A model generated the notes under the pieces. The model ran no database searches and was not told the DNA's origin. It was given only the letters and a program-made list of their open reading frames with translations. From Candidatus Eremiobacteria bacterium (lineage in GTDB: Bacteria > Vulcanimicrobiota > Vulcanimicrobiia > Vulcanimicrobiales > Vulcanimicrobiaceae), in NCBI GenBank assembly GCA_963737065.1, contig CAVTRC010000002.1, positions 32,001 to 96,000 of the forward strand: a stretch of DNA of 64,000 nt, written 5' to 3'. The number at the start of each line of letters is the position of its first letter. The stretch's first letter is position 1. A program made the translations under genes and the position numbers. Below, piece by piece: positions 1 to 64,000 of this stretch.

Positions 1-143
1 GCACCGGTCATGCCGACGCGCTTGTGGTATTCGAACGCGGGCAGCGTTATGCCATGCGACGTAAAGGCGATGTGCCACGCGGCGACGTGTTCGTAGACGG
101 AGTCGACCAAGGTTCCGTCGAGATCGAAGATCAGCGCTGACAT
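1..143 (-). CDS. HAD-family hydrolase, N-terminal part (runs off the window)
   Basis: Manual translation from ATG at 143: MSALIFDLDGTLVDSVYEHVAAW..., HAD motif I DxDGT; overlaps the end of mce. Confidence 0.85.
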   Translation of the reverse strand, partial: MSALIFDLDGTLVDSVYEHVAAWHIAFTSHGITLPAFEYHKRVGMTG

Positions 144-523
144 AGTTCGATCAGTACGCCTTGCGTCGACTTGGGATGAAGAAACGCGATACGATTGCCG
201 TGCGCGCCCTTGCGCGGGTGCTCGTCGATGAGCCGCACGCCTTTGCTTCTCAAATCGGCCAGCTTCGCTTCGATGTCGTCGACGCGGTAGGCGGTGTGGT
301 GCAATCTCGTATCGGCGTCGCCGCGGTACTTGGCGATCGGCGAGCCTTCGTCGAGCGGTCGCAACAGTTCGACGATCGATTCACCGGCCTGCAGCCCCAC
401 CGCTTCGACGCCCTGGTCTTCGATCGTTTCCCGGTACACGGGATAGAATCCGAGCGTTTCGGTGTAGAATTTCACCGTTGCCTCCAAGTCCTTGACGACG
501 ATCGCGATGTGATCGATCTTCAT
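131..523 (-). CDS. mce: Methylmalonyl-CoA epimerase (VOC family)
   Basis: [10 protein letters not shown]...LHHTAYRV...IAFLHPKSTQGVLIELC; start at 523 overlaps the mutase stop. Confidence 0.9.
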   Translation of the reverse strand: MKIDHIAIVVKDLEATVKFYTETLGFYPVYRETIEDQGVEAVGLQAGESIVELLRPLDEGSPIAKYRGDADTRLHHTAYRVDDIEAKLADLRSKGVRLIDEHPRKGAHGNRIAFLHPKSTQGVLIELCQR

Positions 524-2098
524 GCGACGACTTCCTTGGCGCGATAGACGCCGAACACGTCGCGGAGCACGTTGCAGATTTCGCCGAGGGTCGCACCCGC
601 GTCGACTGCGTCGATGAAATGCGGCATCAGATTGTCGCGTCCGGCCGCCGCGGCGCGAACGTCGTCCAGCCGTACGCACACGAGCGCGTTGTCGCGCTGC
701 GCGCGGAAGCGTTGGAGACGGCCCGTCTGTTCGCGTTCGATGCGCTCTTCGATGCGCTGCAACGGTATCTTTAGCTCACCGTCCGCCTTCGGAAAATTCG
801 TTCACGCCGACGACGACCGCGTCACCGCGCTCGATAGCTTGTTGTGCCTGATATGCGGAATCGGCAATACGGCTTTGCATCCATCCCGACTCGATCGCGG
901 CGATGCTTCCGCCCATTTCATCGACTTCGGCAATGAGGGCACGTGCGCGTTCGATTAGCTCGTTCGTGAGCGATTCGACGTAATACGATCCGGCAAGCGG
1001 ATCCACGATATCGGCGACGCCCGATTCGTACCCGATGATCTGCTGCGTGCGAAGGGCTAACTTTGCGCTTTCGGCGGTTGGAAGCGCAAGTGCTTCATCT
1101 TTGCCGTTCGTGTGCAGCGATTGTGTGCCGCCCAGGACAGCCGCGAGCGCTTGCAGCGTAACGCGAACCACGTTGTTGTCCGGTTCTTGCGCGGTGAGCG
1201 TCGAGCCGGCCGTTTGCGTGTGGAAGCGAAGCATCTGCGAGCGCGGGTCCTTGCAGCCGAATTCATCGCGCGTGATATGTGCCCACAAGAAGCGCGCGGC
1301 ACGGAACTTCGCGACCTCTTCGAAGAAGTCGTTATGCGCATTCCAAAAGAACGAGATCCGCGGCGCTACGACGTCGAGATCGATACCCGCGTTACGCGCG
1401 GCATGCAAGTATGCTTTCGCGTTGGAGAGCGTGAACGCGATCTCTTCGACGGCCGTGGAGCCGGCTTCCCGAATGTGATAGCCGGAGATCGAAATCGTGT
1501 TCCACTGCGGCACGTGCTGCGCGCAATACGCCATGAGATCGGTAACCAGCCGCATCGACGGTTCCGGCGGATAGATGTAGGTTCCGCGTGCGACATACTC
1601 CTTGAGCACGTCGTTTTGCACCGTGCCTCCCAGCTTCTCGAACGGGATGCCGCGACGGCGAGCGACGGCGAGCAGCATCGCGAGCAGAACGGACGCCGGC
1701 GCATTGATCGTCATCGAGACCGTCACCCGATCGAGCGGAATGCGATCGAAGAGCGTCTCCATGTCGGCAACGGAATCGATTGCAACACCGACCTTTCCGA
1801 CTTCGCCCCGCGCAATCGGCGCATCGGAGTCATGACCGAGCTGCGTCGGAAGATCGAACGCGACGGACAGTCCGGTCGTGCCGCGCTCGAGCAGATATCG
1901 ATAGCGCGCATTCGACTCGGCTGCCGTTGCAAAACCCGCATACTGGCGCATCGTCCACAGACGGCCGCGATACATGTCGCGACGGATTCCGCGACCGAAC
2001 GGAAATGCGCCCGGCTCACCCAAGTCGTGCGGCGTTCCCCGCGTGCGGTCGTATGTCGACTGCAGCGGTATGCCGCTTGCATTTTCATCCCTTGCCAT
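520..2098 (-). CDS. Methylmalonyl-CoA mutase substrate-binding subunit, +1 frameshift near 787
   Basis: [46 protein letters not shown]-terminus ([17 protein letters not shown]) is in ORF 520..762; Tyr and Arg at the MCM specificity positions; no B12-binding domain. Confidence 0.9.
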
Positions 2099-2209
2099 GC
2101 CGCCGGAATGTTTCGCGAAAGAATGGCTTGCACCGCTTTCGTTCGAACGCCTTCGGATGAACACAATGCTGGAGCGCGCTGCCGCGGCGCAAGCGGACAA
2201 GAGACTGTC

Positions 2210-2803
2210 GTGACGATACCGGACGGTTATCACGACGTACCGCCCGGCAAGCTGGCAAACGTTGTCACGAACCTTGAAATGTTTGCGCGTCCGCCCGTGC
2301 GTGCCGATCCGCCCGGCGTTCGCGCGAGGTTGCGGCGGATGGAACGGCCGCCGCTCGACGAGTATCGCGCGCTCTTTCATAAAGTCGGCGACGAGTATCT
2401 GTGGATGTCGCGCCTGGTAATGAGCGACGAAGAACTGTCGTCCGTCGTGCACGATCCGCTCGTTGAGATTTACGCGGTCGCATACGAAGGCGACGACGAG
2501 GGAATGCTCGAGCTGGATTTTCGGAACCAACCAGAAGCGGAGCTCGTATTTTTCGCGCTCACCGGCCGTCTCATTGGAACCGGAACCGGACGGTGGCTGA
2601 TGAACCGCGCGCTCGACGTCGCATGGTCGCATCGGATCCGCCGTTTGTGGGTGCACACGTGCACGCTCGATCATCCGAATGCGGTGGATTTTTACATTCG
2701 CTCCGGTTTTGTGCCGTTCAAACGGCAAGTCGAAGTTTGCGACGATCCACGGCTGATGGGCGCGGCGCCGCGTGACGCGGCCGCGCATATCCCGCTACTC
2801 TAG
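2210..2803 (+). CDS. GNAT-family acetyltransferase
   Basis: 3' part of ORF 1112..2803 from GTG 2210; [32 protein letters not shown]. Confidence 0.85.
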
Positions 2804-4558
2804 TGTGACCAGCGGTGAATTCGCTTCGACGGTCACGCCGGGTTCCGCGTGAACTGCGGTCACCGTTCCCGCGCGATGCGCGCGGATTTCGTTCATCATT
2901 TTCATCGCTTCGACGACCGCGACGACTTGGCGCTCCTCGACCGCTTCGCCCACGTTGACCTTGATTTCAACGACCGCGCCGTGCATCGGCGAGATGATGT
3001 CGTTGCCGTGCGACGTCGCCGCGGCTTTCTTTGAAATCGCGCGCCGCGGCGCGCCTTTTGCTTCGGTCGCCGGTGATATTGCTGCGGTGCGGCCGTTCGG
3101 CACGTCGAGCACGCGAACGCGATACATCCGTTCGTTGATCTCGACGCGAATCACGGGCGATGCTTGCGCCTGTTCCGACACGGGCGCGCGAACTTCACCG
3201 TTGGTCTTGGCGGCGAAATGTGCGGCGGCGAACGGCTCCAGCGTTGCCGTCCCGTACGTCGCGTCGAGCACCGGCGGATAGTCGCAAAGCGCGCGAAGCA
3301 GCGGGAGCGTCGTTGGTACGCCTTCGATGACGTATTCGTCGATCGCGCGTCGCAGACGCGCAATCGCTTCGCCGCGCGTCGGCGCCCACACGACCAATTT
3401 CGCAATCATCGAATCGTAGTCCGGAGAAATCGTATAACCCGGATACGCAGCGCTGTCGACCCGTACGCCGAGACCGCCCGGCTCGCGATACGACGTGATC
3501 GTCCCGGGCGCAGGCCGGAAGTTTGCTGCCGGATCTTCCGCGTTCACCCGCCCCTCGATCGCGAAACCGCGGAAGTCGATATCGTCTTGTGCAAAGCCGA
3601 GCTTTTCGCCCGCGGCGATGCGAATCTGCTCGCGTATCAAGTCGATTCCGGAGATCATTTCGCTCACAGTGTGCTCGACTTGGATGCGCGTATTCATCTC
3701 GAGAAAGAAGAACTCGTCTCCCGAGACGAGACATTCGATCGTGCCGACGGAGTCATAACCGATCGCCTGTGCCGCGCGCACGCCTGCGTCGCGCATGGCG
3801 CGCCGTACCTTCAGCGGAATCTGCGGCGGCGCTTCTTCCCAGACTTTTTGATGGCGGCGCTGCAGCGAACAGTCACGCTCGCCGACATGGAGCACCGTGC
3901 CGTGTTTGTCGGCAAGGATCTGCAGCTCGACGTGTTTGGGATTTTCGAGATACCGCTCGGCGTAGATCGTTCCGTTCTTGAAATACGCCTCCGCTTCGCG
4001 TTGCGCCGTCGTGAACGCGGATTCGATCTCGTCAAGCGTCCGCGCGACCTTCAATCCTTTGCCGCCGCCGCCGCCCGATGCTTTGAGCGCGAGCGGCAAA
4101 CCGTATTGCTGCGCCGCGCGCTTCGCACCCGCGACGTCCGGAATCGCTTCGGTGCCACCCGGGACAAACGGGACGTTCGCTTGTTGCATCGCTTGACGCG
4201 CTCGCAGTTTGTCGCCCATCGCCTCGACTGCATCTGCGTGCGGGCCGATCCATACGAACCCCGAAGCAACGACGCGCCGTGCAAATGCAGCGTTTTCCGC
4301 GAGGAACCCGTATCCCGGATGAATCGCTTGCGCTTCCGAACGCATGGCGACATCGAGAATCGCATCCGCGTTGAGGTAGCTCTGCGACGGTGCGGCAGGA
4401 CCAACGAGATAGGCCTCGTCCGCCATGCGTACGTGCATGCCGTCTCGATCCGCTTCGGAATAGATCGCAACGGTTGCGATGCCCATTTCGCGAGCGGTGC
4501 GAATAATACGGACCGCGATCTCGCCGCGGTTCGCGATGAGAATCTTAGTGAAGGGCAC
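2795..4558 (-). CDS. Acyl-CoA carboxylase alpha subunit (biotin carboxylase + biotin carrier)
   Basis: KILIANRGEIA, HPGYGFLAEN, ERDCSLQRRHQK, EMNTRIQVEH, C-terminal EAMKM biotinylation motif. Confidence 0.95.
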   Translation of the reverse strand: MPFTKILIANRGEIAVRIIRTAREMGIATVAIYSEADRDGMHVRMADEAYLVGPAAPSQSYLNADAILDVAMRSEAQAIHPGYGFLAENAAFARRVVASGFVWIGPHADAVEAMGDKLRARQAMQQANVPFVPGGTEAIPDVAGAKRAAQQYGLPLALKASGGGGGKGLKVARTLDEIESAFTTAQREAEAYFKNGTIYAERYLENPKHVELQILADKHGTVLHVGERDCSLQRRHQKVWEEAPPQIPLKVRRAMRDAGVRAAQAIGYDSVGTIECLVSGDEFFFLEMNTRIQVEHTVSEMISGIDLIREQIRIAAGEKLGFAQDDIDFRGFAIEGRVNAEDPAANFRPAPGTITSYREPGGLGVRVDSAAYPGYTISPDYDSMIAKLVVWAPTRGEAIARLRRAIDEYVIEGVPTTLPLLRALCDYPPVLDATYGTATLEPFAAAHFAAKTNGEVRAPVSEQAQASPVIRVEINERMYRVRVLDVPNGRTAAISPATEAKGAPRRAISKKAAATSHGNDIISPMHGAVVEIKVNVGEAVEERQVVAVVEAMKMMNEIRAHRAGTVTAVHAEPGVTVEANSPLVTLE

Positions 4559-4697
4559 GCAACTCTTCCATTCCCAGCTCGGGCATTCGAGCGGCGGTCT
4601 TCCAACGCGAGACCGTCGATTGCGGCGCGTTCACCTCGGAGGCTTCGGTGAGCAGATCGAGCGCGACGACGAGCGCGGCCATTTCGTCTTCGCTCAC
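4545..4697 (-). CDS. Probable acyl-CoA carboxylase epsilon subunit (50 aa, not in ORF track)
   Basis: MSEDEMAALVVALDLLTEASEVNAPQSTVSRWKTAARMPELGMEELRALH; GTGA overlap with fabI stop; overlaps the alpha-subunit start; AccE-like EE/DE-xAALxxAL...SxW pattern. Confidence 0.7.
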   Translation of the reverse strand: MSEDEMAALVVALDLLTEASEVNAPQSTVSRWKTAARMPELGMEELRALH

Positions 4698-5485
4698 TTC
4701 AATGTGAAATCAGGCGGAATCATCCCCACCGCATGATACCCGCCATCGACAAAGTGCACGTCCGCCGTAATCGCCGACGAAAGGTCCGACGCAAGATACA
4801 CGGCGGTGTTGCCGACGTCTTCAGCGGTGACGTTGCGCCGAAGCGGCGCGACTTGCGGTACGACGTCGAGCATTTTCGTCGCGCCCGAAACCTGGCGCAT
4901 GCTGGCGGTTTTGATCGGTCCTGCCGAGATCGCGTTGACGCGAATGCCACGATTTCCGAGGTCGTACGCTAGATAGCGCATCGACGACTCGAGCGCTGCC
5001 TTCGCAATTCCCATCAAGTTGTAGTTCGGCACGATGGCTGTTGCCCCAAGATACGTCAGCGCCATGATCGAGCCGTTGTCGTTGATGTCGTCGCGAAGCG
5101 TCGATACGAGCGCGATCAGCGAATACGCCGAAACATCGAGGCAAAGCGAAAAACCGCCGCGCGTCGTGTCGTACACGGTCCCACGCAAGTCATTTTTGTC
5201 GGCAAAGGCGATCGAGTGCACGAGCCCGTCGATCTTCCCGAACGACGATACGAGCTCGTTGCGCATCGCTTGCAGCGACTCGTCTTTAGAGACGTCACAT
5301 TCGATGACCGTGCCGCCGCCGAGTTCCGTTGCGAGTCGCTCGACTTCATCCTTGACGCGTTCGCCCTGGTACGTGAACGCCAGCGTCGCGCCGTGCTCGT
5401 GCATTTTGTGCGCGATGCCCGTCGAGATCGACCAGCGATTGGCAACGCCCGTAATGAGGACGCGCTTTCCTTCAAGCAGCTTCAC
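4694..5485 (-). CDS. fabI: Enoyl-ACP reductase
   Basis: LITGVANRWSI, VHSIAFA, YNLMGIAKAALE, VNAISAGPIKT; likely GTG start at 5485. Confidence 0.95.
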   Translation of the reverse strand: MKLLEGKRVLITGVANRWSISTGIAHKMHEHGATLAFTYQGERVKDEVERLATELGGGTVIECDVSKDESLQAMRNELVSSFGKIDGLVHSIAFADKNDLRGTVYDTTRGGFSLCLDVSAYSLIALVSTLRDDINDNGSIMALTYLGATAIVPNYNLMGIAKAALESSMRYLAYDLGNRGIRVNAISAGPIKTASMRQVSGATKMLDVVPQVAPLRRNVTAEDVGNTAVYLASDLSSAITADVHFVDGGYHAVGMIPPDFTLK

Positions 5486-5657
5486 GTACGCTAGATACCA
5501 TCGCAACCGACGGCGACCTTCTCGAAGCAGCAGCGCAGACACGCGCGATGGATCGCGACGCAGATGGTGGCGTGCGAACAACACCGAGCGCGCTCAATGC
5601 GCGTCTTTCACCATGAACCGACCGGTCGGCAAGACGTTTGCCGAACGCTCGCGTCTC

Positions 5658-7211
5658 CTAGAGCGGAATGTTGCCGTGCTTGCGCTTTGGTCGCTCGACG
5701 CGCTTGTTTTCCAGCATCTCGAGCGCGGTCGCAATCGCTCCCCGCGTCCGATGCGCCTCGATGACGTCATCGACGTAGCCGCGCTGTGCCGCGATGTACG
5801 GATTCGCAAAGCGTTCGGTGTACTCGTCGATCAGTTCTTTCGTCTTTGCGTCTTTGTCCGCGGCCGCGGCGATTTCGCGGCGATCGATCACCTTGACCGC
5901 GCCCTCCGCGCCCATCACGGCAATTTCGGCCGTTGGCCATGCCAGGTTGATGTCGGCGCGAATGTGCTTCGACGCCATAACGTCATATGCACCGCCGTAC
6001 GCTTTGCGAGTGATCACCGTAATTTTCGGTACGGTCGCCTCCGCGAAGGCATAGAGCAGTTTCGCGCCGTGTAAAATGATGCCGCCGTACTCTTGATCGG
6101 TGCCCGGCAAGAACCCCGGAACGTCAACGAACGTGATCAACGGGATGTTGAACGCGTCGCAAAAACGTACGAAGCGCGCCGCTTTGATCGACGACTTGAT
6201 GTCAAGCACGCCGGCGAGCACGTTCGGCTGGTTCGCGACGACGCCGATGCTGCGTCCCGCGATGCGCCCGAAGCCGCAGATGATGTTTTGCGCGTAGTGC
6301 GGTTGAATCTCGAAGAAGTCACCGTAGTCAAGCACGCCTTCGATCACCTCGTGCATGTCGTACGGCTTGTTGGGCGAGTCGGGGACGAGATCGTTGAGTT
6401 CGGGCGTTTCACGTTGCGGATCATCGTCGGTCGTGAAGCGCGGTGCGTCGTCTAAATTGTTCTGCGGCATATACGAGAGCAGCAGCTTCGTCGATTCGAC
6501 GAGATCGTCTTCATCGCTCGCGACGACGTGCGCGACGCCGCTTCTCGTCGCGTGCGTCATCGCGCCACCGAGTTGCTCGAACGTCACGTCTTCACCGGTC
6601 ACCGTTTTGATGATTTCCGGACCGGTAATGAACATCTGCGAGATATGCTCGGTCATCAGAACGAAGTCCGTGATCGCGGGCGAGTACACGGCTCCGCCGG
6701 CGCACGGACCGGCGATAAGGCTCAGTTGCGGAATAACGCCGCTCGCCTGAACGTTGCGCCAAAATATCTCGGCATAACCGCCGAGCGATACGACACCCTC
6801 CTGAATGCGTGCGCCGCCGGAGTCGTTGACGCCGATCATGGGCGAACCGGTCCGCACGGCAAGGTCCATGACCTTGCAAATCTTCTCTGCGAACGCTTCG
6901 CCGAGAGAACCGCCCAGCACCGTGAAGTCTTGAGAGAACACGAAGATCTGACGGCCGTCGATCGTTGCGCGTCCCGTAATCACGCCGTCGCCGAGGAACT
7001 CTTTGTCGTCTAAGCCGAACGCATTTGTCCGGTGCACGACGAACTGATCGAGCTCGGTGAACGACCCATCATCGACCAGCGCTTCGATCCGTTCGCGCGC
7101 GGTGCGTTTACCGCGCGCATGCTGACGTTCGATGGCGTCAGTGCCGGCGGGCGCTTGCGCGAGCGCGCGCTTGCGCGCGAGTTCTTCATATTTTTCCCCG
7201 TGCGATCTCAC
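5658..7211 (-). CDS. pccB: Acyl-CoA (propionyl-CoA) carboxylase beta subunit, carboxyltransferase
   Basis: [58 protein letters not shown]. Confidence 0.93.
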
Positions 7212-7222
7212 GGGAAGAAGCG

Positions 7223-7399
7223 TTAGGTAGCGCTCTCCTCGCTGCCTTCATCGGAGTCGCCGGTGAGGGCCTCAGCGATTTGCTCTTCGAAAAGCGCTCG
7301 CTCAGCGCCGACCATACCCGTGTCATCCGCTCCGACGACCGCATCTTCGTTGCCGTTGTCTTCGAAGATCTGTTCGATGTCCGAATGTTTGCGTTCCAT
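7223..7399 (-). CDS. Small acidic hypothetical protein (58 aa, not in ORF track)
   Basis: [58 protein letters not shown]; fills the gap between the MFS gene and pccB; TATAGT 7 nt upstream of ATG. Confidence 0.6.
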
Positions 7400-7420
7400 A
7401 GGCGGAACTATACCCCGATA

Positions 7421-8956
7421 TCAGTCGACGGCTATCGGCGCGTGATGTGATGCGGCGGTTTTCGGCGGCCGTAACAGAATGACGAGCGGTGTAAGGATGA
7501 ACGTCACGATACCGAGGACGTAAAACGCATCCGCAAATGCGAGCGTCGTCGCTTGTTGATTCACCGCTCCGGCGACGTTTGCGAGCGGCGCGTGCGCGGC
7601 GAGCGCGCGCTGTACGGCGGGATGTGAAAGCGTAATGGCTCCCGCGAGATTATCGAGGTGGAACGCACCGCGGCGATCGAGGAGCGTGACCAGGATCGCC
7701 GTGGCGATCGAACCGCCGAGTTGCTGGCACAAACTCAAGAGCGACGTGGCCTTCTGTGTATCGAGTCCTTGTACCGAACTCAACACGGACACCGCGAGCG
7801 GCACGAAGAGCATGCCGAACCCGATCCCGCCGAAGACGAGCGGGAACACGAACGTCGAGAAGACGCTGTCCGTCGTCAGCACTTGCGCCGTCAGCACGTT
7901 GGCAATCGCAACGATGATGAAGCCCGTGGCGAGCAAAATCTGCGGACGCACTTTCGCGCGATTGAGCAGTGCGAGCGTGACGAAGGTCATCACCATGATC
8001 CCAAGCGCGCGCGTGAGGATGGAAAGACCCGAGAGCGTCGCGGTGAACGCGAGCAAGCCTTGCTGAAACTGCGGCGTCAGAATAACACCGCCGAAGAGTG
8101 AAAACGCGAGCACCATCGCGAGCGCACAGCCCGCTGCCACCGTGCGATTACGCAAGAGAATCCGCAGATCAACGATCGGATTCTTTACGACGCGGAGTTC
8201 CCAATACGCGAACGTTGCGAGCGCGCCAACGGCGACCGCCGCGGTTAGCGTGATGTTTTGATCGTTGAACCAGTCGTAGCGTTCGCCTTCGTCGAGCACG
8301 TACTGCAAACATCCGAGCCCCATCGCCATCAACGCAAGTCCAACGCCGTCGACGGACGGACGTCCGCGCCGCGCCGGGTCGCGCAAGTACATCGCGCACA
8401 GCAACGCGGAAATGATCCCGGGAAGAACGTTCACGTAAAAGATCCAGTTCCATGACAGCGCGTCGGTGAGATATCCGCCGAGCGTTGGTCCGATCGACGG
8501 ACCAACGACTGCGCCGAGCGACGTGAGCGCTTGGCTCAATCCCAGTTGTTTCGGGGGAAACGTGTCGCGCATAATCGCCTGTCCGGTTGCAATCAAGCCA
8601 CCGCCGCACAGCCCTTGGAGCACCCGATAGAATACGAGTTGCTCGAGGCTCGTCGCGGTGCCGCAAAGTCCCGATGTGATCGTGAACCCCACGATCGCGC
8701 TGACGTAATAGTTGCGCCGCCCCATCAACTGTTGCAGCCACGGCGTCAACGGGATCACGATGACCGCCGCGATGATGTATCCCGTGACGATCCACGCGGC
8801 GTCGTCGAAGTTCGCGCCCATGTTGCCCTGAATCGTCGGAAGCGCGACATTGACGATCGTTGCGTCGAGCACTTGCAGCAGTGTTGCCGACATTACACCG
8901 ATGACGATCAGCCATCGACGCATTCCGTATTCGACGAGGTCTTGGTTTCCGTGCAT
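7421..8956 (-). CDS. DHA2 (EmrB/QacA) family MFS transporter
   Basis: LDATIVNVALP, RVLQGLCGG, GPTLGGYLTD, WNWIFYVN; many hydrophobic segments. Confidence 0.92.
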   Translation of the reverse strand: MHGNQDLVEYGMRRWLIVIGVMSATLLQVLDATIVNVALPTIQGNMGANFDDAAWIVTGYIIAAVIVIPLTPWLQQLMGRRNYYVSAIVGFTITSGLCGTATSLEQLVFYRVLQGLCGGGLIATGQAIMRDTFPPKQLGLSQALTSLGAVVGPSIGPTLGGYLTDALSWNWIFYVNVLPGIISALLCAMYLRDPARRGRPSVDGVGLALMAMGLGCLQYVLDEGERYDWFNDQNITLTAAVAVGALATFAYWELRVVKNPIVDLRILLRNRTVAAGCALAMVLAFSLFGGVILTPQFQQGLLAFTATLSGLSILTRALGIMVMTFVTLALLNRAKVRPQILLATGFIIVAIANVLTAQVLTTDSVFSTFVFPLVFGGIGFGMLFVPLAVSVLSSVQGLDTQKATSLLSLCQQLGGSIATAILVTLLDRRGAFHLDNLAGAITLSHPAVQRALAAHAPLANVAGAVNQQATTLAFADAFYVLGIVTFILTPLVILLRPPKTAASHHAPIAVD

Positions 8957-9134
8957 CGGTAAACTTCTAGACGAGGGCGCCGTCTCTCAATCCTGGCTAC
9001 GGCAGCGCCATTTTCAGCGGCCGGGGCATCGCCCGTCCTTGGCGTAAAGCAACCGGCGTAAAGTAGCCGCCGGACGGCAGTACGCTAGGCCGCCCGGCGA
9101 ACCGTTTAAAGTAGCGCGTGCAAAACCCGATACC

Positions 9135-9446
9135 TTACCAAATACCAAGCGCCGCTTTGACGTCGTCGGAAGCCATCGTTGCCGGATCCCACGGAGGAGT
9201 GAACGTGACGTCCACCTTCGCAGTCTTGACGCCCTCGACGCTGAGCACGCGATCTTCAACGGACTTTTTGAACATCGGGCCGACCGGACACATCGGCGAG
9301 GTTAGCGTCATCAAAACGGTAACGTGCTCCTGGTTGTCACCTTCGACGCTGACGTCGTATACGAGACCAAGCTCGAGGATGCCCATGTTGATCTCGGGAT
9401 CCTTCACGTCTAGGAGTGCGGTGCGAACTTCTTCGACGGTGGGCAT
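9135..9446 (-). CDS. Metal-sulfur cluster assembly factor (DUF59/SufT-like)
   Basis: VKDPEINMGILELGLVY, TLTSPMCP, FTPPWDP. Confidence 0.9.
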   Translation of the reverse strand: MPTVEEVRTALLDVKDPEINMGILELGLVYDVSVEGDNQEHVTVLMTLTSPMCPVGPMFKKSVEDRVLSVEGVKTAKVDVTFTPPWDPATMASDDVKAALGIW

Positions 9447-9657
9447 GGCCGTTTATTGTAGCACGCAACTTTTTTCGCGCGAGCGATGTCCGAAAGGATG
9501 ATCGACTCGTGCCGGTTAGCGGTCCGCGAGGCTTTTTATTCCGTATTAAGGATCACAGAGAGTGTCACGAAACTGGAATGCGACGGGTAGAGTTAAATAG
9601 ACACCTGCTCCCGAAGGCGATTGCCGAAGGATTAGGTACCGGAGGAAGAGCCTAACA

Positions 9658-12153
9658 ATGTCAATGTGGGAACCGTTCACCGAGCGCGCGAGACGAAGCA
9701 TCGTCCTAGCTCAGGAAGAGGCGCAGCGGCTTGGGAACAACTACATCGGAACCGAGCATATCTTGCTCGGTATCATTTCCGAAGGCGAGAGTTTGGCTGC
9801 TAAAGTCCTCGAGTCGCTCGGCGTGAACCTTGCGAAAGTACGCCAAGAAGTAGAAGCGATCGTGGGCCGTGGCGGTCAGACCGTGCAACAGGAAATGGTG
9901 TTTACCCCGCGCGCGAAGCGCGTTATCGAGCTCGCCTTCGAAGAAGCCCGCCAGCTCAATCACAACTACATCGGAACGGAACATCTGCTGCTCGGCCTTA
10001 TCCGCGAGGGTGAGGGTGTGGCGGCGCGTGTGCTGACGAACCTTGGCGTCGATCCGGCGAAGGTTCGCGTGCAAACGACGTCGCTGCTCGGCGCTGAAGG
10101 ACAGCCGCCGGCACCGAAAGGCAAGAGCAAGACGCCGACGCTCGATGCATACGGCCGCGATCTCACGCAACTCGCTCGCGAGAACAAACTCGATCCGGTG
10201 ATCGGACGAAGCAACGAGATCGAGCGCGTCATCCAAATCCTCTCGCGCCGCACCAAGAACAACCCGGCGCTCATCGGTGAACCCGGCGTCGGTAAGACGG
10301 CGATCGCCGAAGGCCTTGCGCAGCGCGTGATCAAGGGCGACATTCCGGATCCGCTGCGCGATAAACGCGTCATCACGCTCGACCTGGCCGGGCTCGTCGC
10401 CGGTACGAAGTACCGCGGTGAGTTCGAAGAACGCATGAAGCGCGTGATGGACGAAATCCGCGGCGCAGCAGGCGAGATCATTCTTTTCATCGACGAGTTG
10501 CACACGCTCGTCGGAGCGGGCGCTGCCGAAGGTGCAATCGACGCAAGCAATATCATCAAACCGGCGCTTGCGCGCGGCGAACTGCAGTGCATCGGTGCGA
10601 CGACGCTCAACGAGTTCCGCAAACACATCGAGAAGGACTCGGCGTTAGAACGCCGCTTCCAGCCGGTGATGGTCGGCGAACCGTCGGTCGACGAAACGGT
10701 CGAGATCCTCATGGGATTGCGCGATCGTTATGAAGCGCACCATAAAGTGCAAATCACCGACGCCGCACTTGCCGCGGCCGCGAAGTTATCCGATCGCTAT
10801 ATCACCGATCGGTTCTTGCCGGACAAAGCCGTCGACTTGATCGATGAAGCAAGTTCTCGCGTACGTTTGCAAGCGACGCTGCCGCCGCAATCGATTCGCG
10901 ACATCGACGCGCAATTGCGCAAGGTGATCGCCGAAAAAGAGTCGGTCGTGAAAAATCAGGAGTTCGAAAAAGCGGCGTCGGTCCGCGACCGTGAGGAAAA
11001 GCTGCGACTGGAGAAATCGAAGCTCGAAGAAGAATGGCAGCAGAAGAAGGCCCAAACCGCCGATAAGATGCTGCAGGTCACGGAAGACAATGTTGCCGAG
11101 ATCGTATCAGCGTGGACCAAGATCCCGGTCAGCCGTCTAGCGCAAGCGGAGACCGAGAAGCTGCTCAACATGGGCAACCAACTGCACGAGCGCGTCGTCG
11201 GTCAAGAAGAAGCGATCAACGTCATCACGCGCGCTATCCGCCGTTCGCGCGCGGGCCTAAAGAATCCGAATCGCCCCATCGGCTCGTTCCTCTTCCTCGG
11301 TCCGACCGGCGTTGGTAAAACCGAAGTCGCGCGCAGCGTCGCGGAGTTCATGTTTGACGACGAAGAGTCGATGATTCGCATCGACATGTCGGAGTACATG
11401 GAGAAGTACTCGGTGTCGCGTCTGGTCGGCGCGCCTCCGGGATACGTCGGGTACGAAGAAGGCGGTCAACTCACCGAAGCGGTGCGCCGCCGTCCTTACT
11501 CCGTCGTGCTGCTCGACGAAATTGAAAAGGCGCATCCGGACGTCTTCAACTTGCTGCTGCAAGTCCTCGACGACGGACGCTTGACCGATTCGCAAGGCCG
11601 TCAGGTCGACTTCAAAAACTGCGTCATCGTGATGACCTCGAATGTCGGAGCGACCGGCATGCAAACGACGACCGACATCGGCTTCCGCCCGTCGAAAGGC
11701 TCAGAAGACGACGAGGCTAAGGGCTACGAGCGGATGAAGAACAAAGTGCTCGAGGAGATCAAGCACACGTTCCGGCCGGAGTTTTTGAACCGCATCGACG
11801 AAGTCGTCGTCTTCCACCAGCTTACGAGGGAACAGATCGAACAAATCGTTGGTCTGGAGCTCGAGAAGGTGCTGCGCGAAGTGAAGGCTCAGGAGATGAA
11901 TCTCAAGGTAACGGAAGCTGCCAAAGCGCTGCTTGCAAAGAAAGGCTGGGACCCGCAGTTCGGTGCGCGTCCACTGCGTCGCGCGATTCAGCGCAATGTT
12001 GAGGACGAGCTCGCGGAGGAAATGTTGAAGGGCACGTTCACTGCCGGCGATCACATCTTCGCCGACGTCGACGAGACTGATTCCGAGAAGCTGAAGTTCT
12101 CAAAGATACCGTCGGTCGAACCGCCCGCGCCACCGCAACCGGCGCACGCATAG
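9658..12153 (+). CDS. clpC: ATP-dependent Clp protease ATP-binding subunit ClpC
   Basis: Double Clp-N repeat, Walker A GEPGVGKT and [11 protein letters not shown]-like middle domain, IGF ClpP-docking loop; GGAGG upstream. Confidence 0.96.
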
Positions 12154-12164
12154 GCAGGAACCCC

Positions 12165-12195
12165 AAGACCGGACCAACGTCCGGTCTTTTTCTTT
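12165..12195 (+). terminator. Rho-independent terminator after clpC
   Basis: AAGACCGGAC-caac-GTCCGGTCTT, then TTTCTTT. Confidence 0.85.
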
Positions 12196-12270
12196 GAGCA
12201 ACGATGCGTGGCCTCGCTGTGTAGTAGGCCGTTCAAAAGATGGGTACCCTGCTTGTAGGAGGCCACGACC

Positions 12271-12594
12271 ATGCTCTTTAGATTGAAATCCCGCAACGAG
12301 CCGTGTCCCGACCAGAAAGCGACCGTCCAGCCCGAGTCACCAGAATACGATGAAGACGGACGCCGGTACGTCTTCCGCTTCCCCGCGTCCGCGCCACGGA
12401 ACTACCGCGTCGATCGCGACCGTATTTTCGACTACCTCGCCACCCACGAGGTACCGGGGCCGCGCGCGCGCCGGATACGACGCGACGTACGCAACGCAGC
12501 AAACTTCTACGAAGATATTCGCGAGATTCAAACGCACGCCGACGTCGAACCGCTCGACGAATTGAGCCAGCGTCGCTTCCGTTCCGCATCGTAA
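12271..12594 (+). CDS. Hypothetical protein (107 aa)
   Basis: AGGAGG SD upstream; fills the gap; no recognisable motif. Confidence 0.6.
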   Translation: MLFRLKSRNEPCPDQKATVQPESPEYDEDGRRYVFRFPASAPRNYRVDRDRIFDYLATHEVPGPRARRIRRDVRNAANFYEDIREIQTHADVEPLDELSQRRFRSAS

Positions 12595-12642
12595 GAGTTC
12601 GCTAGCGCGGAGATCGCTCGCAGCGTCGGGAATCTGCGTCGT

Positions 12643-14718
12643 ATGAGCGCTTCACGCTGTCTGCTCGCCGCATTGTTGTTTGTCTGCCTCGCCGCAACGC
12701 AGGCATCGTCCGCAACGCGGCAGCCGGTTCGAGCGGAAGATTTGTTCCGGCTGACGTTGATATCCGCGCCGGTGATCTCGCCGGATGGAAACAGTGTCGC
12801 ATTCGTCGTTTCGCGGATGAACGGTCCCGAAGACCGATACGATGCCAACGTCTGGCTCGTGAGCATGCGCGGCGGTTCGCCGCGAGCACTTACCTCCGAT
12901 GGTTCGTCGTCGTCGCCCGCATGGTCGGCCGACAGTTCGCGCATTGCGTTCGTGCGGACGGCACGCGATGTCCCGCAAATCTTCTCGTATAACACTCGGT
13001 CGCACGCTACGTCGCAACTGACGCATCGTCCAACGGGTGCATGGTCGCCGGTGTGGTCGCACGACGGCCAGCGCATCGCGTTCGCGTCCCTCACGGTTGA
13101 CGCGCAACCGCCGGCGCAGATTGATTTTCGCGCCGCCGGCTTTACGCCGAAACCCTCGCAGCGCACGAGCGATATCCGCGTGATCGATACGGAACGCTAT
13201 GAAGCCAACGGAGAAGGCTACGTCTATAACAAGCACCAGCATCTCTGGGTCATGAACGCGGACGGCTCCGCGCCGCGCGCGTTGACGTCCGGTCATCGGT
13301 GGTCGGAAGCGCAATACGTCTGGTCGCCGGATGACTCAATGGTGGCGTTCGCATCGCTGCGCCGTGAAACGTCCCGCGCGAACGAGAGCGACGTGTACAC
13401 GATTGCATCGCGTGGCGGCGAGATGCGGCTCGTGCGCTCGCCCGACGTTGCAAACGTGCAGCCTGCATATGGCAACCGCGGCAAGCGCGTCTATTTCTTC
13501 AGCGGTAATGTCGATGACAGCGCGGAATATCCGGCGCTCGTCTCGGCCGATCCCGACGGTTCGCACAGGACCGTCGTCGTAAAAAAGAACGCGTACCAAT
13601 GGGGCGATTGGGTTCTGGCCGATCTCAAAATGCCGGGCATGATTTGCGGGCCGCTCTTTACGCCCGGCGATCGCACGATCGTTACCGACGTTTCAATGGC
13701 GGGAAGCACGCGACTCGCCGCAGTTGAGCGTTCGACCGGGAACGTAACAATGCTCACGGGCGGCGATAGTGCGATCGCCGACTGTTCGATGAGCCGCGAC
13801 GGTCGGTGGGTCGCGTATACGAAAGCCGATTTTACGCATCCGGCGGAAGTATATGTGCGCGACATGCACAATGGAACCGAACGCGCGTTGACGGCACTCA
13901 ATCGATCGTATCTCAACGGCGTTATGCTATCGCAACCGCAGCGCTTCACGATTCACGATGCCGGCGGTTTCAACGTCGATGCGTGGTTCATGCCGGCCGT
14001 CGGTCCGCATGCGGTCGGGAAACGTCCGACGATTCTCGATATTCATGGCGGTCCGCAAGCTGAATTCGGCGCGACGTTCTTTCACGAACTGCAGTATTGG
14101 ACGGGACGGGGCTACAACGTCGTGTTCATTAATCCAGAAGGCAGCATTGGTTACGGACACGCGTTTGAAGCGGCGCTCGAAGGCAATTGGGGACCTCCGA
14201 TGTTCGACGACATCATGCGCGGGATGGATCAGGTCGCAAAGCGTCCGAACGTCGACCCGTCGCGCTTCGGCGTCATCGGCGGAAGCTACGGCGGCTATGC
14301 AACGCTCTGGGTCATCGCGCATACGAACCGTTTCAAAGCCGCGATCTCCGAGCGACCGGCGAGCGATCTCGCAACAGAATCGCTTGACGCGTTCTTCGCG
14401 AGTTCGAATGGACTCGGCGGCCAATACGCGTGGGGGAAACCGTGGAATTCATCCAGCAAAAACTTCACCGATTCCCCGCTTACGTACGTCGAGAACGTGC
14501 ACACGCCGCTGATGGTGCTGCACTCGACGCAAGATACGGAAACGCCGGTGGATCAGACGCTTGACGAATTCTCAGCGCTCAAGCAGCTTGGTCGAACCGT
14601 TCGCTTCGTTGAAGTACCGGGCGAAAATCACGATCTCAATCGGACGGGAACGCCGATCCACCGCATCGAGCGTCTTCATATTCTTGCATCGTGGTTCGAC
14701 CGGTATCTCTCGCCGTAA
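12643..14718 (+). CDS. Secreted S9-family peptidase (beta-propeller + alpha/beta hydrolase)
   Basis: Signal peptide, WS-x-D repeats, IHGGP, GGSYGG nucleophile, C-terminal D and H (GENH). Confidence 0.92.
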   Translation: MSASRCLLAALLFVCLAATQASSATRQPVRAEDLFRLTLISAPVISPDGNSVAFVVSRMNGPEDRYDANVWLVSMRGGSPRALTSDGSSSSPAWSADSSRIAFVRTARDVPQIFSYNTRSHATSQLTHRPTGAWSPVWSHDGQRIAFASLTVDAQPPAQIDFRAAGFTPKPSQRTSDIRVIDTERYEANGEGYVYNKHQHLWVMNADGSAPRALTSGHRWSEAQYVWSPDDSMVAFASLRRETSRANESDVYTIASRGGEMRLVRSPDVANVQPAYGNRGKRVYFFSGNVDDSAEYPALVSADPDGSHRTVVVKKNAYQWGDWVLADLKMPGMICGPLFTPGDRTIVTDVSMAGSTRLAAVERSTGNVTMLTGGDSAIADCSMSRDGRWVAYTKADFTHPAEVYVRDMHNGTERALTALNRSYLNGVMLSQPQRFTIHDAGGFNVDAWFMPAVGPHAVGKRPTILDIHGGPQAEFGATFFHELQYWTGRGYNVVFINPEGSIGYGHAFEAALEGNWGPPMFDDIMRGMDQVAKRPNVDPSRFGVIGGSYGGYATLWVIAHTNRFKAAISERPASDLATESLDAFFASSNGLGGQYAWGKPWNSSSKNFTDSPLTYVENVHTPLMVLHSTQDTETPVDQTLDEFSALKQLGRTVRFVEVPGENHDLNRTGTPIHRIERLHILASWFDRYLSP

Positions 14719-14777
14719 TGTGAAGCCCACATGGTCCGTCTGTCGCCCGCTCGGGTGAAGGCGTGGAGGAGTATTGC

Positions 14778-15233
14778 TCAGGCAGGCCGCGTTTGCATCA
14801 TGATGTTTGCGATTTGCGACATCACGACTATGCCGCTTTGATTGATCGTGTGCAATCGAACCCGCATCGTGCCGCGCTCGTTCTTTCCCGGCCACGGAAG
14901 TTTTTCGATCACTTCGCCACGCACGTGCAGTGTGTCGCCGGGAACGACCGGCGCCAGCCAACGGAGGTCGTCGATGCCCGTACCGATCACACCGGTCGCG
15001 CGCAGCACGCCGGATGAGACGACCAAGCGCATCGTGATCGCGGCCGTGTGCCAGCCGCTCGCGACCAACTCATGGAACGGGCTCGCGGCGGCTGCTTGCG
15101 CATCCAAATGGAACGGTTGCGGATCGTAGAGATGCGCGAAGGCAAGCGATTCTTTTTCCGAGAGTGTGAACGGCTCGGTTTCGAACGTATCGCCCAGGAT
15201 AAATTCGTCGAAATACCGCTCGGGATATTTCAC
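14778..15233 (-). CDS. MaoC-family dehydratase
   Basis: YDPQPFHLD, ASGWHT, LRWLAPVVPGDTL. Confidence 0.88.
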   Translation of the reverse strand: MKYPERYFDEFILGDTFETEPFTLSEKESLAFAHLYDPQPFHLDAQAAAASPFHELVASGWHTAAITMRLVVSSGVLRATGVIGTGIDDLRWLAPVVPGDTLHVRGEVIEKLPWPGKNERGTMRVRLHTINQSGIVVMSQIANIMMQTRPA

Positions 15234-15925
15234 GGTCGGACGTCGATCTCGACGAACGATTCCACTGATGTGTGCGCGGAGGCGGGAACGGTTCCATCTT
15301 CGGGGCGCGCCAGCTGCACGGTTTGCACTCCCGCATCACGAGCCGCATCGAGCTCCGCGATAGTATCGGAGAAGAAGACGACGTCGTTCGACGCGACTCC
15401 AACGTCCTTGACGATGCGCTCGTACGACGACGCTTCACGTTTTCCGCCGATCGTCGTGTCATAAAATCCCGAGAAGAGCGGCAGCAGATCGCCGGCGACG
15501 CTGTGTCCGAAAAGGAGCTTCTGCGCGGCAACGGATCCCGACGAATAGACGTACATGCGAACGCCCGCGTCGTGAAAACGGTTGATCGCGTCGATTGCGT
15601 CTTGATAGAGATGGCCGCGAATGCCGCTGGATTCGAATCCTTCGACCCAAATATGCCCCTGTAGTTCTTTGAGCGGCGTGACTTTGATATCGTTATCGCT
15701 CCACGTGTGGAGCGCGCGAAGAATCGCCGCTAGATCGTGAACGTCGACGGACGCTACACGGGCCGCTTCGTCGAGAATCGCGCGCATCCACGGCTCTTCC
15801 GCGTGCGCGTGGACGTATGCGTTCATCCGCGACTTTGCATACGGAAACAAAACGTCGCGCACGAACGCAATCGAGCCGACCGTTCCCTCGATGTCGATCA
15901 GGGCGGCTGCAGCGCGAAAATGCAC
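15230..15925 (-). CDS. mtnC: Enolase-phosphatase E1 (acireductone synthase)
   Basis: DIEGT, FVRDVLFPYA, LKELQGHIW, YSSGSVAAQKLLF, FSD. Confidence 0.93.
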   Translation of the reverse strand: MHFRAAAALIDIEGTVGSIAFVRDVLFPYAKSRMNAYVHAHAEEPWMRAILDEAARVASVDVHDLAAILRALHTWSDNDIKVTPLKELQGHIWVEGFESSGIRGHLYQDAIDAINRFHDAGVRMYVYSSGSVAAQKLLFGHSVAGDLLPLFSGFYDTTIGGKREASSYERIVKDVGVASNDVVFFSDTIAELDAARDAGVQTVQLARPEDGTVPASAHTSVESFVEIDVRP

Positions 15926-15935
15926 GCGAGGAACT

Positions 15936-16493
15936 CTAGTCGAGCTTCGGAAAACCGCTCGCGATTGCGTCGCCCGTGAAGTTGGCCACCCAGCCTTCCG
16001 GATTCACGAAGAGCCGGATCGCTGTGAACTCGGGATCGCAGCCCATGTCGAACCAATGCTTCGTTCCGGCCGGAACGCTGATGAGATCGCCTTTCACGCA
16101 AATCGTTTGATAGACGCGGTCGCCGGCATGAAGATAAAACGCGCCCCGGCCGTCGACAAAAAAGCGCACTTCGTCCTCGGAGTGCTGGTGTTCGTCAAGA
16201 AACTTCTTGCGCATCGGTTCGGTGTTCGGCGTGCCGCGCTCCAATCGAATCACGTCGACCGATTGGTACCCGCACTCATCGATGAGTCTATCGATCGACG
16301 AGCGATACGCAGCGATCACCGTATGTTGATCCGCGCCGGCGGGAAGATCTGCATCGGCTGCCCAGCGCTCGAAGCGCACGCCGATCTTCGCGAGCTCCGA
16401 CGCGATGCGTTCGCCGTCGCCGGTTTCGAGCACGGGCGCGGACGGACTGCCGTCGTCGTAGACACGTAACGTTGAGGTCGCGATTGCGGTCAT
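15936..16493 (-). CDS. mtnD: Acireductone dioxygenase
   Basis: KFLDEHQHSEDEVRFF, VPAGTKHWFD, AIRLF; ATG 16493 overlaps the mtnB stop. Confidence 0.93.
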   Translation of the reverse strand: MTAIATSTLRVYDDGSPSAPVLETGDGERIASELAKIGVRFERWAADADLPAGADQHTVIAAYRSSIDRLIDECGYQSVDVIRLERGTPNTEPMRKKFLDEHQHSEDEVRFFVDGRGAFYLHAGDRVYQTICVKGDLISVPAGTKHWFDMGCDPEFTAIRLFVNPEGWVANFTGDAIASGFPKLD

Positions 16494-17110
16494 GTGATTC
16501 TCCGTTCTTCCAGAGAGCACTGAAGCAGAAACTCTAGGCCTTCCAAGTGGCGGCGCGCGTCGTCCATCGTCGCACCCCACGCATATAACCCATGTCCCGC
16601 GAGCAGGTATCCAGGCACGCGTGGAACGGACTCGAGCGCTGCTTCGATGCGTGAAGCAAGCGCAACTGTATCTTGGTCGTTTGCAAAGATCGGTAGCCGT
16701 AGCGAGCTTTCGTGCGTCGTGATCCCTTCCAGCGATTTATGCATTTCGAACCCACGGAGCGCAACCGCGCCGTTCGCCGCATCGACGCGTGACAGTACCG
16801 TCGCCGCGACGGAATGGATGTGCGCGATGGCGCCCGTGTTCGGATCCGCGGCGTAGCGCGCAACGTGGAGCGGTGTTTCCGCGGAAACGCCGGGCGGTAA
16901 TGGTGCGTTGAGGTCGACCACGATGAGATCGTCAGGGCCGATGTTTCCTTTGTCGATACCCGAGCGCGTGATCGCGATCCGCGACATAGCGATGCGGCGC
17001 GAGAAGTTGCCGCTCGTGGCGGGAACCCAGCCGCGCGAAGCGGCGAAACGTCCAATCGCGGCGATATCGGATGCGACGGACTCCGGAACCGTCGGAAGGT
17101 GCATCGTCAT
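16490..17110 (-). CDS. mtnB: Methylthioribulose-1-phosphate dehydratase
   Basis: GWVPATSGNFS, SAETPLH, HIHS, GHGLYAWG. Confidence 0.92.
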   Translation of the reverse strand: MTMHLPTVPESVASDIAAIGRFAASRGWVPATSGNFSRRIAMSRIAITRSGIDKGNIGPDDLIVVDLNAPLPPGVSAETPLHVARYAADPNTGAIAHIHSVAATVLSRVDAANGAVALRGFEMHKSLEGITTHESSLRLPIFANDQDTVALASRIEAALESVPRVPGYLLAGHGLYAWGATMDDARRHLEGLEFLLQCSLEERRIT

Positions 17111-17133
17111 CCGCAACACCATACCATAGCCCG

Positions 17134-18762
17134 ATGCTCAACGTCCTGGTGGCCGTGTTGCTCGCACAAGGTACAGCTTCGCCCTCGCCGCCGCTCAGTG
17201 CGACCCCAACGCCGAATCCGTTGGCATCGCCTTCAGCATCACCGCTTCCGGCGGCAGGCCTCCAAGCGTCGCCCGCATCGCTCGCGATTCATCCCGGCGG
17301 AACGGCGACGCTGCGTATCATCAACGCGGCGGGCGCACTGACTGCGACCGCGGGTCCGCTCGTCGCCGTCGCCGTGAATCAGGCGGAGAAAACGCTATCG
17401 GTCAGCGCAGCGGGACAACTCGGACGTGACACGATTCACGTCACCGATCAAACGGGTGCGGCAGTCGACATTCCCGTGCTCGTTGCGCAAGACGCCGGCA
17501 GCGTGCCGAGCGCGGTGACGTTGAAAGTGACCGGTTCAGCGATTGATCCGGCGTGGCTCTCGACGCAAATATCCGCCGCCGTCGCGCGCAATGCGACCGT
17601 GCAGCCCGGTGCAACGCTCGCCGCACCGTCGCCGCCGATTGCACCGCCCCAGGCCGGCGCAACGACGAGCGTGCCGGTTGCCGTACAGATCAACGGAAAC
17701 GGCCAATACGTCGATGTTGCAACGACGACGAATGTCAACGTGCAAAACGTCAGCGTTGAACCGTTCGCTCCGCCGACACTCATGTACGACGACGATCCGG
17801 AGCATTTGACCGGCGACGGTGTCCTGTATCGCGGAACGGTGGACGCGAGTGCACCGTCGCGTCTGTACTATTACCATGACAATACGTTGGACACGCGGCG
17901 TCTCGTCGTCGCTCTTTCGTCCGCGGCGAACCATCCGTCCACGGTTCAGACGATCGATTCTACCGCGGGCCCGAACATCGACGTGATGAGCGTCGGCCAC
18001 GCCGTCAGCCGCGATTTCCTTTTGATGAAGCCGCGCAATGCCGGCGTCATCTACGACCTCGATCCGTCAACGGCACTGGTTCTCCACGATGTTCCGATGA
18101 GCAGCCGGCAACTCGTGGCCGGAACGATCGGCATCAATGTGCTTTCCGGCGGTCCGGTTACCGTGACCGTGCTTGCGGTTTCGCCCGGTGCCGATCCACG
18201 GACGATGCTCGCGGGGCCGTTGCTTCCGCGCGATGGGCATAATCGCGGCGGCGTCTTTGAGCTGACGAACTTCGGCACGAATTCGCTCGCGTACACCGTC
18301 GGCGGGAACGACACGTCGGTCGTGTACGGCGATCGTGATCCTACGCCACAAAATATCGACCCCTCGAGTCCCGGGCATGACTATGGCGACTACGGCGTCA
18401 TGCACACATTCTTGTTCTCGCTCGACAACCCGACGAGCGCGCCGGCCAACGTCTATCTCTATGAGCGGCCGATCGGCGGCGTCGTGCGTTCGAGCTTTCT
18501 GGTCGACGGCAGGCTCATAGAAATGGGGTGCGTGCGGGTCAATACGGCGCGGTATCAAATTGCAGCGTTCGCACTCGAGCCCGACGCGCGTTATCAGCTC
18601 AACGTGCAAACGATGACGGACGGTGGATCGAACTACCCGCTCGAGATCGGCCTGACGACAACGCCTCCCGAGCCGGCCGTGCCCGCAATCTCCGCCGCCG
18701 CCGGATGCTTCCCGAAAGCGCAGGCGGCACCATCTGCGTCATCGGCGGCAACGCGTTTTTAA
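17134..18762 (+). CDS. Secreted hypothetical protein with Pro/Ser/Thr-rich N-terminus
   Basis: Short hydrophobic leader, ASPSPP linker, beta-rich body; DDDPE..G.LY and GDYGV motifs loosely recall DUF3370-type proteins (unverified). Confidence 0.75.
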   Translation: MLNVLVAVLLAQGTASPSPPLSATPTPNPLASPSASPLPAAGLQASPASLAIHPGGTATLRIINAAGALTATAGPLVAVAVNQAEKTLSVSAAGQLGRDTIHVTDQTGAAVDIPVLVAQDAGSVPSAVTLKVTGSAIDPAWLSTQISAAVARNATVQPGATLAAPSPPIAPPQAGATTSVPVAVQINGNGQYVDVATTTNVNVQNVSVEPFAPPTLMYDDDPEHLTGDGVLYRGTVDASAPSRLYYYHDNTLDTRRLVVALSSAANHPSTVQTIDSTAGPNIDVMSVGHAVSRDFLLMKPRNAGVIYDLDPSTALVLHDVPMSSRQLVAGTIGINVLSGGPVTVTVLAVSPGADPRTMLAGPLLPRDGHNRGGVFELTNFGTNSLAYTVGGNDTSVVYGDRDPTPQNIDPSSPGHDYGDYGVMHTFLFSLDNPTSAPANVYLYERPIGGVVRSSFLVDGRLIEMGCVRVNTARYQIAAFALEPDARYQLNVQTMTDGGSNYPLEIGLTTTPPEPAVPAISAAAGCFPKAQAAPSASSAATRF

Positions 18763-18834
18763 AACTTTTTGACGGGTGCGCCGGTTTTTTGGCATAGCGG
18801 TCGCGACGCGAATGCGGTAGGCTGGTTCAAAGCC

Positions 18835-19818
18835 GTGGAACGTACGACCGAACCGAAGATCGTTTTGCTCGTCCGCCTGCTCAACGCTATTGATGAGGGG
18901 CGTCACTCCTTCGAGAGCCTGAAAGACCGGATCGCGGAAGGTGGGCGTCGTCCAAGCACGCGCAGCTTACGCCGCTATCTGGCGGTCCTCTCTGAAGCGG
19001 GCTTTCCGTGGTACTTCGACCGTACGACGAATACGTACCGATTCGCGGGCGGCTATAGTCTTAAGCGGCTCGATCTCTCGGGCGGCGAACTGTTCGGCCT
19101 CGTCGCACTCCGCTCGTTTGGCGCCTCGATCGGCGGCGCCATTGGCTCCTCGATCAACGACATCACCGACAAGCTCTTGGGCTCGACCAGTAACGGAGCA
19201 CGCGCACGCGCCGAAGCGCCTACCCCGCTCGCCTTCCGCCTTTCCGAGATCCGACTCGACGAGAACGGCGAAGCGGCGTTGCGCGTTTTTTCCGCGGCCG
19301 AGCGCGCGTCGCGCAGCGTCGAGTTCGTCTATCAAGACAAAGAACGAAAGCGCAGTACGCGTGTTGCCGATCCGTACGGATTCATCGTGAGCACGGGGCG
19401 CATATATTGCGTTGCATACGACCATGCGCGTCGGGACAAACGCGTCTTCGCCGTAGACAATGTAAGCCAACCGCGCATGCTCGCGCGGACTTTCGTAAAG
19501 CCGGAAGACTTTGACGTTGAAGCGTACGCGGCTGCGTCGATCAGCGGCGTGATGCACGGCGACGACACAACGGCCGTGCGCGTATATTTCGCGCCTCGCG
19601 TTGCGAAAGCGGCGATTGCGGCGCGGGTCGTCGCGGAACGGCAAATAACACGCAACGATGATGGGTCGGCGCATATCGAATACCGCGTCGCGGACGTCGA
19701 CGAACTCGTACGCTGGGTTCTCGGCTGGGGATCGCAAGCCGAAATCGTCGAACCCGCTCCCGTCCGCGATCGCATCTCCGTATTAGCCCACGAAATCACC
19801 GCAAAATACGGCACATAA
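18835..19818 (+). CDS. HTH-WYL-WCX transcriptional regulator
   Basis: N-terminal wHTH (STRSLRRYLAVL), RVADPYG..IYCVAYDHARRDKRVFAVD, WVLGWGSQAEIVEP; start GTG 18835 or TTG 18769. Confidence 0.9.
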   Translation: MERTTEPKIVLLVRLLNAIDEGRHSFESLKDRIAEGGRRPSTRSLRRYLAVLSEAGFPWYFDRTTNTYRFAGGYSLKRLDLSGGELFGLVALRSFGASIGGAIGSSINDITDKLLGSTSNGARARAEAPTPLAFRLSEIRLDENGEAALRVFSAAERASRSVEFVYQDKERKRSTRVADPYGFIVSTGRIYCVAYDHARRDKRVFAVDNVSQPRMLARTFVKPEDFDVEAYAAASISGVMHGDDTTAVRVYFAPRVAKAAIAARVVAERQITRNDDGSAHIEYRVADVDELVRWVLGWGSQAEIVEPAPVRDRISVLAHEITAKYGT

Positions 19819-19852
19819 CCAACGTACGAGGTCGCATAGGTTTTTGCGGGTG

Positions 19853-19888
19853 CAAAAACAAAATCAGCGGGTGCGAGCCCCGCTGATT
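19853..19888 (-). terminator. Intrinsic terminator, minus strand
   Basis: 10-bp perfect stem (19862-71/19879-88), running into TTTTGTTTTT on the minus strand. Confidence 0.8.
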
Positions 19889-20056
19889 CAGACGTATTCG
19901 CTCACCAAACTCGCCTGTCTGACTCTCGGGTGGGAGAGCCTTACTGACTCGAGTGGCGGTTCGATCGGGACCGCTCAAGGCTGCCAGCGCAGCCATTACG
20001 AGCGGATAACTCGATCGCGACCGATACGCGCGTCGCGCTCCGGCGCGAGCCGAAGT
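19853..20056 (-). ncRNA. Candidate structured small RNA (~200 nt), family unassigned
   Basis: Bracketed by a sigma70-like promoter and an intrinsic terminator; at least six stem-loops; no contained ORF. Confidence 0.6.
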
Positions 20057-20062
20057 GAACGC

Positions 20063-20091
20063 ATCGTAGCACCGGACGTGAAGCGCTTCAA
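20063..20091 (-). promoter_or_regulatory. Sigma70-type promoter of the candidate ncRNA
   Basis: TTGAAG - 17 bp - TACGAT, with extended -10 TG. Confidence 0.65.
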
Positions 20092-20115
20092 GACGTTCGT
20101 GCGTTCGCACACACC

Positions 20116-20166
20116 GTATCCACAAGAAACTGGTTGTTATTCACGTTTCGCGCGGCGTTATGCACA
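20116..20166 (+). promoter_or_regulatory. Three phased DnaA-box-like direct repeats
   Basis: GTATCCACA (20116), TTATTCACG (20137), TTATGCACA (20158); 21-bp period; 0-1 mismatch to TTATNCACA. Confidence 0.6.
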
Positions 20167-20186
20167 ACGCGGCGTGACGCACCGGT

Positions 20187-22046
20187 TCAACCTCCGCTCA
20201 GATCGACGATCATTTCCGTCGCGAGCGCGACGAAGAATCCGCACGCGAGCGCTGTCGTTACGGTGCTCGTGAGGCCGATGCGTTTGAGCACGCTCCACAT
20301 TTCGCCGATGACGAACACGAGCGCGCCGGCCGCGATCGTCAAGAAGAAAACGGAAAGCAACGGTGAGCTGAAAAAGTAACCGACGACGGTTCCAAGGAAC
20401 GTCGGGCCGCCGGCAACCAACCCCGCGAGTGCGATCTGTCCCCACGTCGGGACCATCCGTCCGGCCATTGGTGCGGCGATGCCGAAACCTTCGGTCGTAT
20501 TGTGCAATGCGAATCCGATGATTAGTCCGATTGCCAGTGCCGTAGCACCCGTCGCGGCCGATGCGCCGATTGCGAGCCCTTCGCCGAAATTGTGCGCGCC
20601 GATACCGAGCGCGATAACGGCCGAGAGCGCGTAGGGATGTTCGCCGGCTTCGTGCACGTGATGCTTCATGAACTGCATCGACGCACTGCCCAGACCAACG
20701 AGCCCGAGTAGAAACCCGCCGATGTACGCAACCACGAGCCACGCCGGAAACGCTCCTTGCCCCGCGTGCCAGATCGACATCGCTTGCGTTAACGGGATGG
20801 TTGCGTTCTGAGCGATTTCAACGACGAGAAAGACCAGAATTCCGATTGCGAGCGCGTTGAGGATCGCGATGACGTTCGGCGAAAGCCGGCGCGCGCGCGC
20901 GATGGGCAATCCAAGGAAGATTGTGAGTCCCGCGATTGCGCCGAGCAGCAGCGTCTTTTGCATCGAAAGCGGCGCGGGAGCGCTCGACGTCTTCATCGGC
21001 ATCATCGGCGCGCTCATCGAGGCGAACGTGTCCGGTGTTCCATGGTAGTGAAGCGCCGTGATCAGTCCCGCAGGCAACGAATCCGCGCCCTCTACGTGAT
21101 CCGCGACGTGGCAATGAACGAGCCAGGTGCCCGGTTTTGCATTTGCGGTCACGATCACGTCGACGCGTTGACCCGGCCCTACTTCGACCGTGTCTTCTTC
21201 GTCATCGCCGGAAACGGGACGGGCGTCGCGCTCGATGACATGCTGGTAGTGGCCGTGCGTGTGCATCGTGTGAAACTCTTCACCCGACATGCTGATCCAC
21301 CGTATGCGGATCCGTTGCCCTTTCCGAACGTCCAGTTGTTTCGTGTCCGGATACTCTTTGCCGTTGAGCGTCCAATGATTCTCGATGCCGCTCTGAATCA
21401 TCCACGAGGAAATCATCTCGACGTAGTCGTGCGCGACGTTTCGCTCCACTGGAAGCGGATGGCTCGGCACTACAACGATCGCGCCGTACAAACCCGACTC
21501 GAGCATCGCTTCCGTGCTGTGCGTGTGATAGATGAACGTGCCGGGTTGATTCGCAACGAACTCGTACCGAAACGTGCCGCCCGGCTGAACCATTGGTTGT
21601 GAGATTCCGGGAACGCCGTCCATGTCGACGCCGGTCCCGTGAATGCCATGCAAGTGAATCGTGTCGGGCATGTCACCGTCGTTCTGATAGTCGATAACGA
21701 CGGTGTCGCCTTGGTGCACTTGCAGAACCGGGCCGGGCACGACGCCGTTGTACGTCCGCGCCATCACGACCAGTCCGCTGCGAAGCGTCCACGGCGCTTG
21801 CCGTTCGACGATGTGGAAAACCTTCGTTCGGCCATGAACCTCGGGGACCGCCTGATAGCTGCCGTCATCGCGCGGGACGCTTCGAGATTCGCCCGGTGCG
21901 GGGGTGGCGACGGGGATCGCGCCCCGCAGCGGCTGTAAGCCTTGCGCCAGGCTCTGCGGTGTGCTGATGTGTTCGTCGGCGTCCGCGCGCGCGGCAATGG
22001 GAGAAAGGAAAAGCGCCAGAACCAGCGCGGACAAGAGCAGTCGCAT
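20187..22046 (-). CDS. Fusion: signal peptide + two-domain multicopper oxidase + ZIP-family metal transporter
   Basis: TIHLHG, YHTH, HTMHTHG, HCHVADH copper motifs; ZIP TM4/TM5 motifs HNFGEG and HNTTEG; one uninterrupted 619-aa ORF. Confidence 0.9.
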   Translation of the reverse strand: MRLLLSALVLALFLSPIAARADADEHISTPQSLAQGLQPLRGAIPVATPAPGESRSVPRDDGSYQAVPEVHGRTKVFHIVERQAPWTLRSGLVVMARTYNGVVPGPVLQVHQGDTVVIDYQNDGDMPDTIHLHGIHGTGVDMDGVPGISQPMVQPGGTFRYEFVANQPGTFIYHTHSTEAMLESGLYGAIVVVPSHPLPVERNVAHDYVEMISSWMIQSGIENHWTLNGKEYPDTKQLDVRKGQRIRIRWISMSGEEFHTMHTHGHYQHVIERDARPVSGDDEEDTVEVGPGQRVDVIVTANAKPGTWLVHCHVADHVEGADSLPAGLITALHYHGTPDTFASMSAPMMPMKTSSAPAPLSMQKTLLLGAIAGLTIFLGLPIARARRLSPNVIAILNALAIGILVFLVVEIAQNATIPLTQAMSIWHAGQGAFPAWLVVAYIGGFLLGLVGLGSASMQFMKHHVHEAGEHPYALSAVIALGIGAHNFGEGLAIGASAATGATALAIGLIIGFALHNTTEGFGIAAPMAGRMVPTWGQIALAGLVAGGPTFLGTVVGYFFSSPLLSVFFLTIAAGALVFVIGEMWSVLKRIGLTSTVTTALACGFFVALATEMIVDLSGG

Positions 22047-22051
22047 TGCGT

Positions 22052-22071
22052 AATTTAGTTTTGCCTAAATT
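22052..22071. promoter_or_regulatory. DtxR/MntR(SirR)-type operator candidate
   Basis: Perfect inverted repeat AATTTAG-N6-CTAAATT, 5 nt upstream of the MCO-ZIP ATG; same geometry as the SirR box TTAG-N6-CTAA. Confidence 0.7.
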
Positions 22072-22139
22072 GCCTTGTAGTCCCGCCAACTCCGCATATC
22101 GAGGGCAGGCGCGCCCGTGATCGGCCGGAAGTTTACCGC

Positions 22140-23693
22140 ATGACGTCCACGCTCAGGCTGCCCGGCACGGTCGAACTCGACGGGCGCCATCTCACGCTCG
22201 AAGCGATTGAAGCGGTTGCAAACGGCGCTCCCGTTACGATTTCTCAGGAAGCGCGCGAACGCGTCGTTCGCGCGCGCGCCTTCGTCGAGGAGCGGTTTGC
22301 GGAGGGTGAAGCAATCTACGGGGTAACCACCGGCTTCGGACGCCTCGCGAACGTGCCGGTCGACCCGAAAGACGCCGCGCAGTTGCAACTGAACCTCGTG
22401 CGCAGTCACGCCTCCGGCACGGGACCGCCGCTCGACAAGCGTCTCGTCCGCGCAGCAGGTGTCTTGCGCGTCAATTCACTCGCTGCCGGCCACTCGGGCG
22501 TCAAGCTCGAAACACTCGAATTGCTGGCGGGACTTCTCAATCGAGCCGTCACGCCCGTCGTTCCGTGCCAAGGGTCCGTTGGTGCAAGCGGCGATCTTGC
22601 GCCGCTCGCGCACATGTCGCTCACGCTGATCGGTGAGGGCGAAGCGTTCTATCAAAACGAACGTTTGCCGAGCGACGTCGCGCTCGCACGCGCTGGATTG
22701 GAACCGGTGACGCTCGGACCGAAAGAGGGGCTCGCGCTCATCAACGGCACGCAAATGATGACCGGCATCGCGGCGCTCGGGATTCTACGTGCGGAGCGCC
22801 TTGCCGCCGCGGCGGACGTGATCGGAGCGATGTCGCTCGAAGCGTTTCTCGGAACCGATCGCGTCTTCGACCGTCGCATCAACGACCTTCGCCCGCATCC
22901 CGGTCAGACGCGCGTGGCGGCGAACCTGCGCGCGCTGCTCGAGCGTTCGGAAATCATGCTCTCGCATCGCGAGTGCGGACGCGTGCAAGACCCGTACTCT
23001 TTCCGCTGCATTCCCGTCGTGCATGGAGCGGTGCGCGATTCGATCGCACATGTACGCAGCGTTGCGGAGATCGAAGCAAATTCCGTGACCGATAATCCGC
23101 TCGTCTTTCCTGACGACGGCGAGTTCCTCTCCGGCGGGAATTTCCACGGAGAACCGATCGCGCTCGCGATCGATTTCCTGAAATTTTCGATCAGCGAACT
23201 CGCATCCATTGCGGAGCGTCGTTTGTATTTGCTGCTCAATGCCGAGGACCGGGGCTTGCCGCTATTCTTGACCGGCCGTTCGGGATTGCAATCGGGATTG
23301 ATGATCGTCCAGTACGCCGCCGCAGCGGTGGTGAACGACAACAAAGGCTTGGCGTGGCCTTCGAGCGTCGATTCGATCCCGACCTCCGCCGGTCAAGAGG
23401 ACCACGTCAGCATGGGCATGACGTCGGCGAACAATCTTATGCGCGTGCTCGACAATGTCGAAGGCGCGCTCGCATGCGAACTTCTCGGTGCGCTGACCGC
23501 GACCGATTTCCGCCGCCCATTGAAATCCGGCGCCGGCACGCAAGCCGCGTATGACGTGGCCCGGACTTCCATTGCGCCGTGGACGGAAGACCGCGCCCCG
23601 GCGCCCGATATCGAAGCGGCACGCGAACTCATTCGCACGGGCGCACTAACGCAAGCAGCGACGCGCGCGACAGGTGCAAGGCTCGATCGGTAA
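22140..23693 (+). CDS. hutH: Histidine ammonia-lyase
   Basis: YGVTTGFG, GSVGASGDLAPLAH (ASG MIO), QDPYSFRC, GGNFHG, QEDHVSMG. Confidence 0.95.
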   Translation: MTSTLRLPGTVELDGRHLTLEAIEAVANGAPVTISQEARERVVRARAFVEERFAEGEAIYGVTTGFGRLANVPVDPKDAAQLQLNLVRSHASGTGPPLDKRLVRAAGVLRVNSLAAGHSGVKLETLELLAGLLNRAVTPVVPCQGSVGASGDLAPLAHMSLTLIGEGEAFYQNERLPSDVALARAGLEPVTLGPKEGLALINGTQMMTGIAALGILRAERLAAAADVIGAMSLEAFLGTDRVFDRRINDLRPHPGQTRVAANLRALLERSEIMLSHRECGRVQDPYSFRCIPVVHGAVRDSIAHVRSVAEIEANSVTDNPLVFPDDGEFLSGGNFHGEPIALAIDFLKFSISELASIAERRLYLLLNAEDRGLPLFLTGRSGLQSGLMIVQYAAAAVVNDNKGLAWPSSVDSIPTSAGQEDHVSMGMTSANNLMRVLDNVEGALACELLGALTATDFRRPLKSGAGTQAAYDVARTSIAPWTEDRAPAPDIEAARELIRTGALTQAATRATGARLDR

Positions 23694-23749
23694 CGCGTTG
23701 TTGTGAAACCCCCGAACTAACGATCGCCGAACGTGCGGCGCAACATCGA

Positions 23750-25129
23750 ATGGCCGCGCTTGTGAAGCGCCGTTCGTTCTTGCAGGCAACGGCGAGCGCA
23801 GCCGTCGTGCCGCTGATCGCAGCGGCGCCGAACGCGCAAACCATCGCGCGGCAAGTACGCGATGAGTTTCTGCACGCGTGGCAAGGCTATAAACGCTTTG
23901 CGTGGGGTTACGATGAAGTAAAACCGGCCAGCGGAGTGCCGTCGAATTTCTTTATTCCAACGCATTCCTTCGGTTTGTCGATTATCGAGGCGCTCGACAC
24001 ACTCTACGTGATGGAACTCGACGAAGAGCTCGCCGCATGCGTCGAATGGCTGCGAGCGCACGTCGATTTCGATGTTGACGGCAGCGTGCAGATGTTCGAA
24101 GCCGTAATCCGGATGGTCGCGGGATTCCTCTCGGGCTATTATGCGACCGGTGAACGGTTCATGCTCGACGCGTCGCGCGAGTTGGCGGACCGGCTCTTGC
24201 CGTGCTTCACGAAATCACCGACCGGCGCACCGTATCGATACGCGAATCTGAAGACCGGTGCCGTTTCGGATCCGAAGTCGAATCTCGCCGAAATCGGTAC
24301 CAATATTCTGGAATTCGGTGATCTCTCTCGATTGACCGGCGATCCGAAATATCTTAACGTGTCGATGCGCGCGTTTCAGACGGTCATCGCGAAACGCTCG
24401 CAGCTGAATTTACTTGGGACGAATTTCGATGTTGAGACGGGGCAATTCATTGGTGAAGACGACGTCGCGCCTGATGAGCCCGTGGATTCGTTCTACGAGT
24501 ACCTGTGGGGCGGCTGGCAGATGCTCGGCATCGCCCGGTGCCGCGACTGGTACCGCACGTTCACCGATGCGATCTTGAAGTACAAAATCGTTCGCGTTGA
24601 CGGACGGCTATGGTTTCAACCGGTGAACTATCGCAACGGGTCTCCAATCGGGCCTACACAACTTACCGAGCTGTCGTCATTCTACGCGGAGCTGGTCGCG
24701 AAAGGCGGCAATCGAGATATCGGGTCGGCATTCTACGACTCATGGACCGACGTACTCGACCGCTACACGCTAATCCCGGAAGCGATCGATTACACGACGC
24801 TCGCGATCGTCGATCCCGCATACGGCCTGCGACCCGAGTATCCGAACTCGGCGTTCGACCTCTGGTTCCTCACCGGTGACGAAAAGTACCGCCGAACCGC
24901 GTATCAATACTTCCAGGCCTTGCGAGCAAATTGTCGCGTCGCGAACGGCTACACGGTGCTCGAAGATGTACGAACGCGGCCAATGACACGTGGCGATCAC
25001 TTCCCTGCGTATTCGTTCAGCGAAAATTTCAAGTATTTGTATTTGATGTTTGCGGACTCGAAACGCTTCGACCCGTCATCATACTATCTAAATACCGAGG
25101 GAAAAGTGTTGCGGGGACTGGTCCGTTGA
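23750..25129 (+). CDS. Glycoside hydrolase family 47 (alpha-1,2-mannosidase-like) with Tat-type signal
   Basis: KRRSFL twin-arginine leader; HAWQGY..AWGYDE, FEAVIR, AEIGT..LEF, DSFYEYL, LRPE, SENFKYLYL, NTEG. Confidence 0.9.
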   Translation: MAALVKRRSFLQATASAAVVPLIAAAPNAQTIARQVRDEFLHAWQGYKRFAWGYDEVKPASGVPSNFFIPTHSFGLSIIEALDTLYVMELDEELAACVEWLRAHVDFDVDGSVQMFEAVIRMVAGFLSGYYATGERFMLDASRELADRLLPCFTKSPTGAPYRYANLKTGAVSDPKSNLAEIGTNILEFGDLSRLTGDPKYLNVSMRAFQTVIAKRSQLNLLGTNFDVETGQFIGEDDVAPDEPVDSFYEYLWGGWQMLGIARCRDWYRTFTDAILKYKIVRVDGRLWFQPVNYRNGSPIGPTQLTELSSFYAELVAKGGNRDIGSAFYDSWTDVLDRYTLIPEAIDYTTLAIVDPAYGLRPEYPNSAFDLWFLTGDEKYRRTAYQYFQALRANCRVANGYTVLEDVRTRPMTRGDHFPAYSFSENFKYLYLMFADSKRFDPSSYYLNTEGKVLRGLVR

Positions 25130-25329
25130 TGCGCCGCACCGTGTTAATGCTCGCGCTGCTGCTCATTGCGGCGGTCGAGATTCCGCAGTCCGAAATTGAC
25201 GCCGACAATGCGCGATGGAAAGCTTTCGGCGTGAATGCCGCCAGCGGCGGCAATCGTAAGCGCCGCCCGAAATTCTGCGTCAATGGATCAGCGCGCAGCG
25301 GCTCCGCGACGCATCCGGTCCGCACGTAG
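25129..25329 (+). CDS. Short ORF with signal peptide, possibly a truncated gene
   Basis: TGATG coupling to GH47; MRRTVLMLALLLIAA leader; 3' half looks uncharacteristic. Confidence 0.4.
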   Translation: MRRTVLMLALLLIAAVEIPQSEIDADNARWKAFGVNAASGGNRKRRPKFCVNGSARSGSATHPVRT

Positions 25330-25868
25330 AGTACGCGACGGATTCGTGCTTTGCGAACGCGTTGCACTTCAATTTAGAAGAGTAGCTTTGTGCAAACCTT
25401 GCGCAACCGTGATGGAGCTCGAACCTGCCGCCGCGCTCGCGCGCTAGCACCGCACGTCGCGCAAGACGGACCACTCTCACAGGCGTGTGCCGCTACTGCG
25501 GTGCGCGCCGATGGCGGCCGCGGCTGCGCTTCACCTCGTTCTCTCGGCGCAGGCTCACGTTCGGTGACTGCTGAGGAGCTGCGCCAGCGCGCCCTCGGCT
25601 TCGCTCGAGGCCAAATTCGACGATTCGGCCGCCGGAGAAATATCGAACGCGGCCTCATCGCGTATCTTAGCGCCGCAAACGTGGCGGCCGTCGCACGTAC
25701 GTCGCGCTGCCGGAAGAGCCGATTTTTCATTCCAAGCGATGCCACACCGATGGCACGGCGGTTTAGCAGAATTACAAGGCGCGACTGTCGGTGATGCACC
25801 GACTTCGGCGGACGTTTGAGAACGCTCGCACGAGCGCATGCATCACGGCCTTCGAAATGGAGTATCCG

Positions 25869-26429
25869 ATGTTCGATCTGCCGGCGTGGCTGCAAGTCGT
25901 CGTTGTTGGGCTCGTGCTTTTCGGCGCGGTTGTGCGACCGCGCGGAGTCGCAGTGTCGCTGCCGGCGATTGAGCGCCCGAGCGACGATCCGCTGTGGCAA
26001 CGCTTCAACGCAATCCGCAGCATCCTCGGCAATCAGAGCCGCCGGTTTGCCGACGTCGACGCCACGCTCGGCGTCATGGTGATTTTTGAAGTCACCGTAG
26101 CGTTCTGGGTTCTCGATAAGGCGCTGAACGCCACGCCGCCGCGAACCGCTTCAATCATCGTCGCGGCGTTAATGGCGATTCCAATTTTCGTTGCGATCGC
26201 GTCGATGCGATGCTTAGGCGGGAAAGAAAGCCCGAAGGCCACCGAGTTTCTCGTGGCGCTGGAGCAAGATGAAGGACGCGCTGTCGACGAAGCCATTCGA
26301 GAGACGACCGCGGACTTCGCGAAGAACGGCGAGAACCTGAAGGGTAAGGAAATCGGCGTTAACGTGTCCCTGGTGCTCTTCGCCGTGCTAGCCGTGGTTG
26401 AGCTCACCTGGACAAGGATGATACGATGA
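25869..26429 (+). CDS. Hypothetical membrane protein (about 4 TM)
   Basis: Within ORF 25791..26429; GGAG before ATG 25869; four hydrophobic segments. Confidence 0.65.
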   Translation: MFDLPAWLQVVVVGLVLFGAVVRPRGVAVSLPAIERPSDDPLWQRFNAIRSILGNQSRRFADVDATLGVMVIFEVTVAFWVLDKALNATPPRTASIIVAALMAIPIFVAIASMRCLGGKESPKATEFLVALEQDEGRAVDEAIRETTADFAKNGENLKGKEIGVNVSLVLFAVLAVVELTWTRMIR

Positions 26430-26572
26430 TTGTGACCATGTTGAAGAATCTTCTGAGCGACTTGCGGGACTTCGTCCAGATGTTTTTCGATCCGGAAGCA
26501 GTCTACGCACGCAATATCAAACCGGCACGCGGGCTCGATGCTCCGCGCGAGGACTGGAGCTACCCTCGATAG
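26426..26572 (+). CDS. Small hypothetical protein (48 aa)
   Basis: ATGA overlap; MIVTMLKNLLSDLRDFVQMFFDPEAVYARNIKPARGLDAPREDWSYPR; followed by a hairpin. Confidence 0.45.
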   Translation: MIVTMLKNLLSDLRDFVQMFFDPEAVYARNIKPARGLDAPREDWSYPR

Positions 26573-26589
26573 GGCAAGCGCATTTTTGC

Positions 26590-26625
26590 GAAGGGCGTCG
26601 GGAAACCGGCGCCCTTCTGCTTTCT
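26590..26625 (+). terminator. Strong hairpin, probable terminator
   Basis: 12-bp stem GAAGGGCGTCGG-GAAA-CCGGCGCCCTTC (one G.U), weak U tract. Confidence 0.55.
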
Positions 26626-27088
26626 ACGCAAGAGAAGCATTCGAATCGCGCTAGGCGCGCGCTCCACGAGCGACGGCAACCACGTCTCCACGAGGCGACG
26701 CTTCTTCTGTTGCTTCGACTTCGCTTTCGATTTCTGTTGAGCCGCGATAACGTTCATTGTAGCACGACGGTACTTCGGCGGCGTTTCGTGGAACGCGCGG
26801 CATTTTGTCATCCGCGACTCAATCATCGCGTGTGAAACGTGCGGGCGCGTCAGGCGGAGGTGTTTGACTGGCTCTTCGAGTCGGGATTCGGGCTCAATTC
26901 GGAACGAGAAGCAGCATAACCACATGAGGCATCGGGCAACCGACGATTACGGCGACGGCCGCTCCGTGGATGGGTATGGAATCACCGTCGATGTTTTGTT
27001 ACGCAACGGGCAGTCGCAAACCAGTGAATCGTTGTATCGCCTCGCAACGGCGCTCCAATCTCAGCGCCAAGGCGGGTACAATGGCGAC

Positions 27089-27440
27089 ATGCCGACGCTC
27101 GGCAAGACTCTGCTTTCGTTCGCATTCGCTACGTCGATCGCGGCTTGTACCGCGCAACAACAACAACAGACGAAAAGCGAGGTCAATCAGGCGGTGCGTA
27201 GCATCCCGACGCCCGTGAAAGTGGGTGCGCAAGACGCAGCGCTTACCGCCGAAGTCGCCGGCGTCATGGCTGCGCAGACCGGCGTTAATGCATTCAATGT
27301 CAAGCCGAGCGCGCATCGTCGGCGTCGTCACGTTAACGGGTAAGGTTCCGACGCGCGAAATAAAGTCGACGCTCATTGCCGCCGTTCGGCGCGTTCACGG
27401 GGTGACACGAATCGTCGATCGCATTACGATCCGCCGCTAG
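27089..27440 (+). CDS. BON-domain lipoprotein, +1 frameshift near 27317-27320
   Basis: Lipobox IAAC; QDAALTAEV..; continues in another frame as GVVTLTGKVPT...VRRVHGVTRIVDRITI. Confidence 0.8.
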
Positions 27441-27450
27441 GGAACGTCCG

Positions 27451-27972
27451 CTAGATATGATCTGCGAGGATCGCGAAGAGTTCGCGGCGTGCTTTGTCGA
27501 GCGCTGCTACCGCTTTGCGATACGATTCCATGTTGCCGGTGCGCGCGATTTGCTTTACCGCATCTCTGATTCCGTGCACTTGGCGCATCGCTTCGGCGAT
27601 GATGCCGTAGATGTTTTCGCCGTCGTACTCTTCGCCGTCGTTTTCGCGTTCGCGCTGCGAGAGCAACTCGCGCCCTTTGTCGGTGATTTCGTACGTGCGT
27701 TTTCCGTCGCGCTCTTGACCGCGGATGTAATCGCCGTCTTCAAGCATCTGCAACGCGGGATAGATCGATCCCGGGCTCGGGCGCATGCCGGTTTTTGATT
27801 CGATCTCGAGCATGATGTCGTAGCCGTGACGCGGCCCTTGCAACAAGCACTCGAGGATCTCGTACTTCATTTCGCCGCGCGCGCGTCCGCCGCGCATGCC
27901 GCGTCCGTGACGGAATCCGCCCGGGCCCCACGGGCCGCCGTAACCGTGCCGTCCGTGTTTAAAGTGGAACAT
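27451..27972 (-). CDS. PadR-family transcriptional regulator
   Basis: G/R-rich leader, PRHGYDIM, PSPGSIYPALQMLED, YEITDKG. Confidence 0.92.
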   Translation of the reverse strand: MFHFKHGRHGYGGPWGPGGFRHGRGMRGGRARGEMKYEILECLLQGPRHGYDIMLEIESKTGMRPSPGSIYPALQMLEDGDYIRGQERDGKRTYEITDKGRELLSQRERENDGEEYDGENIYGIIAEAMRQVHGIRDAVKQIARTGNMESYRKAVAALDKARRELFAILADHI

Positions 27973-28198
27973 TGAGGTGTTTCTCCGTGGGCTTGATGTG
28001 GGTTTGCGCGGGGCGCGAAGCCTGCACGCCTGCGTCGCCGCGCGCGATATCTTCGAGATCGCGGCGCGCGTTCGCGAGCACGACGAGCGCTTTGCGAATC
28101 ATCGCAACAACGACGACGAAAAATGTTTCTGCCTCACGCGTTCCGTGGCGATGGCGCCTAAAGCTGTGTTTGCACATTCTCAAGCATGCCTCCGTCAT
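27959..28198 (-). CDS. Hypothetical protein (79 aa) ahead of padR
   Basis: ATG 6 nt after a near-consensus promoter; overlaps the padR start. Confidence 0.55.
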   Translation of the reverse strand: MTEACLRMCKHSFRRHRHGTREAETFFVVVVAMIRKALVVLANARRDLEDIARGDAGVQASRPAQTHIKPTEKHLNVPL

Positions 28199-28204
28199 GA
28201 CGCG

Positions 28205-28233
28205 ATACTATTCGATATATCGCGTAATGTCAA
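28205..28233 (-). promoter_or_regulatory. Sigma70 promoter with an internal palindrome (probable PadR operator)
   Basis: TTGACA - 17 bp - TAGTAT; palindrome CGATATATCG at 28213-28222 in the spacer. Confidence 0.8.
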
Positions 28234-28271
28234 GCGGGCTTGTGCGCCGGCTCGCCTAAGACCCCTCCGCT

Positions 28272-29933
28272 ATGACGAGTACGATTTCCGCTGCGCGCAC
28301 CGTTCGCGCACCTCGCGGCAGCGAGCGTTCGTGCCAAGGTTGGCCGCAAGAAGCGGCGCTGCGGATGTTGATGAACAATCTCGATCCCGACGTCGCGGAG
28401 CGTCCGGACGATTTGGTCGTCTACGGCGGAAACGGTCGCGCTGCGCGCTCGTGGGAAGCATTCGATGCGCTCGTGCGGACGCTGCGCCGGCTGAAGAATG
28501 ACGAGACGATGATCGTGCAGAGCGGCAAACCGGTCGCCGTTTGGAAGACGCACGAACGCGCGCCGCGCGTGTTCATCGCGAATTCGAATCTCGTGCCGAA
28601 ATGGGCGGATTGGAAGATCTTCCGCGAGCTGGAAGCGCAAGGACTCACGATGTACGGCCAGATGACGGCCGGATCGTGGATTTACATCGGCACGCAAGGC
28701 ATCGTGCAGGGGACGTACGAGACGTTTGCGGAGCTATCGCGACAGCACTTCGGTGGAACGTTGAAGGGACGGATCTGCCTGACCGCCGGCGTCGGCGGTA
28801 TGGGCGGCGCGCAACCGCTTGCGGTTACGATGAACGACGGGATTGCGCTCGTCATCGACGTCGATCGCTCGCGTTTGGATCGCCGTCGCGATCTGCGATA
28901 CCTCGACAAAGTCGTCGATTCACGCGAAGAGGCGTTGCACGAAGTCGAACGCGCGCGCAAAGCCGGTGAAGCGGTTTCGGTCGGCTACGAAGGCAACGCT
29001 GCGACGGAGTTCTGGGACCTCTACGATCTCGGATTCCGCCCGGATGCCGTGACCGATCAAACGTCCGCGCACGATGTAATCAACGGGTACGTTCCCGAAG
29101 GGCTGACGTTGGAAGAAGCGGCCGAACTGCGGCGCAACTCGCCGGAAGAGTACGAACGCCGCGCGCTCGAGAGCTGCGGCAAGCACGTCGAGGCGATGGT
29201 ACGTTTCCAAGATGCCGGCGCGATCGTGTTCGACTACGGAAATAACATTCGCGCGCAGGCGCAGCGCGCCGGATACGGGCGGGCATTCGCATTTCCGGGA
29301 TTCGTTCCGGCGTTCGTGCGCCCGCTGTTCTGCAAGGGTTCCGGTCCGTTCCGTTTCGCGGCGCTCTCCGGCGATCCGAAAGACATTCATCGTCTCGATC
29401 AAGAGTTGCTTGCGCTCTTCCCGGACGATGCGGGATTGCAGCGTTGGATCAGACTCGCGCAGGAACGCGTATCGTTCCAAGGACTGCCTGCGCGTATTTG
29501 CTGGCTCGGCTATGGCGATCGCGCGAAAGCCGGATTGCGTTTCAACGAGCTCGTGCGCGGTGGTGAGATTTCCGCGCCCATCGTGATCGGGCGCGATCAT
29601 CTCGATACGGGAAGCGTCGCTTCGCCGTATCGTGAAACGGAATCGATGAAAGATGGATCCGATGCGATTGCCGACTGGCCGATTCTCAACGCATTGTTGA
29701 ACACTGCCGCAGGCGCGCATTGGGTAAGTTTCCATCACGGCGGCGGCGTTGGTATCGGTTACAGCTTGCACGCCGGCATGGTGGTGGTGGCCGACGGGTC
29801 GCAAGACGCGCAGGCGCGGCTCGCAGCGGTGCTGACGACCGATTGCGGCATGGGCGTCGTTCGGCACGCCGATGCCGGATACGAAATCGCAATGGAAACG
29901 GCGGATACCAAAGGCATCGACTGGCGCCTATAG
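28272..29933 (+). CDS. hutU: Urocanate hydratase
   Basis: [49 protein letters not shown]. Confidence 0.97.
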
Positions 29934-29942
29934 CGACGCGGA

Positions 29943-31163
29943 ATGGAACCCTTAGTCGTACGCGCAAAGACGATCGTGACGTGCGAAACCGTTGCCGCGC
30001 AAAACGGCATCACGTTCGATGCGCTCGGGCGCATCGACGATGCCGCGCTGATCGTCGACGGCCATCGGATCGCTGCGGTCGGGAAACGCACCGACATCGA
30101 ACGGTCGGTGCACGATCGGCCGGTCCGCGAACTGGACGTACGCGATTGCGTCGTCGTACCGGGCTTTGTCGACGCGCACGCGCATCCGCTCTTCGCCGGC
30201 GATCGTGAACCGGATTTTGCGGCGCGTCAGCGCGGCGAAAAGCCACTGCTTGGGATGCTCTACACCGTCGAACAGACACGCAATGCGTTACTCGAGCCCC
30301 ACCGCTTCTACGAACGAGTGATTCATCCGCGCTTGAAGATGTTGCTGGCGCACGGCACGACGACGCTCGAGACGAAGACCGGATACGCGCTGCACAAGCC
30401 CGGCGAAACGGAACTCCTCGACATCGTAGCAGCGCACACGAGCGACTACGACGTGCCGGCAATGATTGCAACGTTCTTGGGCGCGCATGCAGTGCCGCCC
30501 GAGTTCACAAACGAGAGCGCATACATCGATTATCTTATCGATCAGCTGGTGCCGTTGGCACACGCGCACGGTGCGGTCTATGCCGATGCGTTCTGCGAGC
30601 CCGGTTTCTTTTCGCCGGAAGAGACTCGCCGCTATCTCGAAGCGTGCCGCGCGCATGGCATGCGCTTGCGCGTACATTGCGACGAAATGAACTTCGGGCA
30701 TGCTGCCGAGATGGCCGTGGACGTCGGCGTGGACGCGGTCGATCACTGCAATTGCATTCGAGAGCAAGACGTCCGCGCGATCGCAGAGAGCCGTACCGTC
30801 ACGGTTGCGTGCCCCGCAACGATTGCGTACCTCGATCTCCCCAAGCGCGCACCGGTTCGCGAATTGCTCGAACGAGGCGCAGCCGTTGCGCTTGGGAGCG
30901 ACTACAATCCGGGAACGTCGCCGTGCTTCAACCTGCAGACGGTTGCGTACTTCGGCCGGAAACTCTTTGGGCTCACCGCCGCGGAAGCGCTCCACGGCGT
31001 GACCGTTGCCGCGGCGCGTTCGCTGCGGGTGCACGCCGGCGCCTTGCATGCCGGAGCGGTCGCGGACTTCGTTGCGCTGCGTATTGATTCTCCCGATGAA
31101 TTCGGATGGCAGCATGGCGGAAATCTCGCTGTTGCGGTCGTCCATCGTGGAGTCGTTCTTTGA
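29943..31163 (+). CDS. hutI: Imidazolonepropionase
   Basis: PGFVDAHAHP, GTTTLETKTGY, FLGAHAVP, DAFCE, SDYNPGTSP; follows hutU. Confidence 0.9.
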   Translation: MEPLVVRAKTIVTCETVAAQNGITFDALGRIDDAALIVDGHRIAAVGKRTDIERSVHDRPVRELDVRDCVVVPGFVDAHAHPLFAGDREPDFAARQRGEKPLLGMLYTVEQTRNALLEPHRFYERVIHPRLKMLLAHGTTTLETKTGYALHKPGETELLDIVAAHTSDYDVPAMIATFLGAHAVPPEFTNESAYIDYLIDQLVPLAHAHGAVYADAFCEPGFFSPEETRRYLEACRAHGMRLRVHCDEMNFGHAAEMAVDVGVDAVDHCNCIREQDVRAIAESRTVTVACPATIAYLDLPKRAPVRELLERGAAVALGSDYNPGTSPCFNLQTVAYFGRKLFGLTAAEALHGVTVAAARSLRVHAGALHAGAVADFVALRIDSPDEFGWQHGGNLAVAVVHRGVVL

Positions 31164-32461
31164 GGACGTTACCGAACGAACTCGTGCGCTGCGCGCGCGC
31201 GCTGGTCGGCGGCGAGACGCGCTACGACTACGCGTTCGTCGTGCGCAACGGGCGCATCGAGGACGCCGGAGATTTCCCGGTCGTGGCGCAGCGTAATTCG
31301 CGGCTCACGGCTCGTTCGTTCCCCGCCGATCGTTTAATCGTCCCGGGATTCATTAACGGTCACAGCCACGCATATCAAATCTTGCTGCGCGGCTGGGCTG
31401 ACGATTGGACGTTCGCCAAATGGCGTAGTGACGCGCTCTACAAAGTCGTGCCGCAACTCACCCCCGATGACATCTATTGGACCTTCATCGCGGCGTTCTC
31501 GGAGATGCTCGGGGCCGGTATTACGACGGTGGCAGAGTTTTTTTACCTCAACGGCGCTGGGAATGCGCACGCCGAAGCCGCGATTCGGGCTGCCGACGAT
31601 ACGGGCATCCGGCTCGTGTTCGCCCGTACCTGGATGGATGCGGACTATGCGCCGCCGCAATTTCGTGAATCGATCGACGTAGCGCAATCGCGCACGTTGC
31701 AATTGATGCAAGCCTATCCCTGGGCGAACGTTTGTGTTGCGCCCCATTCGCTGCACGCGGCATCGCTTGATATGATTCGCGCCGCGGCCGATTTTGCGCG
31801 CGCGCACGACTGCATGATGCACGTGCACGCCGCGGAGGCGTCGTATGAAGGCGAAGCGACGCTTTCCAAGCACGGCGCAACGCCGATCAAGCTGCTCGAC
31901 CGGTTGGATTCACTCAACGATCGGACGATCGCCGTTCATGCGATCTACATCACCGCGGATGAAAAGCGTCTGCTTGGAGAGCGCGGCGCGCGTGTCATCC
32001 ACAATCCGATGACGAATCAATACCTCGGCGACGGCGTTTGCGATGTGTCGGAACTTCAGGCGCTCGGCGTGCCGATGGGACTCGGAACCGACGCGGACGT
32101 GAAACCTTCGCTCATTGATGAGATGCGCGCCGCGTCGCTGCTGCAGAAGCTCGCGCGCACCGACGGCAGCGCGCTGGGCGCGCGCACCGCATTCGACCTC
32201 GCGACGGCGCAGGGCGCCCGCACGCTCGGGCTGGATGCAGGCGACCTCACCGTAGGAAACGCGGCGGATTTTCTCGTGCTGGACGCCTCTGCGATCGATC
32301 CGTGGACGCCGGAGGTCAACGGAGTCGTCTATCGTGGGCAAGATAGCTGGGTACAGGCCGCGTTCGTCGGCGGCGCCCGCGTATATACGGGGGAACGATC
32401 GCCGATCGCGCGCTTGGCGCAGCAGAAGCTGAAGGAGATAACGCAACGTGTCATTCCGTAA
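31160..32461 (+). CDS. hutF: Amidohydrolase, probable formimidoylglutamate deiminase
   Basis: NGHSHAYQ, GITTVAEFFYL, APHSL, HVHAAE, LGDG, GTD; TTGA coupling to hutI. Confidence 0.65.
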   Translation: MRTLPNELVRCARALVGGETRYDYAFVVRNGRIEDAGDFPVVAQRNSRLTARSFPADRLIVPGFINGHSHAYQILLRGWADDWTFAKWRSDALYKVVPQLTPDDIYWTFIAAFSEMLGAGITTVAEFFYLNGAGNAHAEAAIRAADDTGIRLVFARTWMDADYAPPQFRESIDVAQSRTLQLMQAYPWANVCVAPHSLHAASLDMIRAAADFARAHDCMMHVHAAEASYEGEATLSKHGATPIKLLDRLDSLNDRTIAVHAIYITADEKRLLGERGARVIHNPMTNQYLGDGVCDVSELQALGVPMGLGTDADVKPSLIDEMRAASLLQKLARTDGSALGARTAFDLATAQGARTLGLDAGDLTVGNAADFLVLDASAIDPWTPEVNGVVYRGQDSWVQAAFVGGARVYTGERSPIARLAQQKLKEITQRVIP

Positions 32462-32870
32462 TCTGCTTGCAGTGACCGCCCTCGTTGCACTCGCAGCGTG
32501 CGGCGGCGGAAATAACCAGTCCTCGTCGGGAAGTACCACCGAGTCGAGCAACGGCAGGATGACCGGTGGATCCACGCATCGCTCGTCGCATTCGGCTGCA
32601 AACGAGCCGATGAGCGGAATGAACGCGTCCGGCGACGCGATGGCGCCCGGCACGCCGGCGACCGTTCCGCCCGGAGTATCGTGCGGCGCCGTACACCCTG
32701 TATGGGTCAATACGAAGACGCACGTCTATCACGAGCCGAGCGACCCGTTTTACGGGCGCACCAAGCACGGCGAGTACATGTGTCCGTCGCAAGCAGCGAG
32801 AGAAGGTTATCATAGAGCCGGCGGCGCCAAACATCGCTCAGCGTCGAGTAGCGACTCAACAGAGCAATAG
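32448..32870 (+). CDS. Lipoprotein of unknown function
   Basis: Lipobox LAAC, Ser-rich linker, C-terminal VWVNTKTHVYH..YGRTKHGEYMC domain. Confidence 0.8.
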   Translation: MSFRNLLAVTALVALAACGGGNNQSSSGSTTESSNGRMTGGSTHRSSHSAANEPMSGMNASGDAMAPGTPATVPPGVSCGAVHPVWVNTKTHVYHEPSDPFYGRTKHGEYMCPSQAAREGYHRAGGAKHRSASSSDSTEQ

Positions 32871-32883
32871 TCGCGCCGAGTGG

Positions 32884-33675
32884 TTACGCGAGCAGTTCGC
32901 GCAACGCGCGCATGAATGGTCCGAAACGCGCGTTGTGTTCGTCGGTGCTTGCCAATCCGGTGTACACGACGACGATATAGCTCTCGCCTTGTGGCGTCCA
33001 GAGGATGCCGCCATCGTGGGTGACGTCGCTCGTGTCGCCGGTCTTATGCGCGAAACGGTCGCCTTCGCGCAAGCCTTTCGACAATTTGTCGTTCCAATAC
33101 TGACGTGCGAGCGCGCCACGCAGCAGATCGCTGTGCGGAACGCGATCGAGCGCGATGTCCTCGAAGAGTTTTGCGGCATCGCTCGCGGGATGCGTGTTGC
33201 GGTGCACGCCGTCCCAGCCCGGATCGTCGATCAACGGTTCGCTTCCGGAAAGCTTGCGGTGAAAGGCCGTCTGTAGTAATCCGAAGCGTTGCGCGATAAT
33301 GCGCGTTGCGCGTTCGCGTCCCACCACGTCGAAGAGGACGTTCGTCGCGACATTATCCGAACGCGAAATCGCAAGCTCGCACAACTGATCGATGCGCGCC
33401 CAGTATCCCGGCACGAGCGGAGACGGCGCGTCGTTGTAGGTCATGTTCGCGCGCGAGATCTCGACGCGATCCGTGACGTTCATCCGGCCGTCCGCCGCGA
33501 GCGCCATCGCCGCTGCCGCGAGCGGCGTTTTGATCATGCTGGCGGGATAAAGGTCGCGATCCGGCTCGTACGACGCGGACCAGCCACGTGCCGGCGAGCT
33601 GACGAGGATGGAAAATGGCGCGAGGTCATGCTCTTGACCGAGCCGGCTAAGATCCGCGGCGGTTACGGGCCGCAT
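32884..33675 (-). CDS. Class A beta-lactamase-like serine hydrolase, no signal peptide
   Basis: SMIK (SxxK), SDN and KTG motifs. Confidence 0.88.
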   Translation of the reverse strand: MRPVTAADLSRLGQEHDLAPFSILVSSPARGWSASYEPDRDLYPASMIKTPLAAAAMALAADGRMNVTDRVEISRANMTYNDAPSPLVPGYWARIDQLCELAISRSDNVATNVLFDVVGRERATRIIAQRFGLLQTAFHRKLSGSEPLIDDPGWDGVHRNTHPASDAAKLFEDIALDRVPHSDLLRGALARQYWNDKLSKGLREGDRFAHKTGDTSDVTHDGGILWTPQGESYIVVVYTGLASTDEHNARFGPFMRALRELLA

Positions 33676-33712
33676 GTAAGCTTATGCTCCGCTTCTTAGT
33701 AGCTATCCGCGC

Positions 33713-33777
33713 TGCAAGTACGTACTTGCACGCGTGGTGCCGGTATGGTATCCTCTGCGTGCAAGTACGTACTTGCG
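33713..33777 (+). promoter_or_regulatory. Promoter flanked by two identical palindromic operators (likely TetR)
   Basis: GCAAGTACGTACTTGC at 33714-33729 and 33761-33776; TTGCAC - 17 bp - TATCCT with extended TG. Confidence 0.85.
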
Positions 33778-33791
33778 TTCTCCCAAAATGA

Positions 33792-34076
33792 GTGATCTAC
33801 ATGCAGTCGATCGTCTTTGAGTACCGTCCTGCCGCGTTCGATGCCTTGCAGGCTGCCGTTACGACCGCGTTTGAGACCGGTGCGCGGCGCGTCGTGCTCG
33901 ATCTGGATGTCCTTCCCCGTTTGGACACCGATGCCGTCCGCGGGCTGATTACGCTTCTGCGCCGCGCGCGCGAGCTGGGAGGCGAAGTCGCCCTTCAGGT
34001 CACGCGCCCGGAACTGCTGCGCACGCTCAATGCCCTTGCCCTCGACCGGCTCTTTCCGATGGTGGCTGCTGCATGA
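33792..34076 (+). CDS. STAS-domain protein
   Basis: VVLDLDVLPRLDTDAVRGL...LALDRLF. Confidence 0.85.
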   Translation: MIYMQSIVFEYRPAAFDALQAAVTTAFETGARRVVLDLDVLPRLDTDAVRGLITLLRRARELGGEVALQVTRPELLRTLNALALDRLFPMVAAA

Positions 34077-34756
34077 TCCGCCTCGCGCTTGCATTCGGCG
34101 GCGCGATGTTGTTCGCCGTCGTGGCTCAGGCTCGAGCGCAAGCGCCGTCAGCTTCGCCCAGCACGCTGCCGCCACCGGCATCGGCACATGCCGTCATCGA
34201 ACGGATGGTGGGTCGCAATCCCTCGCTGAACTCATACACGGCGCGCGTGCACGTCGATTTGCACATGCTGAACTTCCCTTGGCTCTCGCCGAAACTCGAC
34301 GGCACGTCGTACTTCAAGCGTCCGAGTCACAACGAGGTCGTTTTCGACCGCGTGCCTTCGTACGCGAAAGGGTTCCAAAAGCTCTTCAATGACATCGGCG
34401 ATCCCCTCTCGTGGGAAGCGCTTTGGAACGTCGAGGACAAGGGGCTCGTCAAAGTCGACGGCTACGCGCATCCGTTGATCGAGTTGTTTATGACGAAAAA
34501 GGTCTACAGCGATCAAACCGCGGACGCAGTCGCGTACGTCGATCCGGCGTCGTACGAATTGCTCCAGATGCAATGGGACTATCGGAGCGGCGGGAAGATC
34601 ATCATGCGCCAGTCGTATCGCGACCAGGGTCCCTACAGCGTCGTCGGAGCGCAGCACGTCGAGATCAACATTCCGCACGTTCATGCCGTCGGCGACTCGC
34701 AGTTCTCGACCTATCAAACCAACGTCGCCGTCGATGACTCGGTGTTCAAGAAATGA
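34073..34756 (+). CDS. Secreted protein, possibly LolA-like fold
   Basis: Signal peptide, ASPS linker, beta-rich, ends NVAVDDSVF. Confidence 0.7.
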   Translation: MIRLALAFGGAMLFAVVAQARAQAPSASPSTLPPPASAHAVIERMVGRNPSLNSYTARVHVDLHMLNFPWLSPKLDGTSYFKRPSHNEVVFDRVPSYAKGFQKLFNDIGDPLSWEALWNVEDKGLVKVDGYAHPLIELFMTKKVYSDQTADAVAYVDPASYELLQMQWDYRSGGKIIMRQSYRDQGPYSVVGAQHVEINIPHVHAVGDSQFSTYQTNVAVDDSVFKK

Positions 34757-35370
34757 TCGACGCGGAACGCCAAACCGACGGTATAAGGACGCAAGCCGAT
34801 CAAACGCGCGAACGCATCGTCGCGGCCGCGCGAGACGTCATCGCGCGCAAAGGCAAACGCGGCGCGACGACACGAGAAATTGCCGACTTGGCCGGCGTGA
34901 ACGAGGCAACGCTTTTCCGGCACTTTGGAAACAAAGAATCGCTTATTATCGCGGTCGCCAAGGCCTCGTGCCCGGACACCAAACTACGCGATGTTGTTTC
35001 ACGGTTGCAGGGCCCGATCGAAAGCGACCTTTACGCCATCGGCGTTGCAATGGTCGAACATTTGGAGTCGATGATCGATATGGTGCGCTGGTCGCTCGTC
35101 GAAACCGATTACGAAAACAGCATTTTTTCGAAAGAAGCGTGGCGGCCTCAAACGGCCGTGCGGCAGGTTATCATCGAGTATCTTGCTTCCCAAGTTCAAG
35201 CCGGTGCGATCTGCGGAAACCCTGACGATCTTGCGGCGGTCTTCATGGGGATGATCTTCTCGCGTACGGTGGCGCGTGAGAAATTCCCGGAGTCGCGCCT
35301 GTTCGTCGATACCGACTATGCTATCCGTCTTTTCGTAGACGTTTTCCTCAACGGCGCAAGGAGCAAGTAA
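34753..35370 (+). CDS. TetR/AcrR-family regulator
   Basis: ATTREIADLAGVNEATLFRHFGNKE. Confidence 0.95.
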   Translation: MIDAERQTDGIRTQADQTRERIVAAARDVIARKGKRGATTREIADLAGVNEATLFRHFGNKESLIIAVAKASCPDTKLRDVVSRLQGPIESDLYAIGVAMVEHLESMIDMVRWSLVETDYENSIFSKEAWRPQTAVRQVIIEYLASQVQAGAICGNPDDLAAVFMGMIFSRTVAREKFPESRLFVDTDYAIRLFVDVFLNGARSK

Positions 35371-36644
35371 TGAATACCCGCGAGGTAGAGCAACAGAAAA
35401 CCGCACCGCCGGACACTCCGCCGAACGGTCGCGCCACTGAACCGGTCGTCGAGGAAGCAGTAGAAGAACGAAGCGGTGTTCGCAAGCGCTATATTTTCGG
35501 CGCCATCGGCGTCATCGTGGCAGTCTTGCTCATTATCTGGGGCATCAAATGGTATGCCTATGCGCGCGTTCACGAGGGGACCGATGACGCCCGCGTCGAC
35601 GCCGACGTGGTCGCTGTGACGAGCAAGATCAACGAACGCATCGACAAGATTCTCGTCGACACCAACGACCCCGTCAAGAAAGGGCAACTCCTCGTCGTTC
35701 TCGACGATGCCGTCGAGCGCGATCAAGTGCGCAGCGCGCAAGCACAGTACGATTTGGCGATGGCGAACGTGCGCACGACGACGGCACAAGGCACGGGCGG
35801 CGTGACGCAAGCGCAAGCCGACGTTACGAATGCCGCCGCGCAGGTCCCGGTCGCGCAATCAGGGGTTGCGCAAGCCGAGGCGTCGCTCCGCGTCGCGCAG
35901 GCACAGGTTCCGTCTGCACAAGCCGCATACGATCGCTCACTGGCCGACTATAATCGCGCCGCCTCACTGGTAAAAACCGGCGACGTGGCGCGGTCGCAAC
36001 TCGACGCAGCGCGCGCGAACCTTGCGAGCGCCGCCGCGCAACTGCGTAGCGCGGAAGATCAAGTTTCGAGCGCGCAAGCGAACGTCGCCGCCGCACAAAG
36101 TAAAGTTGGTGCTGCGCGAGCGCAAGTGACTGCAGCGCAAGGCGGCGTGACGACCGCGCAAGGTAAGCTCGACCAGTATACCGATCCCAGCCAAGTACAA
36201 GCGGCGAAAGCACAGCTCGGGATTGCGAAGCAGAACCTGGCCTACACGCACATCCATTCGCCGATCGACGGATACGTCGGACAGAAGAGTGCGGAAGTTG
36301 GACAGACGGTTGGAGCCGGTTCGACGATTCTCACGCTCGTCCCGAACGGTCCGCATCAGATCTACATCACCGCGAACTACAAAGAAACGCAGATGAAGGA
36401 TATGCGCGTGGGGCAGCCCGTCGACATTCACGTCGATGCGTACAACGCCACGTTCCACGGGCACGTAGCGTCGATAAACCCGGCGTCGCAGAACACGTAC
36501 GCGCTGGTTCCCGCGCAAAATGCGACGGGGAACTTCGTCAAGGTCACGCAGCGTATTCCGGTTCGTATCAACGTTGACGAGTTGAATTCGAATCAACCAT
36601 TGCGCCCGGGTATGAGCGTAGAGACGTACGTGAAGGTTCGCTAA
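35370..36644 (+). CDS. emrA: HlyD/EmrA-family membrane fusion protein
   Basis: TM anchor, TDDA, long helical hairpin, ANYKETQ, NATGNFVKVTQRIPV, LRPGMSV. Confidence 0.88.
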   Translation: MNTREVEQQKTAPPDTPPNGRATEPVVEEAVEERSGVRKRYIFGAIGVIVAVLLIIWGIKWYAYARVHEGTDDARVDADVVAVTSKINERIDKILVDTNDPVKKGQLLVVLDDAVERDQVRSAQAQYDLAMANVRTTTAQGTGGVTQAQADVTNAAAQVPVAQSGVAQAEASLRVAQAQVPSAQAAYDRSLADYNRAASLVKTGDVARSQLDAARANLASAAAQLRSAEDQVSSAQANVAAAQSKVGAARAQVTAAQGGVTTAQGKLDQYTDPSQVQAAKAQLGIAKQNLAYTHIHSPIDGYVGQKSAEVGQTVGAGSTILTLVPNGPHQIYITANYKETQMKDMRVGQPVDIHVDAYNATFHGHVASINPASQNTYALVPAQNATGNFVKVTQRIPVRINVDELNSNQPLRPGMSVETYVKVR

Positions 36645-36714
36645 GGATTCACGTTTCCGTGAACCGGTTGCGGTCAGCCTCCGGCCGATCCGTCTGCCGC
36701 TAGCGAGGAACATC

Positions 36715-36887
36715 ATGCAAAGTCGTAGCGTGGCCGAATTCGGCTTACGCAAGGTCATCGTGAGCGTCGCGGTCATCGCCGCAACGCTGGTCGAGATCAT
36801 CGATACGCCATCGTCACCGCCGCTCTTGCACCATTGGTTCTGTTGTTGAAGAAAACGCGATTGGGCCGTCCGATCGCGGCGGAATAA
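36715..36887 (+). pseudogene. emrB: EmrB-type MFS remnant with large internal deletion
   Basis: N-terminus MQSRSVAEFGLRKVIVSVAVIAATLVEIIDT joined out of frame to C-terminus IVTAALAPLVLLLKKTRLGRPIAAE*; both ends resemble the MFS at 7421..8956. Confidence 0.8.
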
Positions 36888-36900
36888 ATAGGAGTCGCTC

Positions 36901-38640
36901 GTGAAAACACGGAGTCTTGCCGCACTGTTCTTCTGTGCAGCGTTTGTCGCAGCGCCGCTCATTACGCCGGCGCAGCAATATCCGCCGCGTAAGGCGCCGG
37001 TGTTACCGTCGCCCGCAAGCGTTCCGACACCGGCGCCGTCCCCCGTTACACCGGCCGTGCCCGCGGTGGGCCCGGGATATAAGGCGCGCAACGTGCAGCC
37101 CGCCAGCGCCAATGTGGTCGGAGTGACGCAACAGCCGTTCGTCGGTATCGCGCTCAACGACGCGATCGCGATGGCGCTCGCGCGTAATCCGAACCTCGCT
37201 ATTTCTGCGGCCAACGCGCGTATCGCCGGTTACAACATTCAAGCGGCGAACGGCGCGTACGACGTGAGGTTCTTCATCAATCCGAGCGTGAGCCACACCG
37301 AAAGCGCGCCGGAAAACGCGTTCTTCTCGGGACCGGGCTTCGGACCGGTCGTCCAGAACACGCAGCAGATCCAAGCGGGCATTCAGGGACAGTTGGCGTC
37401 CGGGACGCAATACAACATCAATCTTACAAACCAAAAAATCGACAACAACACGATCATCAACGCGTTCAATCCCTGGTGGACGTCCTCGTTCAACGTTTCC
37501 GTCACGCAGCCGCTCCTGCGCAACGGCGGTCCGGGAAACGATACACGGCGCCAAATCCAACTCGCGATTTTGAACCAACAAGGAACGACCGCGCAAACAC
37601 TCGCGAGCGTGTCGTCGACGGTTGCGAGCGTTGAAGATGCGTACTGGGAACTCGTCGCGGCATGGCGCAACGTCGCGATTCAAGAAGACGCGCTTCGCTC
37701 AGCCGTGTCGCAGCAACAGAGCAACGTTCGTTTAGCGCGCCATGGCGAAGGAGCACCGATCGACGCGGTGGCTGCCGCTACACAAGTCGGCACATATCAA
37801 AACAGCGTTTTCTCCGCGCTGCAGAACGTATCCGCGCTGCAGAATCAATTGAAATCGCTCGTACTCGACGACCCCGGCGATCCGATTTGGCGCGCGAATC
37901 TGATGCCGACGAGCTCGCTCGAACAAGCGCCGGCAGAGCCGTCGCTCGACGAACTCCTGTCCTCCGCGATGCAACACCGCCCGGAACTCGCGCAGGCCGC
38001 CGCGCAGCGCGAGCAGGCTGCGCTCAACCTGCGGTATGCGAAAAACCAGCTGCTGCCGCAAGTCGATCTCCAGGTGCAATATCAGGGTAACGGCTTTGCC
38101 GGCAACGCGCTTCCGCCCCTCGGCGGAGCGTTCGGCAACGCAACGCCGCCGCCGTACTTGGACGGCACGCTCGGACAAGCATACGCGAACATCGGCAAAT
38201 TTCCGACCTACACTGCGGGCGTCAATATCTCTGCGCCGATCGGAAACGACGCCGCGAAAGCTGATTACGCCGCGGCCAAAGAGCGAGAACGCATCGCGAA
38301 CCTCACCACGCAGAACGTCGATCAGCGGATTCTCTTCGACGTTAGAAACGCATTACAAGATTTTGAATCCGCACAGGCACGTCTGTACGCGGCGCGGCAA
38401 GCGCGCGAAGCGCAGCAGCAAGTCTACGCAAGCGAAGTGCGCAAATTCCGTAACGGCGAGTCGACGACGTTCCTCGTGAACCAGCAACGCATTACGCTCG
38501 TGCAAACGGAGGGAACCGAACTCCAAGCACAAACGGATTTCGACAAAGCTGTGGTCGAGCTGAGCAGTGCCGATGGAACGATTCTAAGCGCGAACAACGT
38601 TAAAATACAGACGTTGGGTGAAGGAGCACTAAAACCATGA
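36901..38640 (+). CDS. TolC-family outer membrane factor
   Basis: AIAMALARNP, TQPLLR, VEDAYWEL, RPEL, NQLLPQVDL, KFRNGEST. Confidence 0.9.
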   Translation: MKTRSLAALFFCAAFVAAPLITPAQQYPPRKAPVLPSPASVPTPAPSPVTPAVPAVGPGYKARNVQPASANVVGVTQQPFVGIALNDAIAMALARNPNLAISAANARIAGYNIQAANGAYDVRFFINPSVSHTESAPENAFFSGPGFGPVVQNTQQIQAGIQGQLASGTQYNINLTNQKIDNNTIINAFNPWWTSSFNVSVTQPLLRNGGPGNDTRRQIQLAILNQQGTTAQTLASVSSTVASVEDAYWELVAAWRNVAIQEDALRSAVSQQQSNVRLARHGEGAPIDAVAAATQVGTYQNSVFSALQNVSALQNQLKSLVLDDPGDPIWRANLMPTSSLEQAPAEPSLDELLSSAMQHRPELAQAAAQREQAALNLRYAKNQLLPQVDLQVQYQGNGFAGNALPPLGGAFGNATPPPYLDGTLGQAYANIGKFPTYTAGVNISAPIGNDAAKADYAAAKERERIANLTTQNVDQRILFDVRNALQDFESAQARLYAARQAREAQQQVYASEVRKFRNGESTTFLVNQQRITLVQTEGTELQAQTDFDKAVVELSSADGTILSANNVKIQTLGEGALKP

Positions 38641-38762
38641 CGTATCGGAAAGCACGGATACGCAGGCTGAGTCCGCTCGCGTACCGCAAGCTGCAAGAAC
38701 GCAGCGCGGTGCTGTACGGCCGTGAACTGGAACGCTGGAACAGCAGAGCGCCGTTGTGGTAG
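38637..38762 (+). CDS. Small basic ORF (41 aa)
   Basis: ATGA overlap with the TolC-family gene, AAGGAG upstream; MTYRKARIRRLSPLAYRKLQERSAVLYGRELERWNSRAPLW. Confidence 0.45.
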   Translation: MTYRKARIRRLSPLAYRKLQERSAVLYGRELERWNSRAPLW

Positions 38763-38796
38763 CCGCTTCGTTTGAGCTAAAGTCGCTCGCGTAGCT

Positions 38797-39522
38797 TCAG
38801 CCGGCCGCCGCTCGGTCAACGAGCCAAACGAGTCGTCCATCGTGCGGAGCGATGATCTGCGAGGGAAATTTCGTAGCGTCGTCCGCGCCGTCTCGAACTT
38901 CTTTGAGCACGCCGGCTTTGCCGGCACCCTCGGCGGCAAAGACGATCGTGCGCGCGTTGTTCAGTACGCGAGGCGTCAGCGTTATGCGCCACTGTTGGTG
39001 TGACGTCGAATAGACGGCGCGCGCGAGCATGTCGTCGGCCTCGAGCGGATCGTTTCCGGGAAACAACGATGCGGTGTGTCCGTCCGGTCCCATGCCGAGC
39101 ATCACAAGATCGAAGCGCGGTGCTTCGCCGAGCTCGTTCACGATTTCCGCGCGATACGCCGAGGCCGCGTCGACCGGATCTGCTTCGCCATCGATGCGGT
39201 GGACGTTTGGCGCCGGAATTCCGACCTTGGAAAGAAATGCGTCGTTCGCCATTTTATAGTTCGACTGTGCATCACCCGGCGGCACGCACCGCTCGTCGCC
39301 AAAGAAGATCTCGACTTTATTCCAGTCGAGCATCGACGCGTAGGGCGGCGTAGCAAGCAATTCGTATGCCGCCTTCGGCGTCGTTCCGCCTGAGAGTGAC
39401 ACCGCGAAGCGTCCGCGCGCATCGATTGCGCCTTCTCCGCAACGAATAAAAAGATCGGCGAGCGCCTTCGCGACGTCCGCCGGTGTGTCGAAAACGAAGA
39501 TGTCGCCCTTTTCTCGTGTCAT
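38797..39522 (-). CDS. pgl: 6-phosphogluconolactonase
   Basis: LSGGTTP, GDERCVP, LGMGPDGHTASLFP. Confidence 0.95.
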   Translation of the reverse strand: MTREKGDIFVFDTPADVAKALADLFIRCGEGAIDARGRFAVSLSGGTTPKAAYELLATPPYASMLDWNKVEIFFGDERCVPPGDAQSNYKMANDAFLSKVGIPAPNVHRIDGEADPVDAASAYRAEIVNELGEAPRFDLVMLGMGPDGHTASLFPGNDPLEADDMLARAVYSTSHQQWRITLTPRVLNNARTIVFAAEGAGKAGVLKEVRDGADDATKFPSQIIAPHDGRLVWLVDRAAAG

Positions 39523-40499
39523 GCGTGCTTCCGGTCGAGGATTAGCTTCGCCATGGCAAGGGATTCAAGGAAGATCTCGTCTTGAGCGTTCGTGAGAATC
39601 GCGCGCTCGATGAGGGAAGCGATATCGAGCGTATGCAGGGGCGCGCAACGCACGGCGCGCTCTTTGGCGCCCGCAACTTGCAAGCATACCGCTTCCGGAT
39701 CCGTTTCCGTTACCGATGCGGTGAACGTAACGTCCTTCGATGTGAGGACAACGCTCGACAAACGGCGCGCCGTGCCTTCTCGTTGCACGCAAAACCGGAC
39801 CGTCTCGCCGAGGGCGTTACACATCTCATCGGGCGCGCACGGCGTCCACTCGAGGCGGCTCGCAAGCCATCCGAGCAGATAGTACATTTCCGGGTCCGAC
39901 CCGCCGGTAATGCGGACCTCACACAACTGCGCGAGTTCGACGAGGAACTCGGGTTCGTCAAAGAACTCGGCGATCAACTCTTGCCACGCGGTCAGACGCA
40001 AATACGCAACGTCTTGGACGAGAATCGCCGGGTGACGTTCAACAAACGCGACGAGATCCCGCAAAGCCGTTGTATCCGGATCGATCACCGACGTGCTGAC
40101 GACCACGGTGTTGGCGACGTTCGCAAGAGCGACGAAACGCTCGTCGTGCTCGATTTCCATTCCGACCCATGCAAGAACGATCGGGGCTTCCGCAAGCGCG
40201 AGCAGCGAAAGCGCGCTAGCGAGTTGTGCAGCGCTGCTTCCCTTGACGCCCACGTCGACCCATTCGCCGCGCGTCATCGACGGCTCCGCATGCTGATCGC
40301 CTTCGCTTTTCGTTCCATCGAACATCAGCACGCGCGACGGATGCTTTTCCGCAATTGCGCGCGTACGCTGGACGACCCACGATGCTATCGCCGGAGTTTC
40401 GAAGAACACCGCGAGCGTCATCGTCGCAGCTTTCATCGCGCCCTCGCTCGTGCGCGCGGCGCTGAGCTCTTCGACGATGGGATGAACGTCGAGGCTCAC
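39519..40499 (-). CDS. opcA: G6PD assembly protein OpcA
   Basis: HPSR, DVAYLRLTAWQELIA, LLGWLASRLEW; between zwf and pgl. Confidence 0.88.
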   Translation of the reverse strand: MSLDVHPIVEELSAARTSEGAMKAATMTLAVFFETPAIASWVVQRTRAIAEKHPSRVLMFDGTKSEGDQHAEPSMTRGEWVDVGVKGSSAAQLASALSLLALAEAPIVLAWVGMEIEHDERFVALANVANTVVVSTSVIDPDTTALRDLVAFVERHPAILVQDVAYLRLTAWQELIAEFFDEPEFLVELAQLCEVRITGGSDPEMYYLLGWLASRLEWTPCAPDEMCNALGETVRFCVQREGTARRLSSVVLTSKDVTFTASVTETDPEAVCLQVAGAKERAVRCAPLHTLDIASLIERAILTNAQDEIFLESLAMAKLILDRKHA

Positions 40500-42055
40500 A
40501 GCGCGCGCCATCCCGGGAACAGCTTCATCGCTGATTCGGGGCCTTGCGAACCGGCCGCATAATTGGGGAACGTGAAATCCTTCGTGTTCTGCCACACGTC
40601 AAGAACCGGCATGACGATTTCCCACGCGTGTTCGACGGCATCCCATCGCGTGAACAGCGTTTGATCGCCGCGCATTGCATCGCCGATCAATCGCTCGTAC
40701 GCCGGCGGCGACTGGACGCCGAAACCGGTGCCATAGTTGAAATCCATGAAGACGCTGCGAATGTGACTCTTCGGGCCCGGAACCTTCGCAGAGAAGCGCA
40801 TCGTCACGCCCTCTTCCGGCTCGATCTTCATGACGAGCACGTTGGGTTCGATGGTATCGGTCGTCTCACCGTAAATGCGATGGGGAATCGGCTTGAACGT
40901 TACGGCGATGTCCGACGTTTTTTTCGCAAGGCGCTTACCGCTGCGCAAATAGAACGGCACGCCGGCCCACCGCCAATTCTCGATGACCAACTTCACCGCG
41001 GCGAACGTCTCGGTGTTCGATTGCGGGTTGACGTCGGGCTCTTCACGGTAGCCTTTTACCGGCTTGTCGTCGATTGTGCCGGGCCCGTATTGGCCGCGCG
41101 CGGACATCTGCGACACGTCGCCGATCAGCGGCGGCGCGATCGCCGAGAGCACCTTTGCCTTCTCCGCGCGGATCGCGTCGGCGTCGCGGCTTGCAGGCGG
41201 TTCCATCGCAACGAGCGCGAGCAAATTCATGACATGGTTCTGAATCATGTCGCGCAACGCGCCCGCGTTATCGTAATAGCCGCCGCGCAGTTCCACGCCG
41301 ATTTTTTCGGCCGCGGTGATTTGCACCGACTCGACGTAGTTACGATTCCACACCGGCTCGAAAATCGTGTTGGCAAAGCGCAGCGCCATGATGTCTTGCA
41401 CCGGTTCTTTGCCGAGATAGTGATCGATGCGGTAAATCGCGCTTTCTGGGAAAACGCGCTCGACGGTCGCTTGCAAGACGCGCGCGGATTCGAGATCGGT
41501 ACCGAACGGTTTCTCCACGATGATCCGGGACCAGCCGAGCTGACCTTCGTGCGGATTGAGATCCGCTTCTTTGAGCTGATCGATGATCACCGGAAACACG
41601 GATGGCGGCGTCGAGAGGTAGAAGAGGCGATTCCCCTTTGTCCCGAGTCGATCGTCATTGTCGTGAAGCCGCTGCGCTAACGTCGCGTAACAGTTCTGAT
41701 CGTTGAAATCGGCCGTGATATAGCTCAAGCGCTTTGCGAAATCTTCCCAAACGGCGGCCTGCGGTTTCGCGTCGTCGGGAGCAAAGATGTCGAGTTGTTC
41801 TTTGCAGTACTTGCGAAAGTCGTCGTCACTGAATTGCGTGCGCGAAAATCCGACGATCGCAAAATCGTTCGGGAGAATCCCACGCACGCGCAGGGAGTAC
41901 ATCGCCGGCAGCAGCATGCGCTTGAACAGGTCGCCGCTTGCACCGAAGAACACGACGTTGCACGGATCGGTGATGCGATCGGTCTGCAAACCCGCACGAA
42001 GCGGGTTTGTCATACCTTTGCCGTCGGTCGAAACCGTCGCTACCGCATCAGCCAT
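40496..42055 (-). CDS. zwf: Glucose-6-phosphate dehydrogenase
   Basis: FGASGDL, EKPFG, RIDHYLGKE, RWAGVPFYLRSGK. Confidence 0.97.
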   Translation of the reverse strand: MADAVATVSTDGKGMTNPLRAGLQTDRITDPCNVVFFGASGDLFKRMLLPAMYSLRVRGILPNDFAIVGFSRTQFSDDDFRKYCKEQLDIFAPDDAKPQAAVWEDFAKRLSYITADFNDQNCYATLAQRLHDNDDRLGTKGNRLFYLSTPPSVFPVIIDQLKEADLNPHEGQLGWSRIIVEKPFGTDLESARVLQATVERVFPESAIYRIDHYLGKEPVQDIMALRFANTIFEPVWNRNYVESVQITAAEKIGVELRGGYYDNAGALRDMIQNHVMNLLALVAMEPPASRDADAIRAEKAKVLSAIAPPLIGDVSQMSARGQYGPGTIDDKPVKGYREEPDVNPQSNTETFAAVKLVIENWRWAGVPFYLRSGKRLAKKTSDIAVTFKPIPHRIYGETTDTIEPNVLVMKIEPEEGVTMRFSAKVPGPKSHIRSVFMDFNYGTGFGVQSPPAYERLIGDAMRGDQTLFTRWDAVEHAWEIVMPVLDVWQNTKDFTFPNYAAGSQGPESAMKLFPGWRAL

Positions 42056-42065
42056 ATGCCGGGTC

Positions 42066-44906
42066 CTACGCGCGTGCCGAAAGGGCGTCGTCAACCGCGC
42101 CGATCAGCGCGCGCAAAGCGCTCTCCGTGTCGCCTTTGAGATGGATCCGAGCGCCGCGCCGGTTCCGTTTATCGAGCGACTGCAGATCGCCGAGTGCCTG
42201 CGCCGCAAGCAGCGTGCGGAATCCAACGTTCATTCCCGGTATTTGAGGATCGCTGGGTTCATCATCGGTCAACTGCAGCATGACCGCTGAATTCGGTCCG
42301 CCCTTGTGCAGTTGCCCGGTGGAGTGCAGGAAACGCGGGCCGAAGCCGACGGTCGTTGCGACATGCTCCGCTTTGCGGATCTTCAGTCGCAACTCGTCGA
42401 GGAGTTCGAGGTGCTTCGGGTTGCGCGCGATGTACGCGCAGATCGCAACGTAATCGCCGACGCACAATTGCCCAAAGACGTAGCTCAACGCGGAACCGAC
42501 GGTCGTAGAGTCGCCGTTTTTGCTGCCGGAAAGAAACGTGATATCGTAACGATCGCCGGACACGTCGGCCGCGGGTTCGGGGATCGATCCGTTCTGCGCA
42601 TACTGCTCCAGCAGCGCTTTCGTATTGTCTTTCGACTCTTGTACGTTCGGCTGGTCGAACGCGTTGATGCCCAGAATGCTGCCGGCCGCCGCCGTCGCGA
42701 TTTCCCACGTGTAGAACTGTTCGCCGAGATCGTATTCGTCATTCGTGGCGAGGCGAATGACCGGATGACCCGCGTTCTCTAAATCGCGGAGCTTCTCGTC
42801 GACGCCCGGGCTCGGATCCGGCATGTTCGATCCGACGTACACGAAGATCCGATCGGGCCCATAGACATCGATGGTTCCCAGTTCCTCGCCCTCGATCGGG
42901 ACGATGCCTTTGCCGAGTTTTCCGGTCGATTCGGCGATCAACTGTTCCGCCCACGCGCCAAATGCAGCGACGTCGGGGTGCGTGACGATCGTTAACTTAT
43001 TGCGGCCGCTTGCGGCGAGCCCGCCGATCGCTGCGCCAAAGCGCACGCCGGGCGCGAGCTTCGGATCGACGTTCTTGTCGTTTGCGTGCATTGCGCCCAG
43101 GCCGCGGTCGAGCAGCAGCGTTACGTCGTAGCCCGCGAGCGCGGCCGGAACGATACCGAAGAACGAGAGCGCGGAGTAGCGGCCGCCGATGTTCGGATCG
43201 TTTTCGAAAATCCGGCGGAACTTGTGCCCGCGCGCGACGTCGACCATCTTTGTGCCCGGATCGGTGATGGCGATGAAACGGTCTCCCGCTTTTTCTGCGC
43301 CGAACCGCTTCGCGATCTTTCCATAGTAGTAGGCGAAAAATGCGTTCGGCTCCGTAGTCGTTCCACTTTTGCTCGCAACGATGAAAAGCGTCTCGTCGAG
43401 ATTGATCTTTTCGTTCAGTTCTTCGATTTGCGAGGGCGCCGTCGAGTCCAGGACGTGCAGTTGCGGCCACCCGTCCATTTGGCCGAACGTATCCGACATA
43501 ACGTCAGGGGCGAGCGAACTACCGCCCATGCCGAGCACGACGACGTGGTCGAATTCCCGCTTCACATCCTGCGCGAACGCCAGCAGATCGGGAACGTGCT
43601 CCATTAAATGTTGCGGAATATCAAGCCATCCGAGTGCGTGCTTGATAATATCGGCTGCCTGCGCGTCGTTCGACCACAGCGACGGATCTTTCGCCCACAG
43701 TTTCTTGAGGAAGTCGGCTTTCGTCAGTTTGTCGAGCGCCTCGTCGTAGTGCGACGAGTTCTCGCCGAGCGCGAGCGCGACGCGCTCCGCTCCGCCCCGG
43801 AGCTGATTTTGCTTGTAAACGATTGCGCCCATCAGCGCGGCAAACGAATCCGAAAACGATGAGACGCCTTCGATCTGCAGCTGACACGTCACGTCGAAGA
43901 GCGAGATATTCGCCTCTTGCAATTGCTTCATGATCGAACGCGCTTCGTCGACGCCGTGCTCGACGGTATCCGGCACGACGTTGCCATGATCGAGCAGCGC
44001 ATCGAGCGTGTTGGGTGGCATCGTGTTCACCGTGTTCTTTCCGATCACCGGCTCGACGTACATCAGATCCGGATACGCGGGGTTCTTCGTCGACGTGCTG
44101 GCCCAGAGCGGCCGCTGTACTTGCGCGCCGGCATGGCGTACTTTCGAGAAATCGCCGCCTTCGAAGATCTCCTTGAAGCGCTGATAAGTGAGCTTCAAAT
44201 TCGCCGTTCCTGCTTTTCCGAGCAGCGATTGGAGTTTCGTCTCACCTTTGTCGATCTTCGCCTGCAGCAATTTGTCGACGGCCGTGTCGATTCGGCTTAC
44301 GAAGACCGAGTTGACCGAGCGGATCCGTTCGACCGGCTTCCCTTCGGCAACGCGGCGCTCGAGGCCCTTGATGTACGCGCGCGCTGTTTTTTCGTACATT
44401 TCGATCGCGAAGATCAACGTCACGTTGATGTTCAGTCCTTCGTAGATGCACTCTTCGATGGCGGCAACGCCCGCGTTCGTACCCGGAATCTTCACCATGA
44501 GGTTTGGACGGTCGACGCGCTGCCACAGAGACTTGGCGTTCGCAATGGTACCTTGCGTGTCGTTCGCGAGCAGCGGCGAGACTTCTAAACTGACGAAGCC
44601 GTCATTACCGCCCGAAGAATCATAGACGCCGCGGAACGCGTCGCACGCGCTCTGGATGTCTTGCACCGCAAGCTCCCAGAACAGCGTGTTTGCGTCGGTC
44701 TCTTCTTGAATCAGCGAGCGGAGTTGATCGTCGTAATCGTTTCCCGTGCCGATTGCTTTCTCGAAGATCGTTGGGTTGCTCGTCATTCCGCGCAGGCCTT
44801 GATCGATCAATCGCTTCAGCTCGCCGGAGGCGAACATCCCGCGGCGCAGATTGTCGAGCCACACGCTCTGACCGGCGGCCAGCAGTTGTTCCAATTGGTT
44901 GCTCAC
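42066..44906 (-). CDS. Bifunctional transaldolase / phosphoglucose isomerase
   Basis: GMTSNPTIF, MVKIP, RPLWASTSTK; then GMGGSSL, SKSGTT, GGRYS, EQLIAESTGK, QPNVQESK. Confidence 0.95.
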   Translation of the reverse strand: MSNQLEQLLAAGQSVWLDNLRRGMFASGELKRLIDQGLRGMTSNPTIFEKAIGTGNDYDDQLRSLIQEETDANTLFWELAVQDIQSACDAFRGVYDSSGGNDGFVSLEVSPLLANDTQGTIANAKSLWQRVDRPNLMVKIPGTNAGVAAIEECIYEGLNINVTLIFAIEMYEKTARAYIKGLERRVAEGKPVERIRSVNSVFVSRIDTAVDKLLQAKIDKGETKLQSLLGKAGTANLKLTYQRFKEIFEGGDFSKVRHAGAQVQRPLWASTSTKNPAYPDLMYVEPVIGKNTVNTMPPNTLDALLDHGNVVPDTVEHGVDEARSIMKQLQEANISLFDVTCQLQIEGVSSFSDSFAALMGAIVYKQNQLRGGAERVALALGENSSHYDEALDKLTKADFLKKLWAKDPSLWSNDAQAADIIKHALGWLDIPQHLMEHVPDLLAFAQDVKREFDHVVVLGMGGSSLAPDVMSDTFGQMDGWPQLHVLDSTAPSQIEELNEKINLDETLFIVASKSGTTTEPNAFFAYYYGKIAKRFGAEKAGDRFIAITDPGTKMVDVARGHKFRRIFENDPNIGGRYSALSFFGIVPAALAGYDVTLLLDRGLGAMHANDKNVDPKLAPGVRFGAAIGGLAASGRNKLTIVTHPDVAAFGAWAEQLIAESTGKLGKGIVPIEGEELGTIDVYGPDRIFVYVGSNMPDPSPGVDEKLRDLENAGHPVIRLATNDEYDLGEQFYTWEIATAAAGSILGINAFDQPNVQESKDNTKALLEQYAQNGSIPEPAADVSGDRYDITFLSGSKNGDSTTVGSALSYVFGQLCVGDYVAICAYIARNPKHLELLDELRLKIRKAEHVATTVGFGPRFLHSTGQLHKGGPNSAVMLQLTDDEPSDPQIPGMNVGFRTLLAAQALGDLQSLDKRNRRGARIHLKGDTESALRALIGAVDDALSARA

Positions 44907-44935
44907 GATGATCTCCTAGTCGTCGGAATGCGATT

Positions 44936-46939
44936 TTAATGCGTAGCGAGTGCGAACTGTTCGAGTGCGACATGCGCGATATTGTCGGCGGTGAATCCGA
45001 ACGCTTTCGCAATGGCCGCTGCCGGAGCCGAACGCCCAAAATGATCGATTCCGAATGCAAAACCGCGGTCGCCGACCCATTGTTTCCATCCGAACGTCGC
45101 GCCCGCTTCGATCGACATACGAGCGGTGACGGCGGGCGGCAGGACGTCATCGCGGTACGATTCCGGCTGCTGCGCAAAGAGTTCCCAGCAGGGCATCGAG
45201 ACGACCCGCGTTGCAACGCCCCTGCCGTCGAGAATCTTCTTCGCGTCGATTGCGAGCGACACTTCCGATCCGGTGGCAATGAGGATCAGATCCGCCGTTC
45301 CTTGCGCATCAGCGATCACGTACGCGCCGCGCGCGACGTCGGCGTTGCGCTGACCGAGGAACGGCACTTTCTGACGCGTGAGGACGAGCGCCCACGGACA
45401 CCCGCTCTTCGGATCGATCGCGAGTTTCCACGCGGCTTCCGTTTCGAGCGCATCCGCCGGGCGCACGACCCGAATATTCGGCATCGCGCGCAGCATGGCG
45501 AGCTGCTCGACCGGTTCGTGCGTCGGACCGTCTTCGCCGAGAAAGACGGAGTCGTGCGTGAAGACGAAGATCGCGTGTAGTTCCGTAAGCGCGCACAGAC
45601 GCAACGCCGGTTTCAAATAATCGACGAAGTTGAAGAACGTCGCGCAGAACGGCATCAATCCGCCGTGTAATGCGATGCCGTTCGTCGCGGCCGCCATGCC
45701 GTGTTCGCGGACGCCGTAGTGAATATTGCGTCCGGCATAGTTGCCCGGCTCGAAGTCGCCCTCTCCTTTGAGGTAGGTCTTCGTGGACGGATCGAGGTCG
45801 GCAGAACCGCCGACGAGTTCGGGCAGCGTTGCGGCAATTGCGTTCATCACCGTGCCGCCTGCGTCGCGCGTCGCAATGTTGCCGTTCTCCGCGGTGAACG
45901 TCGGCCATGGAAGCGACGAAGGTAGGTCGCCGCGCAGCGTGCGTTCGAGTTGCGCCGCAAGTTCGCCGTTCTGCGCTTTCCATTGATCGAATGTCTTCTG
46001 CCACTGCGCTTCTGCTTGCGCACCCTTGTCCGAGAGCGACCGGTAGAACTGCAGCACGTCGTCGGGAACGTAGAAATCGGGCTCCAGCGGCCAGCCGAGA
46101 AATTCTTTCGTCTTCTTGACGTTCTCCGGGCCGAGCGGTTCACCGTGGCTCTTGTAGTTGTCTTGCAGCGGCGAACCGTAGCCAATATGCGTGCGAACCG
46201 CGATAAGCGACGGGCGATCGATCACGTTCTTCGCGACCGTAATCGCCTGATCGATTGAATCTACATCGTTTGCATGATCGGCATCGATCAGTTGCGTGTG
46301 CCAGCCGCTTGCGTCGAATCGCGCGACCGCATCGTCGGTAAACGTCACGTCGGTTGGTCCCGCGAGGGAAACGCGATTGTCGTCGTAGAGTACGATGAGC
46401 TTTCCCAGTTGTAAGTGTCCGGCGAGCGAGAGCGCCTCTTGACTGATACCTTCCATGAGGTCGCCGTCGCCGACCAGCGCATACGTATAATGATCGACGA
46501 TGTTCGCGTCGCTGCGATTGTACACGGCCGCGAGATGCGCTTCGGCAATCGCCATGCCGACCGCATTGCCGATGCCTTGACCGAGCGGTCCGGTCGTTGC
46601 CTCGACGCCGGGAGTGTGTCCCGCTTCCGGGTGCCCGGGCGTCTTGCTATTGAGTTGGCGGAAGGCCTTGATGTCGTCGAGCGTCAAGCCGTACCCGGTA
46701 AGGTAGAGCAACGCGTAGAGCAGCATCGACCCGTGGCCCGCTGAGAGAACGAAGCGGTCGCGGTCGAACCAGTGCGGGTCCTTTGCGTTGAACTTGAGAT
46801 GGCGCGACCACAGTGCGTACGCCATCGCCGCCGCACCGAGCGGCAGCCCCGGATGTCCGGAGTTTGCTTTCTGGACCGCATCGACCGCTAAAAATCGGAT
46901 AGCGTTGATTCGCTGTTCATCGACCGGCGAGTTGGCCAC
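44936..46939 (-). CDS. tkt: Transketolase
   Basis: [37 protein letters not shown] before GTG 46939. Confidence 0.97.
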
Positions 46940-47060
46940 GAGTACTCCTTCGCAAACGACAAACGGGACCGGATAATTCGCTCCCACACTCGGTTCTTAC
47001 CCCTGCTTGAAACATGCGAGAATGAAAGCCAACGCGGCGAGGCGTATCGGTAGGGCCGGT

Positions 47061-47888
47061 ATGCAGATCGATTCGGCATGCGAGCGCATCGAAGCGCTTG
47101 CCGCGGGCAACGGTGACGTTCGTGGCGCCGGCGGACGCGTTGTCGACGACGTGATCGACGCGCTCGACGTCGGCGCGTTACGCGTTGCGCAACCGGATGG
47201 TGACGCTTGGCGGGTCAATGCGTGGGTGAAGCAGGCGATACTGCTCTATTTTGCGCGCCGCCACGTCGCCTGGATGGGACATCGCGATCGCGATGCGCTC
47301 GTCTTTTACGACAAGCTTCCGGTAAAGCGCAACTATAAGAAGCTCGGCGTGCGGTGCGTCCCGCCGGGGGTCGCACGGTACGGCAGCTTCCTGGGTCGCG
47401 GAGTAATTCTGATGCCCGGGTACGTGAACATCGGCGCGTACGTCGATGAAGGTTCAATGGTCGACACTTGGGCGACCGTCGGCTCGTGTGCGCAGATCGG
47501 CAGAGGCGTTCACCTTTCGGGCGGTGTCGGCATAGGCGGCGTGCTGGAACCGCCGCAAGCGGCGCCGGTCATCGTTGAAGACGGTGCATTCATCGGCTCG
47601 CGCTGTATCGTCGTTGAAGGCGTGCGTGTGGGCCGTGAAGCCGTCCTCGGCGCCGGCGTCGTGCTCACGGCAAGCACGCCGATCGTCGACGTCCGCGGAT
47701 CCGTCCCGGAGACGACGAAGGGCAGCGTCCCTTCGCGCGCCGTCGTGATTCCCGGAACAATTCCAAAGCACTTTCCCGCGGGCGAGTTCGGCGTACCGTG
47801 CGCGTTAATCATCGGCACGCGAAGCGAAGCAACCGATCGCAAAACGTCGCTCAACGCGGCGTTGCGCGACTATGAGGTTGCAGTCTAA
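47061..47888 (+). CDS. dapD: Tetrahydrodipicolinate N-succinyltransferase
   Basis: NAWVKQAILLYF, YDK, VNIGAYVD, DTWATVGSCAQIG, GGVLEP. Confidence 0.95.
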   Translation: MQIDSACERIEALAAGNGDVRGAGGRVVDDVIDALDVGALRVAQPDGDAWRVNAWVKQAILLYFARRHVAWMGHRDRDALVFYDKLPVKRNYKKLGVRCVPPGVARYGSFLGRGVILMPGYVNIGAYVDEGSMVDTWATVGSCAQIGRGVHLSGGVGIGGVLEPPQAAPVIVEDGAFIGSRCIVVEGVRVGREAVLGAGVVLTASTPIVDVRGSVPETTKGSVPSRAVVIPGTIPKHFPAGEFGVPCALIIGTRSEATDRKTSLNAALRDYEVAV

Positions 47889-49019
47889 TTGAATCCGCGC
47901 GTCCTCGATATTCCCGGATCGTTGATCCGCGAAGTGGCAAGCAAGAAGCGCGCAACTTCGATCGATCTCGGCCTCGGCGAGCCGTCCCTCAAACCGAACC
48001 CGGCGCACTTTACCGCCGCGATGAACTATATCGCAGAACACGGCATCAAATACACGCACAATGCCGGCGACGGCGCGCTACGCGAAGCGATTGCCCGCCA
48101 TTACGACTACCCGGGCATGCACAATAGCTCGAACGTCTGCATTACGACGGGGTCGCAAGAAGCGATGTACGTGGCGCTCAAAACGCTCCTCGATCCCTCG
48201 CACGATGAGTTACTCGTCATCGATCCGTCGTTTCCCTCATACGTGAAGATGGCGAGCCTGGAAGGCGTTGCCGTGCGTAGCGTTGCGATGTCCGAGGACG
48301 ATGACTTCGCTTTCGATGCCGAACGCATTGCCGCCGCGATCTCGGATCGCACGCGCGCGATCGTCATCTGTTCGCCGAATAATCCGACGGGACGCGTCAT
48401 CGATCGCGCGCAAGCCGGAATGCTCGTCGCCGCACTGGAGCAACGCGGCGGAGAGCCGGTGTGGCTCATTCACGACGAAATCTATCGCGAGCAAACCTTC
48501 GTCGACAACGAAGCCTACCTCGCGGAACGCTATCCGTATACGATCGTTACGAATTCCGTCAGTAAGAGCAATGCGTTGACCGGGTTACGGCTCGGATGGA
48601 TCATCGCGCCGCATGAATTTATTCAGCAGGCGATCAAAGCGCATGCCTGGGTGACGTCATGCGCCGATACGTTCGCGCAGCAGGTCGCGCTGAACGTCTT
48701 TACGACGCTCGGCGGAGTCAGCGAGCAGGCGTCGTGGTATCGCGCGCAATTGCGCGGCGTCGTTGAAGCGCTCGAATCAAGCGGTCTGCGCTACATCAAA
48801 CCGGAGGGTAGCTTCTACGCGTGCGTGCGGCTTCCGCGCGGCATTGCATCGCTCGACGGCGCATTGCAGTTATTAGAAGATCATGACGTGCTTGCGATTC
48901 CGGGTTCAGCCTTCGGTGAGTGCTTCGAAGGATGGCTGCGGTTAAGTTGGGTCGCGCCGCTCGATAGCGTGCACGAAGGCATCCGGCGCATCGCAAAGTT
49001 CGTCGGAGAGTTTGTATGA
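47889..49019 (+). CDS. Class I/II PLP-dependent aminotransferase
   Basis: LGLGEP, SPNNPTG, DEIY, SVSKSNALTGLRLGW. Confidence 0.9.
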   Translation: MNPRVLDIPGSLIREVASKKRATSIDLGLGEPSLKPNPAHFTAAMNYIAEHGIKYTHNAGDGALREAIARHYDYPGMHNSSNVCITTGSQEAMYVALKTLLDPSHDELLVIDPSFPSYVKMASLEGVAVRSVAMSEDDDFAFDAERIAAAISDRTRAIVICSPNNPTGRVIDRAQAGMLVAALEQRGGEPVWLIHDEIYREQTFVDNEAYLAERYPYTIVTNSVSKSNALTGLRLGWIIAPHEFIQQAIKAHAWVTSCADTFAQQVALNVFTTLGGVSEQASWYRAQLRGVVEALESSGLRYIKPEGSFYACVRLPRGIASLDGALQLLEDHDVLAIPGSAFGECFEGWLRLSWVAPLDSVHEGIRRIAKFVGEFV

Positions 49020-49036
49020 ACGATGCTGCGGCGACG

Positions 49037-50417
49037 TTAGGAGCTGACTGATACGGTTTGGATATTTGTGAACTCGTGAATGCCAAAGTGGGAGAGCTCG
49101 CGGCCGTGCCCGCTGCGTTTGATACCACCAAACGGTAAACGCGAATCGCTCGCGACGATGTTGTTGACGAACACCATACCGGCTTCGATATCGCGCGCAA
49201 GCGTCTGCGCTTTGTCGATGTCGCTCGTGTGAATCGAGCAGCCGAGACCGTAGCTCGAACGATTCGCGAGATCTACTGCCTCACGCGCGTCGTGTGCGCG
49301 CACCACGGCCGCCGCCGGGCCGAACGTTTCTTCATCGAACATCCGCATGCCGGGGCGCACGTCCGAGACGATCGTCGGAAGATAGAAGTTGCCGGCTTCG
49401 TTGATGGGCGCTCCGCCGAGTACGAGCCGGCCACCCGTGTCAACCGTTGCCTCAACTTGCTCGTGCAGCGTTTTCCTGAGATCGGAGCGCGCAACGGGGC
49501 CAAGATCGGTCGACTCCTCCATTGGATTTCCGATGGTTTGCTCACCCGCAAGTTCGACGAAGCGCTCCACGAAACGGTCGTAGACCGCATCTTCCACAAT
49601 GAAACGCTTTGCCGCGATGCAGCTTTGACCGTTGTTCTGAAAGCGCCCCTGCACGGCACGCTTGGCGGTTGCATCCAGGTCGGCATCGGCGAGCACGATA
49701 AAGGCGTCGCTGCCGCCGAGTTCGAGCACGGCGGTCTTCAGTTGCGATCCCGCTGCGGTCGCAATCGCGACGCCCGCGCGTTCGCTTCCGGTTAGTGTCG
49801 CGCCGACGACGCGGTCGTCGGCAATGAGCGCGTTTGCATCCTCGTGACCGATGACGAGCGTCGCCAGCAGTCCATCCGGTGCGCCGGATTCTTTGAAGAG
49901 ACGCTCGATTTCCAGTGCGCAGCGCGTCGTGTTTTCCGCGTGTTTGAGCAACATCGTGTTGCCTGCCATGAGGGCTGGAACCGCGGCGCGGAAGACCTGC
50001 CAGAACGGGAAGTTCCACGGCATGATCGCAAGAATGACGCCGAGCGGACGGAACGCCGCGTAGCTTTTCTGCGCGCTGCTATCCATCGGCAGGTCGGCGA
50101 GCATCGCGCCGGCATGCTGTGCGAAGTACTCACAGCAGATCGCGCATTTTTCAATCTCCGCGCGCGCCTGCAGCAGCGGCTTTCCCATCTCGCGAACCGC
50201 AGTTCGCGCGAGTTGTTCTTTTTCCGATCTCAGCGCGCTCGCGATCCGAACGAATACGCCGGCGCGAGTATCGACCGTCGCGCTCCGCCACTGGGCGAAT
50301 CGGTCGTGCGCCGCATTGAGCGGCAGCATCGATCTGATTGCGGTCCGCGCGCGGAATCCGTTCGATCTGTTCGCCCGTCGAAGGATCGATCGTCGTGACG
50401 GCCTGCAACGTGTTCAT
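49037..50417 (-). CDS. NAD(P)-dependent aldehyde dehydrogenase (SSADH-like), +1 frameshift near 50322
   Basis: MPWNFP, LTGS, LELGGSD, NNGQSCIA, EETFGP; N-terminus MNTLQAVTTIDPSTGE is in another frame. Confidence 0.9.
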
Positions 50418-53107
50418 ATGCCGGTTTGTGCCCACGGTCCGGGCGGTCCGGCATAGATCTCGACGAGTTTGTCGGGGACGAGGTACGTCTGCGCCACACG
50501 CCGGACGTCCGCCGCGGTGATTCCCGCGAAACGATCGTTGAGCGTGCGATAGTAGTCGAGCGGAAGTGAGTTCGTTCCGATATCCAACAATTGCGCGACT
50601 TGACCGTCCGCGCTCGCCTCGTCGAGCAGCGCGTTGCTCACGAGACGCAGTTTGGCTTCTTGAAGTTCGGTCTGCGAAACCGGCTGCTCTTGCAGCGTGC
50701 GCAGCTCCGATCGAACGAAGCGTACAGCTTCCGGCACCCGTGCGGGCGATGCATCGAGCTCTACGCGGAAGTCGCCGCGATCGCGGTTGGCATAGACGCT
50801 GCTGTTGACGCTGTAGACAAGTCCGCGTTTTTGACGCAGCTCTTGCCAAAGACGTGATTCGAACGCTCCCGGGGCGCCGAGAATTTGATTGAGGACGAGC
50901 AACGCGGGATAGTCCGCGCTGTCGCGCGGAATCGCGGGCTGACCTAATCGCACGTACACTTGCGTTGCTTGCGTTCCGATGTAATCATGTCCGCTCCGCG
51001 GCGCGGGATATGCGAGCTGACGCGCGTCGGGCGTCGGACCTTGTGCCTTCCACGCTCCGAATGCCTGTTCGAACACCGAGCGCACTTGCTGCGGGGTTAC
51101 GTTCCCGACGACGGCGATCGTTGTGAGATCCGGACGCCAATACCGTGCGGTGTAGTTCAAAACGTCTTGTTGCGTGATGCCGCTCACGCTGCCCGAACTC
51201 GGAACGCGCAGCGACGGATCGCGCGGCGATGCGAGAAGGCGCGCATACGCGCGATCGACCATCACGCCGGAGATCGTCGACTCGGACTGCAAGCTATTCG
51301 AGAGTTGAGCGCGTTCGAGATCGAACCAGGGTGGCCCGAACGTCGGATGCTCTTCGCCGTCGGCGAGAATCGATACGATTGCGGGAAAATCGCGCACGAG
51401 TCCGCGCGCGTTGAAATCTGCGCCGGTGTGCACGACCGCCCCCATTAGATCGATCTGACGGCGGCGCTCCGCAAAGGGATAGTTCGCGCTTCCATAATCT
51501 GCCGCAGCGGAGGCAAGACGTCCGATGCCTTCCTTACCGGACGGCGTGAACGCCGCCGATGATTCGATCTCGCCTTCGAGAACGAACGTCGAGCGGCCGC
51601 GCTTTTGCTGCACGAGCACTTTGAGGCCGTTGCTCAACGTAAACTCGGTCGGATTGAGCGGGCTGCGCGCGGTCGTCGGCGTCCGCAGCTCGGCAGAGAT
51701 TGCCGGTGGAATCGTGATCGGGCCGTTCGGCACGCGCTTGGAGAAATCGTCGCTTGCCGTCGTGTCGCTCTTTTGCGACGTTCCCTTCACCGGTTCGGTC
51801 TTCGTGCGCAAAATTCCGATGACCGTCGGGGTTTTGAGATATTTCGCCGTTACGTCGAGCAGCGATTGCGACGTAATCGCCGCTAACCGGTTGTCTTCAT
51901 CAGAAACCCGCTCGTTGACGATGCCGTACGTGTATCCCGCGAGATCGCCCATCCCGGTAATGGAGTCGCCGGAGTAGAGACGCTCCGCGATCGTCAGCCG
52001 CTTCGATGCCTGTACCAGATCCGCGGAAAATCCGTTTTTGAGCGCGGCATCCATCGTAGCTTGGAAAATCTGTTGTGCTTCGGCGCTCGTGTGTCCCGGG
52101 TTGAGGACGATGAACACGTTGAAGAGACCACCGTGCAACTGCGTGTCCTGATCGGCTTCGATCGCGAGCGCGACGTTCGACTGTACCAACGCTTGATAGA
52201 ACGGCGAGAGCTGATTACCGATCAGTTGTACGAGGGTGCTGATTTCCGGCTCACCCTTTTCCGCATCACCGGGAACAGCGTACGCCATGTCGAGAATCTC
52301 GAACGGGAACGGCAGATTGGATTCGACCGTCACGGTGTGCGAGATCGGAACTGGATGCGTCGCTTCGTGCTCGGGCAGTTTCTTCGACGCAATCGACGAG
52401 AAGAACCGGCGCGCGTGTTCGAAGACCGTCGCGTGATCGACGTCGCCTGCCACGACGAGCGTCGCGTTGTTCGGCGCGTACCATTTGTGATAATACGTCC
52501 CGATGTCGGCCGCCGTCGCGCGTTCGATGTCGCTCCGCGCGCCGATCGGCGTGCGTCCTTCGGGTTGTCCGGGGTACGCCGTCGCGCGAACCCGTGAAAG
52601 CAACGAAAAGAAGGGCGAGCTGTCATCGCCTTCGAGTTCGTTGAGCACCGCGCCGCGTTCGATATTCCAGTCGGCTTGGCGTAACGCGAGGTTGCGCATA
52701 CGATCGGCTTCGATTTGCAGTCCGACGTCCATCTTGTCCGCCGGCATCACGAAATAGAAATGCGTTTGATCGTAGGATGTTTCCGCATTCATTTGCGCGC
52801 CCAAGCGCGCGACGATGTCGTCCAGTCCGCCGGCGCTCATGTCGGTCGTACCGCGGAACATCATGTGCTCGAGCGCGTGCGCGAGTCCCGTCTTTCCCGG
52901 CGTTTCGTCCAGCGAACCGAAGTGGTACCAGACGGCGGTTTGCACGACGGGCGCGGCGCGATCCTCAACGACGACAACCCGCAAACCGTTTTGCAGGGTG
53001 GTCGTATAGATGCCCGCATCGCCGGGGCCGCCGGAGTCTTGCGGCGCTCCCGACGCAGGCGCGAGCACGGCGAAGAGGCAGACGATCAGCAACAAGGCGC
53101 GTTTCAC
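50414..53107 (-). CDS. Secreted M16 zinc protease (fused halves)
   Basis: Signal peptide, HALEH, YAPNNA, second TLSNGL half, LRQKRGLVY. Confidence 0.93.
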   Translation of the reverse strand: MKRALLLIVCLFAVLAPASGAPQDSGGPGDAGIYTTTLQNGLRVVVVEDRAAPVVQTAVWYHFGSLDETPGKTGLAHALEHMMFRGTTDMSAGGLDDIVARLGAQMNAETSYDQTHFYFVMPADKMDVGLQIEADRMRNLALRQADWNIERGAVLNELEGDDSSPFFSLLSRVRATAYPGQPEGRTPIGARSDIERATAADIGTYYHKWYAPNNATLVVAGDVDHATVFEHARRFFSSIASKKLPEHEATHPVPISHTVTVESNLPFPFEILDMAYAVPGDAEKGEPEISTLVQLIGNQLSPFYQALVQSNVALAIEADQDTQLHGGLFNVFIVLNPGHTSAEAQQIFQATMDAALKNGFSADLVQASKRLTIAERLYSGDSITGMGDLAGYTYGIVNERVSDEDNRLAAITSQSLLDVTAKYLKTPTVIGILRTKTEPVKGTSQKSDTTASDDFSKRVPNGPITIPPAISAELRTPTTARSPLNPTEFTLSNGLKVLVQQKRGRSTFVLEGEIESSAAFTPSGKEGIGRLASAAADYGSANYPFAERRRQIDLMGAVVHTGADFNARGLVRDFPAIVSILADGEEHPTFGPPWFDLERAQLSNSLQSESTISGVMVDRAYARLLASPRDPSLRVPSSGSVSGITQQDVLNYTARYWRPDLTTIAVVGNVTPQQVRSVFEQAFGAWKAQGPTPDARQLAYPAPRSGHDYIGTQATQVYVRLGQPAIPRDSADYPALLVLNQILGAPGAFESRLWQELRQKRGLVYSVNSSVYANRDRGDFRVELDASPARVPEAVRFVRSELRTLQEQPVSQTELQEAKLRLVSNALLDEASADGQVAQLLDIGTNSLPLDYYRTLNDRFAGITAADVRRVAQTYLVPDKLVEIYAGPPGPWAQTGI

Positions 53108-53137
53108 GGGACGGTTGCGACTCCTTGAAGCGCGCGC

Positions 53138-53983
53138 TTACCGCACGCCGAGATAGTAACGTGCCGACGACTCTACAGCGGCGCGCGGAATGCAGCCGAT
53201 CAACTCGCTCGTTGCAACGGTCACTCCGTGCGCGGCCGCAAGCCGCCGCACGAGCTCTACGATTCGATAGAGCGGCGTCGACTCATACCGCGTGACATTA
53301 AAGGAAACTTGAACGACGTTCTCTCCGAGGCGCAAGCCAAGCGCGCGAAGCGTCACGAGTCCTCCCGTTCGTTCGCGCATCCGCGCCGCGAGCTGCCGCG
53401 CCACGCCGATCTCGGATGTCGCCAAGTTCACGTTGAACGCGATCAGCAGCAGTCGCGCGCCGATCGCGACCGCGCCCGCTCGCTCGTGGCGCGCGATATC
53501 GCCGACGTCCGGCCGCCACCGCGGATCGGCGAACCGTGCCGGTAACCCTTCGAATTCGCCTGCCCGCACGTCGGCAAGAAGTTGCCGGTGCGGCACCCGT
53601 GCCGCGGCGCCGTAGTAAAACGACGGAATACGATAGCGATCCCAAATACGCTCGCCTGCTTCGTGCGCGAGCGTTACGGCGTCATCGAGCGGCGCGCCGT
53701 CCAGTGGGACGAACGGAAGCACGTCGAGCGCGCCGATACGCGGATGAACGCCGCGGTGCGAACGAAGATCGATCGACTCCACCGCGATTCCGGCGAGCGC
53801 GACCGACGCATCGAGCACGCTCGCCGCATCGCCGACAATTGTGAGCACGCTGCGGTGATGAACGGCATCGCTCGTACGGTGCAGCACGTGCGCTCCGGTG
53901 GCGTGGACCGCCGCAGCTGCCGCGTCGATCGTTTCGCTTCGCCGCCCTTCGGAGATATTCGGGACGATTTCGAAGAGACGCAC
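53138..53983 (-). CDS. Glutamate formimidoyltransferase (stand-alone)
   Basis: VPNISEGR, HHRSVLT, HRGVHPRIGALDVLPF, GAR..LIAFNVNL, SELIG. Confidence 0.9.
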   Translation of the reverse strand: MRLFEIVPNISEGRRSETIDAAAAAVHATGAHVLHRTSDAVHHRSVLTIVGDAASVLDASVALAGIAVESIDLRSHRGVHPRIGALDVLPFVPLDGAPLDDAVTLAHEAGERIWDRYRIPSFYYGAAARVPHRQLLADVRAGEFEGLPARFADPRWRPDVGDIARHERAGAVAIGARLLLIAFNVNLATSEIGVARQLAARMRERTGGLVTLRALGLRLGENVVQVSFNVTRYESTPLYRIVELVRRLAAAHGVTVATSELIGCIPRAAVESSARYYLGVR

Positions 53984-53985
53984 GA

Positions 53986-55311
53986 TTACCGTAACGCGGC
54001 AGCGATCGCGCTCGCGATATCGGTGAAGCGTCCCGGCGTGAGCATCGTGCTGTATCCCAGCTTCTGCGCTTCCGCTTCCCGCCGCGCCGACGCGCCGACG
54101 GCACGCAATTCACCGGAGAGGCCGAGTTCGCCATATGCGATCGCGTCAGCGGGCAGTGGCATGTTGCGAAACGACGACGCAATCGCAAGCGCGATCCCGA
54201 GATCGGCGGCGGGTTCGTTGATGCGAAGGCCGCCCGCGACCGACGCGTAAACGTCATGCGTGCCGAGATGCATGCCGACGCGCCGTTCGAGCACGGCAAG
54301 GATCATAGCAAGACGGGCTTGATCGAGGTTGTTAGCAAGACGCCGCGGCGTGCCGTAACTGGTTTCGCCGACGAGCGCTTGCACTTCGATCAGGACCGGG
54401 CGCGACCCGACGATCGAGGCGACAACGCACGATCCGCTGGGACGAGCATCGCGCCCCGCGAGAAACAATTCCGATGGATTCTCAACTTCGTCGAGACCGC
54501 TTTCATGCATCGCGAACACGCAGATCTCGTCGATCGAACCGAAGCGATTTTTATACGCGCGTAAGATGCGGTATTCGCCGCTCGTCTCGCCCTCGAAATA
54601 CAACACCGTATCGACCAGATGCTCCAGCAAGCGCGGCCCCGCGATCGCGCCGTCTTTCGTGACGTGTCCGACGATGAACGTTGCGCATCCGGTACGCTTG
54701 GCATACTCCATCAACGCTTGCGTGCAGTCGCGCACCTGCGTCACGGAGCCGGCATACGCTTCAGCCTCCGGTAACCACACCGTTTGAATCGAGTCGATGA
54801 TGAGCGCGATCGGCGAGAGCCGTTCGAGCTGCTCGAGCACGCTGCGAAGATTTGTCTCGGCGTAGACGAGGATCGGTGCGTTGAGATTCAAGCGTTGAGC
54901 GCGCAGCTTGACCTGCGCCGCGGATTCCTCGCCGCACACGTATACCGTTGGTCCGAGATCGGCGAGACGCGCGGCGATTTGCAAGAGCAGCGTCGATTTT
55001 CCCGCACCCGGCGGTCCGCCGACGAGCGTCACGCTGCCCGGAACGATTCCGCCGCCGAGCACTCCGTCGAACTCGCGCAAGCCCGTTCGAACGCGCGCGA
55101 TTTTGGCGCCGTCGATCTCGTGCAGCGGAACCGGTGCAGGCGCCGCATTGCGCGGCGGCGTCGCGGCTTTCGCGCCGCGCGACGGAACCGTAAATGCCCG
55201 TTCGTCGAACGAGTTCCATGCTTCGCACTGCGGACAACGCCCAAGCCATCGGGGCGACTCGAATCCGCAGGCGTTGCAGAAATAGACGGAGCGTGCCTTT
55301 GCCACGCGCAC
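53986..55311 (-). CDS. radA: DNA repair protein RadA/Sms
   Basis: C4 zinc finger, GPPGAGKST, KNRFG, GELGLSGE. Confidence 0.96.
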   Translation of the reverse strand: MRVAKARSVYFCNACGFESPRWLGRCPQCEAWNSFDERAFTVPSRGAKAATPPRNAAPAPVPLHEIDGAKIARVRTGLREFDGVLGGGIVPGSVTLVGGPPGAGKSTLLLQIAARLADLGPTVYVCGEESAAQVKLRAQRLNLNAPILVYAETNLRSVLEQLERLSPIALIIDSIQTVWLPEAEAYAGSVTQVRDCTQALMEYAKRTGCATFIVGHVTKDGAIAGPRLLEHLVDTVLYFEGETSGEYRILRAYKNRFGSIDEICVFAMHESGLDEVENPSELFLAGRDARPSGSCVVASIVGSRPVLIEVQALVGETSYGTPRRLANNLDQARLAMILAVLERRVGMHLGTHDVYASVAGGLRINEPAADLGIALAIASSFRNMPLPADAIAYGELGLSGELRAVGASARREAEAQKLGYSTMLTPGRFTDIASAIAAALR

Positions 55312-55364
55312 GCTTTTGCCGCACGGGGTGGAGTTGCCTGGAACGGCGAAACGGCCGCTCGATC

Positions 55365-56078
55365 ATGAGCCTTCCTCCGCACCTGCAGATTGCGATCGAC
55401 GGTCCCGCCGCATCGGGGAAAACCACGGTCGCGCATCGGCTCGCGGAACGGCTGCAGATTCTGTATCTCGATACGGGTGCGATGTACCGGACGCTCGCGC
55501 ATCTCGCGTTGCAGACACGCACCGATGCGGATAATGAAGGCGCGCTCGTCCGTTTGTGGGACGGCGCGCACGTTCACATCGAGCTCGACGCGTCGTCGCC
55601 GCTCGGGTTTCGCATTGATGCGGGCGGGCGCGACATCGACGAACGTATTTTGCAATCGAACGAAGTGACCGCAATCGTTTCGACCGTCGCGGCGCATCCG
55701 CGCGTCCGCGACGCGATGATATGCAGCCAACGCGACGTCGCGGCGCGTGGCGCGGTCGTCATGGCCGGACGTGACATCGGAACCGTCGTGTTGCCGCTCG
55801 CCCAGGTGAAAATCTTTCTGACCGCATCGGTTGAAACTCGCGTGGCGCGCCGTCGCGCACAATTATTCGAAGCGGGCGTCGACGTGAACATCCATCAGCT
55901 CGCACAGGAGATTGAAGAGCGCGACCGCCTCGATCGCGAGCGCGCCGCGTCGCCGCTCGTGCCTGCGCCCGATGCGCACGCGATCGATTCCAGTACGATC
56001 GACGCCGACGCGGTTGTTGCGGAAATCATCCAGATCGTGCGCAACGTGCAGGCCAACGGCGGTCAGGTCATCGCGTGA
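55365..56078 (+). CDS. cmk: Cytidylate kinase
   Basis: IAIDGPAASGKTT, DTGAMYR, GRDIGTVV. Confidence 0.95.
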   Translation: MSLPPHLQIAIDGPAASGKTTVAHRLAERLQILYLDTGAMYRTLAHLALQTRTDADNEGALVRLWDGAHVHIELDASSPLGFRIDAGGRDIDERILQSNEVTAIVSTVAAHPRVRDAMICSQRDVAARGAVVMAGRDIGTVVLPLAQVKIFLTASVETRVARRRAQLFEAGVDVNIHQLAQEIEERDRLDRERAASPLVPAPDAHAIDSSTIDADAVVAEIIQIVRNVQANGGQVIA

Positions 56079-56680
56079 ACCTCCTCTACGCCTTTGCGCG
56101 TTCTTCGATCCGGCTGTACAGCGAATTGGTTTGGAATGCGAAAGGGCTCGGCACCGAAAGCGTCCCCCGGACCGGTCCGTTGATCATCGCCTGCAATCAC
56201 ATCTCGCTGCTCGATCCGCCGGTCATGGGCAGCTTCGTTCCGCGCCCCGTCTGGTACATGGCGAAAAAGGAACTCTTCGAGATTCCCGGACTCGGTCAAC
56301 TGATCCGCGCCGTCGGCGCGTATCCGATCGACCGTGAGGGAAGCGCCGCATCAGCGATTAAGCGCTCCGTCGAGATGTTGCGTGATGGCAAGTGCATTGG
56401 CATTTTCCCGGAAGGCGGACGCAACGCTGAGGGCGACAAGGCGGCCCGCGCGGGCGTTGCGCTCTTGGCCTCGCTCGGCAAGGCGCCCGTCGTCCCGGCG
56501 GCCGTCGTGGGCACGAATTTGAAGAAAAAGCGGAATAACGTCAAGGTCGCATTCGCGAAGCCGCTCGCACTGCCGTCCGACCGGAAAGCAACCCGCGAAG
56601 AATTGGCGAAGTTTACCGACACGGTTATGAGCGCAATTTACGCGCTCGCGAGGGATATTGGTGGAAATTCGCAAGGCTAA
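56075..56680 (+). CDS. plsC: 1-acyl-sn-glycerol-3-phosphate acyltransferase
   Basis: NHISLLD, IFPEG. Confidence 0.9.
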   Translation: MNLLYAFARSSIRLYSELVWNAKGLGTESVPRTGPLIIACNHISLLDPPVMGSFVPRPVWYMAKKELFEIPGLGQLIRAVGAYPIDREGSAASAIKRSVEMLRDGKCIGIFPEGGRNAEGDKAARAGVALLASLGKAPVVPAAVVGTNLKKKRNNVKVAFAKPLALPSDRKATREELAKFTDTVMSAIYALARDIGGNSQG

Positions 56681-57503
56681 AGTTCAAGGTTTCTGCTTCG
56701 GCGTCGCGATCACGGTGAAGAAAGCCGAAGAGGCGATCGAATCGCGTAGCGACGTGACGACACTCGGCCATGTCGTGCACAACCCGCAAATGGTGCAATC
56801 GCTCGAACAGCGCGGCCTCCGCAATGCGCACTCGGTTGACGAAGTGGACGGCGGTGCGCTCTTCGTTCGCGCGCACGGGTTGCCGGTGGATGTCTTTGAG
56901 AAAGCCTCGCAAAAGGGCCTCGAAGTCATCGATGCGACCTGCCCGATGGTCACGAAGATTCACGTGCAGGCCGAACGCCTAAAAGCCGACGGCTATAAAA
57001 TCATCGTGGTCGGCGACCCGAAACATCCGGAAGTCAAAGGAACGCTGAGCCATGTTCCGGGCGCGTGGTGCATTGAAACGGTGGAAGATATCGAAAAACT
57101 TCCGCGCAGCAGCAGAGTCGGTGTCGTCGTCCAGTCGACGTATTCGCGCGAACGCTTCAGCGAGATCGTGAAAGCGCTTTCGGAAAAGTATTATGAAGTG
57201 CGCGCGGTCAACACGATCTGCACCGACACGAACAATCGCCAAACCGAAGCGCTGAGACTCGCCGGTGAAGTTGAGGTCATGGTCGTGGTCGGCGGCAAAA
57301 CTTCCGCAAACACCAAGCATCTCGCCGAACTTGCCGAGACGCACGGTGCGCATTCGTATCACATCGAAGGGCCGGACGAGCTGCGTGCAGAGTGGTTCGA
57401 CGGCATAACCGTCGCCGGACTGATGTCCGGCGCCTCGACACCGGGTTGGCTCGTCGATCGAGTTGAGCAGCGAATGGAGGAGCTCACCCGTCAGCCGGTT
57501 TAG
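56658..57503 (+). CDS. ispH: 4-hydroxy-3-methylbut-2-enyl diphosphate reductase
   Basis: GFCFGV, RAHG, DATCP, HPEV, NTIC, GASTP. Confidence 0.96.
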   Translation: MVEIRKAKVQGFCFGVAITVKKAEEAIESRSDVTTLGHVVHNPQMVQSLEQRGLRNAHSVDEVDGGALFVRAHGLPVDVFEKASQKGLEVIDATCPMVTKIHVQAERLKADGYKIIVVGDPKHPEVKGTLSHVPGAWCIETVEDIEKLPRSSRVGVVVQSTYSRERFSEIVKALSEKYYEVRAVNTICTDTNNRQTEALRLAGEVEVMVVVGGKTSANTKHLAELAETHGAHSYHIEGPDELRAEWFDGITVAGLMSGASTPGWLVDRVEQRMEELTRQPV

Positions 57504-58491
57504 TTTCGAGGCCCTTGACGGGCCGTGTGAGCCTTTTGAAGCTCATCTGGAACGGCGAGTAACCGAGTATCGGGGATCCTCTTTGATCTCCGATATGCTT
57601 TTCTACCACTTCGCATACGGTGACTATGGTCCGGCGCGTCCCGGCAAACGGCTGCGCCCGCAACTCGTGATGCGGGCGGCGCTCAGCGAAGGCGCGGATC
57701 TCGACGATGCGCTCGATGCGGCGGTTGCCGTCGAACTGCTGCATAACTATTCACTCGTCCACGATGACATCGAAGACGGCGACGAACTGCGCCGCGGGCG
57801 GCGCACGCTGTGGAGCGTCTACGGCGTTGCCCAGGCGATCAACACCGGCGACGCGCTTTGCGCGCTGACTTTTTTGACGATGCTCAAGTCGCGGGAACGC
57901 CACCCGTTCGAACGCGTCGTTTCGATGATGGGCATGCTGCATGAAGCGCACGCCGTCATGTGCGATGGACAGTCGCTCGATCTCCACTTCGAGACCGTCT
58001 CGCAAGTCGACGTCGCGCGTTACTACGACATGATCGGTGCGAAGACGGCGGCGCTCTTCGAAGTCTCTTGCATGCTCGGTGCGCAGTGCGCACATGCCGA
58101 CGGCGAGACGATTCGCGCATACGGCAAGATCGGTCGCGCGTACGGTACGGCATTTCAGATCCGAGACGACATGCTGGGCGTGTGGGCGACGGCCGATGCG
58201 ACCGGGAAAATCGCGCTGAACGACTTGGCGCGGCGCAAGTGGACGTTTCCGATCGTCTGGGCTCTGGCGCAGCCACCGTCGGCGGCGCGCGATGCGGTCG
58301 CGCAGGCCTATGGAAGCGGCGGCGCGCTAAGCCCCGATTCGGTATCCCGCGTTATGGACGCGCTGCAAGCGCTGCGAGCACGAGAGGCGGCGGCGCGTGC
58401 GGTCGAAGAACAAGTGGCCGTCGTGGAGCGAGCGCATGCGATTGCGCTCCGCGAATACATGCTCAATACGCTAGCCGCAAGCGTCGGCTAA
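57463..58491 (+). CDS. Trans-polyprenyl diphosphate synthase
   Basis: GKRLRP, HDDIEDGDELRRG, GQSLD, KTA, FQIRDD; start uncertain. Confidence 0.92.
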   Translation: MSSEWRSSPVSRFSFEALDGPCEPFEAHLERRVTEYRGSSLISDMLFYHFAYGDYGPARPGKRLRPQLVMRAALSEGADLDDALDAAVAVELLHNYSLVHDDIEDGDELRRGRRTLWSVYGVAQAINTGDALCALTFLTMLKSRERHPFERVVSMMGMLHEAHAVMCDGQSLDLHFETVSQVDVARYYDMIGAKTAALFEVSCMLGAQCAHADGETIRAYGKIGRAYGTAFQIRDDMLGVWATADATGKIALNDLARRKWTFPIVWALAQPPSAARDAVAQAYGSGGALSPDSVSRVMDALQALRAREAAARAVEEQVAVVERAHAIALREYMLNTLAASVG

Positions 58492-58510
58492 CCGGAGGAT
58501 ACACCACTTC

Positions 58511-61500
58511 GTGAAGGTCATGACGAACGACCAGCCGTCCGTCTGGGAACGCACGTACCCTTGGGCGCTTCCGGCGTTGCTGTTGCTCGGCTTCGTCGTG
58601 CGCATGCTCTTCGTGCGTTCGTCGGGTTTTCAAACCGATGTCAGCACGTTTGAAGCGTGGGCGATATCGGTTCATGAAAACGGCCTCGCGAACTTCTATG
58701 CAAAGACGAGTTTTGCCGATTACCCGCCGGGCTATTTATATATTCTAGGGTTGATCGGCGCACTGTGGGCGCCGTTCCGTGCGCACGATCCGGGGTACGC
58801 GATGCTCGGCGTGCTCGTGAAGATGCCGTCGATCCTGGCCGATCTCGGCGTCGGCGCGCTGCTCTTCGCGCTCGGACGGCGCTTCGCGGCGCCGGCAATT
58901 GCCTTTGGCGCCGCAGCGTTGTACGTCTTCAATCCCGCAACGATCTTCAATTCGGCTGATTGGGGACAGATCGACTCGGTGTCGGCTGGTCTCGCGCTGC
59001 TTGCCGCGTTCTTTCTGTTGAAAAGCGACGATTCGCCGGCGGAGCGCCTGTCCTGGCAAATCCCCGTAGCTTGGGTTACGTTTGCATATTCGCTGCTGAT
59101 CAAGCCACAGGCTGCCGTGCTGATTCCGATCTTTATTGCCTTTGCATTTACGGATCGCGAGCGTATGCGTTCGCGCGTCGCCGGAACCGCCATCGGGATC
59201 GTCGCGGCGTGTATCTTTGCGATCCTCTTGGTCGAGCCGTTCCATCCGTCGAATCCGATTGCTGCTCTCGGTTGGCTATTGCAGCGATACTCCGTCGGAT
59301 CGGCGGTTTACGACTACAATACCGTCAACGCGTTCAATTTGTGGGCGCTTCGCGGCGATCTTTGGGAGAAAGATTCGCAGCCGATCGTCGGTTTGGCGCA
59401 ATACGTTTGGGGCATCGGACTCGTCATTGCCGCGCTTGCCTTGATCGTGTGGCGCTACGTGCAAGAGCGCACGCCGGCGTCACTCTTGGAGTCCTCGGCC
59501 CTTGCGCTGCTGGCGTTCTTCGTGCTCGCGACGCGCATGCACGAGCGGTATATCTTCGACGGCATGCTGTTTTCCGTTGCATGCATTCCGATTGCGCGTC
59601 GCTATGTTTGGGGCTCGATCGTGCTCTCGATCGTGCTCTTTGCGAACCTACTCTATTCGCTGCAATATCTCTTGGCGGTAACGGGCGGTATGCCGGGCGC
59701 AAATCCGCACAATCTGTGGGGAGTCGGGACGCAATTCTTTGCGGTGCTCGCCGTTGGAACGTTCTTTTTGCTTGGCTGGGCGTATCTCGGCGGCAGCACG
59801 GAACGCGACGAGTCGCTCGGAGTGCGCCCTCCGCACGATGCGGCTGCAACGCAGCCGCGGTCGTGGTGGCGCGCGCTCGATTATTTCGATCCGCGCGAAG
59901 GCTTGGCGGTGATGCGCAAACCGCTGGACTACGTGGTGATGGGCTCGCTCGGCGCCGCGAGTTTCATCGTCTCCTACATCAACTATTGGTATCCGCCGAC
60001 CAAGGTTTTCGACGAGATCTACTTCGCGCGCGCTGCGGAAGAGTACCTCAAAAACATGCGCATTTACGAAAATACGCATCCGCCGCTCTCGAAGCTGCTC
60101 GTCACGCTCTCCGTCTTACTGTTCGGCGGCCTCGGTCATGGCGACAATTCGTACGGATGGCGTTTTCTCGACGTTGTTTTCGGTGCGCTGGTTGTAATGC
60201 TGCTGTACGTTTTCGCCAAGCGCGTGACGAAATCGACGATCTTCGCGACGATTGCGGCCGCATTTCTGTTTTTTGACGGCATGCATTTCGTGCAATCGCG
60301 CATTGCCACGCCGGAAGGCTTCGTCGTATTTTTCTCGCTCGCGGCGGTTTATGCTTTCTACCGGTTCCTGATCGCGTCGCAAGTGGAGGAACGCGAGCAT
60401 GTCGCCGTACCCGGCTTCGCGTTCGGCGCCGGCGTCGCGGTTTCGCTCGTCATCGGATTAATTGCGGTCCTCGTCTGGGATTTGGTTTGGACCCACATGC
60501 CGAATCCGTCGAAGCTCGATTTGCCGACGTCGATCGTTATTGCCCTTTACGTTGCGCTCGGCGTGTACTTACTCGTGCGCTACGTTGCATTTCCGAAGAT
60601 CTACGCGGATGGAACGACGGAACAAACCTATGCCGACGGCTCATATGCGCTCGTCGATGCGCAGCGCCACGCCGTCTTCGCGGTCGACGGCGGCGCAATC
60701 GAGAGCGCACCCGGCGGTAAAGCGAAGATCCGTAACGGGCCGTATTCGCAAAATCGTGCGGGTGCGCTCGAGTATGTCGACGGCGACGTCACGTTGACGT
60801 ACCGGACGGAACCGAGCGTCACGTACGGCTCGCCCGCGGGCCGCGTCGTGTACGCGAATAATGAAGTGCATGCGGACGCTGAGGTGGAGCAAGGTAAGTC
60901 GGCAAAACTGTGGCTCCTCGCATTCACGATCGCACTCGGTCTGCTCGTGAGCTCGAAGTGGTACGGCGTGATGGGTTTCGGCGTGAGCTTCATCGCGTTG
61001 ATTTTTGTGTCGTTACAGCGCTTCTTCCGGCGCGGCCGTATTGCGCTGTGGGGCAACCCGCGCGGATTCCGCTTGGACGGCGCGCTCGTCACTATTCTTT
61101 TCGTCGCAGCGACGGTTTACGGGCTCGTTTGGATTCCCGATCTCGTCCGGCAATCACCCGATCCCAATGAGATTCACAACATCAACGACGTCGTTGCGCG
61201 TCAGTACTCGATGTTCGAATATCACGACACGCTCAAAGCCACGCATCCGTATTCGTCAAAGTGGTGGGAGTGGCCGCTCGACTACGTCCCCATCGCCTAC
61301 TATTATCAGGACAATCGAGCGAACAAGAGCGACGACCACGGCTGTTGCGTCGAAGAGATCACCTCGATGCCCAATCCGTTCAATATGTGGTTAGGACTCG
61401 TGTGCGTCCCCATCGTCGCGTTTCTTGCTTGGCGAGAACGCAACAAAGCCTATGCGCTGATCGTGCTGACGTATCTGCTGCAGTGGCTACCGTGGATGAG

Positions 61501-61771
61501 ATCGCCGCGCATTACGTTTGCGTACCACTTTTACGTCGACATCCCGCTCATCTGTCTGTGCAATGCAGTGGTGCTGCAGCGCCTGTGGGAATGGTCGAGG
61601 ACGCGCGGATCGAGTACGAAGTGGGCCGGTGCCGCAGCGATCGGCGCGGCCGTGCTCATTATTGCGTTCGGCTTCGGGTTCTTCTATCCGATTCTTTCGG
61701 CGGAGAAGATTCCATGGGACGCGTGGCATGCGCGCATGTGGATCGGCAAGTGGATCGTCGGACCGGGATAG
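58511..61771 (+). CDS. Tandem GT-C glycosyltransferase: GT87/ALG-like module + PMT (GT39)-like module
   Basis: N half DYPP, WGQID, KPQ, HERY; C half FDEIYF, HPPL, SSKW, HPYSSKWWEWP. Confidence 0.8.
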   Translation: MKVMTNDQPSVWERTYPWALPALLLLGFVVRMLFVRSSGFQTDVSTFEAWAISVHENGLANFYAKTSFADYPPGYLYILGLIGALWAPFRAHDPGYAMLGVLVKMPSILADLGVGALLFALGRRFAAPAIAFGAAALYVFNPATIFNSADWGQIDSVSAGLALLAAFFLLKSDDSPAERLSWQIPVAWVTFAYSLLIKPQAAVLIPIFIAFAFTDRERMRSRVAGTAIGIVAACIFAILLVEPFHPSNPIAALGWLLQRYSVGSAVYDYNTVNAFNLWALRGDLWEKDSQPIVGLAQYVWGIGLVIAALALIVWRYVQERTPASLLESSALALLAFFVLATRMHERYIFDGMLFSVACIPIARRYVWGSIVLSIVLFANLLYSLQYLLAVTGGMPGANPHNLWGVGTQFFAVLAVGTFFLLGWAYLGGSTERDESLGVRPPHDAAATQPRSWWRALDYFDPREGLAVMRKPLDYVVMGSLGAASFIVSYINYWYPPTKVFDEIYFARAAEEYLKNMRIYENTHPPLSKLLVTLSVLLFGGLGHGDNSYGWRFLDVVFGALVVMLLYVFAKRVTKSTIFATIAAAFLFFDGMHFVQSRIATPEGFVVFFSLAAVYAFYRFLIASQVEEREHVAVPGFAFGAGVAVSLVIGLIAVLVWDLVWTHMPNPSKLDLPTSIVIALYVALGVYLLVRYVAFPKIYADGTTEQTYADGSYALVDAQRHAVFAVDGGAIESAPGGKAKIRNGPYSQNRAGALEYVDGDVTLTYRTEPSVTYGSPAGRVVYANNEVHADAEVEQGKSAKLWLLAFTIALGLLVSSKWYGVMGFGVSFIALIFVSLQRFFRRGRIALWGNPRGFRLDGALVTILFVAATVYGLVWIPDLVRQSPDPNEIHNINDVVARQYSMFEYHDTLKATHPYSSKWWEWPLDYVPIAYYYQDNRANKSDDHGCCVEEITSMPNPFNMWLGLVCVPIVAFLAWRERNKAYALIVLTYLLQWLPWMRSPRITFAYHFYVDIPLICLCNAVVLQRLWEWSRTRGSSTKWAGAAAIGAAVLIIAFGFGFFYPILSAEKIPWDAWHARMWIGKWIVGPG

Positions 61772-61801
61772 CGAAGGATCGTCGGGCAGAGGAAGTGTTG
61801 T

Positions 61802-62542
61802 ATGGGTCGCAAGTGGCAGAATATCAAACTCGGCAAAGGTAAACTCGATCAAGAACGTGGAGCGCTCTTCACGCGGTTGAGCAGAGAAATCACGCTCGCC
61901 GCGAAGAACGGCTCGACCGATCCCGATGCGAATCACCGGCTGAAGATCGCGATCGATAAAGCGCGCGAAAACAACATGCCGCAAGATAACATCAAGCGGG
62001 CAGTCGCGCGCGGCGCCGGCGGCACGGGTGAAAAAGAGATCGAAGAAGTTCGCTATGAGGGATACGGACCGCACGGCGTGGCCGTCGTCGTCGATGCCGC
62101 GACGGACAACCGCAACCGCACCGCCGGCGAGATGCGTTTCGTATTTAGCAAGCACGGCGGCTCGCTCGGCGAGTCGGGTTCGGTCGCGTGGATGTTCGAT
62201 CAGGTTGGAATCGTGGAAGTCGACACGGCGGCAAAATCCGAAGACTCGTTGACCGAAACCGCGCTCGTTGACGGAGTTGTCGATCTGGATTACGGAGATG
62301 AGCAGAGTTCAATTTATACCGAACCGACGCAACTAGCACGTGCGCGCGAATTGCTCTCGATCGCCGGATTGAAAATCACCGGCGCATATCTCGGCGTACG
62401 TGCGAAGCAGACCGTTGCGCCCGAAGGACCCGGCCTCACCGACGCGCTCGTGTTCCTCGACGCAATCGAGTCTAACGAAGATGTGCAGCGCGTCTTCAGC
62501 AACCTCGAGCTCTCCGACGCTGCCCTGGAGGCTCTCGCCTGA
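61802..62542 (+). CDS. YebC/PmpR-family protein
   Basis: KWQNIK, YEGYGPHG, TDNRNRT, GSVAWMF. Confidence 0.95.
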   Translation: MGRKWQNIKLGKGKLDQERGALFTRLSREITLAAKNGSTDPDANHRLKIAIDKARENNMPQDNIKRAVARGAGGTGEKEIEEVRYEGYGPHGVAVVVDAATDNRNRTAGEMRFVFSKHGGSLGESGSVAWMFDQVGIVEVDTAAKSEDSLTETALVDGVVDLDYGDEQSSIYTEPTQLARARELLSIAGLKITGAYLGVRAKQTVAPEGPGLTDALVFLDAIESNEDVQRVFSNLELSDAALEALA

Positions 62543-62577
62543 ACGGACGTATAGAGCGCGAAGACCGGCGCGAGGCC

Positions 62578-63621
62578 GTGCACCGGTACATCCCGCGAGA
62601 CTGGGTCTTTCCGCTCGTGCTCGCTGCGTTCGTCGGCGTCGTCGTGTGGTTCGGTCATCAAATTCACGACTTCTTGCTTCCACCGGTCGATGAGGTGACG
62701 ATCCCCTCCTTCATCGGTCAAACGCTCGGTGATGCAAACAACGCGGCCGAACGCATGCACTTGACGAGCGAAGTCATCGACCACGCGACGAGCGACCGGT
62801 ATCCGAAAGGTGTGGTGATGAACCAACGTCCCGATTCCGGTACGAAGGTGCGCGCGGGACGGCAAGTCGGATTTGTCGTAAGCGACGGTATCGTCACGCG
62901 GTTGATGCCGGATATGCGCTACCAATCGATGCGCGAAGTCGGACTCGATCTCTCGCGCACGCGCTTGCAGTTGGGCAAGGTAACCTATGTAAAGAGTGAC
63001 GTTGTTCCGGAAGGCCACGTCATCGCGCAAGATCCTCAGCCGCTGACCAATGTGCTCGAAGGCGACAAGGTCGATCTCGTCATCAGCAAAGGCGGCGCAG
63101 CAAACGTACGCGTCCCCGACTTCGTCAACATGAAGATCGACGCCGCGCGGGCGCTCGCCGACAAAATGGGCGTGAAACTCGGGCAATTGGTATGGACGCC
63201 GCTGGGCAGCAGCGGACCCGCCCACGGCATCGTCGCCCGGCAATCCGTCTCGCCGGGAACCCGCATCGGTTCGTACGACCCCGTCTCGCTTCAAGTCAGT
63301 GCGGGACCGAACGAATCGGGTTATTTGTTGCGGCAAGTACGCGTGCTCGCGTCCGTGCCGACGCCGCAGGACGTGAAGCCGGGCGAATCGGTGAAGCTCA
63401 CCCTGCGCGTGCGCGATGCGACCGGAACCTATGACGCGTTTCGCGGGTACGCGCAGCCGGGACAAAAACTCGACTTCACCGTGAGCGCGCTCGGCACGTC
63501 GGTCGTTGATATGTACGTCAACGACTCGCTTGTCGGCGAGACGCGATTGGGCAACGAACCGCCGAAGGTCTACAACGAAGGCAAGAAGTCGCCGCCGCCC
63601 GGACCGTCCCCTACACCATGA
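62578..63621 (+). CDS. Membrane-anchored PASTA-repeat protein without a kinase domain
   Basis: N-terminal TM; three repeats (IPSFIG, MPDMRY, VPDFVN ... V..Q.P). Confidence 0.88.
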   Translation: MHRYIPRDWVFPLVLAAFVGVVVWFGHQIHDFLLPPVDEVTIPSFIGQTLGDANNAAERMHLTSEVIDHATSDRYPKGVVMNQRPDSGTKVRAGRQVGFVVSDGIVTRLMPDMRYQSMREVGLDLSRTRLQLGKVTYVKSDVVPEGHVIAQDPQPLTNVLEGDKVDLVISKGGAANVRVPDFVNMKIDAARALADKMGVKLGQLVWTPLGSSGPAHGIVARQSVSPGTRIGSYDPVSLQVSAGPNESGYLLRQVRVLASVPTPQDVKPGESVKLTLRVRDATGTYDAFRGYAQPGQKLDFTVSALGTSVVDMYVNDSLVGETRLGNEPPKVYNEGKKSPPPGPSPTP

Positions 63622-64000
63622 GCGACATCTACATCGCGCCGTCACTGCTCTCAGCGGATTTTGCCCGCATTGCCGAAGAGATCGCGGCGGTTGATGATGC
63701 GGGTGCCGACTTTCTGCATCTCGACGTGATGGACGGGCGATTCGTGCCGAACTTGACGTGGGGCCCGAAGATCATTGGTGACCTGCGCAAGCTAAGCCGC
63801 CGCGTCTTCGACTGCCACCTGATGATCGTCGAGCCCGAGAAGTATGTCGACGAATTCCGAAAGGCCGGCGCAGACATCATTACGTTTCATTACGAAGCGA
63901 CGTCGCACGCGCAACGTCTGCTCATGCACATTCGCGCGCTCGGCGCAAAGGCAGGAATTTCACTCTGCCCGCAAACGCCGGTGGCGATGCTGCAGGACAT
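63618..64000 (+). CDS. rpe: Ribulose-phosphate 3-epimerase, partial
   Basis: Manual translation from ATG 63618: IAPSLLSADF, HLDVMDGRFVPN, DCHLMI. Confidence 0.95.
   Translation, partial: MSDIYIAPSLLSADFARIAEEIAAVDDAGADFLHLDVMDGRFVPNLTWGPKIIGDLRKLSRRVFDCHLMIVEPEKYVDEFRKAGADIITFHYEATSHAQRLLMHIRALGAKAGISLCPQTPVAMLQD

Follow-up and report, generated by a model that had tools for sequence, protein, structure and literature searches.

In the 64,000-nucleotide stretch of DNA analysed here (the window), one open reading frame raises an unusual question: what would a multicopper oxidase (MCO) be doing on the same polypeptide as a ZIP-family metal transporter? The original prediction, read from the letters of the sequence, was a possible redox-coupled metal uptake machine. 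Whether the fusion is genuine, what its two halves resemble, how it is likely to be controlled and which metal it might handle are considered below.

Architecture and conservation of the fusion protein

The features of the locus are collected in Table 1. The 619-residue reading frame, with its signal peptide, two cupredoxin domains, Met-rich linker and ZIP domain, was confirmed by the ORF list, Pfam, NCBIfam and an AlphaFold model (pLDDT 90.5, pTM 0.75) in which eight long helices lie beyond residue 362. Every motif that had been quoted for it was recovered in the translation, namely HLH (131–133), HTH (174–176), HxxHxH (HTMHTH, 259–264) and HCHxxxH (HCHVADH, 311–317) in the oxidase, SMSAPMMPM in the linker, and HNFGEG, HNTTEG and the His-rich loop KHHVHEAGEH in the ZIP part. 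The loop, although present, is not conserved across 15 aligned fusions and is genus-specific. In this alignment M344 and M348 of the linker are invariant, as are the copper ligands and both ZIP motifs, down to 47% identity. The signal region has a helix at residues 2–14 followed by a disordered stretch in the model, and no twin-arginine motif was found in the translation. Positively charged residues are located in the predicted inside loops when the translation is compared with the model helices. These data support one conserved polypeptide, in which a periplasmic oxidase precedes a ZIP that has an outward-facing N-terminus.

Table 1. Features of the MCO-ZIP locus (positions in the window).
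Feature	Position	Strand	Evidence and remarks
MCO-ZIP fusion gene	20187..22046	minus	619 codons plus stop, ATG start; ORF list
Sec-type signal peptide, residues 1–21 (MRLLLSALVLALFLSPIAARA, then DADEH)	21984..22046	minus	translation; putative cleavage site
Cupredoxin domain 1, Cu-oxidase_3, residues 94–195	21462..21767	minus	Pfam E 8e-30
Cupredoxin domain 2, residues 220–335	21042..21389	minus	Pfam Cu-oxidase_2 at 223–319, E 2e-27
Met-rich linker helix, residues 341–352 (FASMSAPMMPMK)	20991..21026	minus	alignment; model helix 342–353
ZIP permease, residues 362–619, eight helices	20190..20963	minus	NCBIfam ZupT, BbZIP profile match, model
Terminator-like hairpin with T tract	19861..19889	minus	some 300 nt beyond the stop codon
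DtxR/IdeR-like operator palindrome AATTTAGTTTTGCCTAAATT, core 22055–22068	22052..22071		consensus, weight matrix, conservation

The oxidase half is a two-domain MCO by Pfam, with scores of 103.8 and 95.8 bits against curated cut-offs of 21 and 20.4. All four copper motifs (HxH, HxH, HxxHxH and HCHxxxH) are complete, providing eight trinuclear-cluster His and the His/Cys/His of the T1 site, and are invariant in the 15 fusions. Domain 1 contributes the trinuclear ligands H131, H133, H174 and H176 (likewise invariant) and has no Cys; domain 2 holds H259-x-x-H262-x-H264, H311-C312-H313, the T1 ligand H317 directly after D316, and the axial L328. Cys312 is the sole Cys of the oxidase part, so that Cys is confined to domain 2, as had been noticed. 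The proposed Leu in place of an axial Met (AGL) also holds: the L328 column, aligned to 18 unfused relatives, has G-M in 11 of them, G-L in six and a gap in one, and the G327-L328 pair at the head of the last strand is invariant in the fusions. The loop from His317 to L328 counts 10 residues versus the canonical four. M324 was considered as axial ligand and dropped after the homologue alignment.

The residue before the T1 His distinguishes fused from unfused oxidases. All 15 fusions and both reverse-order fusions (see below) have Asp at position 316, against none of the 18 unfused relatives. The fusion motif (HCHVADH) aligns with HCHVTDH in domain 6 of ceruloplasmin, placing D316-H317 on D1025-H1026, of which D1025 is an Fe(II) ligand (PMC3738974). 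In these alignments a Leu axial ligand combined with an Asp before the T1 His is common to ZIP-fused MCOs, and the D316 alignment and the Leu residue are hints of a metallo-oxidase.

A relationship to SLAC-type laccases, originally suggested, was not borne out. The best sequence matches among solved structures are 3g5w and 2zwn (E 6e-49 and 4e-48), in which the T1 Cys lies in domain 1; the model matches them with a TM-score to target of 0.78–0.80, and the top Foldseek matches are two-domain MCOs. By sequence comparison the oxidase is closest to type-C two-domain MCOs, not SLAC. The Nitrosomonas europaea MCO (3g5w) and the metagenome MCO (2zwn) share with the fusion the long loop after the last His, but they have HDH in domain 2, whereas the fusion has HTH in domain 1, HCH in domain 2 and an attached ZIP. 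Two-domain MCOs are homotrimers whose trinuclear clusters form between subunits, and the nearest solved entries contain chains in multiples of three; these chain counts are only suggestive of a trimeric state for the fusion.

The ZIP half is more divergent. Its Pfam Zip match (residues 470–578) reached 24.6 bits, under the curated 35.1, and close relatives within the subfamily clear that cut-off (P0153 50.2, P0270 49.3 and P0217 40.6 bits); we read the low score as that of a divergent subfamily, not as non-membership. NCBIfam ZupT aligned residues 362–607 to model positions 5–258 of 266 (E 2.5e-10, far below the equivalog cut-off), and a profile of the subfamily matched the BbZIP chains 5tsa, 8ght, 8j1m and 7z6m (E 3e-13 to 6e-13) over profile positions 7–253 of 261, a homology that takes in all eight helices. 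The metal-site residues are H485-N486-x-x-E489 in TM4 and H515-N516-x-x-E519 in TM5; HNFGEG and HNTTEG align with the BbZIP segments HNLPEG and QDVPEG, and the Glu of the helix after the TM5 motif is not conserved. These motifs are identical between fused and stand-alone members of the subfamily. The fusion is the sole ZIP of the source genome.

Distribution, and other ZIPs joined to redox modules

The fusion is not an assembly artefact: of 201 genomes sampled from the phylum (Eremiobacterota by database names), 99 have a match at E ≤ 1e-90, in most cases over the full length and without interruption. Broken down by family, it was found in 82 of 113 f1 genomes, one of three in f2, all 15 in f3 and none of 68 in f4–f21, so that all bearers fall in three families of one class. 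Orthologues without internal stops were present in 26 of 41 related genomes, and the best 120 homologues measure 599–642 aa and are 64–100% identical. Locus L022, labelled 'uncultured proteobacterium', was considered as a second, independent fusion lineage and rejected, its protein being 74% identical to an f3 protein. Hundreds of such fusions are already present in public databases under generic names, and our literature search found no paper describing an MCO-ZIP fusion. The earlier remark that none has been characterised has to be qualified by these entries and by a published arrangement in ammonia-oxidising archaea, an adjacent MCO1 and ZIP gene pair (Kerou et al. 2016, via PMC7785015, PMC5817080 and PMC5767755). 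Where the three citing papers discuss the pair, the roles suggested for it are copper uptake or hydroxylamine oxidation.

We could confirm a two-domain MCO gene immediately upstream of a homologous ZIP gene, on the same strand, at seven archaeal loci, a gene order that equals the domain order of the fusion. The archaeal MCO1 and ZIP are nevertheless separate genes. The MCO, 27% identical to the fusion, carries its T1 Cys in domain 1, and the ZIPs, whose open frames exceed the ZIP match by some 140–180 aa, group as a distinct clade on a long branch in an unfinished quick tree. By identity and by the domain that holds the T1 Cys, the fusion stands outside the archaeal lineage. Searches of the 2 kb upstream of six archaeal pairs gave no DtxR-family gene, and exact TTAGG-N4-CCTAA was no commoner than control in five archaeal genomes, with none near the pair.

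A new observation is that fusions recur elsewhere in this ZIP lineage, with an MCO in reverse order (P0125 and P0130), with blue-copper domains (P0192 and P0194) and with cytochrome c (P0198 and L049); these independent fusions lend comparative support to the original notion of redox-coupled transport. Stand-alone genes made up 78 of the 80 ZIP loci returned by the scan of other genomes; no clear MCO was found within 5 kb of these 78 (weak Cu-oxidase matches appeared only in L047), nor was any cupredoxin, MCO or cytochrome c among 69 ORFs downstream of ZIP loci. It follows that a redox partner is not generally required by this ZIP lineage.

A conserved DtxR/IdeR-like operator

The palindrome lies 5 nt upstream of the fusion ATG and 68 nt upstream of a divergent histidine ammonia-lyase gene. 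Its core is the only TTAG-N6-CTAA match in the window (expected 0.11) and agrees with the first 14 nt of the DtxR consensus at 12 of 14 positions (PMC7762939). It is also the best weight-matrix site of the 3.08-Mb genome (31.3 bits, the next scoring 19.6). The palindrome precedes the fusion in all eight loci first compared and in six of nine further f1/f2 loci (two of the nine had no box of at least 12 bits), and in eight of eight independent f3 loci it stands upstream of a dtxR-fusion pair; the 17 independent loci contained no other site of at least 12 bits. Elsewhere in the source genome the sites are weak: the one of 19.6 bits precedes an EPSP-synthase gene, one of 16.8 bits has no start codon within 250 nt, two transposase copies have sites of 14.3 bits, and a VIT1 gene is preceded by one of 14.1 bits. 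The regulon scan of this genome found no NRAMP gene with a site.

In 11 of 11 genomes of the sister family f3, a DtxR-family gene sits directly upstream of the fusion on the same strand; these genomes are one clade, and the correlation counts as a single evolutionary event. The f3 regulators (8/8 read, plus that of L022) carry Met/Cys/Glu/His at the positions that define the iron-specific DtxR site (PMC4805248). DtxR-family genes also adjoin 24 of the 80 ZIP loci of other phyla (23 at E ≤ 1e-12), and none of 20 aligned regulators from these loci has Met or Cys at the discriminating positions. The source genome has one DtxR-family gene, at 2447581–2448219 of contig 1, with IdeR as its best solved relative (E 8e-33); at those positions it has Glu/Cys and not Met/Cys, the hybrid combination with which P. 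gingivalis MntR binds Mn(II) (PMC4805248). The genome thus has both the consensus-like operator and the regulator of a DtxR/IdeR regulon. The conserved palindrome and, in f3, the adjacent dtxR of apparent iron type are new, and we infer that a DtxR/IdeR-family sensor represses the fusion. A comparable arrangement is MntR/mntT of C. glutamicum (Baumgart and Frunzke 2015, as cited in PMC11933003), where a DtxR-family sensor represses a ZIP gene as its main target, much as the fusion operator is the best site of its genome; as described there, however, the mntT ZIP has no oxidase and the sensor is manganese-responsive.

The neighbours in the window are histidine ammonia-lyase, a WYL regulator, a GH47 enzyme, a class II aldolase and an unknown secreted protein, and no copper-handling gene adjoins the fusion either here or in L022. 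The consensus scan that returned the downstream hairpin gave three sites versus 2.5 expected, which is weak alone; the 300 nt between stop codon and hairpin are unconserved in four genus relatives, with no conserved 3' element, and neither Rfam (19500–22400) nor a sigma-70 promoter scan gave any match. Elsewhere in the source genome (95% complete) there are four to five NRAMP genes, weak GTPase-domain matches in the FeoB search (best 44 bits) and no match to the FTR1 permease (PF03239), which was matched in control genomes.

Possible functions of the fused oxidase

The explanation that we favour, tentatively and at somewhat less than even confidence, is an uptake protein that is repressed by metal and coupled to an oxidase, with iron as the most likely substrate, an analogue of yeast Fet3p/Ftr1p built on a ZIP. 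The two-domain MCO, exported by Sec, would reside in the periplasm with its T1 copper in domain 2, a Leu in the axial position and eight His for the trinuclear cluster, presumably as a trimer, and the short Met-rich helix would serve as its tether to a ZupT-like inner-membrane ZIP whose N-terminus points outward. The sole DtxR/IdeR-family sensor would bind the palindrome by the start codon and hold off transcription, and the protein would be made when the sensed metal is scarce, a mode of expression that would mark it as an uptake system. As a putative ferroxidase, the oxidase would bind Fe(II) at the acidic site D316-H317 and oxidise it with O2, and the oxidised metal would be passed directly into the ZIP pore.

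Several likenesses to known systems can be drawn. Fet3p, like the fusion, has a Leu as axial ligand. In both, a membrane-tethered MCO on the outer face is paired with a permease, and induction by iron scarcity, as in yeast, is what the operator would suggest here. According to the sections of two papers that deal with the yeast system, uptake is oxidation-dependent and the product is channeled (PMC11817551, PMC12218971). The yeast proteins, however, are separate, with a three-domain oxidase and an FTR1 permease, whereas the fusion has two domains and a ZIP on one polypeptide, and passage of Fe(3+) through a ZIP would be hypothetical. With no PF03239 match in the source genome, the fusion is an analogue, not a member, of the Fet3p/Ftr1p type. 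By analogy it may also be likened to ceruloplasmin/hephaestin and ferroportin, in which a multicopper ferroxidase is paired with an Fe(II) transporter; there the direction is efflux, the oxidase has six domains, and the transporter is a separate protein of another family, whereas uptake is proposed here.

Some observations speak against iron. We know of no ZIP that carries Fe(3+), and the metal-site motifs, identical in fused and stand-alone ZIPs, give no sign of a change from M(2+) to Fe(3+). The regulator of the source genome is of the Glu/Cys hybrid type, Met/Cys being absent, and the invariant Met pair of the linker is better suited to Cu(I) than to Fe. In its treatment of ZIPs, a 2025 review lists them as Fe(2+) carriers only (PMC11817551), and the one studied precedent of a DtxR-family-regulated ZIP, C. 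glutamicum MntR/mntT, is manganese-responsive in the account cited (PMC11933003).

These points bear on the other explanations. One that we consider unlikely is that the ZIP imports Mn(II), probably in common with its stand-alone relatives, and the oxidase acts as a gatekeeper, keeping the pore mouth free of competing Fe(II) (or Cu(I)) and preventing iron from flooding through a broad-specificity ZIP in Fe(II)-rich acidic habitats; we know of no precedent for such a gatekeeper. It is consistent with the DtxR-family genes beside the ZIPs of other phyla, whose regulators have neither Met nor Cys at the discriminating positions, with a ZIP metal site unchanged between fused and unfused members, with the acid/Cys hybrid regulator of the source genome and Mn(II) binding by that type in PgMntR (PMC4805248), with the repression of mntT by MntR (cited in PMC11933003) and with passages naming ZIPs as Mn importers in Salmonella and Streptococcus (PMC9334652), but in f3 the iron-type Met/Cys site is found in the regulators that adjoin the fusion, and the source genome is already supplied with NRAMP genes. 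Less probable still is a copper system, in which the oxidase would convert Cu(I) to Cu(II) for import by the ZIP, or would detoxify Cu(I) with the ZIP as a mere anchor. Oxidation of Cu(I) is, by reasoning, the only metal oxidation that yields a divalent ZIP-type substrate, and M344 and M348 of the linker would fit it; in N. viennensis, copper limitation modestly raised both MCO1 and ZIP (log2 0.81 and 1.33), and a Cu(I) oxidation-import mechanism is put forward by the authors, in the section concerned, as an untried hypothesis (PMC7785015). The archaeal MCO, however, is of a different type and its ZIP of a separate clade, as described above, the neighbours of the fusion include no copper-handling gene, and the operator and linked regulator are of DtxR/IdeR type, not a copper sensor. 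The original idea that the oxidase guards the transporter against Cu(I) has nothing but the Met-rich linker in its favour, and the regulation is of a type that senses Fe/Mn, not copper.

It is improbable, in our estimate, that a laccase-like, high-potential T1 site acts in humic-rich habitats on the phenolic or catecholate ligands of Fe(III), oxidising them so that the liberated iron enters the ZIP as Fe(II). Such a role would make regulation of the iron type compatible with a ZIP site of the M(2+) type, and the homologues belong by database names to Eremiobacterota, whose habitat we take to be humic-rich; a Leu axial ligand raises the T1 potential, as a general statement has it (PMC3738974). 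Against this, the Asp beside the T1 His suggests a cation, not an aromatic, as substrate, and the fusions to cytochrome c and blue-copper domains would be ill-suited to oxidising ligands. That the halves are not functionally coupled at all, the fusion being a chance product of gene order or assembly, or the ZIP only a membrane anchor, might be argued from the 78 stand-alone loci and their lack of redox neighbours, but it was already disfavoured and we regard it as very improbable: the reading frame is uninterrupted on hundreds of independent contigs, the catalytic and transport ligands of both halves are kept down to 47% identity, D316 is specific to ZIP-fused oxidases, and ZIPs have been fused independently in both orders and to other redox domains.

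The known cases of oxidase-coupled iron transport involve FTR1 permeases in fungi and ferroportin in vertebrates, and ZIPs have, to our knowledge, been treated solely as divalent-ion carriers. If the favoured explanation is true, redox chemistry at the pore mouth is used with ZIPs too. Taken further, ZIPs could serve as the receiving half of oxidase-permease iron uptake, the fusion being a second, independent invention of the Fet3p/Ftr1p principle and one of a wider, undescribed class of ZIPs that carry periplasmic redox modules on the same chain, a proposal that we regard as somewhat doubtful. ZIPs would then be candidates for the missing permease partners of animal ferroxidases, such as Drosophila Mco4, an insect ferroxidase whose partner is described as missing in the relevant part of PMC12218971. 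The fusion would provide a 1:1, covalently linked model for hand-over from oxidase to permease and offers a hypothesis for the role of the MCO1 and ZIP pair of archaeal ammonia oxidisers. For the bacteria themselves, it would mean that a class of uncultured soil organisms has conserved a one-chain oxidase-ZIP wired to an iron/manganese sensor. Among the entries that databases list as 'zinc transporter' or 'multicopper oxidase domain protein', hundreds describe a more specific protein.

Architecture and distribution of the fusion

The protein joins an N-terminal multicopper oxidase (MCO) to a C-terminal ZupT-like ZIP permease through a Met-rich linker. Pfam places Cu-oxidase_3 at residues 94–195 (E 8e-30), Cu-oxidase_2 at residues 223–319 (E 2e-27) and a Zip match of 24.6 bits, below the curated 35.1 bits, at residues 470–578, while residues 362–607 align with positions 5–258 of the 266 in the NCBIfam ZupT model (E 2.5e-10). 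A ZIP subfamily profile built from 20 members matches the solved chains of BbZIP (E ~4e-13) across all helices, and in this alignment HNFGEG and HNTTEG coincide with the segments of helices 4 and 5 that hold the metal site. The AlphaFold model (61 sequences, pLDDT 90.5, pTM 0.75) has an N-terminal helix (2–14), two beta-sandwich domains, a helix at 342–353 and, from residue 362 onwards, eight long helices; structurally it most resembles the two-domain oxidases 3g5w and 2zwn. The original observation of a single ORF carrying a signal peptide, two cupredoxin domains and a ZIP is confirmed. As read from the translation, the signal peptide is of the Sec type without a twin arginine, and Lys/Arg residues are located in predicted cytoplasm-facing loops, so that the oxidase part is predicted to be periplasmic, fitting its attachment to the outward-facing N-terminus of the ZIP.

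Coordinates of the features discussed in the text
Feature	Sequence	Position	Strand	Remark
MCO-ZIP fusion ORF	window	20187..22046	minus	619 residues encoded
Predicted operator palindrome AATTTAGTTTTGCCTAAATT	window	22052-22071		5 nt from fusion ATG
563-aa protein gene	window	17071-18762	plus	
WYL/WCX regulator gene	window	18769-19818		
Identical 20-mer	own genome, C1	2238		outside window
Identical 20-mer	own genome, C2	576841		outside window
Weak operator-like site	own genome, C1	532563		32 nt before VIT1-family gene
VIT1-family gene	own genome, C1	532615-533448		
Two-frame fusion	genome G037, C1	2064460-2066305		broken within oxidase part
Two-frame fusion	genome G220, C2	1764290-1766123		broken within oxidase part
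Archaeal ZIP frame	L118	1504-2715		
Archaeal ZIP frame	L120	1492-2688		
Archaeal ZIP frame	L121	1471-2664		
Archaeal ZIP frame	L122	1048-2226		
Archaeal ZIP frame	L123	1477-2685		
Archaeal ZIP frame	L125	940-2229		
Pair of same-frame ORFs	L047	3151-4362		
ZIP	L047	4995-5843		

Of the 8000 proteins scored in a word-indexed search with the fusion, 954 had E ≤ 1e-3. The top 120, all from Eremiobacterota bins (599–642 aa, 64–100% identity, 94–100% coverage), are labelled "multicopper oxidase domain-containing protein" or "ZIP family zinc transporter". The ORF is stop-free and nearly full-length in 26 of 41 related genomes; in three more (G031, G033, G037) it is cut by a contig end or split over two frames. 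When the phylum was sampled evenly, matches at E ≤ 1e-90 were found in 99 of 201 genomes and in three families only (f1, 82/113; f2, 1/3; f3, 15/15), with none in the other 18 families (0/68 genomes). Unpublished genomes are included in these counts (G014 and G036 in the 41-relative tallies, G036 and G225 in the 201-genome tally), and nothing else concluded here depends on them. A literature search, mostly of sources outside the subscription journals, found no account of an MCO-ZIP fusion protein.

In G037 and G220 the fusion is broken into two adjacent frames inside the oxidase, near query residues 240 and 280; the break may reflect a frameshift or an error in sequencing, or the gene may be truly split. 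Two "stand-alone" ZIPs on long contigs, P0354 (285 aa) and P0360 (268 aa), have a linker-like start and nest within the f3 fusion clade in a quick, unfinished tree; they may be wrongly called starts or genuine split forms. Elsewhere in the window, a gene upstream of the WYL/WCX regulator gene encodes a protein of 563 aa that matches no Pfam family and whose N-terminus is rich in Ala, Pro and Ser.

Redox partners in the wider ZIP lineage

Scanning one genome per species with the ZIP profile gave an estimated 4000 stretches; the figures here are from 80 loci of Chloroflexota, Actinomycetota, Dormibacterota, haloarchaea, ammonia-oxidising archaea and others. Stand-alone ZIPs make up 78 of them, together with one fusion (L022, assigned to the f3 clade by 74% identity) and one ZIP-cytochrome c fusion (L049). 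Among representatives at 50% identity, same-order MCO-ZIP fusions form two clusters only (P0121, P0122). Elsewhere the ZIP precedes a two-domain MCO (P0125, P0130) or is joined to a blue-copper domain whose site is made of Cys, His and Met (P0192, P0194), a cytochrome c with CSTCH (P0198) or a ligand-free cupredoxin-like domain (P0217, P0236 and probably P0267, P0270). In P0236 and P0270 (593 aa each), the ZIP and the ligand-free beta domain are followed by ~250 aa without a Pfam match, read as helical. C-terminal fusions cluster separately from the two same-order clades in a quick, unfinished ZIP-domain tree, and the two domain orders imply at least two fusion events. These comparisons show, at the level of sequence, that redox fusions recur in this ZIP lineage. 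Within 5 kb of stand-alone ZIPs no clear MCO was found, weak Cu-oxidase matches being limited to L047, and none of the 69 ORFs downstream of them encodes a redox protein.

Adjacency of MCO1 and ZIP in archaea has been published (PMC5817080, PMC5767755). In seven archaeal loci the gene just upstream of a ZIP homologue (E 1e-22 to 5e-29 with the window ZIP) encodes a two-domain MCO, and in five of them (L118, L120-L123) a convergent cation-efflux (CDF) gene comes after the ZIP. The archaeal MCO differs from the fusion oxidase, with 27% identity and its Cys in domain 1 instead of domain 2, and in a quick, unfinished tree the ZIPs of the pair make up a clade of their own on a long branch. The ZIP frames beside archaeal MCO1 are 393–430 aa long with the ZIP match beginning only at residue 143–184, and may carry an extra N-terminal domain. 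At L047 (Candidatus Nitrosotalea sp. TS), two ORFs separated by one stop codon lie upstream of the ZIP and weakly match Cu-oxidase_3 (E 7e-6) and Cu-oxidase_2 (E 8e-11); they may represent an oxidase gene that has decayed or diverged. PMC5767755 describes Nitrosotalea as lacking MCO1.

The T1 site of ZIP-fused oxidases

Across 15 aligned fusions (47–100% identity), H131, H133, H174, H176, H259, H262, H264, H311, C312, H313 and H317 are invariant, as are M344 and M348 of the linker; the His-rich cytoplasmic loop, to which attention had been drawn originally, is not conserved. The alignments show the anatomy together with conservation of both ligand sets, oxidase and ZIP. HTH belongs to domain 1 and HCH to domain 2, which places the single T1 copper in the second domain. 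The closest relatives of solved structure, 3g5w (E 6e-49) and 2zwn (E 4e-48), are arranged the other way round, their HCH being in domain 1 while domain 2 has HDH; the two arrangements are named type B and type C.

The loop after His317 is unusually long (10 residues). At the L328 column G-L is invariant among fusions, and 18 unfused relatives have G-M (11), G-L (6) or a gap (1); this alignment settles that the axial residue is Leu in place of Met, as had been suspected. The T1 potential is higher when the axial residue does not coordinate the copper (PMC3738974). The T1 His is preceded by Asp (D316) in 15/15 fusions, in both reverse-order fusions and in none of the 18 unfused relatives. Outside two-domain oxidases the best match of the T1 segment is ceruloplasmin domain 6 (E 1e-9), D316-H317 aligning with the D-H pair of HCHVTDH, which in the human protein comprises an Fe(II) ligand (D1025) and a T1 ligand (H1026) (PMC3738974). 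An Asp-His/Leu signature specific to ZIP-fused oxidases is shown by this comparison.

P0206 (659 aa, metagenome) is another membrane-tethered oxidase: its two-domain MCO, broadly of the same group, is joined to a DUF4396 membrane domain and has His, not Asp, before the T1 His.

Operator, regulator and the metal transported

Upstream regions of eight orthologous loci have in common an AT-rich palindrome beside the start codon. Its core is the sole TTAG-N6-CTAA within the 64-kb window (0.11 expected) and agrees at 12 of 14 positions with the start (first 14 nt) of the DtxR/IdeR consensus printed in PMC7762939. With a weight matrix derived from nine sites, the fusion site scores 31.3 bits in the 3.08-Mb own genome, followed by 19.6, 16.8, 14.3 (twice, at transposase copies) and 14.1 bits (upstream of a VIT1-family gene). 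In 17 check loci outside matrix construction, one site precedes the regulator-fusion pair in 8/8 f3 loci and lies just upstream of the fusion in 6/9 f1/f2 loci; two of the other three have no site ≥ 12 bits and one no upstream DNA. A second site ≥ 12 bits was found in 0/17.

The own genome has one DtxR-family gene, on a contig other than that of the fusion, whose product has Fe_dep_repress, Fe_dep_repr_C and FeoA domains (best solved relative IdeR, E 8e-33) and an orthologue in 41/41 relatives. In 11/11 f3 genomes (10/10 without unpublished G036) the regulator gene directly precedes the fusion, both lying on one strand. The genomic comparison shows that this predicted operator is physically linked to the gene of an iron-type regulator. 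Among the 80 ZIP loci, 24 have a directly adjacent DtxR-family gene (23 at E ≤ 1e-12), and a site ≥ 14 bits occurs upstream of the ZIP in 14/80 against 3/80 elsewhere in loci of ~10 kb. No DtxR-family gene was found ≤ 2 kb upstream in six archaeal loci, nor the exact operator core near the archaeal pairs.

The VIT1-family gene, of an iron/manganese transporter family, is a possible second regulon member. Identical 20-mers lie by transposase genes (HTH + rve) near one end of each of the two own-genome contigs, which may be joined via copies of one insertion sequence.

As to the metal, the iron-specific DtxR site is Met10, Cys102, Glu105, His106 and the manganese-specific MntR site Asp8, Glu99, Glu102, His103, the Asp/Cys hybrid of P. 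gingivalis MntR binding Mn(II) (PMC4805248). Met/Cys/Glu/His is present in 8/8 f3 regulators and that of L022, and Glu/Cys/Glu/His in the own-genome regulator; Met and Cys are both absent at the discriminating positions in 20 regulators adjoining stand-alone ZIPs of other phyla. Because the f3 genomes form one clade, the correlation amounts to one event. The 3.1-Mb own genome has two Fur-family genes, the fusion as sole ZIP, and five NRAMP genes, four of them intact and one broken into two frames, with no operator-like site at any of the NRAMP genes; FTR1 and a convincing FeoB were not found there. A manganese importer with the oxidase as gatekeeper seems unlikely. The ZIP metal site is identical in fused and stand-alone forms, so Fe(3+) transport is not indicated, and this is the main weakness of the iron oxidase-permease reading. 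Somewhat less likely still than the manganese model is a copper system in which Cu(I) is oxidised, and oxidative release of iron from organic chelates is the least probable of these alternatives.

In the iron oxidase-permease reading, the oxidase part would be trimeric, a state that two-domain MCOs need, and would oxidise Fe(II) at D316/H317 and pass the product to the ZIP. Such a hand-over would be like that of yeast, where Fet3p delivers its oxidised product to Ftr1p (PMC11817551). The site lies on the initiation region and DtxR proteins are chiefly repressors (PMC7762939), which suggests that the DtxR-family sensor represses the fusion gene; the fusion would then be produced in metal scarcity, as an importer.
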